Virus record (IMG/VR): IMGVR_UViG_3300031087_000527
Span: 209,384 to 259,022 of that record
Direction: 5' to 3' (one strand)
From: a virus
Lineage: Duplodnaviria > Heunggongvirae > Uroviricota > Caudoviricetes
DNA: 49,639 nucleotides
Positions 1-49,639 of this stretch are shown one piece after another. The notes beneath the pieces were generated by a model that searched no databases, was not told the origin of the DNA, and saw nothing but the letters and a program-made list of their open reading frames with translations. The translations under genes were made by a program, and so were the position numbers. Within the stretch, counting starts at the first letter, position 1. Every line of letters begins with the position of its first letter.

Positions 1-179
1 AAGCCAAAATATTTTCAATATCATATTTGACAAAGAAAAAATCATCATCTATTGTTCGGTTATCAAAATCTCCTAAATCAAAATAAAACTTGTCAAAAAA
101 CCCTCTGACCGCTCGGTCGCTATCTATTTTTGCTTTACCTCATATTATTCATTTATAATAAAATCATTTAGGAGAGAAC

Positions 180-2096
180 ATGAAAAACTTATTGCAGGAC
201 ATTTTTGTAACAGCCCATAGCTTTGCTCAGGAAAAAAGCCTTCCTTACATTTCTAAGGGCGATGATAACAACTACTACGCGTTTATTGAGGTTGTGAACT
301 TTTCTATCGGAGACGAGCACACCTTAAAACAAATAGAGAAAATAAGATCAGAATACGACATTCGTCTTTATGAGATAAACAATCAAGAAAAAGAAGTCGT
401 TTTTGAAAGGCATGATACTTATGGATTGTCTGATTTGATAGAAGAAACCAATGATAAAATTAGACTTGATAATAAAAAAGAAGTTAAACGTTATTATCTG
501 ATTGCCAAAAGCGATAACTCTACGACTCTTAAAGACGCGCTGATTAAACTGCTATTTATCATTAAAAAATATGACTTTAATGATCTGGATTCTCAATCAT
601 CTAAGCTATTTGCCTTAAATAAAAGAGATGTCCGTAAAGGCGATGTCGGAAGAAACATAGGTCAGAGATTCACTAAAAAAGATAATACATCTTTTTACTA
701 TCAGCCTTTTTCCAGCAGGCAAATTACATGGATAAATGAGTTTATCTATGACAGACCGGATCAGATTGAAAACATCAAGTTATTACTTAATAGCTTGAAC
801 TTGAATTATTACATGTCGAATACTTATACCAATAATACTACGCCTATCATTAGTATTGTGAGTAATGATAACAGTGCCTATGGCTTCATTGACACACTGG
901 CAAAAAATGCTGTCAATAATCATTTTACGGCTGGTAAGTATAACCTTAAAGATAATGACTACATTAATCCATTTGATATCTGCTTCGGCACAGATGCTCC
1001 ATCACAACAGGATATGAATGTAATAAAAAATCTTATGTCTTATTTTTTAGGGGAAGATATAGAAGATGATCAGTTAACGAATATTATTGAAAAACTTTAT
1101 AAGGCAAAGAAATATTGTAGAACACATGAATATCGCAGCATTAAACATATTCTTGATCAAAAAGGAATACGCAACGAAGAAATATCATGGAGAACGTTAA
1201 GGAATATTTTAGCCAGCGAAGATGCTGAAAGTATGGCGTTATTCGCACATAAGCAGGCTATGCCAACAATGAATGACTTTAGAGATCTGGTGGCAGAGAA
1301 AGCCAAAAGAAATGGTGCTTATATCTATACAAGCGCCTTGGAAAAGATTGATGAGGTAATGCGTCATCATAACTTTGTTAGTAGAGCTACCACGATTAAT
1401 GCGGAAAGGCGTGAAAAAATCACCCACATTAATCTCGGAATTGATAAAGACACAGTGATGGCTGATTTTGCTTACATGATTGCTTCTAATCATCTCTACA
1501 AAGAAATGATTTTGAATAACAAAGACTACATTCCTGCTATTCATGAAGATTGTAAAAATATCGCCTTACAGAGAATGTCAGTTTTATCAGAAACGCCTAA
1601 AAGATTAGTGCTGGACGATTTGGCGTGTATCTTTAAAAAAGAACGTCATGAGGATCTGATTGTTTCACTTACTGAAATAGTCAGGGAATCAAGAAAATGG
1701 CAAATCGATGTGAATATGGTGTTAGAACACTGCTCTCTTGATTCGCGCATAGAGAAATTTGTAACATCCAGTTTTACCACATCAAGGAAGAATCATGAGG
1801 TTATTTATAATCGCTCGCCTTCAGCGGTATTAGGCCGAACAGAAACATTCGAAGGATGGTTTGACACCAGTGAAGGCATTATTAATAACACGATAGACTT
1901 CAATATAACGCCAGTAGAGTATTGGGCTATAACAGGTGTTCCTGAAGAAATAAGTCTCAGAAATGCTCTGTATGATGTGCTGAAAGGTGATAAGGCAAGA
2001 GCGATTCTGGCAAAAGCCTATCCGCAGGGATTAAAAGATGTTCTAAAAGATAAATGTTATTCGGAAAAAGATGTAGTGGAAGAACTGCTTAAATAA
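180..2096 (+). CDS. IcmB/DotO (TraU/VirB4-like) type IVB secretion ATPase homologue, degenerate
   Basis: Motifs in IcmB order: YINPFDICFG, PKRLVLDDL (Walker B region), RESRKW, and C-terminal YWAITGVPEEISLRNALY...ARAILAKAYP. No GxxxxGK[ST] Walker A; shorter than typical ~1000-aa IcmB. Confidence 0.65.
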   Translation: MKNLLQDIFVTAHSFAQEKSLPYISKGDDNNYYAFIEVVNFSIGDEHTLKQIEKIRSEYDIRLYEINNQEKEVVFERHDTYGLSDLIEETNDKIRLDNKKEVKRYYLIAKSDNSTTLKDALIKLLFIIKKYDFNDLDSQSSKLFALNKRDVRKGDVGRNIGQRFTKKDNTSFYYQPFSSRQITWINEFIYDRPDQIENIKLLLNSLNLNYYMSNTYTNNTTPIISIVSNDNSAYGFIDTLAKNAVNNHFTAGKYNLKDNDYINPFDICFGTDAPSQQDMNVIKNLMSYFLGEDIEDDQLTNIIEKLYKAKKYCRTHEYRSIKHILDQKGIRNEEISWRTLRNILASEDAESMALFAHKQAMPTMNDFRDLVAEKAKRNGAYIYTSALEKIDEVMRHHNFVSRATTINAERREKITHINLGIDKDTVMADFAYMIASNHLYKEMILNNKDYIPAIHEDCKNIALQRMSVLSETPKRLVLDDLACIFKKERHEDLIVSLTEIVRESRKWQIDVNMVLEHCSLDSRIEKFVTSSFTTSRKNHEVIYNRSPSAVLGRTETFEGWFDTSEGIINNTIDFNITPVEYWAITGVPEEISLRNALYDVLKGDKARAILAKAYPQGLKDVLKDKCYSEKDVVEELLK

Positions 2097-2097
2097 G

Positions 2098-2123
2098 AAA
2101 AAGGCCACTGAGTGGCCTTTTTT
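2098..2123. terminator. Bidirectional intrinsic terminator
   Basis: AAAAA-GGCCAC-TGA-GTGGCC-TTTTTT between convergent genes. Confidence 0.85.
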
Positions 2124-2138
2124 ATTAGCTAAGTAATT

Positions 2139-2429
2139 TTACTGACCTTGCTGCAGAACTACTGCTTTTCCGTCAGGTTGGATAAGTTTAATCTCATTAT
2201 TCACACGGATTTCCTGAACGCTATGATCAGGATTAATGATTTTTACTGTGCCATTAGTATAAGTAATAGTGGTTGTAATGCTGCCATTGTTCTCGCATGT
2301 CTGAATTGTGTTAACTTGAACACCTGCATCTCGACCATTACTCCTGGCTGGAGAGATAGAGTTGCATTGTGATAACGCAGAGCCAGAGAATAGTAACGTG
2401 GTAAGTGCAAGACTAATCAATTTTTTCAT
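2139..2429 (-). CDS. Small exported hypothetical protein
   Basis: MKK + hydrophobic signal peptide ending ALS; RBS GGAGA upstream. Confidence 0.75.
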   Translation of the reverse strand: MKKLISLALTTLLFSGSALSQCNSISPARSNGRDAGVQVNTIQTCENNGSITTTITYTNGTVKIINPDHSVQEIRVNNEIKLIQPDGKAVVLQQGQ

Positions 2430-2651
2430 AGATATCTCCTGTTTTGTATAATCATAGCATAATTAAAATATGCTTTGCTAGTTAAAGTAATTATTTGACT
2501 ATAAGGTTTATTGCTGACCGGTTAAGTTCAGAGCAAAATAAAGGAATAAGTATAAAAAATAGTCAAAAATTTCTTGAGTGTCATAGTGGTTGTCAGTATA
2601 GTGGCTTCGCTTGGTTATGATTTAACCATATAATTTAACGAGAGGTGTAAA

Positions 2652-2876
2652 ATGTATGCGATTACTGTGTTGATTGATGGAAACCGCGTAGCGCTTGAGG
2701 ATGTGTCTGACAGTGGTCGGGCAATCCCAGCGGCTTCCAGAGAAGATGCGCTTGAGTTTGTAACGTTGGCGTCTGCCAATAAGTTTATCTCTACCAATGT
2801 ATCCATGTATGAGTTTCCTGAAGTCATTGACTCCGGTTTGCTTGTAGAAGAAAATTTTGCTGCTATTCTTGAGTAG
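2652..2876 (+). CDS. Hypothetical protein
   Basis: GAGGT RBS; upstream TTGAGT-17-TATAGT promoter. Confidence 0.7.
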   Translation: MYAITVLIDGNRVALEDVSDSGRAIPAASREDALEFVTLASANKFISTNVSMYEFPEVIDSGLLVEENFAAILE

Positions 2877-2968
2877 CAAAGTCTTTTTGTGATATGATGT
2901 TCAAGTGATATCTATTTGATAAGGTTCTACTGGCTTTACTTACTCAAAAATCAAATAGAGGGTATATC

Positions 2969-3199
2969 ATGAAAAAAGAAACATGTCTGTGGGAATCAAG
3001 AGAGTTAGGCTGTGATGAGCGTTATGTGGCTGTAGCGTCAGCGGCTGAAGCAGAGGCCATTGATAAGGCATTGGGTTTGAGTGAGATCTCTTTCAGAATA
3101 AGTAATGATCTGAGAGAAAAACTTGAGGCTCAGGCAAAATTGGAAGATTTAAGTTTTAGAGCGTTTATGCGAAAAACTCTTGAAAAAACTGTAGAATAA
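2969..3199 (+). CDS. Ribbon-helix-helix (CopG/antitoxin-like) DNA-binding protein
   Basis: C-terminal EISFRISNDLREKLEAQAK...FRAFMRKTL fits a beta-helix-helix pattern; GAGG RBS; terminator at 3201-3224. Confidence 0.55.
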   Translation: MKKETCLWESRELGCDERYVAVASAAEAEAIDKALGLSEISFRISNDLREKLEAQAKLEDLSFRAFMRKTLEKTVE

Positions 3200-3298
3200 T
3201 AAAAAGGTCCTTTGGGGCCTTTTTGTGTCAATAAAAGCTTGATTCTGATAACGAATAAAGATAAGATAAAGGCCTATTATTAATGGAGTTGACGTTAA

Positions 3299-4471
3299 AT
3301 GTCTAAATCGAAGAAAAGCCGCAGCGAAGAAATATTGCGAGCTGAGAAAGAGCAGGCAATGCTTTGTGAAATGGGTAAAAAGCATAAAGAAAAAGAAAAA
3401 ATTGTTATCCCAATTGAGCACGACATCCCTCATGAGCTTTTAAATCTGAGTATTCGTCCGGCATGTGATTTTCGTTTAAAAACCCGTTCTTCGGATCGTC
3501 TTAAGCAGCGTCTTGAGTTGGTCAAGCATCTCTACGTTCAATACCCGGTTCCTAAGATTTTGGAACAGGTTTGGTATAAAGAACAAAATGAGCGCAACAT
3601 TCATCAATATAATTATTTCCACTGGAGTGATCCAGTTAAGGAAATGAAAGTTGTGCGCAGCGTTTTCCATGATTGGTATATCTGTGCGGCAACAGGTGGT
3701 TCGCTTCATAAGACACACCTTAAAGATTTCATGACTAAAAAAGAAAGTCATGCGTTTATGGCGTGTTCTAAGCCGCTTAATATCAACGGTGCTATTTACT
3801 ACGCTACGGCTTTGTGTGCTGGCGCTAATGATGGTATGGCTTTTCGTATTGCAAAATCTAAAATCGCAGAGAAGCAATATGTCAACGCATTCTGGCGTGA
3901 CTGTGCGCGTTTCTTTGCTGTAAACCATGCCGAGAGTGTTAATCAGATTAACGATTTGGTTGACTACTTAGAGAGTCGCCTGCAGGAAAATAGGGATTTC
4001 TCTATTTTTGGTCAAGGCTTCACAATTAAAACTCTGCTTGAGCGTATGAAAGACTGGCATTACGACATGCGTCGTATTAAAGAACACTCTGCTTACACAT
4101 GGAAAGGTTTTGATATTCCTGACAAGCAGTTTATGAAGAAAGATGAGCATGGTCGTGAAATGATATGGAGTATTACGCAGATTGTAAAAGGAAAGGATCT
4201 GGCTGAAGAAGGCAATAAGATGCACCATTGTGTTTATAGTTATAGGCCAAAGTGTATTTTGGGAAGCGTCTCTATTTGGTCAATGCGGGTTCGTCCTAAT
4301 ACACCTGCTGGTTATTTCGAAGAAAAACGTGTAGCGACTATCGAGGTAAGAAGCAACTACGTTGTTGCTCAGGCACGTGGCTTCGCTAACCGTGATTTGA
4401 AAAGTAATGAGAAAAATATTCTGGCTATGTGGTGTCGTGAAAACAATATCGGCTACAGCGGAAGCTATTAA
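3299..4471 (+). CDS. PcfJ-domain protein
   Basis: LAEEGNKMHHCVYSY and ATIEV...VAQARGFANR motifs. Confidence 0.8.
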   Translation: MSKSKKSRSEEILRAEKEQAMLCEMGKKHKEKEKIVIPIEHDIPHELLNLSIRPACDFRLKTRSSDRLKQRLELVKHLYVQYPVPKILEQVWYKEQNERNIHQYNYFHWSDPVKEMKVVRSVFHDWYICAATGGSLHKTHLKDFMTKKESHAFMACSKPLNINGAIYYATALCAGANDGMAFRIAKSKIAEKQYVNAFWRDCARFFAVNHAESVNQINDLVDYLESRLQENRDFSIFGQGFTIKTLLERMKDWHYDMRRIKEHSAYTWKGFDIPDKQFMKKDEHGREMIWSITQIVKGKDLAEEGNKMHHCVYSYRPKCILGSVSIWSMRVRPNTPAGYFEEKRVATIEVRSNYVVAQARGFANRDLKSNEKNILAMWCRENNIGYSGSY

Positions 4472-4527
4472 TAGTCGCCTCTCTGAACAAGGGAGGCTTT
4501 TTCGTATTTAAATAAAACAGGAATAGA

Positions 4528-5268
4528 ATGAAATTATTAAAAGTAGCACTCCTCTCTTTGATGTGTGTTCTACCGACCACGGCATTTTCTAAAAATGTTG
4601 CTGTTGTTCTTATGTATCATCGCATAGCAGAAGTTGAGAATGATATGAATACCACGCCAGAGCGATTTGCTCAGCAGATGGAGTATCTTCACAATAATAA
4701 CTATAATGTGATTACAGGTGAAGAGCTGGTCTCAGATATTAAAAATAAGAAAGAGGTTGCGCCAAAGACGGTTGTGATCACCTTTGATGATGGCTGGGCC
4801 TCTCAGAAAGCGGCAATGGATATTCTTCAAAAATATAAGTATCCAGGCATGTTTGCACTGGTGACAGAGTATCAGCAGTTCAAAAATAAGACTTATCTCC
4901 AGCCGGAAGATTTCGAAAAATATAAAGAAGATAACTTTACTTATGTGAATCACTCTCATACGCATTTCATTAAAGATTTTATCAGGCGTCCTGATTACGA
5001 TGTGGCGTTGAGTAAACTACAGATAATTAAGAGTACGGGTAAGTTTGTGCCTATTTATGTTTATCCTTATGGGAAGCGTTCTAAGGCACTTGTGAAGGCT
5101 TTGAAGAATAATGGGTATATTGCGGCATTTGGTGTCTATGGTGCGCCTGTAGACGTTCAGAAGGTGGATATATTCAATATTAATCGATATATGATGAATG
5201 ATAAGGTGGATATGGATAGATTTGAAAAAATAGTTGGTGTCACCTTGCCTTCTGATAAGATAAGTTGA
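4528..5268 (+). CDS. Exported polysaccharide deacetylase (NodB/CE4 family)
   Basis: Signal peptide; LMYH, TFDDG, HSHTH and YPYG motifs. Confidence 0.88.
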   Translation: MKLLKVALLSLMCVLPTTAFSKNVAVVLMYHRIAEVENDMNTTPERFAQQMEYLHNNNYNVITGEELVSDIKNKKEVAPKTVVITFDDGWASQKAAMDILQKYKYPGMFALVTEYQQFKNKTYLQPEDFEKYKEDNFTYVNHSHTHFIKDFIRRPDYDVALSKLQIIKSTGKFVPIYVYPYGKRSKALVKALKNNGYIAAFGVYGAPVDVQKVDIFNINRYMMNDKVDMDRFEKIVGVTLPSDKIS

Positions 5269-5373
5269 TAAAAAGAAAGAGCGGCTAGCCGCTCTTTTTG
5301 TTTTAAGTAAATCTAATTGTTTGACTGCGCACGGCGCTATAAACGCCACGGAGTGCTTTCTTATTGAATAAGA

Positions 5374-5940
5374 TTAAACTTCAATCTCTCCACGTTTCAT
5401 AGCATAATAAAGATCCTGAACGGTTTTGCTGTCTACATCAACTTTTAAAACTTTAGCAATAGCCGCAATCGCTTTGGTTTTTTTCTTCTCTTTCTCTGAA
5501 TCAAAAACAGCCAGTTCGTCGAGTTCGAGGGCAATAAACTCTTTATCAGCATTAAATGGCTGAACAGCGATCATACGCGCATGGAACAGATTAAGAATGC
5601 CACTTACAATAACAGGAGTTCCAACCTCATATTGTCCACTTGGTGCTGCCAGGCTGCAAATCTGACCTACTAAAGGCTCACCTTCGCCATCCCATGCGTC
5701 TGTTTCAATATCAACACGTGAGGCGATCAGTTCAAAAGAATGCTCTGATGACTTAAACATGTGTTCATTAAGGTTTCCCTGAACATGAGGCTGATGAAAG
5801 CGTGCATATTTATCAAAAGGTTTTGGCTGAGCATTTTCGGTAAAATAAATATTGCCATTGAAACGAACAACATGGTTAGCCCATTCAGGAGCCATTTTAA
5901 AGTGAGATTTGCTGCCCAAAACAATCTTGTATTTGCTCAT
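5374..5940 (-). CDS. Phage-type hypothetical protein
   Basis: APEWANH and WDGEGEPLVG motifs recalled from small phage proteins; AGGA RBS. Confidence 0.65.
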   Translation of the reverse strand: MSKYKIVLGSKSHFKMAPEWANHVVRFNGNIYFTENAQPKPFDKYARFHQPHVQGNLNEHMFKSSEHSFELIASRVDIETDAWDGEGEPLVGQICSLAAPSGQYEVGTPVIVSGILNLFHARMIAVQPFNADKEFIALELDELAVFDSEKEKKKTKAIAAIAKVLKVDVDSKTVQDLYYAMKRGEIEV

Positions 5941-6087
5941 GAAGAAATCCTCTTATGGTTGATTTTAAAAGGTAATTATAGCTTATTTTGAGTCTAAAAA
6001 GCTAGTAAAATATGATGAATTCAAGATTATTTTTTCTTTGAATATCATGATAATTCCTGCTATTATAATGCCAATAGAGAGGTATTT

Positions 6088-6342
6088 ATGTCTAAAGATA
6101 TTGAGTCTATAAAAGCGCTTCTGTCGCAGCAGCCAACTGCTTACAAGATTACGGACAGCATGGGCGCTACTTGGATTGAATCGAGAAAGAGAATATTGGA
6201 AGCATTCCTGAGTATTGGTAAGAAAGGCTTGACGCCTATGTATGTTATTAGTGAGTCAGAGAAGAAAAGTATTGAATCATTACTGGATGAACTTGAGGTG
6301 CTCAGAGCACAAAGTGAGTCTAAAACTGTATCTCAGCATTAA
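6088..6342 (+). CDS. Hypothetical protein
   Basis: GAGGT RBS, protein-like composition. Confidence 0.65.
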   Translation: MSKDIESIKALLSQQPTAYKITDSMGATWIESRKRILEAFLSIGKKGLTPMYVISESEKKSIESLLDELEVLRAQSESKTVSQH

Positions 6343-6351
6343 GGATAAGTC

Positions 6352-6747
6352 ATGAATAAATTTCTGGTAGGCGCAAATGAGCAGGGCCAAAAAGTTGCTA
6401 TTATTACTCACGATCATCAAAGCTTCGGAGTGGACAACTTTCAGGATAAATTTCATATTCCTGAGATTTCAAGCCACGGCGTAATGGAAGTGAATAGCCA
6501 AGGCGTTATCGTGATTGATAAATGTAGCGCTATCTACAATCCTAATGATGGAGTCTTCATTGAAGGACTTTTCCGTAAAGGCTTAATGTTCCGATCTGAG
6601 CTGAAGCGTCGTCTGGTGTCAAACGATATCATTCTGTGCAACTTTGAGTTTCTACCTTTCATTAAAAACCTCTCCGTAGAAACTGATGTGCGAGTTTTGA
6701 GAGAGGATAATCAGTTTAGTTATTACTTTGGAGTTAAAGTCGCCTGA
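6352..6747 (+). CDS. Hypothetical protein
   Basis: AGGA RBS, coupled to upstream gene. Confidence 0.7.
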   Translation: MNKFLVGANEQGQKVAIITHDHQSFGVDNFQDKFHIPEISSHGVMEVNSQGVIVIDKCSAIYNPNDGVFIEGLFRKGLMFRSELKRRLVSNDIILCNFEFLPFIKNLSVETDVRVLREDNQFSYYFGVKVA

Positions 6748-6786
6748 AGCTATCATAAGGCAAAGAGTAAGTCTGTAAGATAATGG

Positions 6787-6815
6787 TTGTGCATCATGGA
6801 TGATTTTGGTATACT
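6787..6815 (+). promoter_or_regulatory. TTGTGCAT-class sigma70 promoter
   Basis: TTGTGC(ATCA)-17-TATACT. Confidence 0.75.
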
Positions 6816-6849
6816 TCAGGCACATTGGAAATCATAGGATACGTGAAAA

Positions 6850-7143
6850 ATGTTAGAAGTGATTCATTCGGGCGATGTTGTATTTGATAAAGCTGGCCTG
6901 CGTGTTGTTATGGGATCTGACGGCAATGCGTATGCGAATGATAGCAGTTCAGATTATGTCTATGTGGATGATCATGAGTTGTTAGCGTGGAAGCAGATCA
7001 ATGCCCATGATTATTATCCAAGCACGAACCATTTTCTAAGAGCGTGTTTTTCAGAGTGGTATTTTTCACTGGATGAAGAAACGCGCAATGAATATGTTGA
7101 AGAAATTATAGGCTTAACGCTGGAAGCGCACATTCCTTTTTAA
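6850..7143 (+). CDS. Hypothetical protein
   Basis: Downstream of promoter; AGGA RBS. Confidence 0.7.
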   Translation: MLEVIHSGDVVFDKAGLRVVMGSDGNAYANDSSSDYVYVDDHELLAWKQINAHDYYPSTNHFLRACFSEWYFSLDEETRNEYVEEIIGLTLEAHIPF

Positions 7144-7156
7144 GAGGTGATAAAAA

Positions 7157-7321
7157 ATGACTGTTTGGAAACGCACTGATCAGGAACTCCCTGAAGAAAG
7201 AGTTGTGGTTCGAACCATTCTCCCTTCCGGTGAAGAAGCTGACTTATATCGGATTGGAAATCTTTGGTTTGAAGGAACTGTTTATCTTTACTATGCGCCG
7301 GAGCGTTGGGCATATTATTAA
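7157..7321 (+). CDS. Small hypothetical protein (54 aa, not in ORF track)
   Basis: GAGGTG RBS; MTVWKRTDQELPEERVVV... has a DUF551-like W..xE/QxLPE start; followed by a terminator. Confidence 0.65.
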   Translation: MTVWKRTDQELPEERVVVRTILPSGEEADLYRIGNLWFEGTVYLYYAPERWAYY

Positions 7322-7437
7322 TACAACAGAATAGCAAAAGGCTGCCATCAAGGTGGCCTTTTTATTGTTATTAATTTGCCTAATGTGTTTAAATATTATA
7401 TATATTTGAGACAAAACTTTAAACGGAGAATACTATT

Positions 7438-7935
7438 ATGAAAAAATTGTTAGCGCTTGCCCTTTTAGCTTCATCTTCTGCCTTTGCTGCGGCTCCTGAT
7501 GCTTCATACAATGTTAATATTCAAGTCTATGCGGTAGACAACGGACATAAGACTTTGGTGTCTTCTATGTCTCAGGTGGTGAATAACGATGGTGTAGAGA
7601 CGCCAATATTTGTAAAAAGAGACTTAGGCGATACTGGTCTTAAGCTGAAGGAAGGCTTTACTGTAAACTCAAAAGTTGCTAAGTCAGGCGATCACGATGT
7701 TCTTGATTTTGACGGTGTAATGACGCGTATTGAAAAGTTTAAGGCGTCAGGCGATGCTAAATGGCAGGAAGGCACTGTGAAGTCATTAAGCTTCAGAAAC
7801 TCGATGCTTCTTAAAGATACGAAGACTACATATAGCTCATCCTTTGATGGCGATAATAAATACCTGCTGGAAATGACTGCTGTGAAGTTAGATCGCGTTG
7901 AAGGCTCACCAAGTCAGGAAAAAGCAAAAAGCTAA
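7438..7935 (+). CDS. Exported hypothetical protein
   Basis: MKK signal peptide ending AFA; GGAG RBS. Confidence 0.75.
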   Translation: MKKLLALALLASSSAFAAAPDASYNVNIQVYAVDNGHKTLVSSMSQVVNNDGVETPIFVKRDLGDTGLKLKEGFTVNSKVAKSGDHDVLDFDGVMTRIEKFKASGDAKWQEGTVKSLSFRNSMLLKDTKTTYSSSFDGDNKYLLEMTAVKLDRVEGSPSQEKAKS

Positions 7936-8056
7936 TATCTATTTAAGATAAAGTCTGACCAAATAAAGCCACCTCCAGGTGGCTTTTTGTTGTACATCAT
8001 GTCAGCATTTGATAGAATGGCAACATATGCCAACTTCATTTCTAAAAGGAAAAACA

Positions 8057-9514
8057 ATGAGCGAGAATTATGTTTCACATTCAGTAAATCAGAGTGATGC
8101 GTTTAAAAATGCTATGCGTGAATCACTGCTGAAGATGTTTGAGCGTGATGATCTGTTAAAGACCGTCCACAGTGATGACATGCGTGTGGCGAAAGCTTTC
8201 CGCCTGGGTAATATCATTCATGTGTTTGAGCGTATGTCTGGTGGTGAAATCACTGCCTATCAGGATCAATGCTACGACTTCGAAGACGATAAATCTCTGG
8301 AAGCTCATTTACAGTATGGTTTAAGCTCTATGCGTGAGAAAAGCAAAGAGATTTATTCATGGCATAATGTGTTTAGCACTAAAACTGAACTTAGCGAAAT
8401 TGCTATGGACAGTGAAAAAATGGCTTTACTTGAAAACATGCTGAAAGATATGGAAGAAAAAGATCTGGTCCAATGCGATGATATTAAAGAGATAATGGCG
8501 ATGTTTAGCAAGGTGGGTGGTTTCGTAAAAACCACGTCCTCTATTGAATCTCTTATGCTCCTTAGTGATATTTTAGCTGAATATGTAGATATGGAGCGTT
8601 TCTCGTTTGAGTTCTATCTGAGTCTTGCTGAAGATGTTAAGGAAGGCGCTCAAGAGAAGATCAGTAACATCGTAGCTAAACGTTCGTTCATGGAACGGGT
8701 GTGCCGTGAGCAGGGCTTCAATACAGAAAATCGTTTCGAGTATAATGATCTGGATAACCATGTCTGGCTGGATGGTGAAAGTCTGGTGTTAAGCGATCAG
8801 AACTGCACTTTCCTGTTTGTAGGTGATAATAAAAACTTTACGGTATATTACCTGCCAACAGAATACAGTGGCTATGAAGAAGAAAAAGAAAAGCTTCAAG
8901 CTCTGCTGGAGGAAGACAAGCTTCACCACTCTATTGATTTCTTTGATCGTGTGGTTCTGCAGGTAAAAGAGGGTGTGGTGGAATATTCCAATGCGGGTTC
9001 ACTGACCTATTGTTTTGATTTAGATATGGAGTTTTCGGTTAAAGCCTTTGAAATGGAAGGTCTTGGCAAAGCTGAATATGATGTTGATGTCCATACGTAT
9101 GCTTATCAGCGTGATTATCATTTTTCGCGTCATGGTGTGGGTGAGGTTAACTTTATTCTGCGCACATTCCTGCTGTTGGGTGCGGGTCAGGAATATGATA
9201 AGGAAAAGGGGTCAATTTCATACAGCTTCCCTTATATTGGTGGGATGAAGCGAGAGCAAAATGCGCGGGACGTTTCATCTGAAGATGTTAAGGCGTATTA
9301 TCAGGCATCAAGTGTTGAGCATATTTTAAAACCGATCAAATATCTGAATGAGGAGTGGCTGGATGCGTTCAATTTCATGGTTGATTTTATTGAAAAGCAT
9401 AAGATTTACTCAGAGTTTGGAGATGATGAGCAAGCAAAAGAAGCAGAATATGAAAAGCTGATTGCTTATCTTAAAAAGAAACAAAAGCTGTTGAATAAAG
9501 CAGCTAAAAAATAA
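8057..9514 (+). CDS. Hypothetical protein, paralogue family A
   Basis: Start moved to the ATG after an AAGGA RBS; shares NRFEYND.DNH.WL...DQNC with 11020 and a G.G.EYD motif with 9589. Confidence 0.8.
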   Translation: MSENYVSHSVNQSDAFKNAMRESLLKMFERDDLLKTVHSDDMRVAKAFRLGNIIHVFERMSGGEITAYQDQCYDFEDDKSLEAHLQYGLSSMREKSKEIYSWHNVFSTKTELSEIAMDSEKMALLENMLKDMEEKDLVQCDDIKEIMAMFSKVGGFVKTTSSIESLMLLSDILAEYVDMERFSFEFYLSLAEDVKEGAQEKISNIVAKRSFMERVCREQGFNTENRFEYNDLDNHVWLDGESLVLSDQNCTFLFVGDNKNFTVYYLPTEYSGYEEEKEKLQALLEEDKLHHSIDFFDRVVLQVKEGVVEYSNAGSLTYCFDLDMEFSVKAFEMEGLGKAEYDVDVHTYAYQRDYHFSRHGVGEVNFILRTFLLLGAGQEYDKEKGSISYSFPYIGGMKREQNARDVSSEDVKAYYQASSVEHILKPIKYLNEEWLDAFNFMVDFIEKHKIYSEFGDDEQAKEAEYEKLIAYLKKKQKLLNKAAKK

Positions 9515-9588
9515 TGAATAGCCTCTCTTAATGGGAGGCTTAACTTTAATCGAGCCAATAATATTGGTTCACGGAACAGAGAGGGAAT

Positions 9589-10935
9589 ATGAAAGAAAGC
9601 AAAATGCAAAAATGGCTTGATAAAGAATCGGCTTTGCGCACTGCTGTGCTGAGTGATATGGATTATTACAACAGGCTGGGCCGTGCAATCAACATGCTTT
9701 GGAACTCAATTGCACTTAAAGAGCTTGAGCCAGGCGTGAGGATTTTTACTGTAAACAGCAGTGAGCATTATGTGATTTTCAAAAATGAAGATAAGCAGTG
9801 TTTCTTTGTATTCTCATCTCTTTCTGAAAAAGTTAACATTCCTCGTTTAAAAGAGGAATCAGAAGATACGCGCTTTTCCTCAAACTTTATTCTGTCTATT
9901 TTAGATGCTGATTTCGTTGAGCCGCGCTGTATCGAATATAGTCTTGGTCTTCTGGATAATGCGATTAAAGATCAAGATGGGATGACCAGATTGATGTTAA
10001 GAGAGAGAATGAAGTCCCATTTTTTCTCATGCCCGAACTACATTGATAGTGCTTATCATTTCTATGATGCTCTGAGTGAGTTTTCAGGCTTAGATGTTTC
10101 TATTATGCCGCTTTATGATAAATCAGTCGCTGCTGATGTTGATTTTGCGCAACGTTCGTTAACCGGATTGTATCTGAAGCTGGACAAAATAATGTCCGTA
10201 TTAACGGAAGAGCCTCGCCATTTGCATTATGAGGCAATGGTTGTAGGTGATGTTTTATTCATTCAGGATTTTGACTGGCGGTATGCGATTAAACGTCAAG
10301 GTAAGGATGTGCTGATTGTTTCAGATCTGAATAAGTCCAAACCGAAAACGATGATTAAGAAAATCAATGAAGGAAAAATGGGCGTATTCCCTTATGGAGA
10401 TACATGTCTAAAAACGGAAGACGGTAAAGTCATCTATGTGGATATGAAACAGTTCAGAATGGGTGTGATGCTTAAAATCAATGCGTTGGTTTATCTTTTG
10501 GAGAAAGAAGGCGATATTGAGGCTATTGAGTATCCAGAAGATGTAAACTCATTTGATTATCAGCTTCGTTATCAGAATACCTTAATAGAGAGTTCTGCGT
10601 TTAATATGGTGATTCAGGCATTGCTCGTAAATGGCGGTGGTTTTGAGTATGACGAGAAAGCAAAGGGCTTTGTATATCACTTAGGTGCTGAATATGTAGA
10701 GGGCTTACCTGCTGTTGAGAGCGATGATGAATCTATGTCTGTCATTTCTCTTTACACGCAGCCCACTGATGTATTGTTGACACCTGAATGGATCAGAGAG
10801 ATTGAGAAAGTGGTAGAGGTGCTGAAGGCTAAGCGTCCCCTTCCTCAGATTCATGACAGGGATCTGACACCTGAGCAGGCGCTTGATAAAGGTATTGCAC
10901 ATTGTGAGGCACTGTTGGCGTTCAATCGTCAGTAA
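9589..10935 (+). CDS. Hypothetical protein, paralogue family A
   Basis: C-terminal ALLVNGGGFEYDEK resembles FLLLGAGQEYDKEK of the 8057 gene. Confidence 0.8.
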   Translation: MKESKMQKWLDKESALRTAVLSDMDYYNRLGRAINMLWNSIALKELEPGVRIFTVNSSEHYVIFKNEDKQCFFVFSSLSEKVNIPRLKEESEDTRFSSNFILSILDADFVEPRCIEYSLGLLDNAIKDQDGMTRLMLRERMKSHFFSCPNYIDSAYHFYDALSEFSGLDVSIMPLYDKSVAADVDFAQRSLTGLYLKLDKIMSVLTEEPRHLHYEAMVVGDVLFIQDFDWRYAIKRQGKDVLIVSDLNKSKPKTMIKKINEGKMGVFPYGDTCLKTEDGKVIYVDMKQFRMGVMLKINALVYLLEKEGDIEAIEYPEDVNSFDYQLRYQNTLIESSAFNMVIQALLVNGGGFEYDEKAKGFVYHLGAEYVEGLPAVESDDESMSVISLYTQPTDVLLTPEWIREIEKVVEVLKAKRPLPQIHDRDLTPEQALDKGIAHCEALLAFNRQ

Positions 10936-11019
10936 TAAACTATACTATAGCCCTGTTGTTTTGATTGATAATCATAATGGCAACAAGGTATAATAGAGAA
11001 AACCAACAAGGACTCTTTT

Positions 11020-12048
11020 ATGCAAAACACGAACTATATTTATGATGCGTTAAACGGACAGAAAGCATTTCGCAATGAGCTGATCGCTAAAAGTGAAGCA
11101 TTATTTTCTCATAAGGACTCAGTGCCTTTGGTGAAGGTTAAAGATGTAGAGGCTAAATACCTTATTAATGAAGCCTCTTGCCTTTGCTATGTTTTGGTGA
11201 AGAATCAGTATGGTAATGTTGATGTCTTTGTTGAGGAGTTGGTGAAAGGACGTGAAGAAAGCGCATTAGATTATCTTAAATCTTATATCTCACGCAGAAC
11301 TGAGAGTGGGGAAGGATTGAGTCTGAATCTGGTTGTGAAGAAGACTAATCAGAAAAGCCGTGAAGACATGAAAACGGAATTAGAGAACTTTATCGATATT
11401 GCCAAAGGTATTCCTTCTGTGACTGCTGAGTATTTGGCGTCATTAGAGCGGGAGCTAGCTGATTTTGACTTATCAGAAATTGATCGTGAGGAAGCGTGGC
11501 CTTCTCCTAACTTATGGCTGATTAAGGACTACGTGGATTTTATTCGTGGCTATGTTGAGATGTCAGCTTATCCTGATGCGTTTTACTATGCTTTAGGTCA
11601 GGCTGGGACAGATGCTTATCAGCCCAAGGTAGATGGTCTTGTTAAACAAGAATATCTGATGCGGGTTGTTTGTGAAAAGTTATGCTTTGATGATGCCAAT
11701 CGTTTTGAGTTTAATGATGGAGATAACCATATTTGGTTAAAGAATGACGATTTAATCATTGAAGATCAAAACTGCGTTTTTGTCTTTGAGGGTAAAGGTC
11801 AGGGTAATATTTCAGTTTTTTTCATTAACACTGAAAGCCGTGGGCGTGTTGCTTCATGGAAAGCATTTGAAGAGAAACGTTCCAGCAATGCTTTGACGTT
11901 GAGTGATCGGGTTGTAGTCATAGAGGATAATAAGGCGGTTTATGCAGATAGCGGGACGATTATGTATGTGTTCTCTCTGGTGAATGAGGCGGCGGTTAAA
12001 GCTGTGGTGAAGCATATTGAAAAGCATCAAAGACAAACGACAGAATAA
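11020..12048 (+). CDS. Hypothetical protein, paralogue family A
   Basis: VCEKLCFDDANRFEFNDGDNHIWL...EDQNC matches the 8057 gene; terminator follows. Confidence 0.8.
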   Translation: MQNTNYIYDALNGQKAFRNELIAKSEALFSHKDSVPLVKVKDVEAKYLINEASCLCYVLVKNQYGNVDVFVEELVKGREESALDYLKSYISRRTESGEGLSLNLVVKKTNQKSREDMKTELENFIDIAKGIPSVTAEYLASLERELADFDLSEIDREEAWPSPNLWLIKDYVDFIRGYVEMSAYPDAFYYALGQAGTDAYQPKVDGLVKQEYLMRVVCEKLCFDDANRFEFNDGDNHIWLKNDDLIIEDQNCVFVFEGKGQGNISVFFINTESRGRVASWKAFEEKRSSNALTLSDRVVVIEDNKAVYADSGTIMYVFSLVNEAAVKAVVKHIEKHQRQTTE

Positions 12049-12196
12049 GTATAGCAGAAAGGTCCTTCTGGGCCTTTTTTTGTTTGCACAAAGTGCTATA
12101 TTGTCTTTATTGTAAAAAAGTGATTGTAAACGATGGGTAAACTTGCTATGATGTTTTCTGTCAAATATTGACGTAAACTTATAAATAGAGGAACAA

Positions 12197-13186
12197 ATGA
12201 AAGCTGATTCAGCGCATGGTAGTAGTCCGATTGCTTCGATTTTGAGGGCATTGGGAGCGAACTTTGGTATTGCTGTGATTAAGACGATTACGGCGGTTAT
12301 GACGGGTTCGGGAGCAATGCTGGCGGAGTCGATTCACTCCTTTGCTGACTGTGCTAACCAGTTGCTATTATTGTTAGGTATTCGAGAGGCGAAGAAGCCG
12401 GAGAGTGAGAAGCATCCTTTTGGTCATGAACGTGTAAAATACTTTTACTCGTTGATGGTAGGCTTCCTGTTATTTTCGATGGGTGGTGTGCTGTCGATGT
12501 ATAAGGGTTATGAGCATTTCACGCATCCAGAGCCACTTGAATATGTAGGTTATGCGATTCTGGTATTGCTGGTGTCGATTGCGCTTGAGGGTTATGCTTT
12601 ACGTGGTGCGCTGGAGCACATTAAGAAAGAACGTGCAGGCATGAGTTTGCTGCAGTGGTTTAAAGAGACACGTTCATCTGAAATGTTGATTGTAACGGGT
12701 GAAGATATTGCGGCGATTACAGGTCTGTTGTTGGCACTGGCATCACTGGCGATTGCGTATGTAACGGGTGATTCTCGTTGGGATGCGCTGGGTAGTATGC
12801 TGGTAGGTGCCGTCTTGATTGGTGTGGCTATCTTCATTGTGCTTGAGATTAAGAGCTTGATTGTGGGTGAATCTGCGAGTCCTAAGAAGCACCGGGCGAT
12901 GGAGGCTTTTATTGAGGCAAGGCCTGAGATTAAGACGCTGTATCGTTTAGTTACTTTACAGTGGGGTGCGCAGGTTATGGTGATGATTCAGGCTGAAATG
13001 CATCGCACGGGTAGTGAGTTTGGTCTGGTTGACGCAACCAACCGTGTAGAAGAAGCGCTTAAAGAAGCATTTCCTGATATTAAGCACATCTACTTTGAGC
13101 CTGATCGCAACCGTGAGGTTCACGAATACGAAGAAGAACTGGATGAAGAAGAACTGGATGAAGAAGAACTGGAAACTTCAGCCTAA
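12197..13186 (+). CDS. Cation diffusion facilitator (CDF) family metal transporter
   Basis: About 6 TM helices; AESIHSFAD and HPFGHER motifs; cytoplasmic C-terminal domain. Confidence 0.9.
   Translation: MKADSAHGSSPIASILRALGANFGIAVIKTITAVMTGSGAMLAESIHSFADCANQLLLLLGIREAKKPESEKHPFGHERVKYFYSLMVGFLLFSMGGVLSMYKGYEHFTHPEPLEYVGYAILVLLVSIALEGYALRGALEHIKKERAGMSLLQWFKETRSSEMLIVTGEDIAAITGLLLALASLAIAYVTGDSRWDALGSMLVGAVLIGVAIFIVLEIKSLIVGESASPKKHRAMEAFIEARPEIKTLYRLVTLQWGAQVMVMIQAEMHRTGSEFGLVDATNRVEEALKEAFPDIKHIYFEPDRNREVHEYEEELDEEELDEEELETSA
13130..13173 (+). repeat. 15-bp tandem repeat x3 (GAAGAAGAACTGGAT) encoding an EEELD tail
   Basis: Directly visible at the 3' end of the CDF gene. Confidence 0.95.
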
Positions 13187-13187
13187 G

Positions 13188-13212
13188 AAAAAAGCCCCTT
13201 CGGGGGCTTTTT
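13188..13212. terminator. Bidirectional intrinsic terminator
   Basis: AAAAAA-GCCCC-TTCG-GGGGC-TTTTT. Confidence 0.85.
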
Positions 13213-13649
13213 CTATGGATTAAGTAATGCTTTGAAGCGTTCAACTTGTTCCGGCCCAATCTTAGCATTTTGAATAAGATATTCTTTGCCATATAGGTTT
13301 TTTTCAATACTTTCTAACTGATAATAGTAAATATTGTCTTCTCCATGTCTTTCAATAAAAATATCAAAATCTCCTATTTCATCACATAAAAATCGCTGGA
13401 GGCCGTCTTTTTCAATCACATAAATAAGCTCATCGTCTTCAGATGAATCAGGAATATCTAAAAGCGTGGGAACAATCATTTTTAGTTCTTCATCGTAAAA
13501 GTAGTAAGGAAGAAGAGAGCCATCAGGAATGTTCATCATACGTAGGCCGTAGAGTTCACAAAGATGATAAATGCAGCCATAAAAAACATCATAGAATTCG
13601 TCTCCGACGACTTTATAGCGAGCGATGATACTATTGCCCTCAGAGCCGA
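13213..13649 (-). pseudogene. 3' part of a hypothetical gene interrupted by IS607
   Basis: Frame stays open upstream of the ORF-track start (VGSEGNSIIARYK...) up to the IS junction, with no start codon. Confidence 0.8.
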
Positions 13650-13705
13650 CCGTTTATTTTAAACTATACAAATCTGATCACCTGAGCAATCAGTGTCTAA
13701 AATAC

Positions 13706-15469
13706 TTATTTCAAGCTCCCGTATCCAAACGCTACGCGGTTGGATACAAATAGCTCATGGCATAACGGAATACCATTACATCTCAGCATAGTCTGTAATC
13801 GCATACTTGATATTCCAAGGTCTCTGCCATTACCATACGCCTTCTTCTGTAGCCGTTTTAAATCGGAAAAGCTTACTTTTCCTCTGTCAGATCCTATCTC
13901 TCTCAGTAGTACCTGCTCTGCCATTAAAACGTCCACACCTTCTTTCTTAACCTTTCTTAACCTTACCACACGCTCAGGAAATCTCTCCCCAAATCCCTGT
14001 CCCCTTCGCGCTATCACATACGCCGCTGGCGTATGCTCATTACCTCTCAGCGTTATCTTTGACCTGTATTTCACGTTCCCGATAAAACTCGTATATGCCG
14101 GGTTTACCATCAGTAAACCCACGCCCAAACGCCAGCACTGGCCCGTAAAATATTCCCTGATCTTATCATAAGCAAACGACGAAAGCATCCGCGCATAGCG
14201 CTTATTATAGTTGTCTTTTAATGCTTTCTTTTTCTTCGCAAAATCCAGATCCTCAATCACCACACTCTTTCCCACGCTCAGAGCATAGTCTACTATGCTC
14301 TTCGTCGCCTGACTTAATATCGTCTTACGCTGCTTTGCTGACTTATCCTTCAAATCCACAGCAACAGACCACCCTCTCAGGTAGTTCCCCTTAGCATCCG
14401 TCTCAGACACGTCTAAGTGGTCTGGATTGATGTCCACACCAATCAGACCATAATCTTCCACTGTCTTAAGCTCAGGCTTACGCTCCAGACTCGTATTAAG
14501 ACCTATCCCTATATCATAGTCTCCTTTCGCATTTCTCATCAGCCTGATGGAAAGCGAAGACGTGGGAACCTTTAGTTCTTCACCTCTGGCTTTAGCCGCC
14601 GCCTTTTCTTCTTTAGTATACTTACATGCTTTTTTCCCATAGAGATGGAAATCAATATGGTTTTTCAGCTCTTCAGTATAATAGGAAACCTTAACCGGAA
14701 CTGATACCTTAGAAAAGCTATACTTTGATTTGAGCGATACCGGAACGGTTATATCCATAACGAACTGGTTATTCTCATCGAGCGAGATATTTGCATTGGA
14801 GTTGCCCAGCTTCTCATCGGTTGAGCCAACGAATAACATCTGCCCGTAGCGTAAAGCGTTCCATTGTTTCCTCCATGAACTCAGCTTTTCTTTATCATTA
14901 GCATGGATACGGTTTCTTTTACTCAGCAGCCCGGCAGAGCCGTAGCAGATTTTAAAATCACCATCGGCTATTTCATTGTTCAGCCTCTGCTCTCGCGAAC
15001 GCAATCGCAATAGCTGATTACGGTAGGTTTCTGAGTTAGCTATTGCGGTAGCTAACCGCGAGCGGTTAGCGGCGTAGTTTCGCTGAACGGGTGTCATGCT
15101 GTTCACTAAAATCACGGTATTAAGCTGCTTCTGCAGCTTCTTTTCTACCGACTGGATCTTATCCCTGACGTTATCAAGGTAGTTTTCCTTATTCGATAGC
15201 TGAGACTTAATCTGTCCGTGGATTTGCTGGTATAATCCCGCGTTAAAGATACGGTAAGGCAATATATCATTTCTGTCGCAGAGCGATTTGATTTGCTTAA
15301 TGGAAAGCCCGGTGAGAGATTTCTTTTTGATTTTTGAGGCGGTGATAAACTTGATGTGGTTATAGTGGTTGAGATACTCATTAAGAAAAGCGGCCTCATC
15401 CGCTGTAAAAGCGGAGGCGTTAACTTTAGTATTAATGGTAATGACGCGAGTATCTTTAGTCTTAGCCAC
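13706..15469 (-). CDS. tnpB: TnpB RNA-guided endonuclease-like protein (IS607-associated, 587 aa)
   Basis: RuvC-I GVDIN, RuvC-II VVIEDL, VNPAYTS, HTPAAYVIARRG; directly downstream of tnpA; GTG start. Confidence 0.85.
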   Translation of the reverse strand: MAKTKDTRVITINTKVNASAFTADEAAFLNEYLNHYNHIKFITASKIKKKSLTGLSIKQIKSLCDRNDILPYRIFNAGLYQQIHGQIKSQLSNKENYLDNVRDKIQSVEKKLQKQLNTVILVNSMTPVQRNYAANRSRLATAIANSETYRNQLLRLRSREQRLNNEIADGDFKICYGSAGLLSKRNRIHANDKEKLSSWRKQWNALRYGQMLFVGSTDEKLGNSNANISLDENNQFVMDITVPVSLKSKYSFSKVSVPVKVSYYTEELKNHIDFHLYGKKACKYTKEEKAAAKARGEELKVPTSSLSIRLMRNAKGDYDIGIGLNTSLERKPELKTVEDYGLIGVDINPDHLDVSETDAKGNYLRGWSVAVDLKDKSAKQRKTILSQATKSIVDYALSVGKSVVIEDLDFAKKKKALKDNYNKRYARMLSSFAYDKIREYFTGQCWRLGVGLLMVNPAYTSFIGNVKYRSKITLRGNEHTPAAYVIARRGQGFGERFPERVVRLRKVKKEGVDVLMAEQVLLREIGSDRGKVSFSDLKRLQKKAYGNGRDLGISSMRLQTMLRCNGIPLCHELFVSNRVAFGYGSLK

Positions 15470-15531
15470 GGTGAGTTTATCCTTTGTTTATAAAACAAGA
15501 TTACAATAAATCCTGAGCAAAATCAAATATA

Positions 15532-16080
15532 TCATGCGCCAGTGCTTTTCTTATTAGCATGGGAGCGTTTGCCATAGAGCTTAGCGGAGAATACGTTAAT
15601 AATGCTGATGAGATCTTCGGCAAGCTGATTTTCAAAGGAGAGCGCAGGTTTTTGTCTGAGGATGGTGATTTTGGTATTAAAGTGGGCGCAAAGCTTTTCC
15701 ATGAGAGGAAAGCCGAAGCGAAGCAATCTGTCTTTTTCTATGATTTTAATTTCGCTGACTGAGCCGGAAAACAGGAGTTTGATAAGGGCTGAGAATCCTT
15801 TTTTGTTAAAGTTTAGACCAGAGCCGATATCTGAGATGATTTTATTGACGCCGGATTGTTTGAGGACAGAGGATTGCCGGATTAAGTCATCTTTTTGATC
15901 GTGAGAGGACACCCTGCTATATCCTACAACGATACGGTTTTTCCCGATGTGTTTTTTACAATATCGTCGGTGTCCACCGGGGGTGATAAAGTCGGGGCAT
16001 AGCAATCCTTTTTGATGCCATCGTCTTAGCGTCACGACGGAGACGCCAAGTTCTGCGGCTTTTTGAGCAATACTGAGCAT
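15532..16080 (-). CDS. tnpA: IS607 TnpA serine recombinase
   Basis: N-terminal MerR-like HTH (LGVSVVTLRRW...TPGGHRRY) and catalytic YSRVSS; start after an AAGGA RBS. Confidence 0.92.
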   Translation of the reverse strand: MLSIAQKAAELGVSVVTLRRWHQKGLLCPDFITPGGHRRYCKKHIGKNRIVVGYSRVSSHDQKDDLIRQSSVLKQSGVNKIISDIGSGLNFNKKGFSALIKLLFSGSVSEIKIIEKDRLLRFGFPLMEKLCAHFNTKITILRQKPALSFENQLAEDLISIINVFSAKLYGKRSHANKKSTGA

Positions 16081-16142
16081 GTAATATTCCTTATTTTTTG
16101 AGATGATCACATTTGCTCAGATTTTTAAACTGCTGTCAAATA

Positions 16143-16251
16143 CCCACGTTCTTAATGGATAAGCTTTTAATATTTCCGTGAAAGATGCTACAATTTTGTC
16201 GATATGTTGCACAGACTCTGGTTTTATGTCTATTCGGATTTCATAGCCCAT
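16143..16251 (-). pseudogene. 5' part (36 codons) of the gene interrupted by IS607
   Basis: AAGGA RBS + MGYEIRIDIK...YPLRTW; joins in frame to the 13213-13649 part (181 aa total). Confidence 0.8.
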
Positions 16252-16315
16252 TTTGATTCCTTATGGTGTGAGTTGATGTAATGATATAATGCAGAGGAAC
16301 TGAAATCAAAAAAGC

Positions 16316-16344
16316 TTGTGCACAAAGCGATATTGTGATATCAT
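16316..16344 (+). promoter_or_regulatory. TTGTGC-class sigma70 promoter
   Basis: TTGTGC(ACAA)-17-TATCAT. Confidence 0.65.
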
Positions 16345-16376
16345 TGCTGATAATATAAACAGATGAGAGATAAAAA

Positions 16377-17120
16377 ATGCGGATTAATAAAAGTTTTTAT
16401 TTAGGAACAGGTGAGAAAGAGTCAATCCATATCATTAAAGGCGAGATAACGGTATCTTATATTACGCCATTCCTGGAGGAGTTGTCTTTTACTCTTGCTG
16501 ATCTAAAGGCGCTGCATGCTGTTAATCCTGATTTTCTTCCAATCGATTTCGACCGTTGGGAGAAAATCATTGCTAAGGATAAGCAAGGCGATGTTGCTGT
16601 AGCAGGTTTGAAGGAACTGAAAAACTTAGCCAAAGATGATGTTTATTTTGATGATGCTGACAATCTTAATATTTCCTTTAGAAAGGAAAAAGAGGGCGGA
16701 AAAAACAAAGGTCTGGCTATTGCGATGATGATGCCTTTTGGTCTGATTGAAGCGCAGGAAAAGGCAGATAATGAAGATGTATCAAAGATCCTGCGAGGTT
16801 GGACTATTGAGCATGATGCTTTGGTCGCTCAGGCTTTCGGTGTTAAAGTAGGTCTGGGTGTTGCGACTAAGGTTAAGATTTTCAGTCTTATTTGCGAGCA
16901 TTTAAACGAGCACATTGATGAGACAGAGAAGTTTGTAAACAAGCGTCTTGCTCGTTATTCACCTCTTTTAAATATTATGAAGATTAGCGATCATAAAGAC
17001 GATATTAAGGCGATTCTTGATGAGGTTTATGAGCCAGCGTCTGGCAAGTATTATGATGAGCATAAGGTTGGCGATCTGTTGAAAAAAGTCTTAGGTATGC
17101 AAAATGTGAAGTGTATCTAA
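16377..17120 (+). CDS. Hypothetical protein, paralogue pair B
   Basis: MRINKSFY...KYYDEHKVGDLLK resembles the next gene. Confidence 0.8.
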   Translation: MRINKSFYLGTGEKESIHIIKGEITVSYITPFLEELSFTLADLKALHAVNPDFLPIDFDRWEKIIAKDKQGDVAVAGLKELKNLAKDDVYFDDADNLNISFRKEKEGGKNKGLAIAMMMPFGLIEAQEKADNEDVSKILRGWTIEHDALVAQAFGVKVGLGVATKVKIFSLICEHLNEHIDETEKFVNKRLARYSPLLNIMKISDHKDDIKAILDEVYEPASGKYYDEHKVGDLLKKVLGMQNVKCI

Positions 17121-17136
17121 AAACCTAGCAGGTGTG

Positions 17137-17165
17137 TTGTGCATGATCGGCATGTCTGCTATACT
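17137..17165 (+). promoter_or_regulatory. TTGTGCATGA-class sigma70 promoter
   Basis: TTGTGC(ATGA)-17-TATACT. Confidence 0.8.
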
Positions 17166-17193
17166 GAGTCAATAATCTTAAAGAGGAACAGAA

Positions 17194-17964
17194 ATGAAAA
17201 TCAACGCAGGCTTCTTTGCTGGTAGTAAAAATCAGGTGTCGTCTCAGGTTTTGGATGGTGTGATTGAGGTGAGTGAAGTAGCCTCCGTAGTCTATTCATT
17301 GAAGTTTGGTGTTCAAAACCTGCTTCATAACTATAGCCTGAATAAGGACTGCGGTATTAATATTAATATTGATTTTAAGAAGTGGCTTGATCTTTTGCAG
17401 AAAAGGCAAAATGTTCTGATTTATTTTAAAGCAATTAAAATGCTGAGAAGTTTTGCAGGTTGCGATTTTACTGTTGATAGTCAGTATGGTGTCGATGCCG
17501 CTTTTGATAAAAAAGAGACAAAAGAAGAGCATGTTAAATATGCAGAGTCTCTAGTGGATGTCTTTTTCCATGATGATGCTCTGAAAATAATGAAAGAATG
17601 TCTTGAGAAGACAAGTTCTACATCATGGTTCTTTAATCCAAATAGCAACGCTATCAGCTATGTCAATGATGATATAGTGATCACGTTGTCAGCGAAAGCA
17701 ACAAAAGAGATTTTTAAGTTGATTTCTGAGCATGTTAATAAAAATCTGGATAATGCTCTGGCTGAAACGGAAGAGGTGCTGGAAGGCATTCAGGGCCTGG
17801 ATGTGTTGTGTCAGAGTCCAGAACAGACTCGCGCATTCCTGATGAAGATTACCGACATTCTGTTTGACATCAAGGAAGGTGATGAGGCGGAATACTACGA
17901 TAATCACGCGATTGCTGATATTCTGAAAAATGAACTCAAGTTCAAATCAGCGACGGTTTTCTAA
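17194..17964 (+). CDS. Hypothetical protein, paralogue pair B
   Basis: MKINAGFF...EYYDNHAIADILK. Confidence 0.8.
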   Translation: MKINAGFFAGSKNQVSSQVLDGVIEVSEVASVVYSLKFGVQNLLHNYSLNKDCGININIDFKKWLDLLQKRQNVLIYFKAIKMLRSFAGCDFTVDSQYGVDAAFDKKETKEEHVKYAESLVDVFFHDDALKIMKECLEKTSSTSWFFNPNSNAISYVNDDIVITLSAKATKEIFKLISEHVNKNLDNALAETEEVLEGIQGLDVLCQSPEQTRAFLMKITDILFDIKEGDEAEYYDNHAIADILKNELKFKSATVF

Positions 17965-17988
17965 AAGAATCGATCTAAGAGGTTTGTA

Positions 17989-18210
17989 ATGAAAAAAATC
18001 CTGTTTGCCATAATGATGTGTCTGAGTGTATCGTCTCATGCGGAGAGTGTGTCGGGAAGTTTTACGGCAAAGCTCATGATTGAGAACAGGAGCGCCTGTG
18101 AGGTTAAAATGGATTCGGATATAGCTGATGTCAGAAAACGCGTCATATGCGATTCTACACAGCCATTTAAGGTGGAAAAGCAAGATTCTTTGATAACAGT
18201 TGAGTTCTAA
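17989..18210 (+). CDS. Small exported protein (fimbrial-subunit-like start, two Cys)
   Basis: Signal peptide; GSFTAKLMIENRSAC; C-terminal LITVEF. Confidence 0.65.
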   Translation: MKKILFAIMMCLSVSSHAESVSGSFTAKLMIENRSACEVKMDSDIADVRKRVICDSTQPFKVEKQDSLITVEF

Positions 18211-18237
18211 AAGAAAAGGCCCTGCGGGGCCTTTTTA

Positions 18238-19113
18238 TTATGGTTTTGTATTGCTGGTAATAAGTTCGAGTCTTTCAAGTAAAGCGTTATCAAGAATTAA
18301 AGCATTTTCGTCATCGATAGTTTTTCTGAGTGAGAGTGATTTTTTGAATACGTTTATTGCTGTTCCTTCCATGAGTGTATTTTTATGGTGATAAGCATCA
18401 AAAATATCTTTATCAAAAACACCCGTTTTTACTACAGCCTTAATAATCTCATTAAGATTGTGTATGCTTGAAGATCTGAAATCATCAATAAAACCATTAA
18501 TAATTTGTCGGGTAAAGCTAAAGAACACTAAAGACTCTGGATGTTTTTTTAGATTTAAAATATCATGATTATTTTGATGAAGTTTAACAAATATATGATG
18601 GTCTGGCGCTTTTATAATGCTATCTCTCAGATACTTCTCGAAGAAATCACGTTCTTTATGATTGCTGATTTTTTTAATATTATCGAGTAATCGTGAGACT
18701 ACAGACTCGTTGATTTGAGTTTGTTCTAAACAGGTATCACAGAAATGAAGAATATCTGAATAGGATTTATTATCAGCATTCGCTTTATTGATGTAAGGAG
18801 TAATAATGTCATTTGCAGCTTTATTAAAAGCAGGATGGCTATTAAAAGCGAGATGATAAAAGAAGTCAGCATCACTGATATTATGATAATCTTTTTTACT
18901 GAGCCATTCATTTATATCAACTTCTTTATCAAAAGCTATAGAGGCTTTCAGTGTATTAGCAAAGAGTTCAATAAAATAACTTGCCTTGCTGATGTCTTTT
19001 GGGCAAACAATGATAGGCGGCTTAGTTAAAAAAGGTTGCGAGCTGTAATCGATCAATTTTTTCTGATGATCAATGAGTTCAATAAGAGCTTCACGAGAGT
19101 AGTTTTGATACAT
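18238..19113 (-). CDS. Hypothetical protein
   Basis: 291-codon ORF; GAGG RBS; AT-rich. Confidence 0.75.
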   Translation of the reverse strand: MYQNYSREALIELIDHQKKLIDYSSQPFLTKPPIIVCPKDISKASYFIELFANTLKASIAFDKEVDINEWLSKKDYHNISDADFFYHLAFNSHPAFNKAANDIITPYINKANADNKSYSDILHFCDTCLEQTQINESVVSRLLDNIKKISNHKERDFFEKYLRDSIIKAPDHHIFVKLHQNNHDILNLKKHPESLVFFSFTRQIINGFIDDFRSSSIHNLNEIIKAVVKTGVFDKDIFDAYHHKNTLMEGTAINVFKKSLSLRKTIDDENALILDNALLERLELITSNTKP

Positions 19114-19243
19114 GTTGTTTCCTCTTTTTGTTAAAGCATGACTATATCATAAACGTAATAGAAAGATCTATAAATTCATTTTGATTGTTATACAGTTGGA
19201 TTTAATGTATAGTTAAAAAAATTTAAGCCGAGGAGAATATCTG

Positions 19244-19492
19244 GTGTTAGAAAAATATGATGAAGAGCGTTATGGAACTATGAGTTTTTGCTATGAGGCT
19301 CCACGATGGGCTAATGTGAGTGGCGAGATTAAATACATGGCTAGGGATTTAGGACTTGATGTTAAAGAGATTGAAATACAGAAGTTTTTAATAAGAGAGA
19401 AGGGGTACGTTGTGCTTGAAGGCTATAAGTCAGTATTAGAGGAGTTTAAGTATTTTTTCAAAAAGAAAATAGAAGTGTATAATCGCTCATGA
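19244..19492 (+). CDS. Phage-type hypothetical protein
   Basis: GGAG RBS; GTG start; terminator follows. Confidence 0.7.
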   Translation: MLEKYDEERYGTMSFCYEAPRWANVSGEIKYMARDLGLDVKEIEIQKFLIREKGYVVLEGYKSVLEEFKYFFKKKIEVYNRS

Positions 19493-19523
19493 TAAAGGCC
19501 TCTGGTGAGGCCTTTTTTAGTTA

Positions 19524-20255
19524 TTATTTTGAATATTTGAGTTCCGTTAATTTCTGAATTTTTTTAACATCTATATAGGGAATGTCATGTATTTTAACAA
19601 TCTGTTTGTCAATGATATCTTCGATTAGGATTTTTTCACCTTCTGAATATTCTTGTTCATTGTTAACGAAAGAGATGAGTTTTTGCTTATCATCTTCTTT
19701 AAGTTTCTTGTTAAGGAACTTTTCGGAATGCCTGAAGTTATCCTTTATGTATTTGATGTATTTTTTTCTCCTTTCTGTTTTATTTTCTCTCTTACGATAA
19801 ATCCCAGCGAACATGCTGGAATTATTAGCATATTTAAAACAAAGCGTCATAGTTAAGATCATGCTGGCAAGGAATATGAGAATAAGGTTATACTGAACAA
19901 AGAATTCGTGTATATTTTTGATATTATCACTGAGCGGCAAGCTATGAAAGAAAGCAATAAATAAGCTTAAAATAGTAAATGCATCAAGAAGAAAGTTTTT
20001 ACCATCTGTTCTTTTATTTCGCATCCACGCTTCTCCGGGATCGTCAGAGACCATAGTGGCTATTTTTTTACCCCATAGCAGCTTGTCTCTTTTATAGCTA
20101 ACGAAAATTTCTGAGTTTACAGGTAAATCAAACTCTCCATCATCAGGGCAGTAGACGGTATATAGGTGTTTTCCACTTTCTATTTTGTATTGTATTTCGT
20201 TGTTGATTCGTTCTTTGGTTAAAATTTTTCCGTGTATATTTTTATTTAATATCAT
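19524..20255 (-). CDS. Membrane protein with two TM segments
   Basis: Hydrophobic stretches FLLDAFTILSLFIAFF and LILIFLASMILTMTLCF; very AT-rich. Confidence 0.7.
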   Translation of the reverse strand: MILNKNIHGKILTKERINNEIQYKIESGKHLYTVYCPDDGEFDLPVNSEIFVSYKRDKLLWGKKIATMVSDDPGEAWMRNKRTDGKNFLLDAFTILSLFIAFFHSLPLSDNIKNIHEFFVQYNLILIFLASMILTMTLCFKYANNSSMFAGIYRKRENKTERRKKYIKYIKDNFRHSEKFLNKKLKEDDKQKLISFVNNEQEYSEGEKILIEDIIDKQIVKIHDIPYIDVKKIQKLTELKYSK

Positions 20256-20342
20256 ATTGTTCTCTTATAAAATGATGTGATTGTTCGACAAATCATAAGC
20301 ATAAAAAGTGAGGATATCAATACAGGTGCATGAAGAAAAAGC

Positions 20343-20371
20343 TTGTGCATGATGGATGTTCGGGGTATAAT
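20343..20371 (+). promoter_or_regulatory. TTGTGCATGA-class sigma70 promoter
   Basis: TTGTGC(ATGA)-17-TATAAT. Confidence 0.8.
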
Positions 20372-20388
20372 GACACCTTAATACAAAC

Positions 20389-20637
20389 ATGAGAAAGAAG
20401 ATGAAAACGTCAGGACTGCTGGTGGCTTTAGTGTTAAGTGTTTCTTCGCTGCCTGTTTATTCTCAAGGTGTAGGTGGTAACATAGGTGTCAGTTTAACTA
20501 TATATCCGGCATCGGGCTGTGCTAACCAGATGTGTGCGATTGAGACATCAAAAGTTATTAAAGATATTGCGATTCACAAAGTTGATGCTGGCTACAAAGC
20601 TTCGGTTAAAGATACCCTGTTAACGATTGAATTTTAA
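20389..20637 (+). CDS. Small exported protein, paralogue of 17989
   Basis: Signal peptide; GNIGVSLTIYPASGC; C-terminal LLTIEF. Confidence 0.65.
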   Translation: MRKKMKTSGLLVALVLSVSSLPVYSQGVGGNIGVSLTIYPASGCANQMCAIETSKVIKDIAIHKVDAGYKASVKDTLLTIEF

Positions 20638-20647
20638 AGAGGAAGCC

Positions 20648-20935
20648 ATGAAAAAATTAAGCTTGATTGTCGTATGTTTGCTGAGCATGTTTAGCCTGAA
20701 TGTTTTTGCGGATGATGATGTTTCAGATAGAGTCGCAGAAAACTATCTTAATGGCGCACGGTTTTTTATTATTTGTGATAGTGTGGCTGGAAATCGCTTT
20801 GTTGATCAGTTTGCCAAAACGGTAGAGTTTAAAGAGAGTGGTGTGGTAGTTATCACGCAGATGGATAATACGCATCGTTTTATCAGCAATAGCTCATGTA
20901 ATGTTCGCGAGCTGCCTATGGTAAGAAAAGGATAA
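20648..20935 (+). CDS. Small exported hypothetical protein
   Basis: GAGG RBS; MKK signal peptide. Confidence 0.7.
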   Translation: MKKLSLIVVCLLSMFSLNVFADDDVSDRVAENYLNGARFFIICDSVAGNRFVDQFAKTVEFKESGVVVITQMDNTHRFISNSSCNVRELPMVRKG

Positions 20936-20938
20936 AAT

Positions 20939-21202
20939 ATGAAAATGAAAACCGTTTATACTGTGAAGACTTATCCTGATGGTCAGAATGCGTCAGTTGT
21001 GGGCATCATGGAAAAGATGAGTGCTGAGCTGCTGAAAGCACTCATTGGGATGAACCATGACGAGTATGCGCATTTCGAAATGCTGTGTGATGGATTTAAT
21101 GAGAATCGCTTAGCTCTGGATGATATTCATCTGGTTGTAGAAGATGAAAGCGGAGAAGAAACTCTGTATCACTTTGACGAGTGCGAGTTTGCTTCATTAT
21201 AA
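20939..21202 (+). CDS. Hypothetical protein
   Basis: Coupled to upstream gene; acidic. Confidence 0.7.
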   Translation: MKMKTVYTVKTYPDGQNASVVGIMEKMSAELLKALIGMNHDEYAHFEMLCDGFNENRLALDDIHLVVEDESGEETLYHFDECEFASL

Positions 21203-21254
21203 ACGTCTCCCGCTGGAAAGCCTTCAGTGGGATTTTTATTTTTTTAAGGATGCT

Positions 21255-21521
21255 ATGAAAAAATATATTGCTGGGCTAGCTATTCTGATTTTCACCTTTT
21301 GTTCTTTTGCTGAAGATGCAAAGCAGACGACCTATGAGATTGTTAAAAATATGGTGCCTGCGGAGAAGTGCCCTGTTCAGATTAAAAATGAAATGGCAGA
21401 GTTTTACGACTGTGGGAACTACGTTGTATCCTATTCCAAAAAAGGTTATGGCGATTCGCAGTTTTTCAGAGTCTGTCGTAAAACGCAAGAAGGCGTATTA
21501 ACAGCCTGCACCTATTTATAA
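21255..21521 (+). CDS. Small exported Cys-containing protein
   Basis: AAGGA RBS; MKKYIAG signal peptide; four Cys in the mature part. Confidence 0.7.
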   Translation: MKKYIAGLAILIFTFCSFAEDAKQTTYEIVKNMVPAEKCPVQIKNEMAEFYDCGNYVVSYSKKGYGDSQFFRVCRKTQEGVLTACTYL

Positions 21522-21530
21522 GGAATACAA

Positions 21531-22463
21531 ATGACGCTTTACGAGGATATGATTAGCCAGCTTAGTCGTTTGATTGATAGCTACGATCTCAGGCGTTTTG
21601 CTGCGGAGAAAAACATTAAAGAAGCGGTGTCTAAAGCCTATCCTGATATTGATAATCGCTTTGATGAGATAGCTCAATCACTTTGGAGTAAAGTAAGTCC
21701 CGTGCTTTCTGATCAGATTTTGTTTCAAGGCGAGATTTTCTCCTATGATGATGCTGTAAAGAAAAAGCTAATTGATTCAGGCTTTCTGGATAGTCGTATT
21801 CTTAATCTGCTTGTTCTGATTAACTTTAAATGCCTTATCACAAAAGAGAAGAATGATATTTTTGATTTCCTGTGTGATAACCAACTGGTTTGTTCTAATA
21901 TAAAAGAATTTTGCTGGGAGTGCTCAAGCCATTATCTTTATGCTTTGGATGTTGAGAAAAAAGAAATTGTTGTTTTCAGAGATTCACATAAATGTGTAAA
22001 GATTGATCCTATTTTTAAGACAAAGTTAAAAATCAATGGAAAGCTTGGTCTGGCAAATATTGTTCACAGCGTAGATGTTCCTCATGATTTCGATGCGCCT
22101 CAGCCTGGAACACGTCTTGGCAACCTTCATGAAATGAAGCGTTGGGCTAAGCGCAATGTAGGTCGTTTCCCTGTGGGGAATAGCTCTCCTGAAGTATGGC
22201 GTAAAGATAATGAAATCCTAATTTTAAATCCCGTTGAAAATCATGATGGAATAAGCTATGATGAGGCTTATGAAAAAATGAAGTTTTCAGGTTATGAGAA
22301 AATAGGTGAGATCATAACGGATGCGTGGACGGTGTGTGTTTTCAATGGTCAGGCGAAGGCTGAAGATGCGCAAATTGTTATTGACCTGCCATTTAAAACC
22401 GTTGTGGCTGAGTATAACTCAGAGACGAATATAATAAAGATTACGGGGGTTGATCGTGGATAA
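21531..22463 (+). CDS. Hypothetical protein
   Basis: 310-codon ORF with AAGGA RBS. Confidence 0.8.
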   Translation: MTLYEDMISQLSRLIDSYDLRRFAAEKNIKEAVSKAYPDIDNRFDEIAQSLWSKVSPVLSDQILFQGEIFSYDDAVKKKLIDSGFLDSRILNLLVLINFKCLITKEKNDIFDFLCDNQLVCSNIKEFCWECSSHYLYALDVEKKEIVVFRDSHKCVKIDPIFKTKLKINGKLGLANIVHSVDVPHDFDAPQPGTRLGNLHEMKRWAKRNVGRFPVGNSSPEVWRKDNEILILNPVENHDGISYDEAYEKMKFSGYEKIGEIITDAWTVCVFNGQAKAEDAQIVIDLPFKTVVAEYNSETNIIKITGVDRG

Positions 22464-23034
22464 GGTAGAGATAGGCGAAGTAAAGACAATGGTCATTACA
22501 AAAAAAGAAATGGCTGAATCTTTCCCTCGTGTGGGTGAAGCTGTTGCTTTTACTATTGAAAGAAATGAGCAGTTGATATACGGTAATGGCATTGTCAAAG
22601 AAGTGAGTGAAGTTGATGCTGAAAAAAATCATTATCTTTTTGTGGTAGAGGCGGATGATGGTGAGTTTTACCCTGTTCATTTCGTCAGCAGTGCATATCC
22701 ACGTGATACGCTACTACTGAAGGCAGGTAATCCACGTGTTGATGAAAAACTTAAAATGATCGGAATGATAGGTGCTAAGCGTCATGTGGTGTATCGAGAT
22801 TTGTATCATGAGCAGGAAGCGTATAAAGTTTTGCCCAGAGCAGGAGATTTGGTGAGTTATAAGACAACCATCAAAGGCGAGCCTGTTGAAGGTCGAGGCA
22901 TTGTAACGAAACGTAAATTACGTAATGCTTATAAAGCGTTGGCTTTGATTAATATTGAAAATAATGAAGGAGAAGCAGTTCAGGTTTATGTGAACAACGA
23001 AAGCTTCCCTGATGATATTGTTATTGTTGAATAA
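22450..23034 (+). CDS. Hypothetical protein with internally duplicated SH3/KOW-like unit
   Basis: FPRVGEAV...GNGIV and LPRAGDLV...GRGIV; exact start uncertain. Confidence 0.7.
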   Translation: MIVDKVEIGEVKTMVITKKEMAESFPRVGEAVAFTIERNEQLIYGNGIVKEVSEVDAEKNHYLFVVEADDGEFYPVHFVSSAYPRDTLLLKAGNPRVDEKLKMIGMIGAKRHVVYRDLYHEQEAYKVLPRAGDLVSYKTTIKGEPVEGRGIVTKRKLRNAYKALALINIENNEGEAVQVYVNNESFPDDIVIVE

Positions 23035-23044
23035 GGAAACTATA

Positions 23045-23245
23045 ATGGAAAATATTTTCAAAGCAGGTGATCGTGTATTGTTTGCTTCAACGGATTCTGA
23101 TCGTAAAGGTGTGGTGGTGAGTGCGGTTGTTGCGAGAGAGCTTGAGCGAGACTTGTATGACCGGGAAGACACCGGGCCGATGTATGTGATTTCGGTTGAA
23201 GGTCAGGAAGAACATGCATTTGAGGATGAGTTAGAGCTGGAATAA
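23045..23245 (+). CDS. Small SH3/KOW-like hypothetical protein
   Basis: FKAGDRV...GVV...Y.I...E.ELE pattern; AAGGA RBS. Confidence 0.65.
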   Translation: MENIFKAGDRVLFASTDSDRKGVVVSAVVARELERDLYDREDTGPMYVISVEGQEEHAFEDELELE

Positions 23246-23352
23246 GTTAGATTTAAAGTCAAAGAAAAGCCTCTTCTGAGGCTTTTTTGCTTTGCAAGCA
23301 TAGGTGTTTACGTTATACTGAGTCAACTAACTACTGAATAAGAGATAAACTA

Positions 23353-23865
23353 ATGACGAAGAAAAAGCAACAATATGATCGCCTGCAGACAGCTTCGGTT
23401 GAGGAAACTCTGGAAGCGATTGGTAATGCTGTTGAGGTTTTAAAGTCAAAGAATATGCATCAGGCGTTACTGCGTGGATTTAAGGGTTATCGGACACTCT
23501 TTAAAGGCGAAGAAGTTCATCTGACTTCTCTTAGACTGCTGACATTCTTTAATCACGGCGTAGTGTGTTCTTGCTGTGGTCTAAAAGCGTCGTATTTTGC
23601 TTTTGAGCGTAATCCTATTACCCAAAAGAATCCCAAGCCGGGAAGTTATCACCTGAATCTGTGGGGCGTTGATGAAGAAGGTGAGGAGCGCATGTTTACT
23701 CATGATCATACGCTGGCTCGCGCATTAGGTGGTAATGATGATGCTACCAATACCACAACGATGTGTCTGGAGTGTAATGGTGATAAAGCCAAAGAAGAGT
23801 ATTTGCTTTGTCTGGCTAAACGTCAGAAAGAGCGGAAGGGGCAATCTGAGGCGGAGGCTGTCTGA
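23353..23865 (+). CDS. HNH endonuclease
   Basis: CSCC ... THDHTLARALGGNDD.TN...CLECN.DK. Confidence 0.8.
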   Translation: MTKKKQQYDRLQTASVEETLEAIGNAVEVLKSKNMHQALLRGFKGYRTLFKGEEVHLTSLRLLTFFNHGVVCSCCGLKASYFAFERNPITQKNPKPGSYHLNLWGVDEEGEERMFTHDHTLARALGGNDDATNTTTMCLECNGDKAKEEYLLCLAKRQKERKGQSEAEAV

Positions 23866-24587
23866 TGGGATTTCTAAAAATGTTTAAGGCTATCAGTATA
23901 TTGATACTGTTAATGATGACAAGTTGTGTTTTCGCGCAAGGATTTAATTCTGATGATTACGAGCAATACATTGCAAAATGCGGTTTAAGTGTCCCTCAAG
24001 GTTATGATCCCAGACATGCCTACGATCCAGAAGAGCGAGTGATTTATAAAATAACCTCTGTAGGATGGAATAAAGATTATGATGTGAGTATTATGGTTCC
24101 CTGTCCTTGCTCTGGTGTTTATCGTAATGAGTTAAATGACGAATATATTTTTAAGAATTTAGACAGATCAAGCTTGATAAGGTTTGTTCCTAAAAGAACC
24201 AAAGCGATTCCACAATGGAGAAATCCTCGAAGTAATGAGGATGTAGAGATATTGGGAAACGGTGTTGACTTCAAAACTACGCGCTCAACTGGCTATGATA
24301 CTGGAACTCAAGGTTTCTTACTTGCTGATGGCACATGGGCTGAACGATTAGAATCAGCGAAGGATAAGGTTGACCATACTGTATTGAGAGAGACGACAGC
24401 AAAAACGATTTATGGTCAGTCTGGAGCAGCAGTATTTGGAAAAGATGGAAAAGCTATTGGTGTTTCTATTGGGGCAAGATGGCCTAACAATCGACTAAGT
24501 AAAAGTTATTCTTTTTATGTGCCTTATTCCGCTATTAAAGAAGCATGGATCGCCTTTGATAAAAGTAAGCAAGCTGTAAAAAAATGA
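23865..24587 (+). CDS. Exported trypsin-like protease homologue, catalytic His apparently lost
   Basis: GQSGAAVF present; the TAKH motif is replaced by SIMV; signal peptide. Confidence 0.65.
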   Translation: MGFLKMFKAISILILLMMTSCVFAQGFNSDDYEQYIAKCGLSVPQGYDPRHAYDPEERVIYKITSVGWNKDYDVSIMVPCPCSGVYRNELNDEYIFKNLDRSSLIRFVPKRTKAIPQWRNPRSNEDVEILGNGVDFKTTRSTGYDTGTQGFLLADGTWAERLESAKDKVDHTVLRETTAKTIYGQSGAAVFGKDGKAIGVSIGARWPNNRLSKSYSFYVPYSAIKEAWIAFDKSKQAVKK

Positions 24588-24653
24588 CTTGCTCTTAATA
24601 ATGAAAACTACTACAATGGTTGTGATTAAATACAATCAGGATAATTAAGCATA

Positions 24654-25280
24654 ATGTTAAAACATATTATCGGGCTGATGTTGTTGGTATCATTTGTGGC
24701 TTCGGCTGAAGAGAACTATGTGAAGTTTGAGGCCGTTCAGACTTATGAAGAAGGCAACAGAGTTTTAACGGAGCATGACTACGGCAGCGGGGTGCGCTGG
24801 AATGATGATTACGTGGTTACGGCTAAGCATGTGAGCTTTGCGCAGGGCAGTGTCTATAAGTGCTCAGAGAACTGCGACTTACAGTTTGTGAAACGTAAGA
24901 TTGTAGGTAATGGTGTTGTGCCACAGTGGAGAGAGAGTGTAGCCACAGAAAAAGTAACCATTATTGGGAATAGTATTGGCGGTAAAACTGTTATTTCTAA
25001 AGGTCAGGACATTAATCGTTATTTTTATGTTGCATCAGGTAAAGTAGAAAGCCGTCCAGAAAAACCTAATCAGGAAAATGCGATTGTGTATGCTTCTACT
25101 GCTGAGATTGTTCATGGTCAGTCGGGTGGTCCAGTCTTTGGTGATGATGGTAAAGTAGTAGGGATGTTGATTGGAAAGACTATCTTGACGGGAAAGGAGG
25201 GTAAGCAGTATACTGTTTCTGTTTATGTGCCTTACTCTGTGATTAAGGCTGAGTGGGAAAAATATAAAAAGGAAAGTTAA
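24654..25280 (+). CDS. Exported trypsin-like serine protease
   Basis: Signal peptide; VTAKHV (His), CDLQF (Asp), HGQSGGPVF (Ser). Confidence 0.85.
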   Translation: MLKHIIGLMLLVSFVASAEENYVKFEAVQTYEEGNRVLTEHDYGSGVRWNDDYVVTAKHVSFAQGSVYKCSENCDLQFVKRKIVGNGVVPQWRESVATEKVTIIGNSIGGKTVISKGQDINRYFYVASGKVESRPEKPNQENAIVYASTAEIVHGQSGGPVFGDDGKVVGMLIGKTILTGKEGKQYTVSVYVPYSVIKAEWEKYKKES

Positions 25281-25450
25281 TGAAAGCATATGGTCATTCA
25301 CGTTTTGACAAGATCGAATGTAAATATGGTTGCTGCACAACAAAGTGTGGTGCCAAGAAAAATTGTCGCGCCATTATGGATAAAGCTCGTCGTAAGAAAG
25401 CACGTCAGACTGGCGAGAAAGAGATTAAAAAATCCATTGTTGCGATTTAA
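25280..25450 (+). CDS. Small basic Cys-rich protein (56 aa, not in ORF track)
   Basis: TAATG coupling; MKAYGHSRFDKIECKYGCC...KKARQTGEKEI. Confidence 0.65.
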   Translation: MKAYGHSRFDKIECKYGCCTTKCGAKKNCRAIMDKARRKKARQTGEKEIKKSIVAI

Positions 25451-25468
25451 AGAAAGGAGTAAGTTCAA

Positions 25469-26167
25469 TTGAAGATTATTTCACCTTTTCATGATTATTA
25501 TGATTCGGCTATGATTTACTTTGACGACAGCATTTTGCTGAAGCGTAAAACAGAGCGGGTTTATTTGGGGGATATTAACGTATCTCTGCCTAATCGTATT
25601 GATAAAATCGCCACATCTTATGTTGGTAACACTAATCCCTTATCACGTGTTGCTGCGATTGATTATTTGTATTTTTGTGGAAAGGTTTATCCATTATTTA
25701 GTATTTTTCATTCCAAAAGTCATTGGCAAAAGGTTAATAGAAAGCTGACTCAGATAGATAATCGTTCAGATCAGGTCTATTTTAATAGTTTTGATGACTT
25801 GTTAAAGACTTGCGATCAGGAAGGCTTGAAGATTAACCGTTCTTTTGGTCAGCCTAAAAACCATATTGAAAAAATCAAAGAAAGGCTTGAGCGTATGGAG
25901 GCTCAGGAAATCTCTGCAGATGTATTCAGGGACGTTGGCGCACCTTATTTCATTCTGGAAGGCAATGTGGTGATTGTATATCCTGAACTAAAGGCAATAA
26001 CCAAGTCTTTTAAAATGGATGCTGCGACGGTCTATCAGGAAATTGAAATGTATATGGGTGGTGTGCTTGGTCAAGAGGAGAAGCCTGTTGAGCCTGTATC
26101 TGACATTGATAAACGCAACAGTAAAGGTTTTGATGATTACAGTTTTAAGAAAAGAAAAGCAGAATAA
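25469..26167 (+). CDS. Phage-type hypothetical protein
   Basis: AGGAG RBS; TTG start; KIISPFHDYYD N-terminus; terminator follows. Confidence 0.75.
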   Translation: MKIISPFHDYYDSAMIYFDDSILLKRKTERVYLGDINVSLPNRIDKIATSYVGNTNPLSRVAAIDYLYFCGKVYPLFSIFHSKSHWQKVNRKLTQIDNRSDQVYFNSFDDLLKTCDQEGLKINRSFGQPKNHIEKIKERLERMEAQEISADVFRDVGAPYFILEGNVVIVYPELKAITKSFKMDAATVYQEIEMYMGGVLGQEEKPVEPVSDIDKRNSKGFDDYSFKKRKAE

Positions 26168-26206
26168 AGAAAAAGCCTCGTAAGAGGCTTTTTTTATAGG
26201 TATAGA

Positions 26207-26662
26207 TTAAGCGGCGTATTTTTCTCGGAGTAAATCTACTACCTCAGAAAACATAGGCTCAGCACCATAAGGTTTATAAAAAATATTATCCCGAATCACG
26301 ATATTAAAATCATCCATCATATCTTTATCCATCATGCCCGAAAGCGGGATGCTTTCACGATCAAAATCAAAAACAGGCGTTGCGATGAGATTACCGCTTA
26401 CGCGACATTCAGGCATATTGCTTTCCCGAAGTTTGTTATTGATGAGAAAAAGAGTAATCTGGAGATTCTGAAGATTATTTCGGGCATGATTCACAGACAT
26501 CGACATGGAAAACTGAATGTGGAAAGCTTTTTCGTCTTCTTTAATAGAGCCATCAGGGAAAGGCAGGATGTTTCTCAGAGCCGTACAAAACAGATTTACG
26601 CTTTCAGTAGTGGTGCTCTTGATGTTGAGTGAAACGTCATACTTCATTTTCAGATCAAACAT
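26207..26662 (-). CDS. Hypothetical protein
   Basis: GAGG RBS; ends at a bidirectional terminator. Confidence 0.7.
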   Translation of the reverse strand: MFDLKMKYDVSLNIKSTTTESVNLFCTALRNILPFPDGSIKEDEKAFHIQFSMSMSVNHARNNLQNLQITLFLINNKLRESNMPECRVSGNLIATPVFDFDRESIPLSGMMDKDMMDDFNIVIRDNIFYKPYGAEPMFSEVVDLLREKYAA

Positions 26663-26892
26663 GGTAGTTGCCTCTTTTTAAAATGATGGTTAAGTATACC
26701 ATAAAATGTATTTTAACGTGTGCTTTAATGATGAGAATAGCGATATTTAATGCTGTATTTTTGAAAAGATAAAAGCTATAAAGAATAAAGAATTATGATA
26801 ATGCTTAATAGAGTATTTTATGCTTTGGTTTCAGTTGTACGATAGACTGATATTTGGTATAATGTTTACCTATTCAACAAAGGAGATTAACG

Positions 26893-27222
26893 ATGAACGA
26901 AGTAAAAGAATTGCTGGTAGAAATGAGTCTTGATTATGGTCGTATGGGCAGTCTTGAAGGTTTGTTCCTAGTTGATGAGGCTGACTTTGAGTTGGCTAAG
27001 AAGTTGAATCCACAGGTTTACTTTGGTGAGGTGCTGGGCAAGCACTCTGAGGTGTATTGTGATTTTAATGAAATGTCGTTCAAAGTAAAAACCGACGATC
27101 CAGCAAAGATCGCTATGCTGAAAGAGATGGATATGGTGAGTTCCGGTCATGATCCATTTGAATATATGCATGATCACAATGCAGACTGGCGCGAAGACGG
27201 TGGTCGTAGCATCACGGGATAA
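26893..27222 (+). CDS. Hypothetical protein
   Basis: AGGAG RBS, promoter upstream, terminator downstream. Confidence 0.75.
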   Translation: MNEVKELLVEMSLDYGRMGSLEGLFLVDEADFELAKKLNPQVYFGEVLGKHSEVYCDFNEMSFKVKTDDPAKIAMLKEMDMVSSGHDPFEYMHDHNADWREDGGRSITG

Positions 27223-27344
27223 AAGAAGGGCCTGCCCTTTTTTTATTTCAAAAAGGCTAAAAAAAGGTTGCGTCTGACAACACCTGATGATATAGTATGT
27301 CCATTGAAACGCGAAACCCTATTTTCTCTTATTGGAGCATGGAA

Positions 27345-27479
27345 ATGAAAGACGTAAAAATCAACGGTGCAAAGTCTATTGTGATGCAGCCTCTGTTTGC
27401 TTCAAAGACTGAGGTGGACCGTAAGAAAAACGAAAAGCTGATGCGTAAGCAGAAGCATAAAGGCAAGTTCGATTACTAA
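27345..27479 (+). CDS. ArfA-like alternative ribosome-rescue mini-protein (44 aa)
   Basis: VKINGAKSIVMQPLFASKTEVDRKK...MRKQKH aligns with E. coli ArfA [24 protein letters not shown]...MRKGKH as recalled; GGAG RBS 8 nt upstream. Confidence 0.55.
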   Translation: MKDVKINGAKSIVMQPLFASKTEVDRKKNEKLMRKQKHKGKFDY

Positions 27480-27532
27480 TCGAATAGCGGGCGGCGAAAG
27501 TCGCCTTTTTCTTTGCACGTTTTGGAGTTTTT

Positions 27533-28171
27533 ATGATTAGTAAGGAAGAGTTTCTCACACGCGAATATGTTGATGGCCTTTATTCAACAATGAAATGGAG
27601 CGATCACGGTGCTGATCTCTATGATTGTATAGATGATAAGCAGGATGATGATGATTTTCCTGTGGAGTGTCAAGGTCGTAAAATGACCTTTGAGGATATG
27701 GTGGAACATCCAGCATTCAGAGCCTATTTTGAAGAATGGTTGCCGCAACGTTTTCGTTATGCGAAAGAATGGCTGGAATCAGATTTAAAGCAGTGCGCGG
27801 ATAAGTCAGATGGTTTGTTTTTAATAAAGCGCACCATTTGGTGTAATCAGGCTTTGTTTGATAAAGCGGCTGCAGAAGATTTCGATATTGGACGTTTTTG
27901 GTCAACCTATAATCCTTCAGCATATTGTGGTAGTGCTTGCGAAGAAAAAACCATAGAGCTAACGGTATCAGCAAAGGTAAGTGCGGACGATATTGACTGG
28001 ACTGAAACTATGCGTTCACGCATGGACTATACCAATGGTGATATGGAAGGAGAGATCTATCTGAAAGAAGATTCTACGCCGATTTTCATCATGCTGTCAT
28101 GGCAGGATGGTGATATTTCCTGCATAACCGAGGAAAGAGAAGTCCGACTAAAATTGAAAGCCACTCAATAA
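27533..28171 (+). CDS. Hypothetical protein, possible R-S-E ADP-ribosyltransferase-like fold
   Basis: IKR ... GRFWS ... EGEI spacing; weak. Confidence 0.45.
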   Translation: MISKEEFLTREYVDGLYSTMKWSDHGADLYDCIDDKQDDDDFPVECQGRKMTFEDMVEHPAFRAYFEEWLPQRFRYAKEWLESDLKQCADKSDGLFLIKRTIWCNQALFDKAAAEDFDIGRFWSTYNPSAYCGSACEEKTIELTVSAKVSADDIDWTETMRSRMDYTNGDMEGEIYLKEDSTPIFIMLSWQDGDISCITEEREVRLKLKATQ

Positions 28172-28234
28172 ATCTTGTTTTAATGACAACGTTAGAGTAT
28201 AATGCGTTATACTTTTTTGAAGAGATAAAAAAAG

Positions 28235-28546
28235 ATGAGCGATGAGAAAGAGAATGATGTTCTCGAAGAAGAAAAGAGTGTTGAGAAAAGAAAAAGAATT
28301 GCGGTGATCGGCTTTGCTTCTATCGGTAGTGGTTTATTATCAGGCATCTGTGCTAAACAGGCAGGTAAGCGAAAAGGTCAGACTATGACGATGGCTGAGG
28401 CCTCAAAGTTAAACAGTCTTGGTTTCGCTACAATTCAAGAGATTGAGCCGCCCGCTTCTGAGCAATACCATCACGGGTATTCTCGCCGGGATCTTAAAGA
28501 TTTCACAAAAGGTAATCCAAACCTGAAAGGTCGAGGACGCAGATAG
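28235..28546 (+). CDS. Hypothetical protein
   Basis: Promoter upstream, terminator downstream. Confidence 0.65.
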   Translation: MSDEKENDVLEEEKSVEKRKRIAVIGFASIGSGLLSGICAKQAGKRKGQTMTMAEASKLNSLGFATIQEIEPPASEQYHHGYSRRDLKDFTKGNPNLKGRGRR

Positions 28547-28601
28547 AAAAGGCCCCGTTCATTCGGGGTTTTTGTTTTTCAATAATAAAAAAGGAGAACA
28601 G

Positions 28602-29657
28602 ATGGGATCGTTTAATCAGATGTGTATGGTATCAAATGTGCCAGTGAAGCCGGATGCTGCTGTAAAAGTTTTCTTTTTAGTTTCTAATGGAGATTATCGC
28701 AATCAGAAAACGATTATGACAGGTGCTATACCTAATCCCTGGTCTGCTTTTAAAGTCTTTGGCGGAATGTGTGTTGATGCCGTTTATCGTGGCTACAATC
28801 GCTTTGACGTAGTTAAGAACCAAAAGTCAGAGTATCTGCTTGATTTGCTGAGAAAGTTGAACAATGAGCCTGATATGGACTTTCCCAAGGTCTTCGAGTT
28901 GATTGATGAAGGCAAGTTAGCCTGTCCATCATTCACCAGAGAGAACGTCTTCATGAATATTGCTTGCGTTCATGATTTTGCCTATGAAGAGTTGATTCGT
29001 CATGGGGAAAGTCAAAAGGCTGGCTTAAAAGAAAGGCTCATGGAGCAGATTTCAAGAATCAACGAGGTCATTAATAGGGCTAATAACGACAATCATCTAC
29101 CATCAGAAGATAAAGCGCAACGCGCTAAAGATCTGATGTTAAGACACATGAACTTCTTTGATGAATATACGCCTATGTGCTTAGACAATGACTTAGGTAA
29201 GTGCGCCTTTTATTTGTTTAGTCAGTATAGGCCAGAGCTTACTGAGCAAGAAGTGTTTGACCGGATTGCTGATGATCTCGTTTTTATGGATGGCTTGTAT
29301 GAGTTAGGTGCTACTCTTTCCCCTAAAGCCCTAAATCATGAGATAGCGAATGAGTCTTTAAGAGAGAAGGTGCTGACAAAAGGCATGGAGTATTTCCTTA
29401 ATGATTATTATGATGAAGAGTCTGTCGAAGTGAATAAGCGGGTCAAGGTTATTCAGGAAATCACAAGACAGAATCTCACGGATTATTTGGAAGAATGTGG
29501 CGAATACATGCCTGGTGCTCAAGAGAGCTTTGAGGGTTTTCTTAAAAAGCATGAAGGTCAGAGTCATGTTTATATTGAGGCAGGGGCTTCAGATAGCCTT
29601 TTATTTTTAAAGGGGTCTTTGAGAGAAAAACATCAGGATGTGTTGATTTTACTTTGA
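28602..29657 (+). CDS. Hypothetical protein, paralogue pair C
   Basis: AGGAG RBS; MGSFNQMCMVSNVPV. Confidence 0.8.
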   Translation: MGSFNQMCMVSNVPVKPDAAVKVFFLVSNGDYRNQKTIMTGAIPNPWSAFKVFGGMCVDAVYRGYNRFDVVKNQKSEYLLDLLRKLNNEPDMDFPKVFELIDEGKLACPSFTRENVFMNIACVHDFAYEELIRHGESQKAGLKERLMEQISRINEVINRANNDNHLPSEDKAQRAKDLMLRHMNFFDEYTPMCLDNDLGKCAFYLFSQYRPELTEQEVFDRIADDLVFMDGLYELGATLSPKALNHEIANESLREKVLTKGMEYFLNDYYDEESVEVNKRVKVIQEITRQNLTDYLEECGEYMPGAQESFEGFLKKHEGQSHVYIEAGASDSLLFLKGSLREKHQDVLILL

Positions 29658-29716
29658 CCATTCGAGGCGCTCTCTTTACGGAGAGTGTTTTCATTTAAAA
29701 TAATAAAGAGGTAAAA

Positions 29717-30736
29717 ATGGGATTTTCAAATCAGATGTGTATGTTATCAAATACGCCTATTGCTGAAGGAAGCAAGGTTAAACTCTTTATTTTAGTAGCA
29801 GGTGGTGTGCATGGTCAGCCCGTGTTTCGTGATAACATTTTCTACCCGTGGGATGTGGCTAAGATTCTTGGTGGCGTCAGTATGACCGCGCGTTATGTTG
29901 AGCGCAGCACGTTTGAGATTGAGAATGATATTAAATCGCAATACATTCTTTCAGTGTTGAGAAATGATCAGGATAATCCTGGCTTAACTTTTGAAGAAGT
30001 CTTTGATTCTATCCATACTGGCGGAAAAGAGACAATGACGCTTAAGAATGTTGCTGTAAATAAAAGCGCCTATCTGAGATATGGATTGATCAACGCGGAG
30101 ATTTACGAGAAGATGGTGGCTTTTCATAAAGAGAAGGCGCTGAGTCGTATTAATCATGGGTTTGAGCATTATGTAGAAATGCGTGATAAGTTTGGAACGG
30201 GTGTTTTGGAAGATGCTAAAGAGTATCGTATGGAGTTTCATGTAGGTAGCCTTCATGAGTATGCTGCTGATGTAATAGCTGAGCTAGGGCATCATATTTT
30301 TGGCGATCTGAAGCGTGTATATGGTTTAACGGATGAAGAGGCGTTAAATGTCTTACTGGACGATATGGTGATGATGAATATTTTCTTTGAGTGTTCAATC
30401 CTGCTGGCACCACGTCCTATGAATGATGTTCATTCCTCACAGGAGCTAAAGCAAGAGCTGTTTAAACGTTCTCATGAGTTGCTCTATGACTTACGTCAAG
30501 GCGAGTTCATAACACCTAAACATAATGTGAAGGTTTTTCAATATCTTCATATAAATGATATAAAAGAAGCATTTAAGTATGAGTCTTATCATGTGGAAAG
30601 AAAATCTATCGAAGATTTCGAAGCCAAACATGCTGATTTGAAACACGTTCATTTGAATCCTGCACAAATCCAGAGCTTAGATTTCTTAGGTGATTATCTT
30701 GATAATCCTGATATGTGGCTCACTATTGTCTTTTAA
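29717..30736 (+). CDS. Hypothetical protein, paralogue pair C
   Basis: GAGGT RBS; MGFSNQMCMLSNTPI. Confidence 0.8.
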   Translation: MGFSNQMCMLSNTPIAEGSKVKLFILVAGGVHGQPVFRDNIFYPWDVAKILGGVSMTARYVERSTFEIENDIKSQYILSVLRNDQDNPGLTFEEVFDSIHTGGKETMTLKNVAVNKSAYLRYGLINAEIYEKMVAFHKEKALSRINHGFEHYVEMRDKFGTGVLEDAKEYRMEFHVGSLHEYAADVIAELGHHIFGDLKRVYGLTDEEALNVLLDDMVMMNIFFECSILLAPRPMNDVHSSQELKQELFKRSHELLYDLRQGEFITPKHNVKVFQYLHINDIKEAFKYESYHVERKSIEDFEAKHADLKHVHLNPAQIQSLDFLGDYLDNPDMWLTIVF

Positions 30737-30797
30737 ATGATATGAGCTTTTGCTATAATAGGCCTTCTTCGGAAGGTTTTTTTATTGTGAGGCAACA

Positions 30798-31106
30798 ATG
30801 CATATTTTTCACATTACGAGTAAGGCCAATGCTGAGAGGATAGCAGTTGAAGGCTTTAAGCCTTTGATTGGTAAAAACTCGGATTCATTTGGTGAGCCTC
30901 AGCCAGCAACCTATTTCTTTCCGAGCCTTGCTTATGCAGAGGAAGGGCTTTCTAATTGGATGTGCGATCTTTTTGATGAAGACGAGGAGATCTGTCTTAT
31001 TAAGGTAGATGCGTCAGGGCTAGAGCTTTATACTGTCATTGATTTTGAGGTTTTCAGCTTAAAGCCGATAGAATCATCAAGAATTGTAAGTATTGAAAAT
31101 CTTTAA
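30798..31106 (+). CDS. Small NAD-utilising ART/Tpt1-like domain protein
   Basis: FHIT...I..EGF.P, TYF and FEV: H-Y-E pattern. Confidence 0.55.
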   Translation: MHIFHITSKANAERIAVEGFKPLIGKNSDSFGEPQPATYFFPSLAYAEEGLSNWMCDLFDEDEEICLIKVDASGLELYTVIDFEVFSLKPIESSRIVSIENL

Positions 31107-31483
31107 TGAGAGGGCTTATGCGCGTTTTAAGGCTTGAGATGGAAGATGGTTCGGGAATCTATCGTAATGCGCAGACAAGCGTCTGGAATCGCGTTACAAA
31201 GGATTTTGAAGATGGATCTCTTCATGTGCTTCCTCATCGTGATTCGAAGCTTAGGTTTGATGATATTCGCGACCGGGATTATATTTTTGGCTTTGAGAGT
31301 ATTGAGCAATATCATCGGTGGGTTTTCAATCCTTATTGGCGCAGAGAGCTTGGCAGATTGGGATCTTTATTGTCTTTCTATGAGGTAGATGAGAGGCATG
31401 TCAGAAAAGGTCGGGAGCAACTAATTTTTGTAAAAGAAAAAGCCCAAAGGATTGAGAGTGTCTCACCATTTTTCTATAAATAA
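31106..31483 (+). CDS. Phage-type hypothetical protein, possibly ART-like
   Basis: VLRLE..G.GIY ... FGFES.EQ ... YEV...GREQ; TAATG-coupled. Confidence 0.6.
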   Translation: MRGLMRVLRLEMEDGSGIYRNAQTSVWNRVTKDFEDGSLHVLPHRDSKLRFDDIRDRDYIFGFESIEQYHRWVFNPYWRRELGRLGSLLSFYEVDERHVRKGREQLIFVKEKAQRIESVSPFFYK

Positions 31484-31499
31484 AATAATAAGGTTGATT

Positions 31500-31889
31500 A
31501 TGGCTTATACAAGACAAGATATTATAGATGTTCATGCGCATGGTTTTTGTAATATATTCGCGATTTATGCCTCAAAGTTAAAGAAACTGGAGTGTCATGC
31601 TATCGTTAGATATAGTGATGAGACGGTTGATGATATTGGAGAAGGTTTTCCTATACTTATTCATGCCTTTCTGAAGATAAATGATAAGTTAGGATTTGAT
31701 GCTTATGGATTTCGATCTATAGAAAAAATCTATGATGATTATGGTAAGCCGGATGATTACACTTATCATTTAATTGAAGATGCCTATGATTTTCTTCGTA
31801 AAAAAAGCACAAGAAATTGTTTTGGTCTTCTTTCGGCTCATCAGATAAGAGATTGGACGATTCCATTAGTTAAGTCTTACTTTATTTAG
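31500..31889 (+). CDS. Papain/transglutaminase-like fold protein (Cys-His-Asp)
   Basis: GFCNIFA, LIHAF and FDAYG motifs. Confidence 0.5.
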   Translation: MAYTRQDIIDVHAHGFCNIFAIYASKLKKLECHAIVRYSDETVDDIGEGFPILIHAFLKINDKLGFDAYGFRSIEKIYDDYGKPDDYTYHLIEDAYDFLRKKSTRNCFGLLSAHQIRDWTIPLVKSYFI

Positions 31890-31946
31890 AAATAAAAAAG
31901 CCAATCATATGATTGGCTTTTAGTTTTAAGAGTATAGCGTTTTAAG

Positions 31947-32234
31947 TTATACTTTTTGCATTCCTGACTCAAAAAGATTAAGGAAGGCGCGACGTTCGGA
32001 AGGTCGATATAAGTCGAACTCATAGTCCTGTGAGTTAGCCCAGCGGTCAAAGTCTGCTTTTGCGCAGCTAAACTGAGCGGCACCATTATCCAGAAAGCGG
32101 ATAAGCACATCGCCAAAGCTAAACGAGTATCGGTCTTCTTCTTCGATACCTAACCATTGGAAAAGTTCTTCTAATGGCATGTTGATCTCTTTACGGCAAA
32201 GTTCAAAAACACTCATGTTAATTTGATTTTTCAT
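31947..32234 (-). CDS. Hypothetical protein
   Basis: GGAG RBS; bidirectional terminator. Confidence 0.7.
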   Translation of the reverse strand: MKNQINMSVFELCRKEINMPLEELFQWLGIEEEDRYSFSFGDVLIRFLDNGAAQFSCAKADFDRWANSQDYEFDLYRPSERRAFLNLFESGMQKV

Positions 32235-32363
32235 ACAACGCTCTCCAATTAAAAGTTAATTAAAGAGTCGTTAGCTCAGTATGATTTCTACAACGTGGTT
32301 ATATTACGATAAAGCAGGAATCAGAGTCAACGTTTATTTTATAGAAGTTATGGAAAAGATATG

Positions 32364-32392
32364 TTGTGCATGATATCTATTACTGTTATGCT
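32364..32392 (+). promoter_or_regulatory. TTGTGCATGA-class sigma70 promoter
   Basis: TTGTGC(ATGA)-17-TATGCT. Confidence 0.7.
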
Positions 32393-32437
32393 AAAGTATG
32401 GTTCTAAATAGAGAAACGTATTAAATAAGGAGATTCT

Positions 32438-32572
32438 ATGTCAGAAAAAGAACAAGAATTTGAAAAAAGAGTTGCTGTAAAAACAGGCGGAACGTCGCCT
32501 AATGCTAAACCGTTCAATGCGGAATCTTTGAAAGCACGTATTGCTGAGCGTAAAAAGCAAGGTCTAAGTTAA
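32438..32572 (+). CDS. Small hypothetical protein (44 aa, not in ORF track)
   Basis: AAGGAG RBS; MSEKEQEFEKRV...KKQGLS. Confidence 0.65.
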   Translation: MSEKEQEFEKRVAVKTGGTSPNAKPFNAESLKARIAERKKQGLS

Positions 32573-32584
32573 CGACAATATTGC

Positions 32585-32613
32585 TTGTGCATGATGTGTT
32601 TATTTGCTATACT
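32585..32613 (+). promoter_or_regulatory. TTGTGCATGA-class sigma70 promoter
   Basis: TTGTGC(ATGA)-17-TATACT. Confidence 0.8.
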
Positions 32614-32644
32614 GTTTTTAACGTAAACAAGTGAGATATGGGAA

Positions 32645-33064
32645 ATGGAAAAGAAAGCGGTGCGTGGAAAGAAGGTTGAAGTGAAATGCAAATGTTGCCC
32701 TGTGGTTTCTCAGGTTCGCCAAGCTGACTTAAATCGTGGCTGGGGTCTTTTCTGTAGCAAATCCTGTAAGGCATTTTGGCAGCAGTATGGTCGTGAGCGT
32801 CAAGCGCCTACAAGTGAGGCTAAAAAAGCAGGTCGTGCTTTTGATAACTTCCGTCATGATTTATTCCTTAAAGATGCGGGAATCACGGAAGAACAGTATC
32901 AGAAGTTGAGTAAAGCAGGTTGCCGTTATGTGCATCAGGATGAAAATGGCGACTATGATTTCAGCAGTGAGCAGCTTCGTATCTTAGGTGCTACTGAGTG
33001 GGAAATACGAGAAGCGGAACATCAGGAAGCATTGGCTGACAGTGAGCCTGTTCATGACTGGTAA
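32645..33064 (+). CDS. Phage-type Zn-binding hypothetical protein
   Basis: CKCC ... RGWGLFCSKSC. Confidence 0.7.
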   Translation: MEKKAVRGKKVEVKCKCCPVVSQVRQADLNRGWGLFCSKSCKAFWQQYGRERQAPTSEAKKAGRAFDNFRHDLFLKDAGITEEQYQKLSKAGCRYVHQDENGDYDFSSEQLRILGATEWEIREAEHQEALADSEPVHDW

Positions 33065-33100
33065 GTAAAGCGATAAAAAGAGGCTCCGGCCTCTTTTTTG

Positions 33101-33129
33101 TTGTGCATGATTTGAAAGACTGCTATAAT
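33101..33129 (+). promoter_or_regulatory. TTGTGCATGA-class sigma70 promoter
   Basis: TTGTGC(ATGA)-17-TATAAT. Confidence 0.8.
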
Positions 33130-33158
33130 GTTGGCTTAATAACCAATGAGGGTAAAAA

Positions 33159-33509
33159 ATGGCTCAGCATGTGTGGATAGATGATAAGCGTGATCCTAAA
33201 CGGTCTTTGCCAGAGACAGTGGCGCAATCTGTTGTATGGATTAAGTCTATCCATGAGGCGTTAGAGTATGTTCAGAAAAACGCTGCAGATATTGAGGTGC
33301 TTTATCTGGATTACTACCTAGATAGCCCTGTTCTCTTCGGCTCTGAGTTTGTAATGCTGGTTCAGCGTTTTGGTCGAAGCAAGTTCCCTCAGCTTAAAAC
33401 TGTGTATCTGCACTCCAATGCTAAAGATAAAGTAAAGGCATTAATGAAATATGCGCCTAAGCTTAAATCTGAAGGTATTGAGCTTAAAATCGCCACTTAT
33501 CATAAATAA
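33159..33509 (+). CDS. Cyclic-phosphate-processing receiver-domain protein 1
   Basis: VWIDDKRDP, LYLDYYL, VYLHS. Confidence 0.7.
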   Translation: MAQHVWIDDKRDPKRSLPETVAQSVVWIKSIHEALEYVQKNAADIEVLYLDYYLDSPVLFGSEFVMLVQRFGRSKFPQLKTVYLHSNAKDKVKALMKYAPKLKSEGIELKIATYHK

Positions 33510-33523
33510 AAAGGAATAATCAC

Positions 33524-33877
33524 ATGAGCAATAAAGTCTGGATTGACGATGAACGCGCACCGCAAGATTTCCTGTCAGCGGCTGAGTGTGAAGGCGTTGT
33601 ATGGATTAAGAAAATCCGTGAGGCTATTCGTTATATCAAAGAACATGCCGAAGAAATCGAAGTGATGTATTTGGATTACTATATGGATGATCCTTACCTT
33701 GATGGCTCGGAGTTTGTATTTGAAGTGCTTCATGGCAGAAAAGAAAAGTCGTTTGTTAATCTGAAAACCGTGTATCTTCACTCTAGTGATGAAACAGCGA
33801 TTGAAGAAATGATGGAATATGCTGAAGAAATCAAAGCGCTCGGTGTCGATATGCTGCCAGCGCCTTACCGGAAATAA
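33524..33877 (+). CDS. Cyclic-phosphate-processing receiver-domain protein 2
   Basis: VWIDDERAP, MYLDYYM, VYLHS. Confidence 0.7.
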   Translation: MSNKVWIDDERAPQDFLSAAECEGVVWIKKIREAIRYIKEHAEEIEVMYLDYYMDDPYLDGSEFVFEVLHGRKEKSFVNLKTVYLHSSDETAIEEMMEYAEEIKALGVDMLPAPYRK

Positions 33878-33880
33878 AAT

Positions 33881-34240
33881 ATGGATAATCGTAGAATCTG
33901 GATTGATGACTGGCGTAATCCTCAGAGCTACTTAAAAGAGTCGGCTCAAGGTGTATTGTGGTTAAGAGAGATTAAACCTGCTCTTGACTATGTTGATAAG
34001 CACTCTGCAGAGGTTGAGATATTATACCTTGATCACTGGATGGATGATGATTATCTGAATGGATTTGATTTTGTGTCTAACGTATTAAAGGATGGTAGAG
34101 AGAAATACCAAAAGCTCAAAACAATTTACCTTCATTCGGGAGATGACAAGGCTATTGAAGAAGTCATGTTCTATGAGGATATGCTAAAAGAAATCGGCGT
34201 AGCATTGTTGGTTGCGCCTTATCGTATCTCAGAAAAATAA
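33881..34240 (+). CDS. Cyclic-phosphate-processing receiver-domain protein 3
   Basis: IWIDDWRNP, LYLDHWM, IYLHS. Confidence 0.72.
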   Translation: MDNRRIWIDDWRNPQSYLKESAQGVLWLREIKPALDYVDKHSAEVEILYLDHWMDDDYLNGFDFVSNVLKDGREKYQKLKTIYLHSGDDKAIEEVMFYEDMLKEIGVALLVAPYRISEK

Positions 34241-34248
34241 GGCAGGCT

Positions 34249-34380
34249 ATGCGTAAACAATATGGCAATACCATTAAAGATATCGAGCGTTATAAGATGA
34301 TTCGCTGGGCTTCGACGCATTACGACTGGATTAAGATGGTGCGTATAATGAAGAAGAGAATTGCCGAAGAGACAAGGTAA
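34249..34380 (+). CDS. Small basic hypothetical protein (43 aa, not in ORF track)
   Basis: Follows the previous stop; MRKQYGNTIK...EETR. Confidence 0.45.
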   Translation: MRKQYGNTIKDIERYKMIRWASTHYDWIKMVRIMKKRIAEETR

Positions 34381-34430
34381 TTTATTGATATTTTGTTTTA
34401 TATTTTTCATGAAAATACGAGGATTAAAAG

Positions 34431-34829
34431 ATGGCACAACATGTTGCTAGTCCTGCTGAATACAAGTTAGATCGAGATCGGGCTAAGGTTAATCAAAAAC
34501 TTGAGCAATGTAAATGCAATATCGCATATTGTGAGATGGTAAAGTCCGAAGTTTTAGGTGCAGCTTATGATAAAGACACGCATGATGCGATTAAATCCCG
34601 CTCTGAGGAGATTCAGAAGAAGTTTGGTGATTCCTGCTCAACGATGCTTCAGGTATCTAAAAAGGAAAATCTGGTAAAAATGATTGTGGATGTGTGTGAT
34701 AATACGATTAGTATTGAGCAGGAACGCATGGCGGAGTTAAATGCTAAGCTATTTGAAATAGAATTGCTTAAGCAGGAACTCGAAAGAATCAATGCCCGAA
34801 TTGAAAATGTGAAGGCTCATCAAAAATAA
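34431..34829 (+). CDS. Coiled-coil hypothetical protein, paralogue pair D
   Basis: KVNQKLE.C..NIAYC.MVKSEV is shared with 34959. Confidence 0.75.
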   Translation: MAQHVASPAEYKLDRDRAKVNQKLEQCKCNIAYCEMVKSEVLGAAYDKDTHDAIKSRSEEIQKKFGDSCSTMLQVSKKENLVKMIVDVCDNTISIEQERMAELNAKLFEIELLKQELERINARIENVKAHQK

Positions 34830-34899
34830 TGACCACACCACGCAACAAGTGAGCAATGTAATCAATTGATATTGTAAGCTTTATAGTTTTATTTTTTTA

Positions 34900-34928
34900 T
34901 TGTGCATGATTTTATTTATTGTTATAAT
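34900..34928 (+). promoter_or_regulatory. TTGTGCATGA-class sigma70 promoter
   Basis: TTGTGC(ATGA)-17-TATAAT. Confidence 0.8.
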
Positions 34929-34958
34929 GAATGCCTATTAAGAGACGAGGAATGAAAA

Positions 34959-35519
34959 ATGACACACGTTATCGCTAACCGTGCTGAATACACTTTGGGT
35001 GCGGCACAGGCTAAGGTTAATCAGAAGCTGGAGCTGTGCGAGCACAACATTGCTTATTGTGGAATGGTGAAATCTGAAGTTTCAGGCGTTGCTTATAATA
35101 AAGACACGCGTGATGCGATTAAGGCGCGTTCTGAACAAATGCAGAAGAAGTTTGGTGATTTCCGTTCAGCTATGCTTCAAGCATCTAAGAAGAAAGACCT
35201 GATTGAGACGATTGTCAAAGTGTGTGAACGCACGATTTCCATTGAACAAGAACGCATGAAAGAGCTTCATGCTGATTTAAGTAAAATTGACGCTCGTATT
35301 GAGGAGCAAAAGGCGTATGAAAAGCGCCAAGATTTTGTTGAGCGTTTACATGCTTATAAAGAGGAGTATGTTAGAGGTTTTGATACAGTTGCTCAGGGAA
35401 TCAGAGGTTGGGATTGTTTGGTGGATCTGGCTGAAAGTGGTGAGGTTCATGAGGGCAATATTGAAAAATATGGCATTGATTTAAATGTGCCACCTGAGAA
35501 TAAAAGAAAAGCCTCTTAG
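34959..35519 (+). CDS. Coiled-coil hypothetical protein, paralogue pair D (extra C-terminal domain)
   Basis: High similarity to 34431 over about 110 aa. Confidence 0.8.
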   Translation: MTHVIANRAEYTLGAAQAKVNQKLELCEHNIAYCGMVKSEVSGVAYNKDTRDAIKARSEQMQKKFGDFRSAMLQASKKKDLIETIVKVCERTISIEQERMKELHADLSKIDARIEEQKAYEKRQDFVERLHAYKEEYVRGFDTVAQGIRGWDCLVDLAESGEVHEGNIEKYGIDLNVPPENKRKAS

Positions 35520-35528
35520 GAGGCTTTT
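35507..35528. terminator. AAAAGCCTC-N4-GAGGCTTTT bidirectional terminator
   Basis: Near-identical copies at 36032-36053, 36926-36947 and 37841-37862. Confidence 0.8.
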
Positions 35529-35553
35529 AAAAATTAGCGATAAAGGCGGTAAA

Positions 35554-35943
35554 TTAAGATACTGCAGTGAATCGTTTACCAACTGGACTAAACTCAAAAT
35601 CTTCAAGAGCAGGGAATAATATAATGAACTCTTTCAGGAAATCTTCAGTGCGTTGGAAAAATGTCTCATCATCTTTAACGTCAGGAACATCCCAAAGTCC
35701 ACCTGTGTAAAAATGATCACAAACTTCGCTACCTTTGTTATGTATCATAAATAAAATTTCATCGCCATTATCAACCATCGCTGTAGTTAAATAAACACCA
35801 TATTTTTTTGCTATTTCAAGGCTTTTAGTGTCTTTGATGTATTTTTTTTCAACTCTCTCTGAAAAATCATAAGCATCCTCTTCTTCATCTTCGCTGCCGA
35901 TGGGCATATAACGATTTAATGTTGCATTTATCCAAAGTCCCAT
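35554..35943 (-). CDS. Six-member array protein P1
   Basis: MGLWINATLNRY...KKYGVYL...IHN...KDDETF.QR.EDF. Confidence 0.85.
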   Translation of the reverse strand: MGLWINATLNRYMPIGSEDEEEDAYDFSERVEKKYIKDTKSLEIAKKYGVYLTTAMVDNGDEILFMIHNKGSEVCDHFYTGGLWDVPDVKDDETFFQRTEDFLKEFIILFPALEDFEFSPVGKRFTAVS

Positions 35944-36066
35944 AGTGAAATCCTCTTATTGTTATTGATAGTTGTATAATACAGGTGAGATTCTCGTCTT
36001 CAACTGTACGAAAGTATAGCAAATAAAGAATAAAAGCCTCTTAGGAGGCTTTTATAGATGATGATT

Positions 36067-36444
36067 TCAATAAACAAACATTCGCCACATAGCAGGTCTG
36101 AATTCAAATTGTTCAAACGCAGGATGTTCTTCTATGAAATCCTTGAGGAATGCCTCGGAACGTCTTTCGAAACTTTTTAAAGCTGCGGGAATATCGGGAA
36201 ACTCAACAACATTGTCTCCTTCAATATTAATCGTCTGGACATGTTTTGCATCGTGAATAACAAAAAAGAGTCCTTTTTTATCTCCACCGTATTCTGTGCT
36301 GAGTGCTACGCCATGTTGTTTCGCCATTTCTTCATATGATTCAAAAAAAGGATCCATAGCATCTTTATATTTAAAAAAGTCAGGATCATTGATGGTATAC
36401 ATCTGAACAACACGATTTATGCTTATTTTGGCTTTTAATGTCAT
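36067..36444 (-). CDS. Six-member array protein P2 (divergent type)
   Basis: KQHGVAL, VIHD, EFPDI, FERRSEAFLKDF. Confidence 0.8.
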   Translation of the reverse strand: MTLKAKISINRVVQMYTINDPDFFKYKDAMDPFFESYEEMAKQHGVALSTEYGGDKKGLFFVIHDAKHVQTINIEGDNVVEFPDIPAALKSFERRSEAFLKDFIEEHPAFEQFEFRPAMWRMFVY

Positions 36445-36456
36445 TTCATTTCTCCG

Positions 36457-36843
36457 TTAAGATGATGCGATAAATCGTTTACCAGCAGGGCTAAATTCTA
36501 CATCAGCCAACTCAGGGAATGCGATAACAAACTCTTTAATAAAATCCTCTGAGCGTTGAGAAAATGTCTCATCGTCTTTAACATCAGGAAGATCATAGAT
36601 TTCACCTGAGTAGAGGTGATCCCTAACCTCACTTCTTTTATTGTGAATTATAAGTAACACCTGTTCATAATCATCAACTATCGCTGTTTCTAAATAAACA
36701 CCGTATTTATCTGCTATTTTCTGGCTTTCTGGAGAATAGATGTAAGTTTTCTCGATGTATTCTGAATGCTTATAAATATCTTTATTATCTCTGCCGCCGA
36801 TAGTGGCATAACGATTTAGTGTTGCGCTTATCCAAAGTCCCAT
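36457..36843 (-). CDS. Six-member array protein P3
   Basis: MGLWISATLNRY...; 5' region repeats that of P1 exactly 900 bp away. Confidence 0.85.
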   Translation of the reverse strand: MGLWISATLNRYATIGGRDNKDIYKHSEYIEKTYIYSPESQKIADKYGVYLETAIVDDYEQVLLIIHNKRSEVRDHLYSGEIYDLPDVKDDETFSQRSEDFIKEFVIAFPELADVEFSPAGKRFIASS

Positions 36844-36974
36844 AGTTAAATCCTCTTGTTATTATTGATGGTTATATCATACAGGCAAGATTCTCGTCGT
36901 CAACTATCCTAAAATGAGTTAAAAGAAAAAGCCTCTTAAGAGGCTTTATATTGATGTCTGCTATATTTAAAACA

Positions 36975-37352
36975 TCATGAAGATGTGAATATTCTTTTTT
37001 TAGGTTCTGTTAAATTAAAGAGGGAAGCTTCAGGATAGATTTCGGCTAAATCTCTAATAAATGCCTGACAGCGCTCGGTAAAGCTTTCATCATCAGGGAT
37101 GACTGGAAAATCAGTAACTTCCTCACCACTGAAAACTAACGTGGTTTTTCCTAATGTATTATGGATTATAAGGTTAATATTGTTATCAGCAAAAGAAACC
37201 TCTGTTTCAAGGTCGTATAATTTTGCTTTATCTATGACGTTTAAAACATACTTCATGTTTAATTCTTTAAAAAGTTCATAATCATCATCAAAATCTGTAT
37301 TTTCTGTTATTGTGATAATAGTATTCAATGAAATGACTGCATATATGCTCAT
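36975..37352 (-). CDS. Six-member array protein P4 (divergent type)
   Basis: IIHN, FSGEEVTDFPVIPDDESFTERCQAF, KRIFTSS. Confidence 0.8.
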   Translation of the reverse strand: MSIYAVISLNTIITITENTDFDDDYELFKELNMKYVLNVIDKAKLYDLETEVSFADNNINLIIHNTLGKTTLVFSGEEVTDFPVIPDDESFTERCQAFIRDLAEIYPEASLFNLTEPKKRIFTSS

Positions 37353-37372
37353 TATTAATTATTCCTTGTTGT

Positions 37373-37765
37373 TTAAGATGATGCTGAAAAACGTTTACCT
37401 ACGGTTCCAAACTCACAGCCTTCGAACTCTGGGAATACTGAAACAAACTCTTTTATGAAATCCTCTGATCGTTGAAAAAATGTTTCATCATCTTTAATAT
37501 CTGGAAGATCCCAAAACTCATCTTCATAAAAATGATTTGTGATTTCGCTGCCCTCATTGTGAATCACAAATAAAAGTTGATAGCATTCCTGACTGGTTTC
37601 AACTGAAAGTGAGACGCCATGCTTTTTGGCTATTTCAAGGCTTTTTTGATTTTCAATATATGTATCGTGAATACGCTCCCAATAATCACTTAAGCTATCG
37701 TCATTTTCAGAAGGATGTCCAAGATTGGCATAACGATTTAAAGATGTGGTTGTGTAAAATCCCAT
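37373..37765 (-). CDS. Six-member array protein P5
   Basis: Start moved to MGFYTTTSLNRY (GGAG RBS); KDDETFFQRSEDF. Confidence 0.85.
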   Translation of the reverse strand: MGFYTTTSLNRYANLGHPSENDDSLSDYWERIHDTYIENQKSLEIAKKHGVSLSVETSQECYQLLFVIHNEGSEITNHFYEDEFWDLPDIKDDETFFQRSEDFIKEFVSVFPEFEGCEFGTVGKRFSASS

Positions 37766-37871
37766 TGTTAACTCCTTTTTATTTAATTTGGCTTTACAAT
37801 AACACATGTCTAAAAAGATAATCAAAAATAAGCTTAATATAAAAAAGCCTCTTGCGAGGCTTATGGTGTAT

Positions 37872-38231
37872 TTAAGAAAAAGTAGCCATTCTTATCGCAG
37901 GCTCTTTAAAATCTAATGTGGTTAAAAAAGACAGAATGGATGAGGCTTCTTTAATAAAGTCTTCTGTTCTTTGTTTAAAATCATCATCTATCCTGAACAA
38001 AGGAAGCTTGTAAATTTCTGAGTCATAGAAGCCCTCAGAGAAGTTTTCTTGATTTGCATCCTTTAAAAGAACGGCTGTAGATTGATCATCGTTGTAAGAG
38101 CAAGTCTCAACGCTAATAGCATATTTTTTGCCAATCTTTTTCAATGAATCTTTATGTTCTTCTATGTCAGATGCTTGTTTTGAAGTGACTTCAGCCATGC
38201 GATTGCACGATATGGATCCCCACACGCTCAT
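37872..38231 (-). CDS. Six-member array protein P6 (most divergent)
   Basis: KKYAISVET, FYDSEIYKLP, DDDFKQRTEDFIKE. Confidence 0.8.
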   Translation of the reverse strand: MSVWGSISCNRMAEVTSKQASDIEEHKDSLKKIGKKYAISVETCSYNDDQSTAVLLKDANQENFSEGFYDSEIYKLPLFRIDDDFKQRTEDFIKEASSILSFLTTLDFKEPAIRMATFS

Positions 38232-38339
38232 AATTTAATCCTCTTGTTAGTTAATATTATATTTCCATTTGTTTCAAAATAATGCTATATTTAAAAACGG
38301 GAATGTCAAATTTGAAAAAATAAAGAGGATGATGTTATC

Positions 38340-38576
38340 ATGAAAGACGTTGTAGGAAATAAGCTTAAGAAAAACGATGAGGTGTGGTATTTAACGCTAC
38401 CTGAAAAAGGCTTTGTGGCTAAAGGTTTGATAACTGACATTATAAAATACGATATAGGCGGATACAGGCATGAAAATGTCTTGGTGGATGGCGTTTTAAG
38501 AGGACCACTTGAGGTGGTTCTGGCGTCAGATACAAAAAGAGCAGAGCCTTATTTGCAAAAGCTCCTAAATAAATAA
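38340..38576 (+). CDS. Small hypothetical protein
   Basis: MKDVVGNKLKKNDEV, a phage-type SH3-like start. Confidence 0.65.
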   Translation: MKDVVGNKLKKNDEVWYLTLPEKGFVAKGLITDIIKYDIGGYRHENVLVDGVLRGPLEVVLASDTKRAEPYLQKLLNK

Positions 38577-38593
38577 CATAAAGAGAGGCTGTT

Positions 38594-38782
38594 ATGAATA
38601 AAATATTTCCATTAAAAGGTAAGAAAATCAACAAACTTGAGCATATTGGCCCTCCATTTTCCAGTGGCGAGATGGTTCGCTGTGAGACGAGAATCAATGA
38701 GATAAAAATGGAGGCTATGTCATATTGTTTAGGCTTTCCTCTTGATGCTATTCGTGCTGTATATAGTCACGTCTTAAGTTAA
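38594..38782 (+). CDS. Small hypothetical protein
   Basis: GAGG RBS. Confidence 0.55.
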   Translation: MNKIFPLKGKKINKLEHIGPPFSSGEMVRCETRINEIKMEAMSYCLGFPLDAIRAVYSHVLS

Positions 38783-38789
38783 AAAAGAC

Positions 38790-38818
38790 TTGTACTGCAT
38801 GGTTTGTTTTGCTATAGT
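38790..38818 (+). promoter_or_regulatory. Promoter for first tRNA-like pair
   Basis: TTGTAC-17-TATAGT. Confidence 0.7.
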
Positions 38819-38824
38819 GTGTTC

Positions 38825-38923
38825 AGGGAGTTAGCTTATGGGTAAAGCGCGTTTAATATGTCTCGAAATTCTAGATAAGAGGCTGTAACTTAAACGAGAA
38901 TCCGGTTCGAGTCCGGCGCACCG
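38825..38923 (+). ncRNA. tRNA-like RNA A, anticodon arm extended (~35-nt insert), weak acceptor stem
   Basis: TA-GCTT-ATGGGTA-AAGC D arm; CGTTTA/TAAACG stem enclosing GTCTC/GAGGC; CCGG-TTCGAGT-CCGG T arm. Confidence 0.6.
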
Positions 38924-38995
38924 TTTGTGTAGCCTAACTGGTAAGGCACTATTAGCAATAGGTATGTGGAGTTCGATTCTCTGCCGCAAGCACCA
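38923..38995 (+). ncRNA. tRNA-like RNA B, shortened anticodon arm, encoded CCA
   Basis: GTTTGTG/CGCAAGC acceptor; GCCT/AGGC D arm; CTA-TTAGCAA-TAG; GTGGAG-TTCGATT-CTCTGC; ACCA. Confidence 0.7.
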
Positions 38996-39009
38996 AAGAG
39001 AGGTGAATA

Positions 39010-39417
39010 ATGTTAAAAGTGATTGTTAATGTATGCCCTTCGGCAAAGCTGAAAGAGATGTCGGGCGAGTCCGGCGTAATTTTGACGGATGCTGAGTTGT
39101 ATAAAATGCTGAATGGTGAAGAGAAGTTCGGACCATTTATGTATGACCAGAGCAATATCGAAGGTTTGGTCGATGCAGTAGTTGAAGCCAGTAAGGTAAA
39201 GGATATTGTGATCCATACTTTTAATTCGGGACTGCTTAACTGGTTTGAAGATAATGTGGCTATTTCTTCATTTTATGTGTTAAATGAGCAGGGCGAACCA
39301 GAGTTGCTTTTCAGCTATAAGCACATGTTAGAAAAGCTTGATTGTATGGGGCCTGGCGAAGCAGTGAGCGATACAGATTTCGAGAGATTCTCAGAAATCT
39401 ACGGTGAAAAAGCTTAA
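39010..39417 (+). CDS. Hypothetical protein resembling the C-terminal part of AAA/ABC ATPases
   Basis: LVDAVVEAS...VIHTFNSGLLNWF...GPGE; no Walker A; GAGGTG RBS. Confidence 0.65.
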   Translation: MLKVIVNVCPSAKLKEMSGESGVILTDAELYKMLNGEEKFGPFMYDQSNIEGLVDAVVEASKVKDIVIHTFNSGLLNWFEDNVAISSFYVLNEQGEPELLFSYKHMLEKLDCMGPGEAVSDTDFERFSEIYGEKA

Positions 39418-39425
39418 AAAAGTTG

Positions 39426-39461
39426 TTGCACTTCAGAAAGTCATTTGATAGAATGACTTTC
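39426..39461 (+). promoter_or_regulatory. Promoter with overlapping palindromic operator upstream of suppressor tRNA
   Basis: TTGCAC-17-TAGAAT; GAAAGTCATT-TGATAG-AATGACTTTC (39436-39461) covers the -10 box. Confidence 0.7.
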
Positions 39462-39482
39462 GTAGTGAGAAGGAAATAAAGT

Positions 39483-39556
39483 GTCTTTGTAGCTTAGCGG
39501 TAAAGCAGGAGTCTCTAAAACTCTGGACGCGGGTTCGAATCCCGCCATTGACACCA
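39483..39556 (+). tRNA. Amber suppressor tRNA (anticodon CUA)
   Basis: GTCTTTG/CATTGAC acceptor (two U-U); GCTT/AAGC; GGAGT-CT CTA AA-ACTCT; GCGGG-TTCGAAT-CCCGC; ACCA. Confidence 0.8.
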
Positions 39557-39558
39557 AC

Positions 39559-39707
39559 GGGAAAAATATAGACACGCATTCTCTTAGTTAGCGCTGACGA
39601 AAGAATGTGGAAGGTAGGCATCCTTTGGTCTATAAGTGAGGAACAGTATTGAGTCGCTCTCAGCTTCTGTTTTTCATCAGTGAGGTTCGATTCCTCTATT
39701 CCTGCCA
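39559..39707 (+). ncRNA. Giant cloverleaf RNA C (D arm replaced by 3-way junction, long anticodon arm, CCA)
   Basis: GGGAAAA/TATTCCT; TATAGAC/GTCTATA; CGCATTCT/AGAATGTG; GAGGAACAG/CTGTTTTTC; GAGG-TTCGATT-CCTC; GCCA. Confidence 0.6.
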
Positions 39708-39710
39708 AGT

Positions 39711-39832
39711 CGATAGTGTATAGGCGTTTAGTAAAGCAGGTGCTTCAACTATACAGGTGAACTGCCCGGTCAGCTTGCTTCTGACTGAATAAGGGATGGC
39801 GGTTATCAGAGTTCGAGTCTCTCTATAGGCCA
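39711..39832 (+). ncRNA. Giant cloverleaf RNA D (extended D and anticodon arms, CCA)
   Basis: CGATAG/CTATAG; TGTATAG/CTATACA; AACTGCC/GGCGGTT; GTCAG/CTGAC; AGAG-TTCGAGT-CTCT; GCCA. Confidence 0.55.
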
Positions 39833-39836
39833 TATT

Positions 39837-39921
39837 GCTCTGGTGGTGGAATCGGTAGACGCGGTGGACTCAAAATCCATTGCCGCAAGGCGTGAGGGTT
39901 CAAGTCCCTCCTGGAGCACCA
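39837..39921 (+). tRNA. tRNA-Leu (CAA)
   Basis: Canonical type II cloverleaf; GTGGA-CT CAA AA-TCCAT; variable arm GCC-GCAA-GGC; A73; CCA. Confidence 0.95.
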
Positions 39922-39928
39922 AACCAAG

Positions 39929-40001
39929 TAGTAAGTAGCATAATGTTTAATGCGCCATTCGTGTTAGAATGGAGATCTGAGTAGAAATCTCAGTTTACTG
40001 T
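39929..40001 (+). pseudogene. Degenerate tRNA (Asn-like GTT in an 8-nt loop)
   Basis: TAGTAAG/TTTACTG; GCAT/ATGC; CCATT/AATGG; CTGAG-TAGAAAT-CTCAG (non-consensus T loop); no CCA. Confidence 0.6.
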
Positions 40002-40060
40002 GCGGGAGTGTCAACGAAGGGGGCTATTTTGTAGAATGGCTACTTCGTGAGTTTGAAATT

Positions 40061-40253
40061 GGATGAGTGCCTGAACTGACAGGCAAGTGTAAGACCTGAT
40101 GGGAAGTAGATATCGTGGGATGTAATCGGTTAAGTAAGCGCGTTGTAAGACCACACTGTCCCAATAAACTACCTGCGAAATCTTTGCCCCGGTGAGACTC
40201 CGGTGTTAACTAGCAGGTAGCATAGACAAGCTGGAGATCAGTACCAGCCATCC
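40061..40253 (+). ncRNA. Structured RNA E in a tRNA-like frame
   Basis: GGATG/CATCC stacked on GCTGG/CCAGC; D-like GCCTG/CAGGC; inner CTACCTGC/GCAGGTAG, TGGGAT/GTCCCA and CCGG-TGAGACT-CCGG. Confidence 0.5.
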
Positions 40254-40275
40254 GAAAAAAATGGTAAAAAAGTAG

Positions 40276-40304
40276 TTGATTTTGAGTTTTGGTTTTGGTA
40301 AGAT
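40276..40304 (+). promoter_or_regulatory. Promoter for RNA F-M transcript
   Basis: TTGATT-17-TAAGAT. Confidence 0.65.
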
Positions 40305-40310
40305 GTAGTT

Positions 40311-40715
40311 CTTGAGGCGATGATGACTGGTGATGATTTCTGCCAGACTGTCTGTGAAGAGCAGAACGCTTAGCCTCCTTTTACGAAAATAGAAAACCTG
40401 ACCGCTCTGCGGATACCGTGGGGCGAGTGATTGGGGTAAGGTATACTGCGTGTCGTAGGTGCTTTACTTAAAGGCGGGAGAGGAATGATCATAGGCTCTC
40501 AAGATGTTTATATTAGAGTGCTGTATAAATGCCTACTACGCTCTACTGTGATGTGGAGCGAGTGTTCTGAAATAGGCGATTGGGGGGATGAACATTAGCC
40601 TCAACTTCCTCCCTCGAAAGAGGGAGTTGTTCTAAAGGTAGTAAAGAGCACAAGCAAATAACCGAAAGGCTTTGTTTTTAGTGCGGAAAAACTTGAGAGA
40701 TCCGATCTCTCAAGT
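40311..40715 (+). ncRNA. Candidate large structured RNA F (~400 nt)
   Basis: No credible ORF; CTCCCTC-GAAA-GAGGGAG, CC-GAAA-GG, CGCTCTAC/GTGGAGCG, GAGAG/CTCTC, and the perfect ACTTGAGAGA/TCTCTCAAGT. Confidence 0.55.
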
Positions 40716-40720
40716 CTAAT

Positions 40721-40867
40721 GTCGTGATAGTTTAGTGGTAAAACGCGAAGCGTAGTCTGAATAGGTAGGTTAAAATCCTGCTCTTTCCCTGAGTGGAAAG
40801 ATGTCCGAGTGTTTAGGATCAGATAGTAGTCTTCGAAGACTCCGGTTCGATTCCGGTATCGACACCA
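40721..40867 (+). ncRNA. Nested double tRNA G: tRNA whose anticodon loop is replaced by a circularly permuted tRNA
   Basis: Outer D GTTT/AAAC, AC CGAAG/CTTCG, T CCGG-TTCGATT-CCGG, ACCA. Inner 40755-40824: GTCTG/CAGAT, GTAGG-TTAAAAT-CCTGC, TCTTTCC/GGAAAGA, TG, TCC-GAGTGTTTA-GGA. Confidence 0.75.
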
Positions 40868-40870
40868 AAT

Positions 40871-40966
40871 ATTAGTAGCTTACAGGAAGCTGGTAAAGCG
40901 TTTCTCCGATTGATCAGGGATGTAAACTTTACATAAAGTCTGGTTCAACTCCAGATACTAATACCA
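40871..40966 (+). ncRNA. tRNA-like RNA J (perfect acceptor and T arm, non-decoding middle, CCA)
   Basis: ATTAGTA/TACTAAT; TCTGG-TTCAACT-CCAGA; ACCA; extended D-like hairpin GCTTAC/GTAAAGC. Confidence 0.65.
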
Positions 40967-41032
40967 GAATGCCTTTAGGTATTCCGTTTTTGACTAAGGA
41001 GCTTGACTCCAACTGATTCCAGTTAAATGTTC

Positions 41033-41277
41033 TGGTGGCGGGTGGAACCGCGAACAAAAAGTTACAGCCTACAAAGATGCGGCTGGGGAACGTAAAGCTT
41101 AATATCTTATGGGGCCAGTTTTAAGTTTCTGGCAAGCAGGTAAATCGGTTCGCTTCCAAGCTGACGGGTTTATTAATCAAAAACACCTGATGTTGCGGTC
41201 AGGGGCATGAATGACAAATGGGCGACATTGCTGAGTGTGTGACAACTTTGAATTTCACTCGTCCCCAAACGCCACCA
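41033..41277 (+). ncRNA. Candidate structured RNA K (~245 nt, closed by an 8-bp helix, ends in CCA)
   Basis: TGGTGGCG/CGCCACCA; hairpins CAGCC/GGCTG, GCCAG/CTGGC and CCTGA/TCAGG. Confidence 0.5.
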
Positions 41278-41282
41278 ATTTA

Positions 41283-41645
41283 AGGGTGGTTCTACTGTAG
41301 TGATACAGCAGAGTAGCTTATCCAAAGCAAAGGTTTCTCAGTGCTTTACCGAGTCCGAATGTGTACGCTTTGCTCGATCCGAAAGGATACTTGTTTAAAG
41401 ATTATCGTTCATTATGGGCAAAAGATGTGGGTAATCCTCGTTTAGGCGGGGATTATTCGAGGAGAAACGTGGACTTCTTTAACAACACACGCTTGCCATA
41501 GAAAGGTTGCTCGCTATGGAATCACAAGAAAGAGGATGTCTTAGCCTGACTTTAGGCTTAGCGCCTCTCTGTTAGCCTATTAGGAGAGGATTGTGAAATA
41601 GCAAAAGGCAAGCTCACTCTCAAACCGGTGTAGAGATGAGTCGCA
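41283..41645 (+). ncRNA. Candidate large structured RNA M (~360 nt)
   Basis: CTGTA-GTGA-TACAG, AGCAAAG/CTTTGCT, ATCC-GAAA-GGAT, TAATCCTCG/CGGGGATTA, CCATAG/CTATGG, TCACAA/TTGTGA, AGCCT/AGGCT, CCTCTCT/GGAGAGG; no ORF. Confidence 0.6.
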
Positions 41646-41676
41646 GCCCTTGTCCTTATTGGCCAGGGGCTTTTTG
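41646..41676 (+). terminator. Intrinsic terminator ending the RNA F-M block
   Basis: GCCCTTGTCC-TTATT-GGCCAGGGGC-TTTTT. Confidence 0.7.
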
Positions 41677-41798
41677 TTTTTCAGGTTTTAATTAGCCACA
41701 AACAAGTAAAGTGTTAAATTTCTTACATTTATTGACATTTTGATAATTAATGTTAGTCTTTTTGAGAGAATAATCTCAATAAATGGAGGATAAATATT

Positions 41799-41927
41799 AT
41801 GGCTTTAAAACCCGGTCCTAAAAGAATAGCTGAATCAACTGGAAAACCAGACCAGCGTCTGCGTGATAATAAAAAAACACCTGGAAATAATCCAGACGTT
41901 AAACCTAGCAAATCTTCAGGGAAGTGA
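41799..41927 (+). CDS. Small basic Pro/Lys-rich protein (42 aa, not in ORF track)
   Basis: GGAGG RBS; MALKPGPKRIAESTGKPDQRLRDNK...; own promoter and terminator. Confidence 0.7.
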   Translation: MALKPGPKRIAESTGKPDQRLRDNKKTPGNNPDVKPSKSSGK

Positions 41928-42025
41928 TGTCTGAATTTTTTAATTTGATAAGCCCTTCGGGGCTTTTTTTGTATTAGAGAACAGATAACCAATATTATTT
42001 TGCTTAAAATGGAGTAAGTGTATAG

Positions 42026-42514
42026 ATGACTAAAGCGAAAATGGGTAGAGCTAAAAAAAGTGACTATGTCATAATAACTGATGAATTATTAAAAGAGGCT
42101 GTAGAAAATAATATAAGTCTAGCTGGGGTTTTAAAATATTTAAACAAGAAACAAGCAGGAGGGACGCAAGCACATTATAAAAACAGAATAAACAGATTAG
42201 GGTTGAACTGTGATCATTTTTTAGGCAAAGGTCATAATAAAAATAAAACATGGGCTATAAGAAAAGAACCTAAAGATATATTGATAAAAAGAGAAGGTTA
42301 TATGAGACAAAGATCACATCTCTTAAGGAGGGCTTTGATAGAATCTGGAATCCCCTATGAATGTTCAGACTGTGGTTGTTGTTCAGAGTGGAGAGGTAGC
42401 CCCCTTGTTTTAGATGTTGATCATATTAATGAGGATTGGCTAGATGATAGAATTGAGAATTTGAGATTCCTTTGCCCCAATTGTCATAGTCAATATAGTA
42501 GAAATTTAAAATAA
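42026..42514 (+). CDS. HNH endonuclease within the tRNA cluster
   Basis: CSDCG...LDVDHINEDWLDDRIENLRFLCPNCHSQ. Confidence 0.88.
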   Translation: MTKAKMGRAKKSDYVIITDELLKEAVENNISLAGVLKYLNKKQAGGTQAHYKNRINRLGLNCDHFLGKGHNKNKTWAIRKEPKDILIKREGYMRQRSHLLRRALIESGIPYECSDCGCCSEWRGSPLVLDVDHINEDWLDDRIENLRFLCPNCHSQYSRNLK

Positions 42515-42517
42515 AGC

Positions 42518-42546
42518 TTGTTTTTCAAAAAGAGTTTATGTATAAT
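42518..42546 (+). promoter_or_regulatory. Promoter for RNA L / tRNA-Leu(UAG)
   Basis: TTGTTT-17-TATAAT. Confidence 0.65.
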
Positions 42547-42553
42547 CTTTTTA

Positions 42554-42619
42554 CTGGTTAGGGAATGACGGAGTGTTTCGCGAAGCACTGAGGTTCGAAT
42601 CCTCACATGAACTAACTGG
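42554..42619 (+). ncRNA. Small T-arm-bearing RNA L
   Basis: CTGGTTAG/CTAACTGG outer stem; GTGTTT-CGCG-AAGCAC; TGAGG-TTCGAAT-CCTCA. Confidence 0.5.
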
Positions 42620-42676
42620 AGGAAGGAGTGTATTCTAATATACTCTGAGAAGAGATAGAACAGCTTCTTCCGCAAT

Positions 42677-42761
42677 GCTCCGGTGGTGAAATTGGTAACC
42701 ACGCCAGATTTAGGTTCTGGTGCCGCAAGGTTTGTCGGTTCGAGTCCGACCCGGAGCACCA
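42677..42761 (+). tRNA. tRNA-Leu (UAG)
   Basis: GCTCCGG/CCGGAGC; CCAGA-TT TAG GT-TCTGG; variable arm; GTCGG-TTCGAGT-CCGAC; ACCA. Confidence 0.95.
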
Positions 42762-43269
42762 AACTCATTAGGATAACAGGTTAGACTGAGGCTGTTATTT
42801 TAAATCATCTTGTCTGGTATGAGTTCCAAGGGCAAGCGGGATAAGTTCGCTGAAGACGATATGGAATGCGAATGCTGACTGGCAGTTTCAACCAGAGGGT
42901 ATTTAACAGCAAACTAAAAATCTGAACAAACCTGATCATTGTTCAAATAAATATTTGATTTTACCTATTATCGATGTTATGCTTTATTTATTCACATAGA
43001 TAGTGAATAGATATTTTCATATGTTAATGGGAAATATATAACAACAAGAAATCTTTGTTAAATGAAATGGTTTGGATTGATTAATTAGGTTGTTTTCGTT
43101 AAAAAGCGTTATAATGGCCTTGATTTAACTATTGCTAATAGTGGTTTTAGTTATAAGCCCCAAATCATATTTAAAAGTGCTAACGAGTTTTTCTTCTTTG
43201 TGAAGGAAAATAGTGATAGCAGGAAAAAAGAGGTTGATGTTAGTTCACAACCTGCTTTATACGTTCATG

Positions 43270-49639: not shown

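Follow-up and report, generated by a model that had tools for sequence, protein, structure and literature searches.

What kind of gene occupies positions 40721-40867 of the window, where the two halves of a tRNA frame stand on either side of a second set of tRNA-like helices? The window, that is the whole stretch of DNA analyzed, is the terminal 49.6 kb of a 259-kb virus record, which has a G+C content of 38.7% and 21 tRNA genes according to ARAGORN. The element lies inside a plus-strand cluster of tRNA and tRNA-like genes that all share the same strand. No ORF of at least 50 aa overlaps 40721-40867, and the surrounding stretch is free of ORFs. An earlier note, made from the sequence alone, had proposed that a circularly permuted tRNA replaces the anticodon loop of another tRNA. 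We find that this conserved gene specifies a two-headed tRNA-like RNA that does not decode and is most likely a tRNA mimic, matured by tRNA-processing enzymes. Below we describe its architecture, its relatives and the tests of its fold, and we then weigh what the RNA may do.

Architecture of the 147-nt RNA

The whole gene (40721-40867, plus strand, as are all the parts described here) is 147 nt long and gives the single full-length match to model R1 in the 259-kb genome, at 177.6 bits. This model detected no second copy across the genome; with lower scores it matches ordinary tRNAs, which align to its outer frame, and other composite tRNA-like genes. The best of these is the neighboring CUA tRNA, which aligns to the outer frame with 38.9 bits and has the ends GUC...GAC-A-CCA in common with the element.

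The outer frame is split into two halves. The 5′ half (40721-40750) comprises the acceptor 5′ strand, read from the sequence as GUCGUGA (40721-40727), U8 and A9, a D arm (40730-40744) with a 4-bp stem and the loop AGUGGUA, and the 5′ strand of the outer anticodon (AC) stem, a 5-bp helix CGAAG/CUUCG (40746-40750 with 40831-40835). The 3′ half (40831-40867) runs from the AC 3′ strand (40831-40835) through a 5-nt variable loop (40836-40840) and a T arm (40841-40857; 4-bp stem, loop UUCGAUU) to the acceptor 3′ strand (40857-40863), the discriminator A73 (40864) and an encoded CCA (40865-40867). The outer tRNA frame of the earlier note therefore has its arms and its CCA, but it is less regular than a tRNA. 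In the window its acceptor is paired at only 5 of 7 positions, the mismatches 5-68 (U.U) and 6-67 (G.A) being adjacent, and the T stem is only 4 bp long, since position 66 (nucleotide 40857) pairs with position 7.

The outer AC stem encloses 80 nt (40751-40830), 70 of which form the inner, circularly permuted tRNA-like body (40755-40824), with each helix paired in 95-100% of cells. From 5′ to 3′, this body consists of the inner AC 3′ strand (40755-40759), a 5-nt variable loop (40760-40764), a 5-bp T arm with the loop UUAAAAU (40765-40781), a sealed acceptor hairpin (40782-40801), U8 and G9 (40802-40803), a D arm with a 3-bp stem and a 9-nt loop (40804-40818) and, after one nucleotide, the AC 5′ strand (40820-40824). 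The sealed acceptor is a perfect 7-bp helix, TCTTTCC/GGAAAGA, closed by a 6-nt loop (40789-40794), which places G+1 at 40795. Direct reading of the letters recovered every part of the frame and of the enclosed 80 nt where the earlier note had placed it.

A 4 x 6 internal loop connects the two AC stems; it is made of CGUA on the 5′ side (40751-40754; CGUA, CGUG or CAUA among homologues) and AGUAGU on the 3′ side (40825-40830), which together with the preceding GAU forms an invariant 9-nt stretch. The RNA thus has two elbows and no anticodon. The junction contributes 4 + 6 unpaired nt and contains no U33-type loop. Because both anticodon loops are absent and the two bodies are joined at that very place, the RNA cannot decode. 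By eye, the junction did not fit the consensus of a kink-turn or of a sarcin-ricin motif.

When compared with the defining features of a tRNA, the outer frame has, imperfectly, the acceptor, the D arm, the UUCRANY T loop and the discriminator with CCA. Acceptor, D arm and T arm features also occur in the inner body, save for an open acceptor end. A 7-nt anticodon loop on a 5-bp stem is what the RNA lacks, since its AC stem encloses 80 nt. The inner halves recall a serine-type D arm, but none of the tRNAs of the phage itself is a close match, and this lead was dropped.

Homologues in uncultivated jumbo phages

Eight homologues, representing six distinct sequences, were found on contigs of uncultivated jumbo phages (L015, L016, L019, L021, L032, L043, L062, and L075), and all eight helices are kept in them. 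A 135-aa ORF (39010-39417) beside the element has relatives in public assemblies that are 53-88% identical. On four contigs (L015, L016, L019, and L021) the element stands at the equivalent place relative to the relative of this ORF. Three more (L032, L043, and L062) were added by a pattern scan of metagenomes, in which 48 of the 51 matches proved to be either ordinary tRNAs in tandem pairs or tRNA frames carrying inserts of another kind. The last (L075, on a contig of 341,648 bp) came from a scan of IMG/VR. Model R1 scores the homologues at 160-178 bits.

The homologues share between 144/147 and 111/147 positions with the window, and conservation is highest in the outer halves. Within the inner body identity falls to 48/70 (69%), with the helices still fully paired. 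Positions 8-24 are invariant across the homologues, and all of them have a U at position −1 of the element. The CCA is encoded in 7 of the 8 aligned sequences and reads CCC in L015. In the outer acceptor, position 6-67 is unpaired in every homologue and 5-68 varies (U.U, G.U, G.A, and U-A). The junction 3′ strand GAUAGUAGU is invariant in all homologues, while variation occurs in the strand facing it, in the inner variable loop and in the loop that closes the acceptor. Its invariance next to unpaired segments that vary points to some sequence-specific contact, which this strand would make. We had considered a link between GAUAGUAGU, which holds two tandem UAG triplets, and the CUA tRNA; it was dropped, since L016 keeps the strand and no CUA tRNA is called in its 20-kb locus.

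The homologues also corrected one claim. The earlier note had seen a compensatory elbow pair, U19-A56, between the inner D and T loops. This pair holds only in the clade of the window. In the clade of L019, L043, L062, and L075, position 56 of the inner T loop is U while the D-loop equivalent of position 19 is still U, so that the proposed tertiary pair is not maintained there.

Most of the public runs in which the region occurs are metagenomes of plants, phyllosphere, seeds, food or soil. BLAST of the region, of the 135-aa ORF and of a 511-aa ORF against 50,697 deposited phage genomes gave no match, and no cultured relative was therefore found. A search of IMG/VR for related loci with two neighboring proteins found none, and exact or gapped DNA patterns in IMG/VR returned either no match or two chance ones that are not tRNA-like (L001 and L002). 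The pattern scan of genome contigs gave 0 matches and hence no clue to the host. The record itself (genome G000) is labelled a provirus by IMG/VR; it has only 45 ORFs of at least 300 aa in 259 kb, the biggest being of 663 aa. An 866-kb contig on record encodes a protein identical to the product of the window's 135-aa ORF.

Tests of the nested fold

The fold was tested on alignment A3 (8 rows, 7 distinct sequences). The nested structure pairs 95.4% of the cells, against 39-56% when the partners are slid by 1-3 columns. Both sides change at 11 of the 40 pairs, a level that none of 500 shuffles reached. Compensatory pairs occur in the outer AC stem (26-115, 27-114, and 29-112), the inner AC stem (38-101), the inner acceptor (62-81 and 64-79) and the inner D stem (84-98 and 86-96). 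In addition, the outer T-stem pair 123-135 changes from C-G to A-U, and the 7-66 pair covaries from A-U to U-A. These changes are spread over at least three branches of the small tree. The inner stems, for which the earlier note had expected covariation, are conserved, with both-side changes in the AC, acceptor and D stems.

RNAalifold, run from the alignment alone, recovered the same eight helices, plus a C31-G109 pair. Both this result and the pairing in homologues agree with the nested topology, with the permuted body at the anticodon position. By comparison, reading the locus as two tandem cloverleaves pairs 50% of the cells in the four differing helices, no better than shuffles, which bears out the view that neither linear half can fold alone. 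The single-sequence MFE fold of L043 is the nested fold (base-pair distance 4). That of the window sequence differs from it (−39.1 versus about −32 kcal/mol), as the weak A-U-rich outer D/AC region mispairs, and its MFE z-score of −1.2 is not significant. Such mispairing and non-significant z-scores are usual for tRNAs.

Taken together, the kept helices, the compensatory changes and the agreement with RNAalifold argue that the predicted nested fold is real and under selection, and they exclude a recent recombination accident.

Comparison with known RNA families

ARAGORN did not call the element, with or without its intron mode, and found no tmRNA. Rfam at gathering thresholds gave nothing on the element. 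When the Rfam search was relaxed to E values up to 10, the tRNA model (RF00005) matched 40726-40783 over model positions 6-65 with 23.3 bits, below the cut-off of 29; this match spans the outer 5′ half and the inner 3′ half. At the same threshold the permuted tmRNA model (RF04321) matched only 15 nt of the outer T arm (9.5 bits), and two further matches were meaningless. The suspicion that no family describes this fold is thus confirmed for Rfam, the tRNA match being below threshold and YrlA giving none. Our search of the full-text literature found no description of a tRNA nested in a tRNA. The two-headed shape was found in no database or paper searched and is apparently undescribed.

The earlier note's comparison with YrlA (RF02553), a Y RNA of bacteria and mycobacteriophages, is apt for the inner permuted domain with its loop-sealed acceptor. 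In both RNAs the domain follows the permuted order T arm, loop-sealed acceptor and D arm, and the equivalent of the anticodon stem links it to the rest of the molecule (PMC4201824). The difference lies in the carrier: in YrlA the domain sits on a Ro60-binding stem and the gene lies beside rsr, whereas here the carrier is a second complete tRNA frame with CCA. Among four features that mark YrlA, the element has the permuted sealed-acceptor domain and lacks the match to the model, the rsr neighborhood and the Ro-binding stem.

T4 rnaC (species 1 RNA, 139 nt) and rnaD (119 nt; AF158101) resemble the element in size and in their position at the end of a tRNA cluster, one that holds a homing endonuclease. 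T4 rnaC also has an acceptor-like stem and a canonical T arm. In its predicted fold, however, long plain hairpins replace the D and anticodon arms, and there is no second T loop or permuted body. Neither T4 RNA has sequence similarity to the element.

The two-piece permuted tmRNA (RF04321) has a permuted tRNA-like domain whose acceptor is opened by processing, which leaves two base-paired pieces. It differs in having a tag reading frame, pseudoknots and the alanine identity pair G3.U70, none of which is present in the element. In the permuted tRNA genes of Cyanidioschyzon merolae and some archaea, the 3′ half precedes the 5′ half and the acceptor ends are linked by a short linker. From such permuted and split tRNA genes, a splicing endonuclease that acts at a bulge-helix-bulge motif produces ordinary decoding tRNAs. 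The element, by contrast, lacks an anticodon loop, and its permuted unit remains joined to another tRNA. Discontiguous tRNA genes are covered elsewhere (PMC3400036).

The surrounding RNA island

The element is part of an RNA island (about 40013-41680) that is 75-92% identical in relatives. Just upstream, a perfect 9-bp hairpin in the 5′ leader (40692-40714, plus strand) ends 6 nt before the first nucleotide of the element (G40721), in the flank and outside the RNA body. It belongs to a 213-nt unit with two strong hairpins (40506-40718) that directly precedes the element. This unit is without counterpart in L016, L043, and L075, where the unit equivalent to 40265-40505 abuts the element. Downstream, after 3 nt, comes the next tRNA-like RNA, "RNA J" (40871-40966, plus strand), a presumed co-transcribed neighbor, followed immediately by a terminator-like hairpin (40967-40984). 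RNA J is conserved together with the element in L016, L019, L021, and L032.

On either side lie the long ORF-free stretches 40013-40505 and 40968-41680, which are candidate large structured RNAs with no Rfam match; a good terminator is found at 41652-41670. Contigs from a seed metatranscriptome cover parts of both stretches. RNA-library contigs of two further studies cover parts of 40968-41680, and one of them also covers about 39988-40216. The next segment (41681-42508), with a small ORF (41801-41927) and an HNH endonuclease (42026-42514), has no counterpart in relatives, and one RNA-library contig joins 41674 to 42540 with different letters between. This segment resembles a mobile element that has inserted into the RNA island, much as segB lies in the tRNA cluster of T4.

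In a wider region (38825-44372) we observed an island of tRNA-like genes without a normal anticodon loop. At least nine genes are anticodon-less, and only three are decoding genes (CUA, Leu-CAA, and Leu-UAG). For instance, in the gene at 38923-38995, which scores 31.1 bits with the Rfam tRNA model and is not called by ARAGORN, the anticodon position holds a 5-bp stem closed by only 3 nt; the gene at 38832-38916 has a 7-bp stem enclosing about 33 nt. U.U mismatches occur at 4-69 and 5-68 of the CUA tRNA (39483-39556), which is of the amber-suppressor type; CUA tRNAs were likewise called by ARAGORN in L014, L015, L019, L020, L021, L032, and L043. Recoding of stop codons was considered and rejected: opening TAG or TGA barely lengthens the ORFs genome-wide, so global recoding is unlikely.

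Composite tRNA-like genes with large inserts at the anticodon position also occur elsewhere in the same genome, at 44223-44372 in the window and at L011:2018-2235, L010:2112-2335 and L010:2424-2558. Their matches to R1 are weak (8-25 bits), and the 218-224-nt pair in L011 and L010 has the same GUC...GAC-A-CCA ends as the element. In unrelated metagenomic phage contigs (L030:4806-4939, L047:9016-9144 and 8881-9007, L056:333-476, and L072), tRNA frames with the same D arm have the anticodon loop replaced by structured inserts of 55-85 nt, which on visual inspection are not permuted tRNAs.

Proposed maturation and function

Overall, the explanation that we favor, with somewhat better than even confidence, is a conserved two-headed RNA that is matured by tRNA-processing enzymes and perhaps acts as a decoy. 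The element would be transcribed as part of the surrounding tRNA and tRNA-like gene cluster. In one study, two seed metatranscriptome runs yielded contigs over the element region (40553-40868 and 40523-40774); as these show neither ends, strand nor levels, this RNA-library cover is a weak hint of expression. The RNA island has a far greater k-mer depth in RNA libraries than the flanking gene, but since contig depth cannot rank genes we used presence only. The segment 41724-42443 has no RNA-library cover and was given no weight either way. In a promoter scan, sites were no more frequent than in shuffles, and the promoters picked by eye fail the criteria of the scan.

By established tRNA biology, host RNase P would cut the 5′ end at G40721 and exonucleases would trim the 3′ end to the encoded CCA. 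G40795 is a second plausible RNase P site, as the sealed 7-bp inner acceptor would stack on the 5-bp T stem. Given this canonical 7 + 5 bp minihelix in the inner head, RNase P may open the RNA at G40795. Such a cut would leave two base-paired, tRNA-sized pieces of about 70 nt each, like those of Mycobacterium smegmatis YrlA, whose sealed 7-bp acceptor is cleaved by RNase P, both in vivo and in vitro, before CCA is added (PMC4201824). The functional ideas of the earlier note, a decoy or scaffold or an RNase P substrate that yields a domain-swapped dimer in two pieces, are thus plausible. In the outer head, the imperfect minihelix, with its mismatches and 4-bp T stem, could weaken recognition by RNase P, a CCA enzyme or a synthetase. 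No gene for RtcB or for a CCA-adding enzyme was found in the 259-kb record.

The RNA keeps the parts that are read at the acceptor and the elbow and has lost the part that the ribosome needs, and it may therefore mimic a tRNA for tRNA-binding factors. We tentatively suggest, as a speculative possibility, that it occupies or diverts such factors, for example as a decoy for defense toxins that modify CCA ends. The toxSAS and MenT toxins act on the CCA ends of tRNAs, and FaRel2 is reported to choose its tRNAs through inspection of the acceptor stem (10.1101/2021.04.30.441581; 10.1101/2024.07.05.602228; PMC9712102; PMC10435456). A decoy of this kind could work without disturbing decoding, and an abundant, non-decoding one would suit the threat of a CCA-modifying toxin. 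The element is kept in phages whose neighboring 135-aa protein is only 53-88% identical. The presence of at least nine anticodon-less genes in the wider island suggests heavy investment by these phages in RNAs aimed at the tRNA-handling machinery of the host, not at the ribosome.

Alternative explanations

The main rival of the decoy reading is that the tRNA-like units of the island are processing punctuation, that is, RNase P and 3′-end signals that release and stabilize the neighboring large non-coding RNAs and have no function of their own as free RNAs. The decoy idea is drawn only from which parts are kept and which are lost, and a role as processing signal predicts much the same. The parts that RNase P reads (acceptor, T arm, elbow, and CCA) are kept, the tRNA-like units directly abut, and the element lies between the two conserved ORF-free stretches, which are 75-92% identical in relatives. 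Punctuation, however, needs neither a full second tRNA-like body with compensatory changes nor an invariant 9-nt junction strand, and the element is retained where its upstream neighbor 40506-40718 has no counterpart. We therefore regard this explanation as doubtful, though a serious one.

A more elaborate version of the decoy reading, which we think rather improbable, makes the RNA a fused head-to-head tRNA dimer. RNase P would open the inner acceptor, CCA would be added, and the product, a two-piece particle with two CCA ends and two elbows that lacks an anticodon, would serve as an abundant bivalent decoy or scaffold against host factors that read acceptor ends, such as CCA-modifying toxins.

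The element could also be a decoding tRNA gene with an 80-nt intron whose excision yields a normal tRNA. All tRNA arms and an encoded CCA are indeed present in the outer frame, and the intron mode of ARAGORN calls other insert-bearing tRNAs in the same genome. Yet what would remain at the junction (4 + 6 nt, including a G in the place of U33) could not form a canonical 7-nt anticodon loop, no Rfam intron family matches at E values up to 10, and the insert has tRNA features under structural selection. Moreover, bacteria are not known to have a protein-dependent tRNA splicing pathway. This makes an intron very unlikely.

Equally improbable is a Y RNA of the YrlA type, which would dock on the Ro60/Rsr ring of the host and so tether that ring to an exonuclease, even though the permuted tRNA-like domain with its loop-sealed acceptor is of the same kind as in YrlA (PMC4201824). 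The YrlA model had no match at E values up to 10 on 40600-41000. A search for TROVE/Ro60 (PF05731), in which the controls were positive, gave 0 matches in the 259-kb phage record. The would-be Ro-binding stem is the outer AC stem of the tRNA frame, which covaries freely (CGAAG to GGAAG to GAAGG, with compensation) and carries no conserved Ro-binding motif.

Finally, a recombination accident, in which two tRNA genes exchanged halves and now persist as a pair of pseudogenes, accounts for the linear resemblance to two tRNA-length units with swapped halves but is largely refuted and hardly tenable. At least six distinct sequences, which come from different samples, retain the element, with compensatory changes specifically in those helices that would be "swapped" (the outer and inner AC stems and the inner acceptor). 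The element also gains nothing over shuffles when read linearly, has halves that are not close to any current phage tRNA, and shows 69-97% identity, which speaks against one recent clone.

Implications

Both viruses and bacterial regulatory RNAs make repeated use of tRNA mimicry. The mimics known from bacteria and phages, including YrlA, T4 rnaC, tmRNA and recently solved tRNA-like motifs, place one tRNA-like body on another platform. In the conserved two-headed RNA described here, the platform is itself a second tRNA, so that the molecule would be rigid, with two elbows and at most two acceptor ends. Comparative analysis indicates that it is kept by selection in uncultivated jumbo phages, mostly from plant, food and soil samples. 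If the head-to-head dimer decoy were true, it would represent a class of RNA-based counter-defense distinct from replacement tRNAs. A partner, if found, would give a testable entry to the non-decoding tRNA-like RNAs of phages, a question that dates from the sequencing of the T4 species 1 and 2 RNAs in the 1970s.
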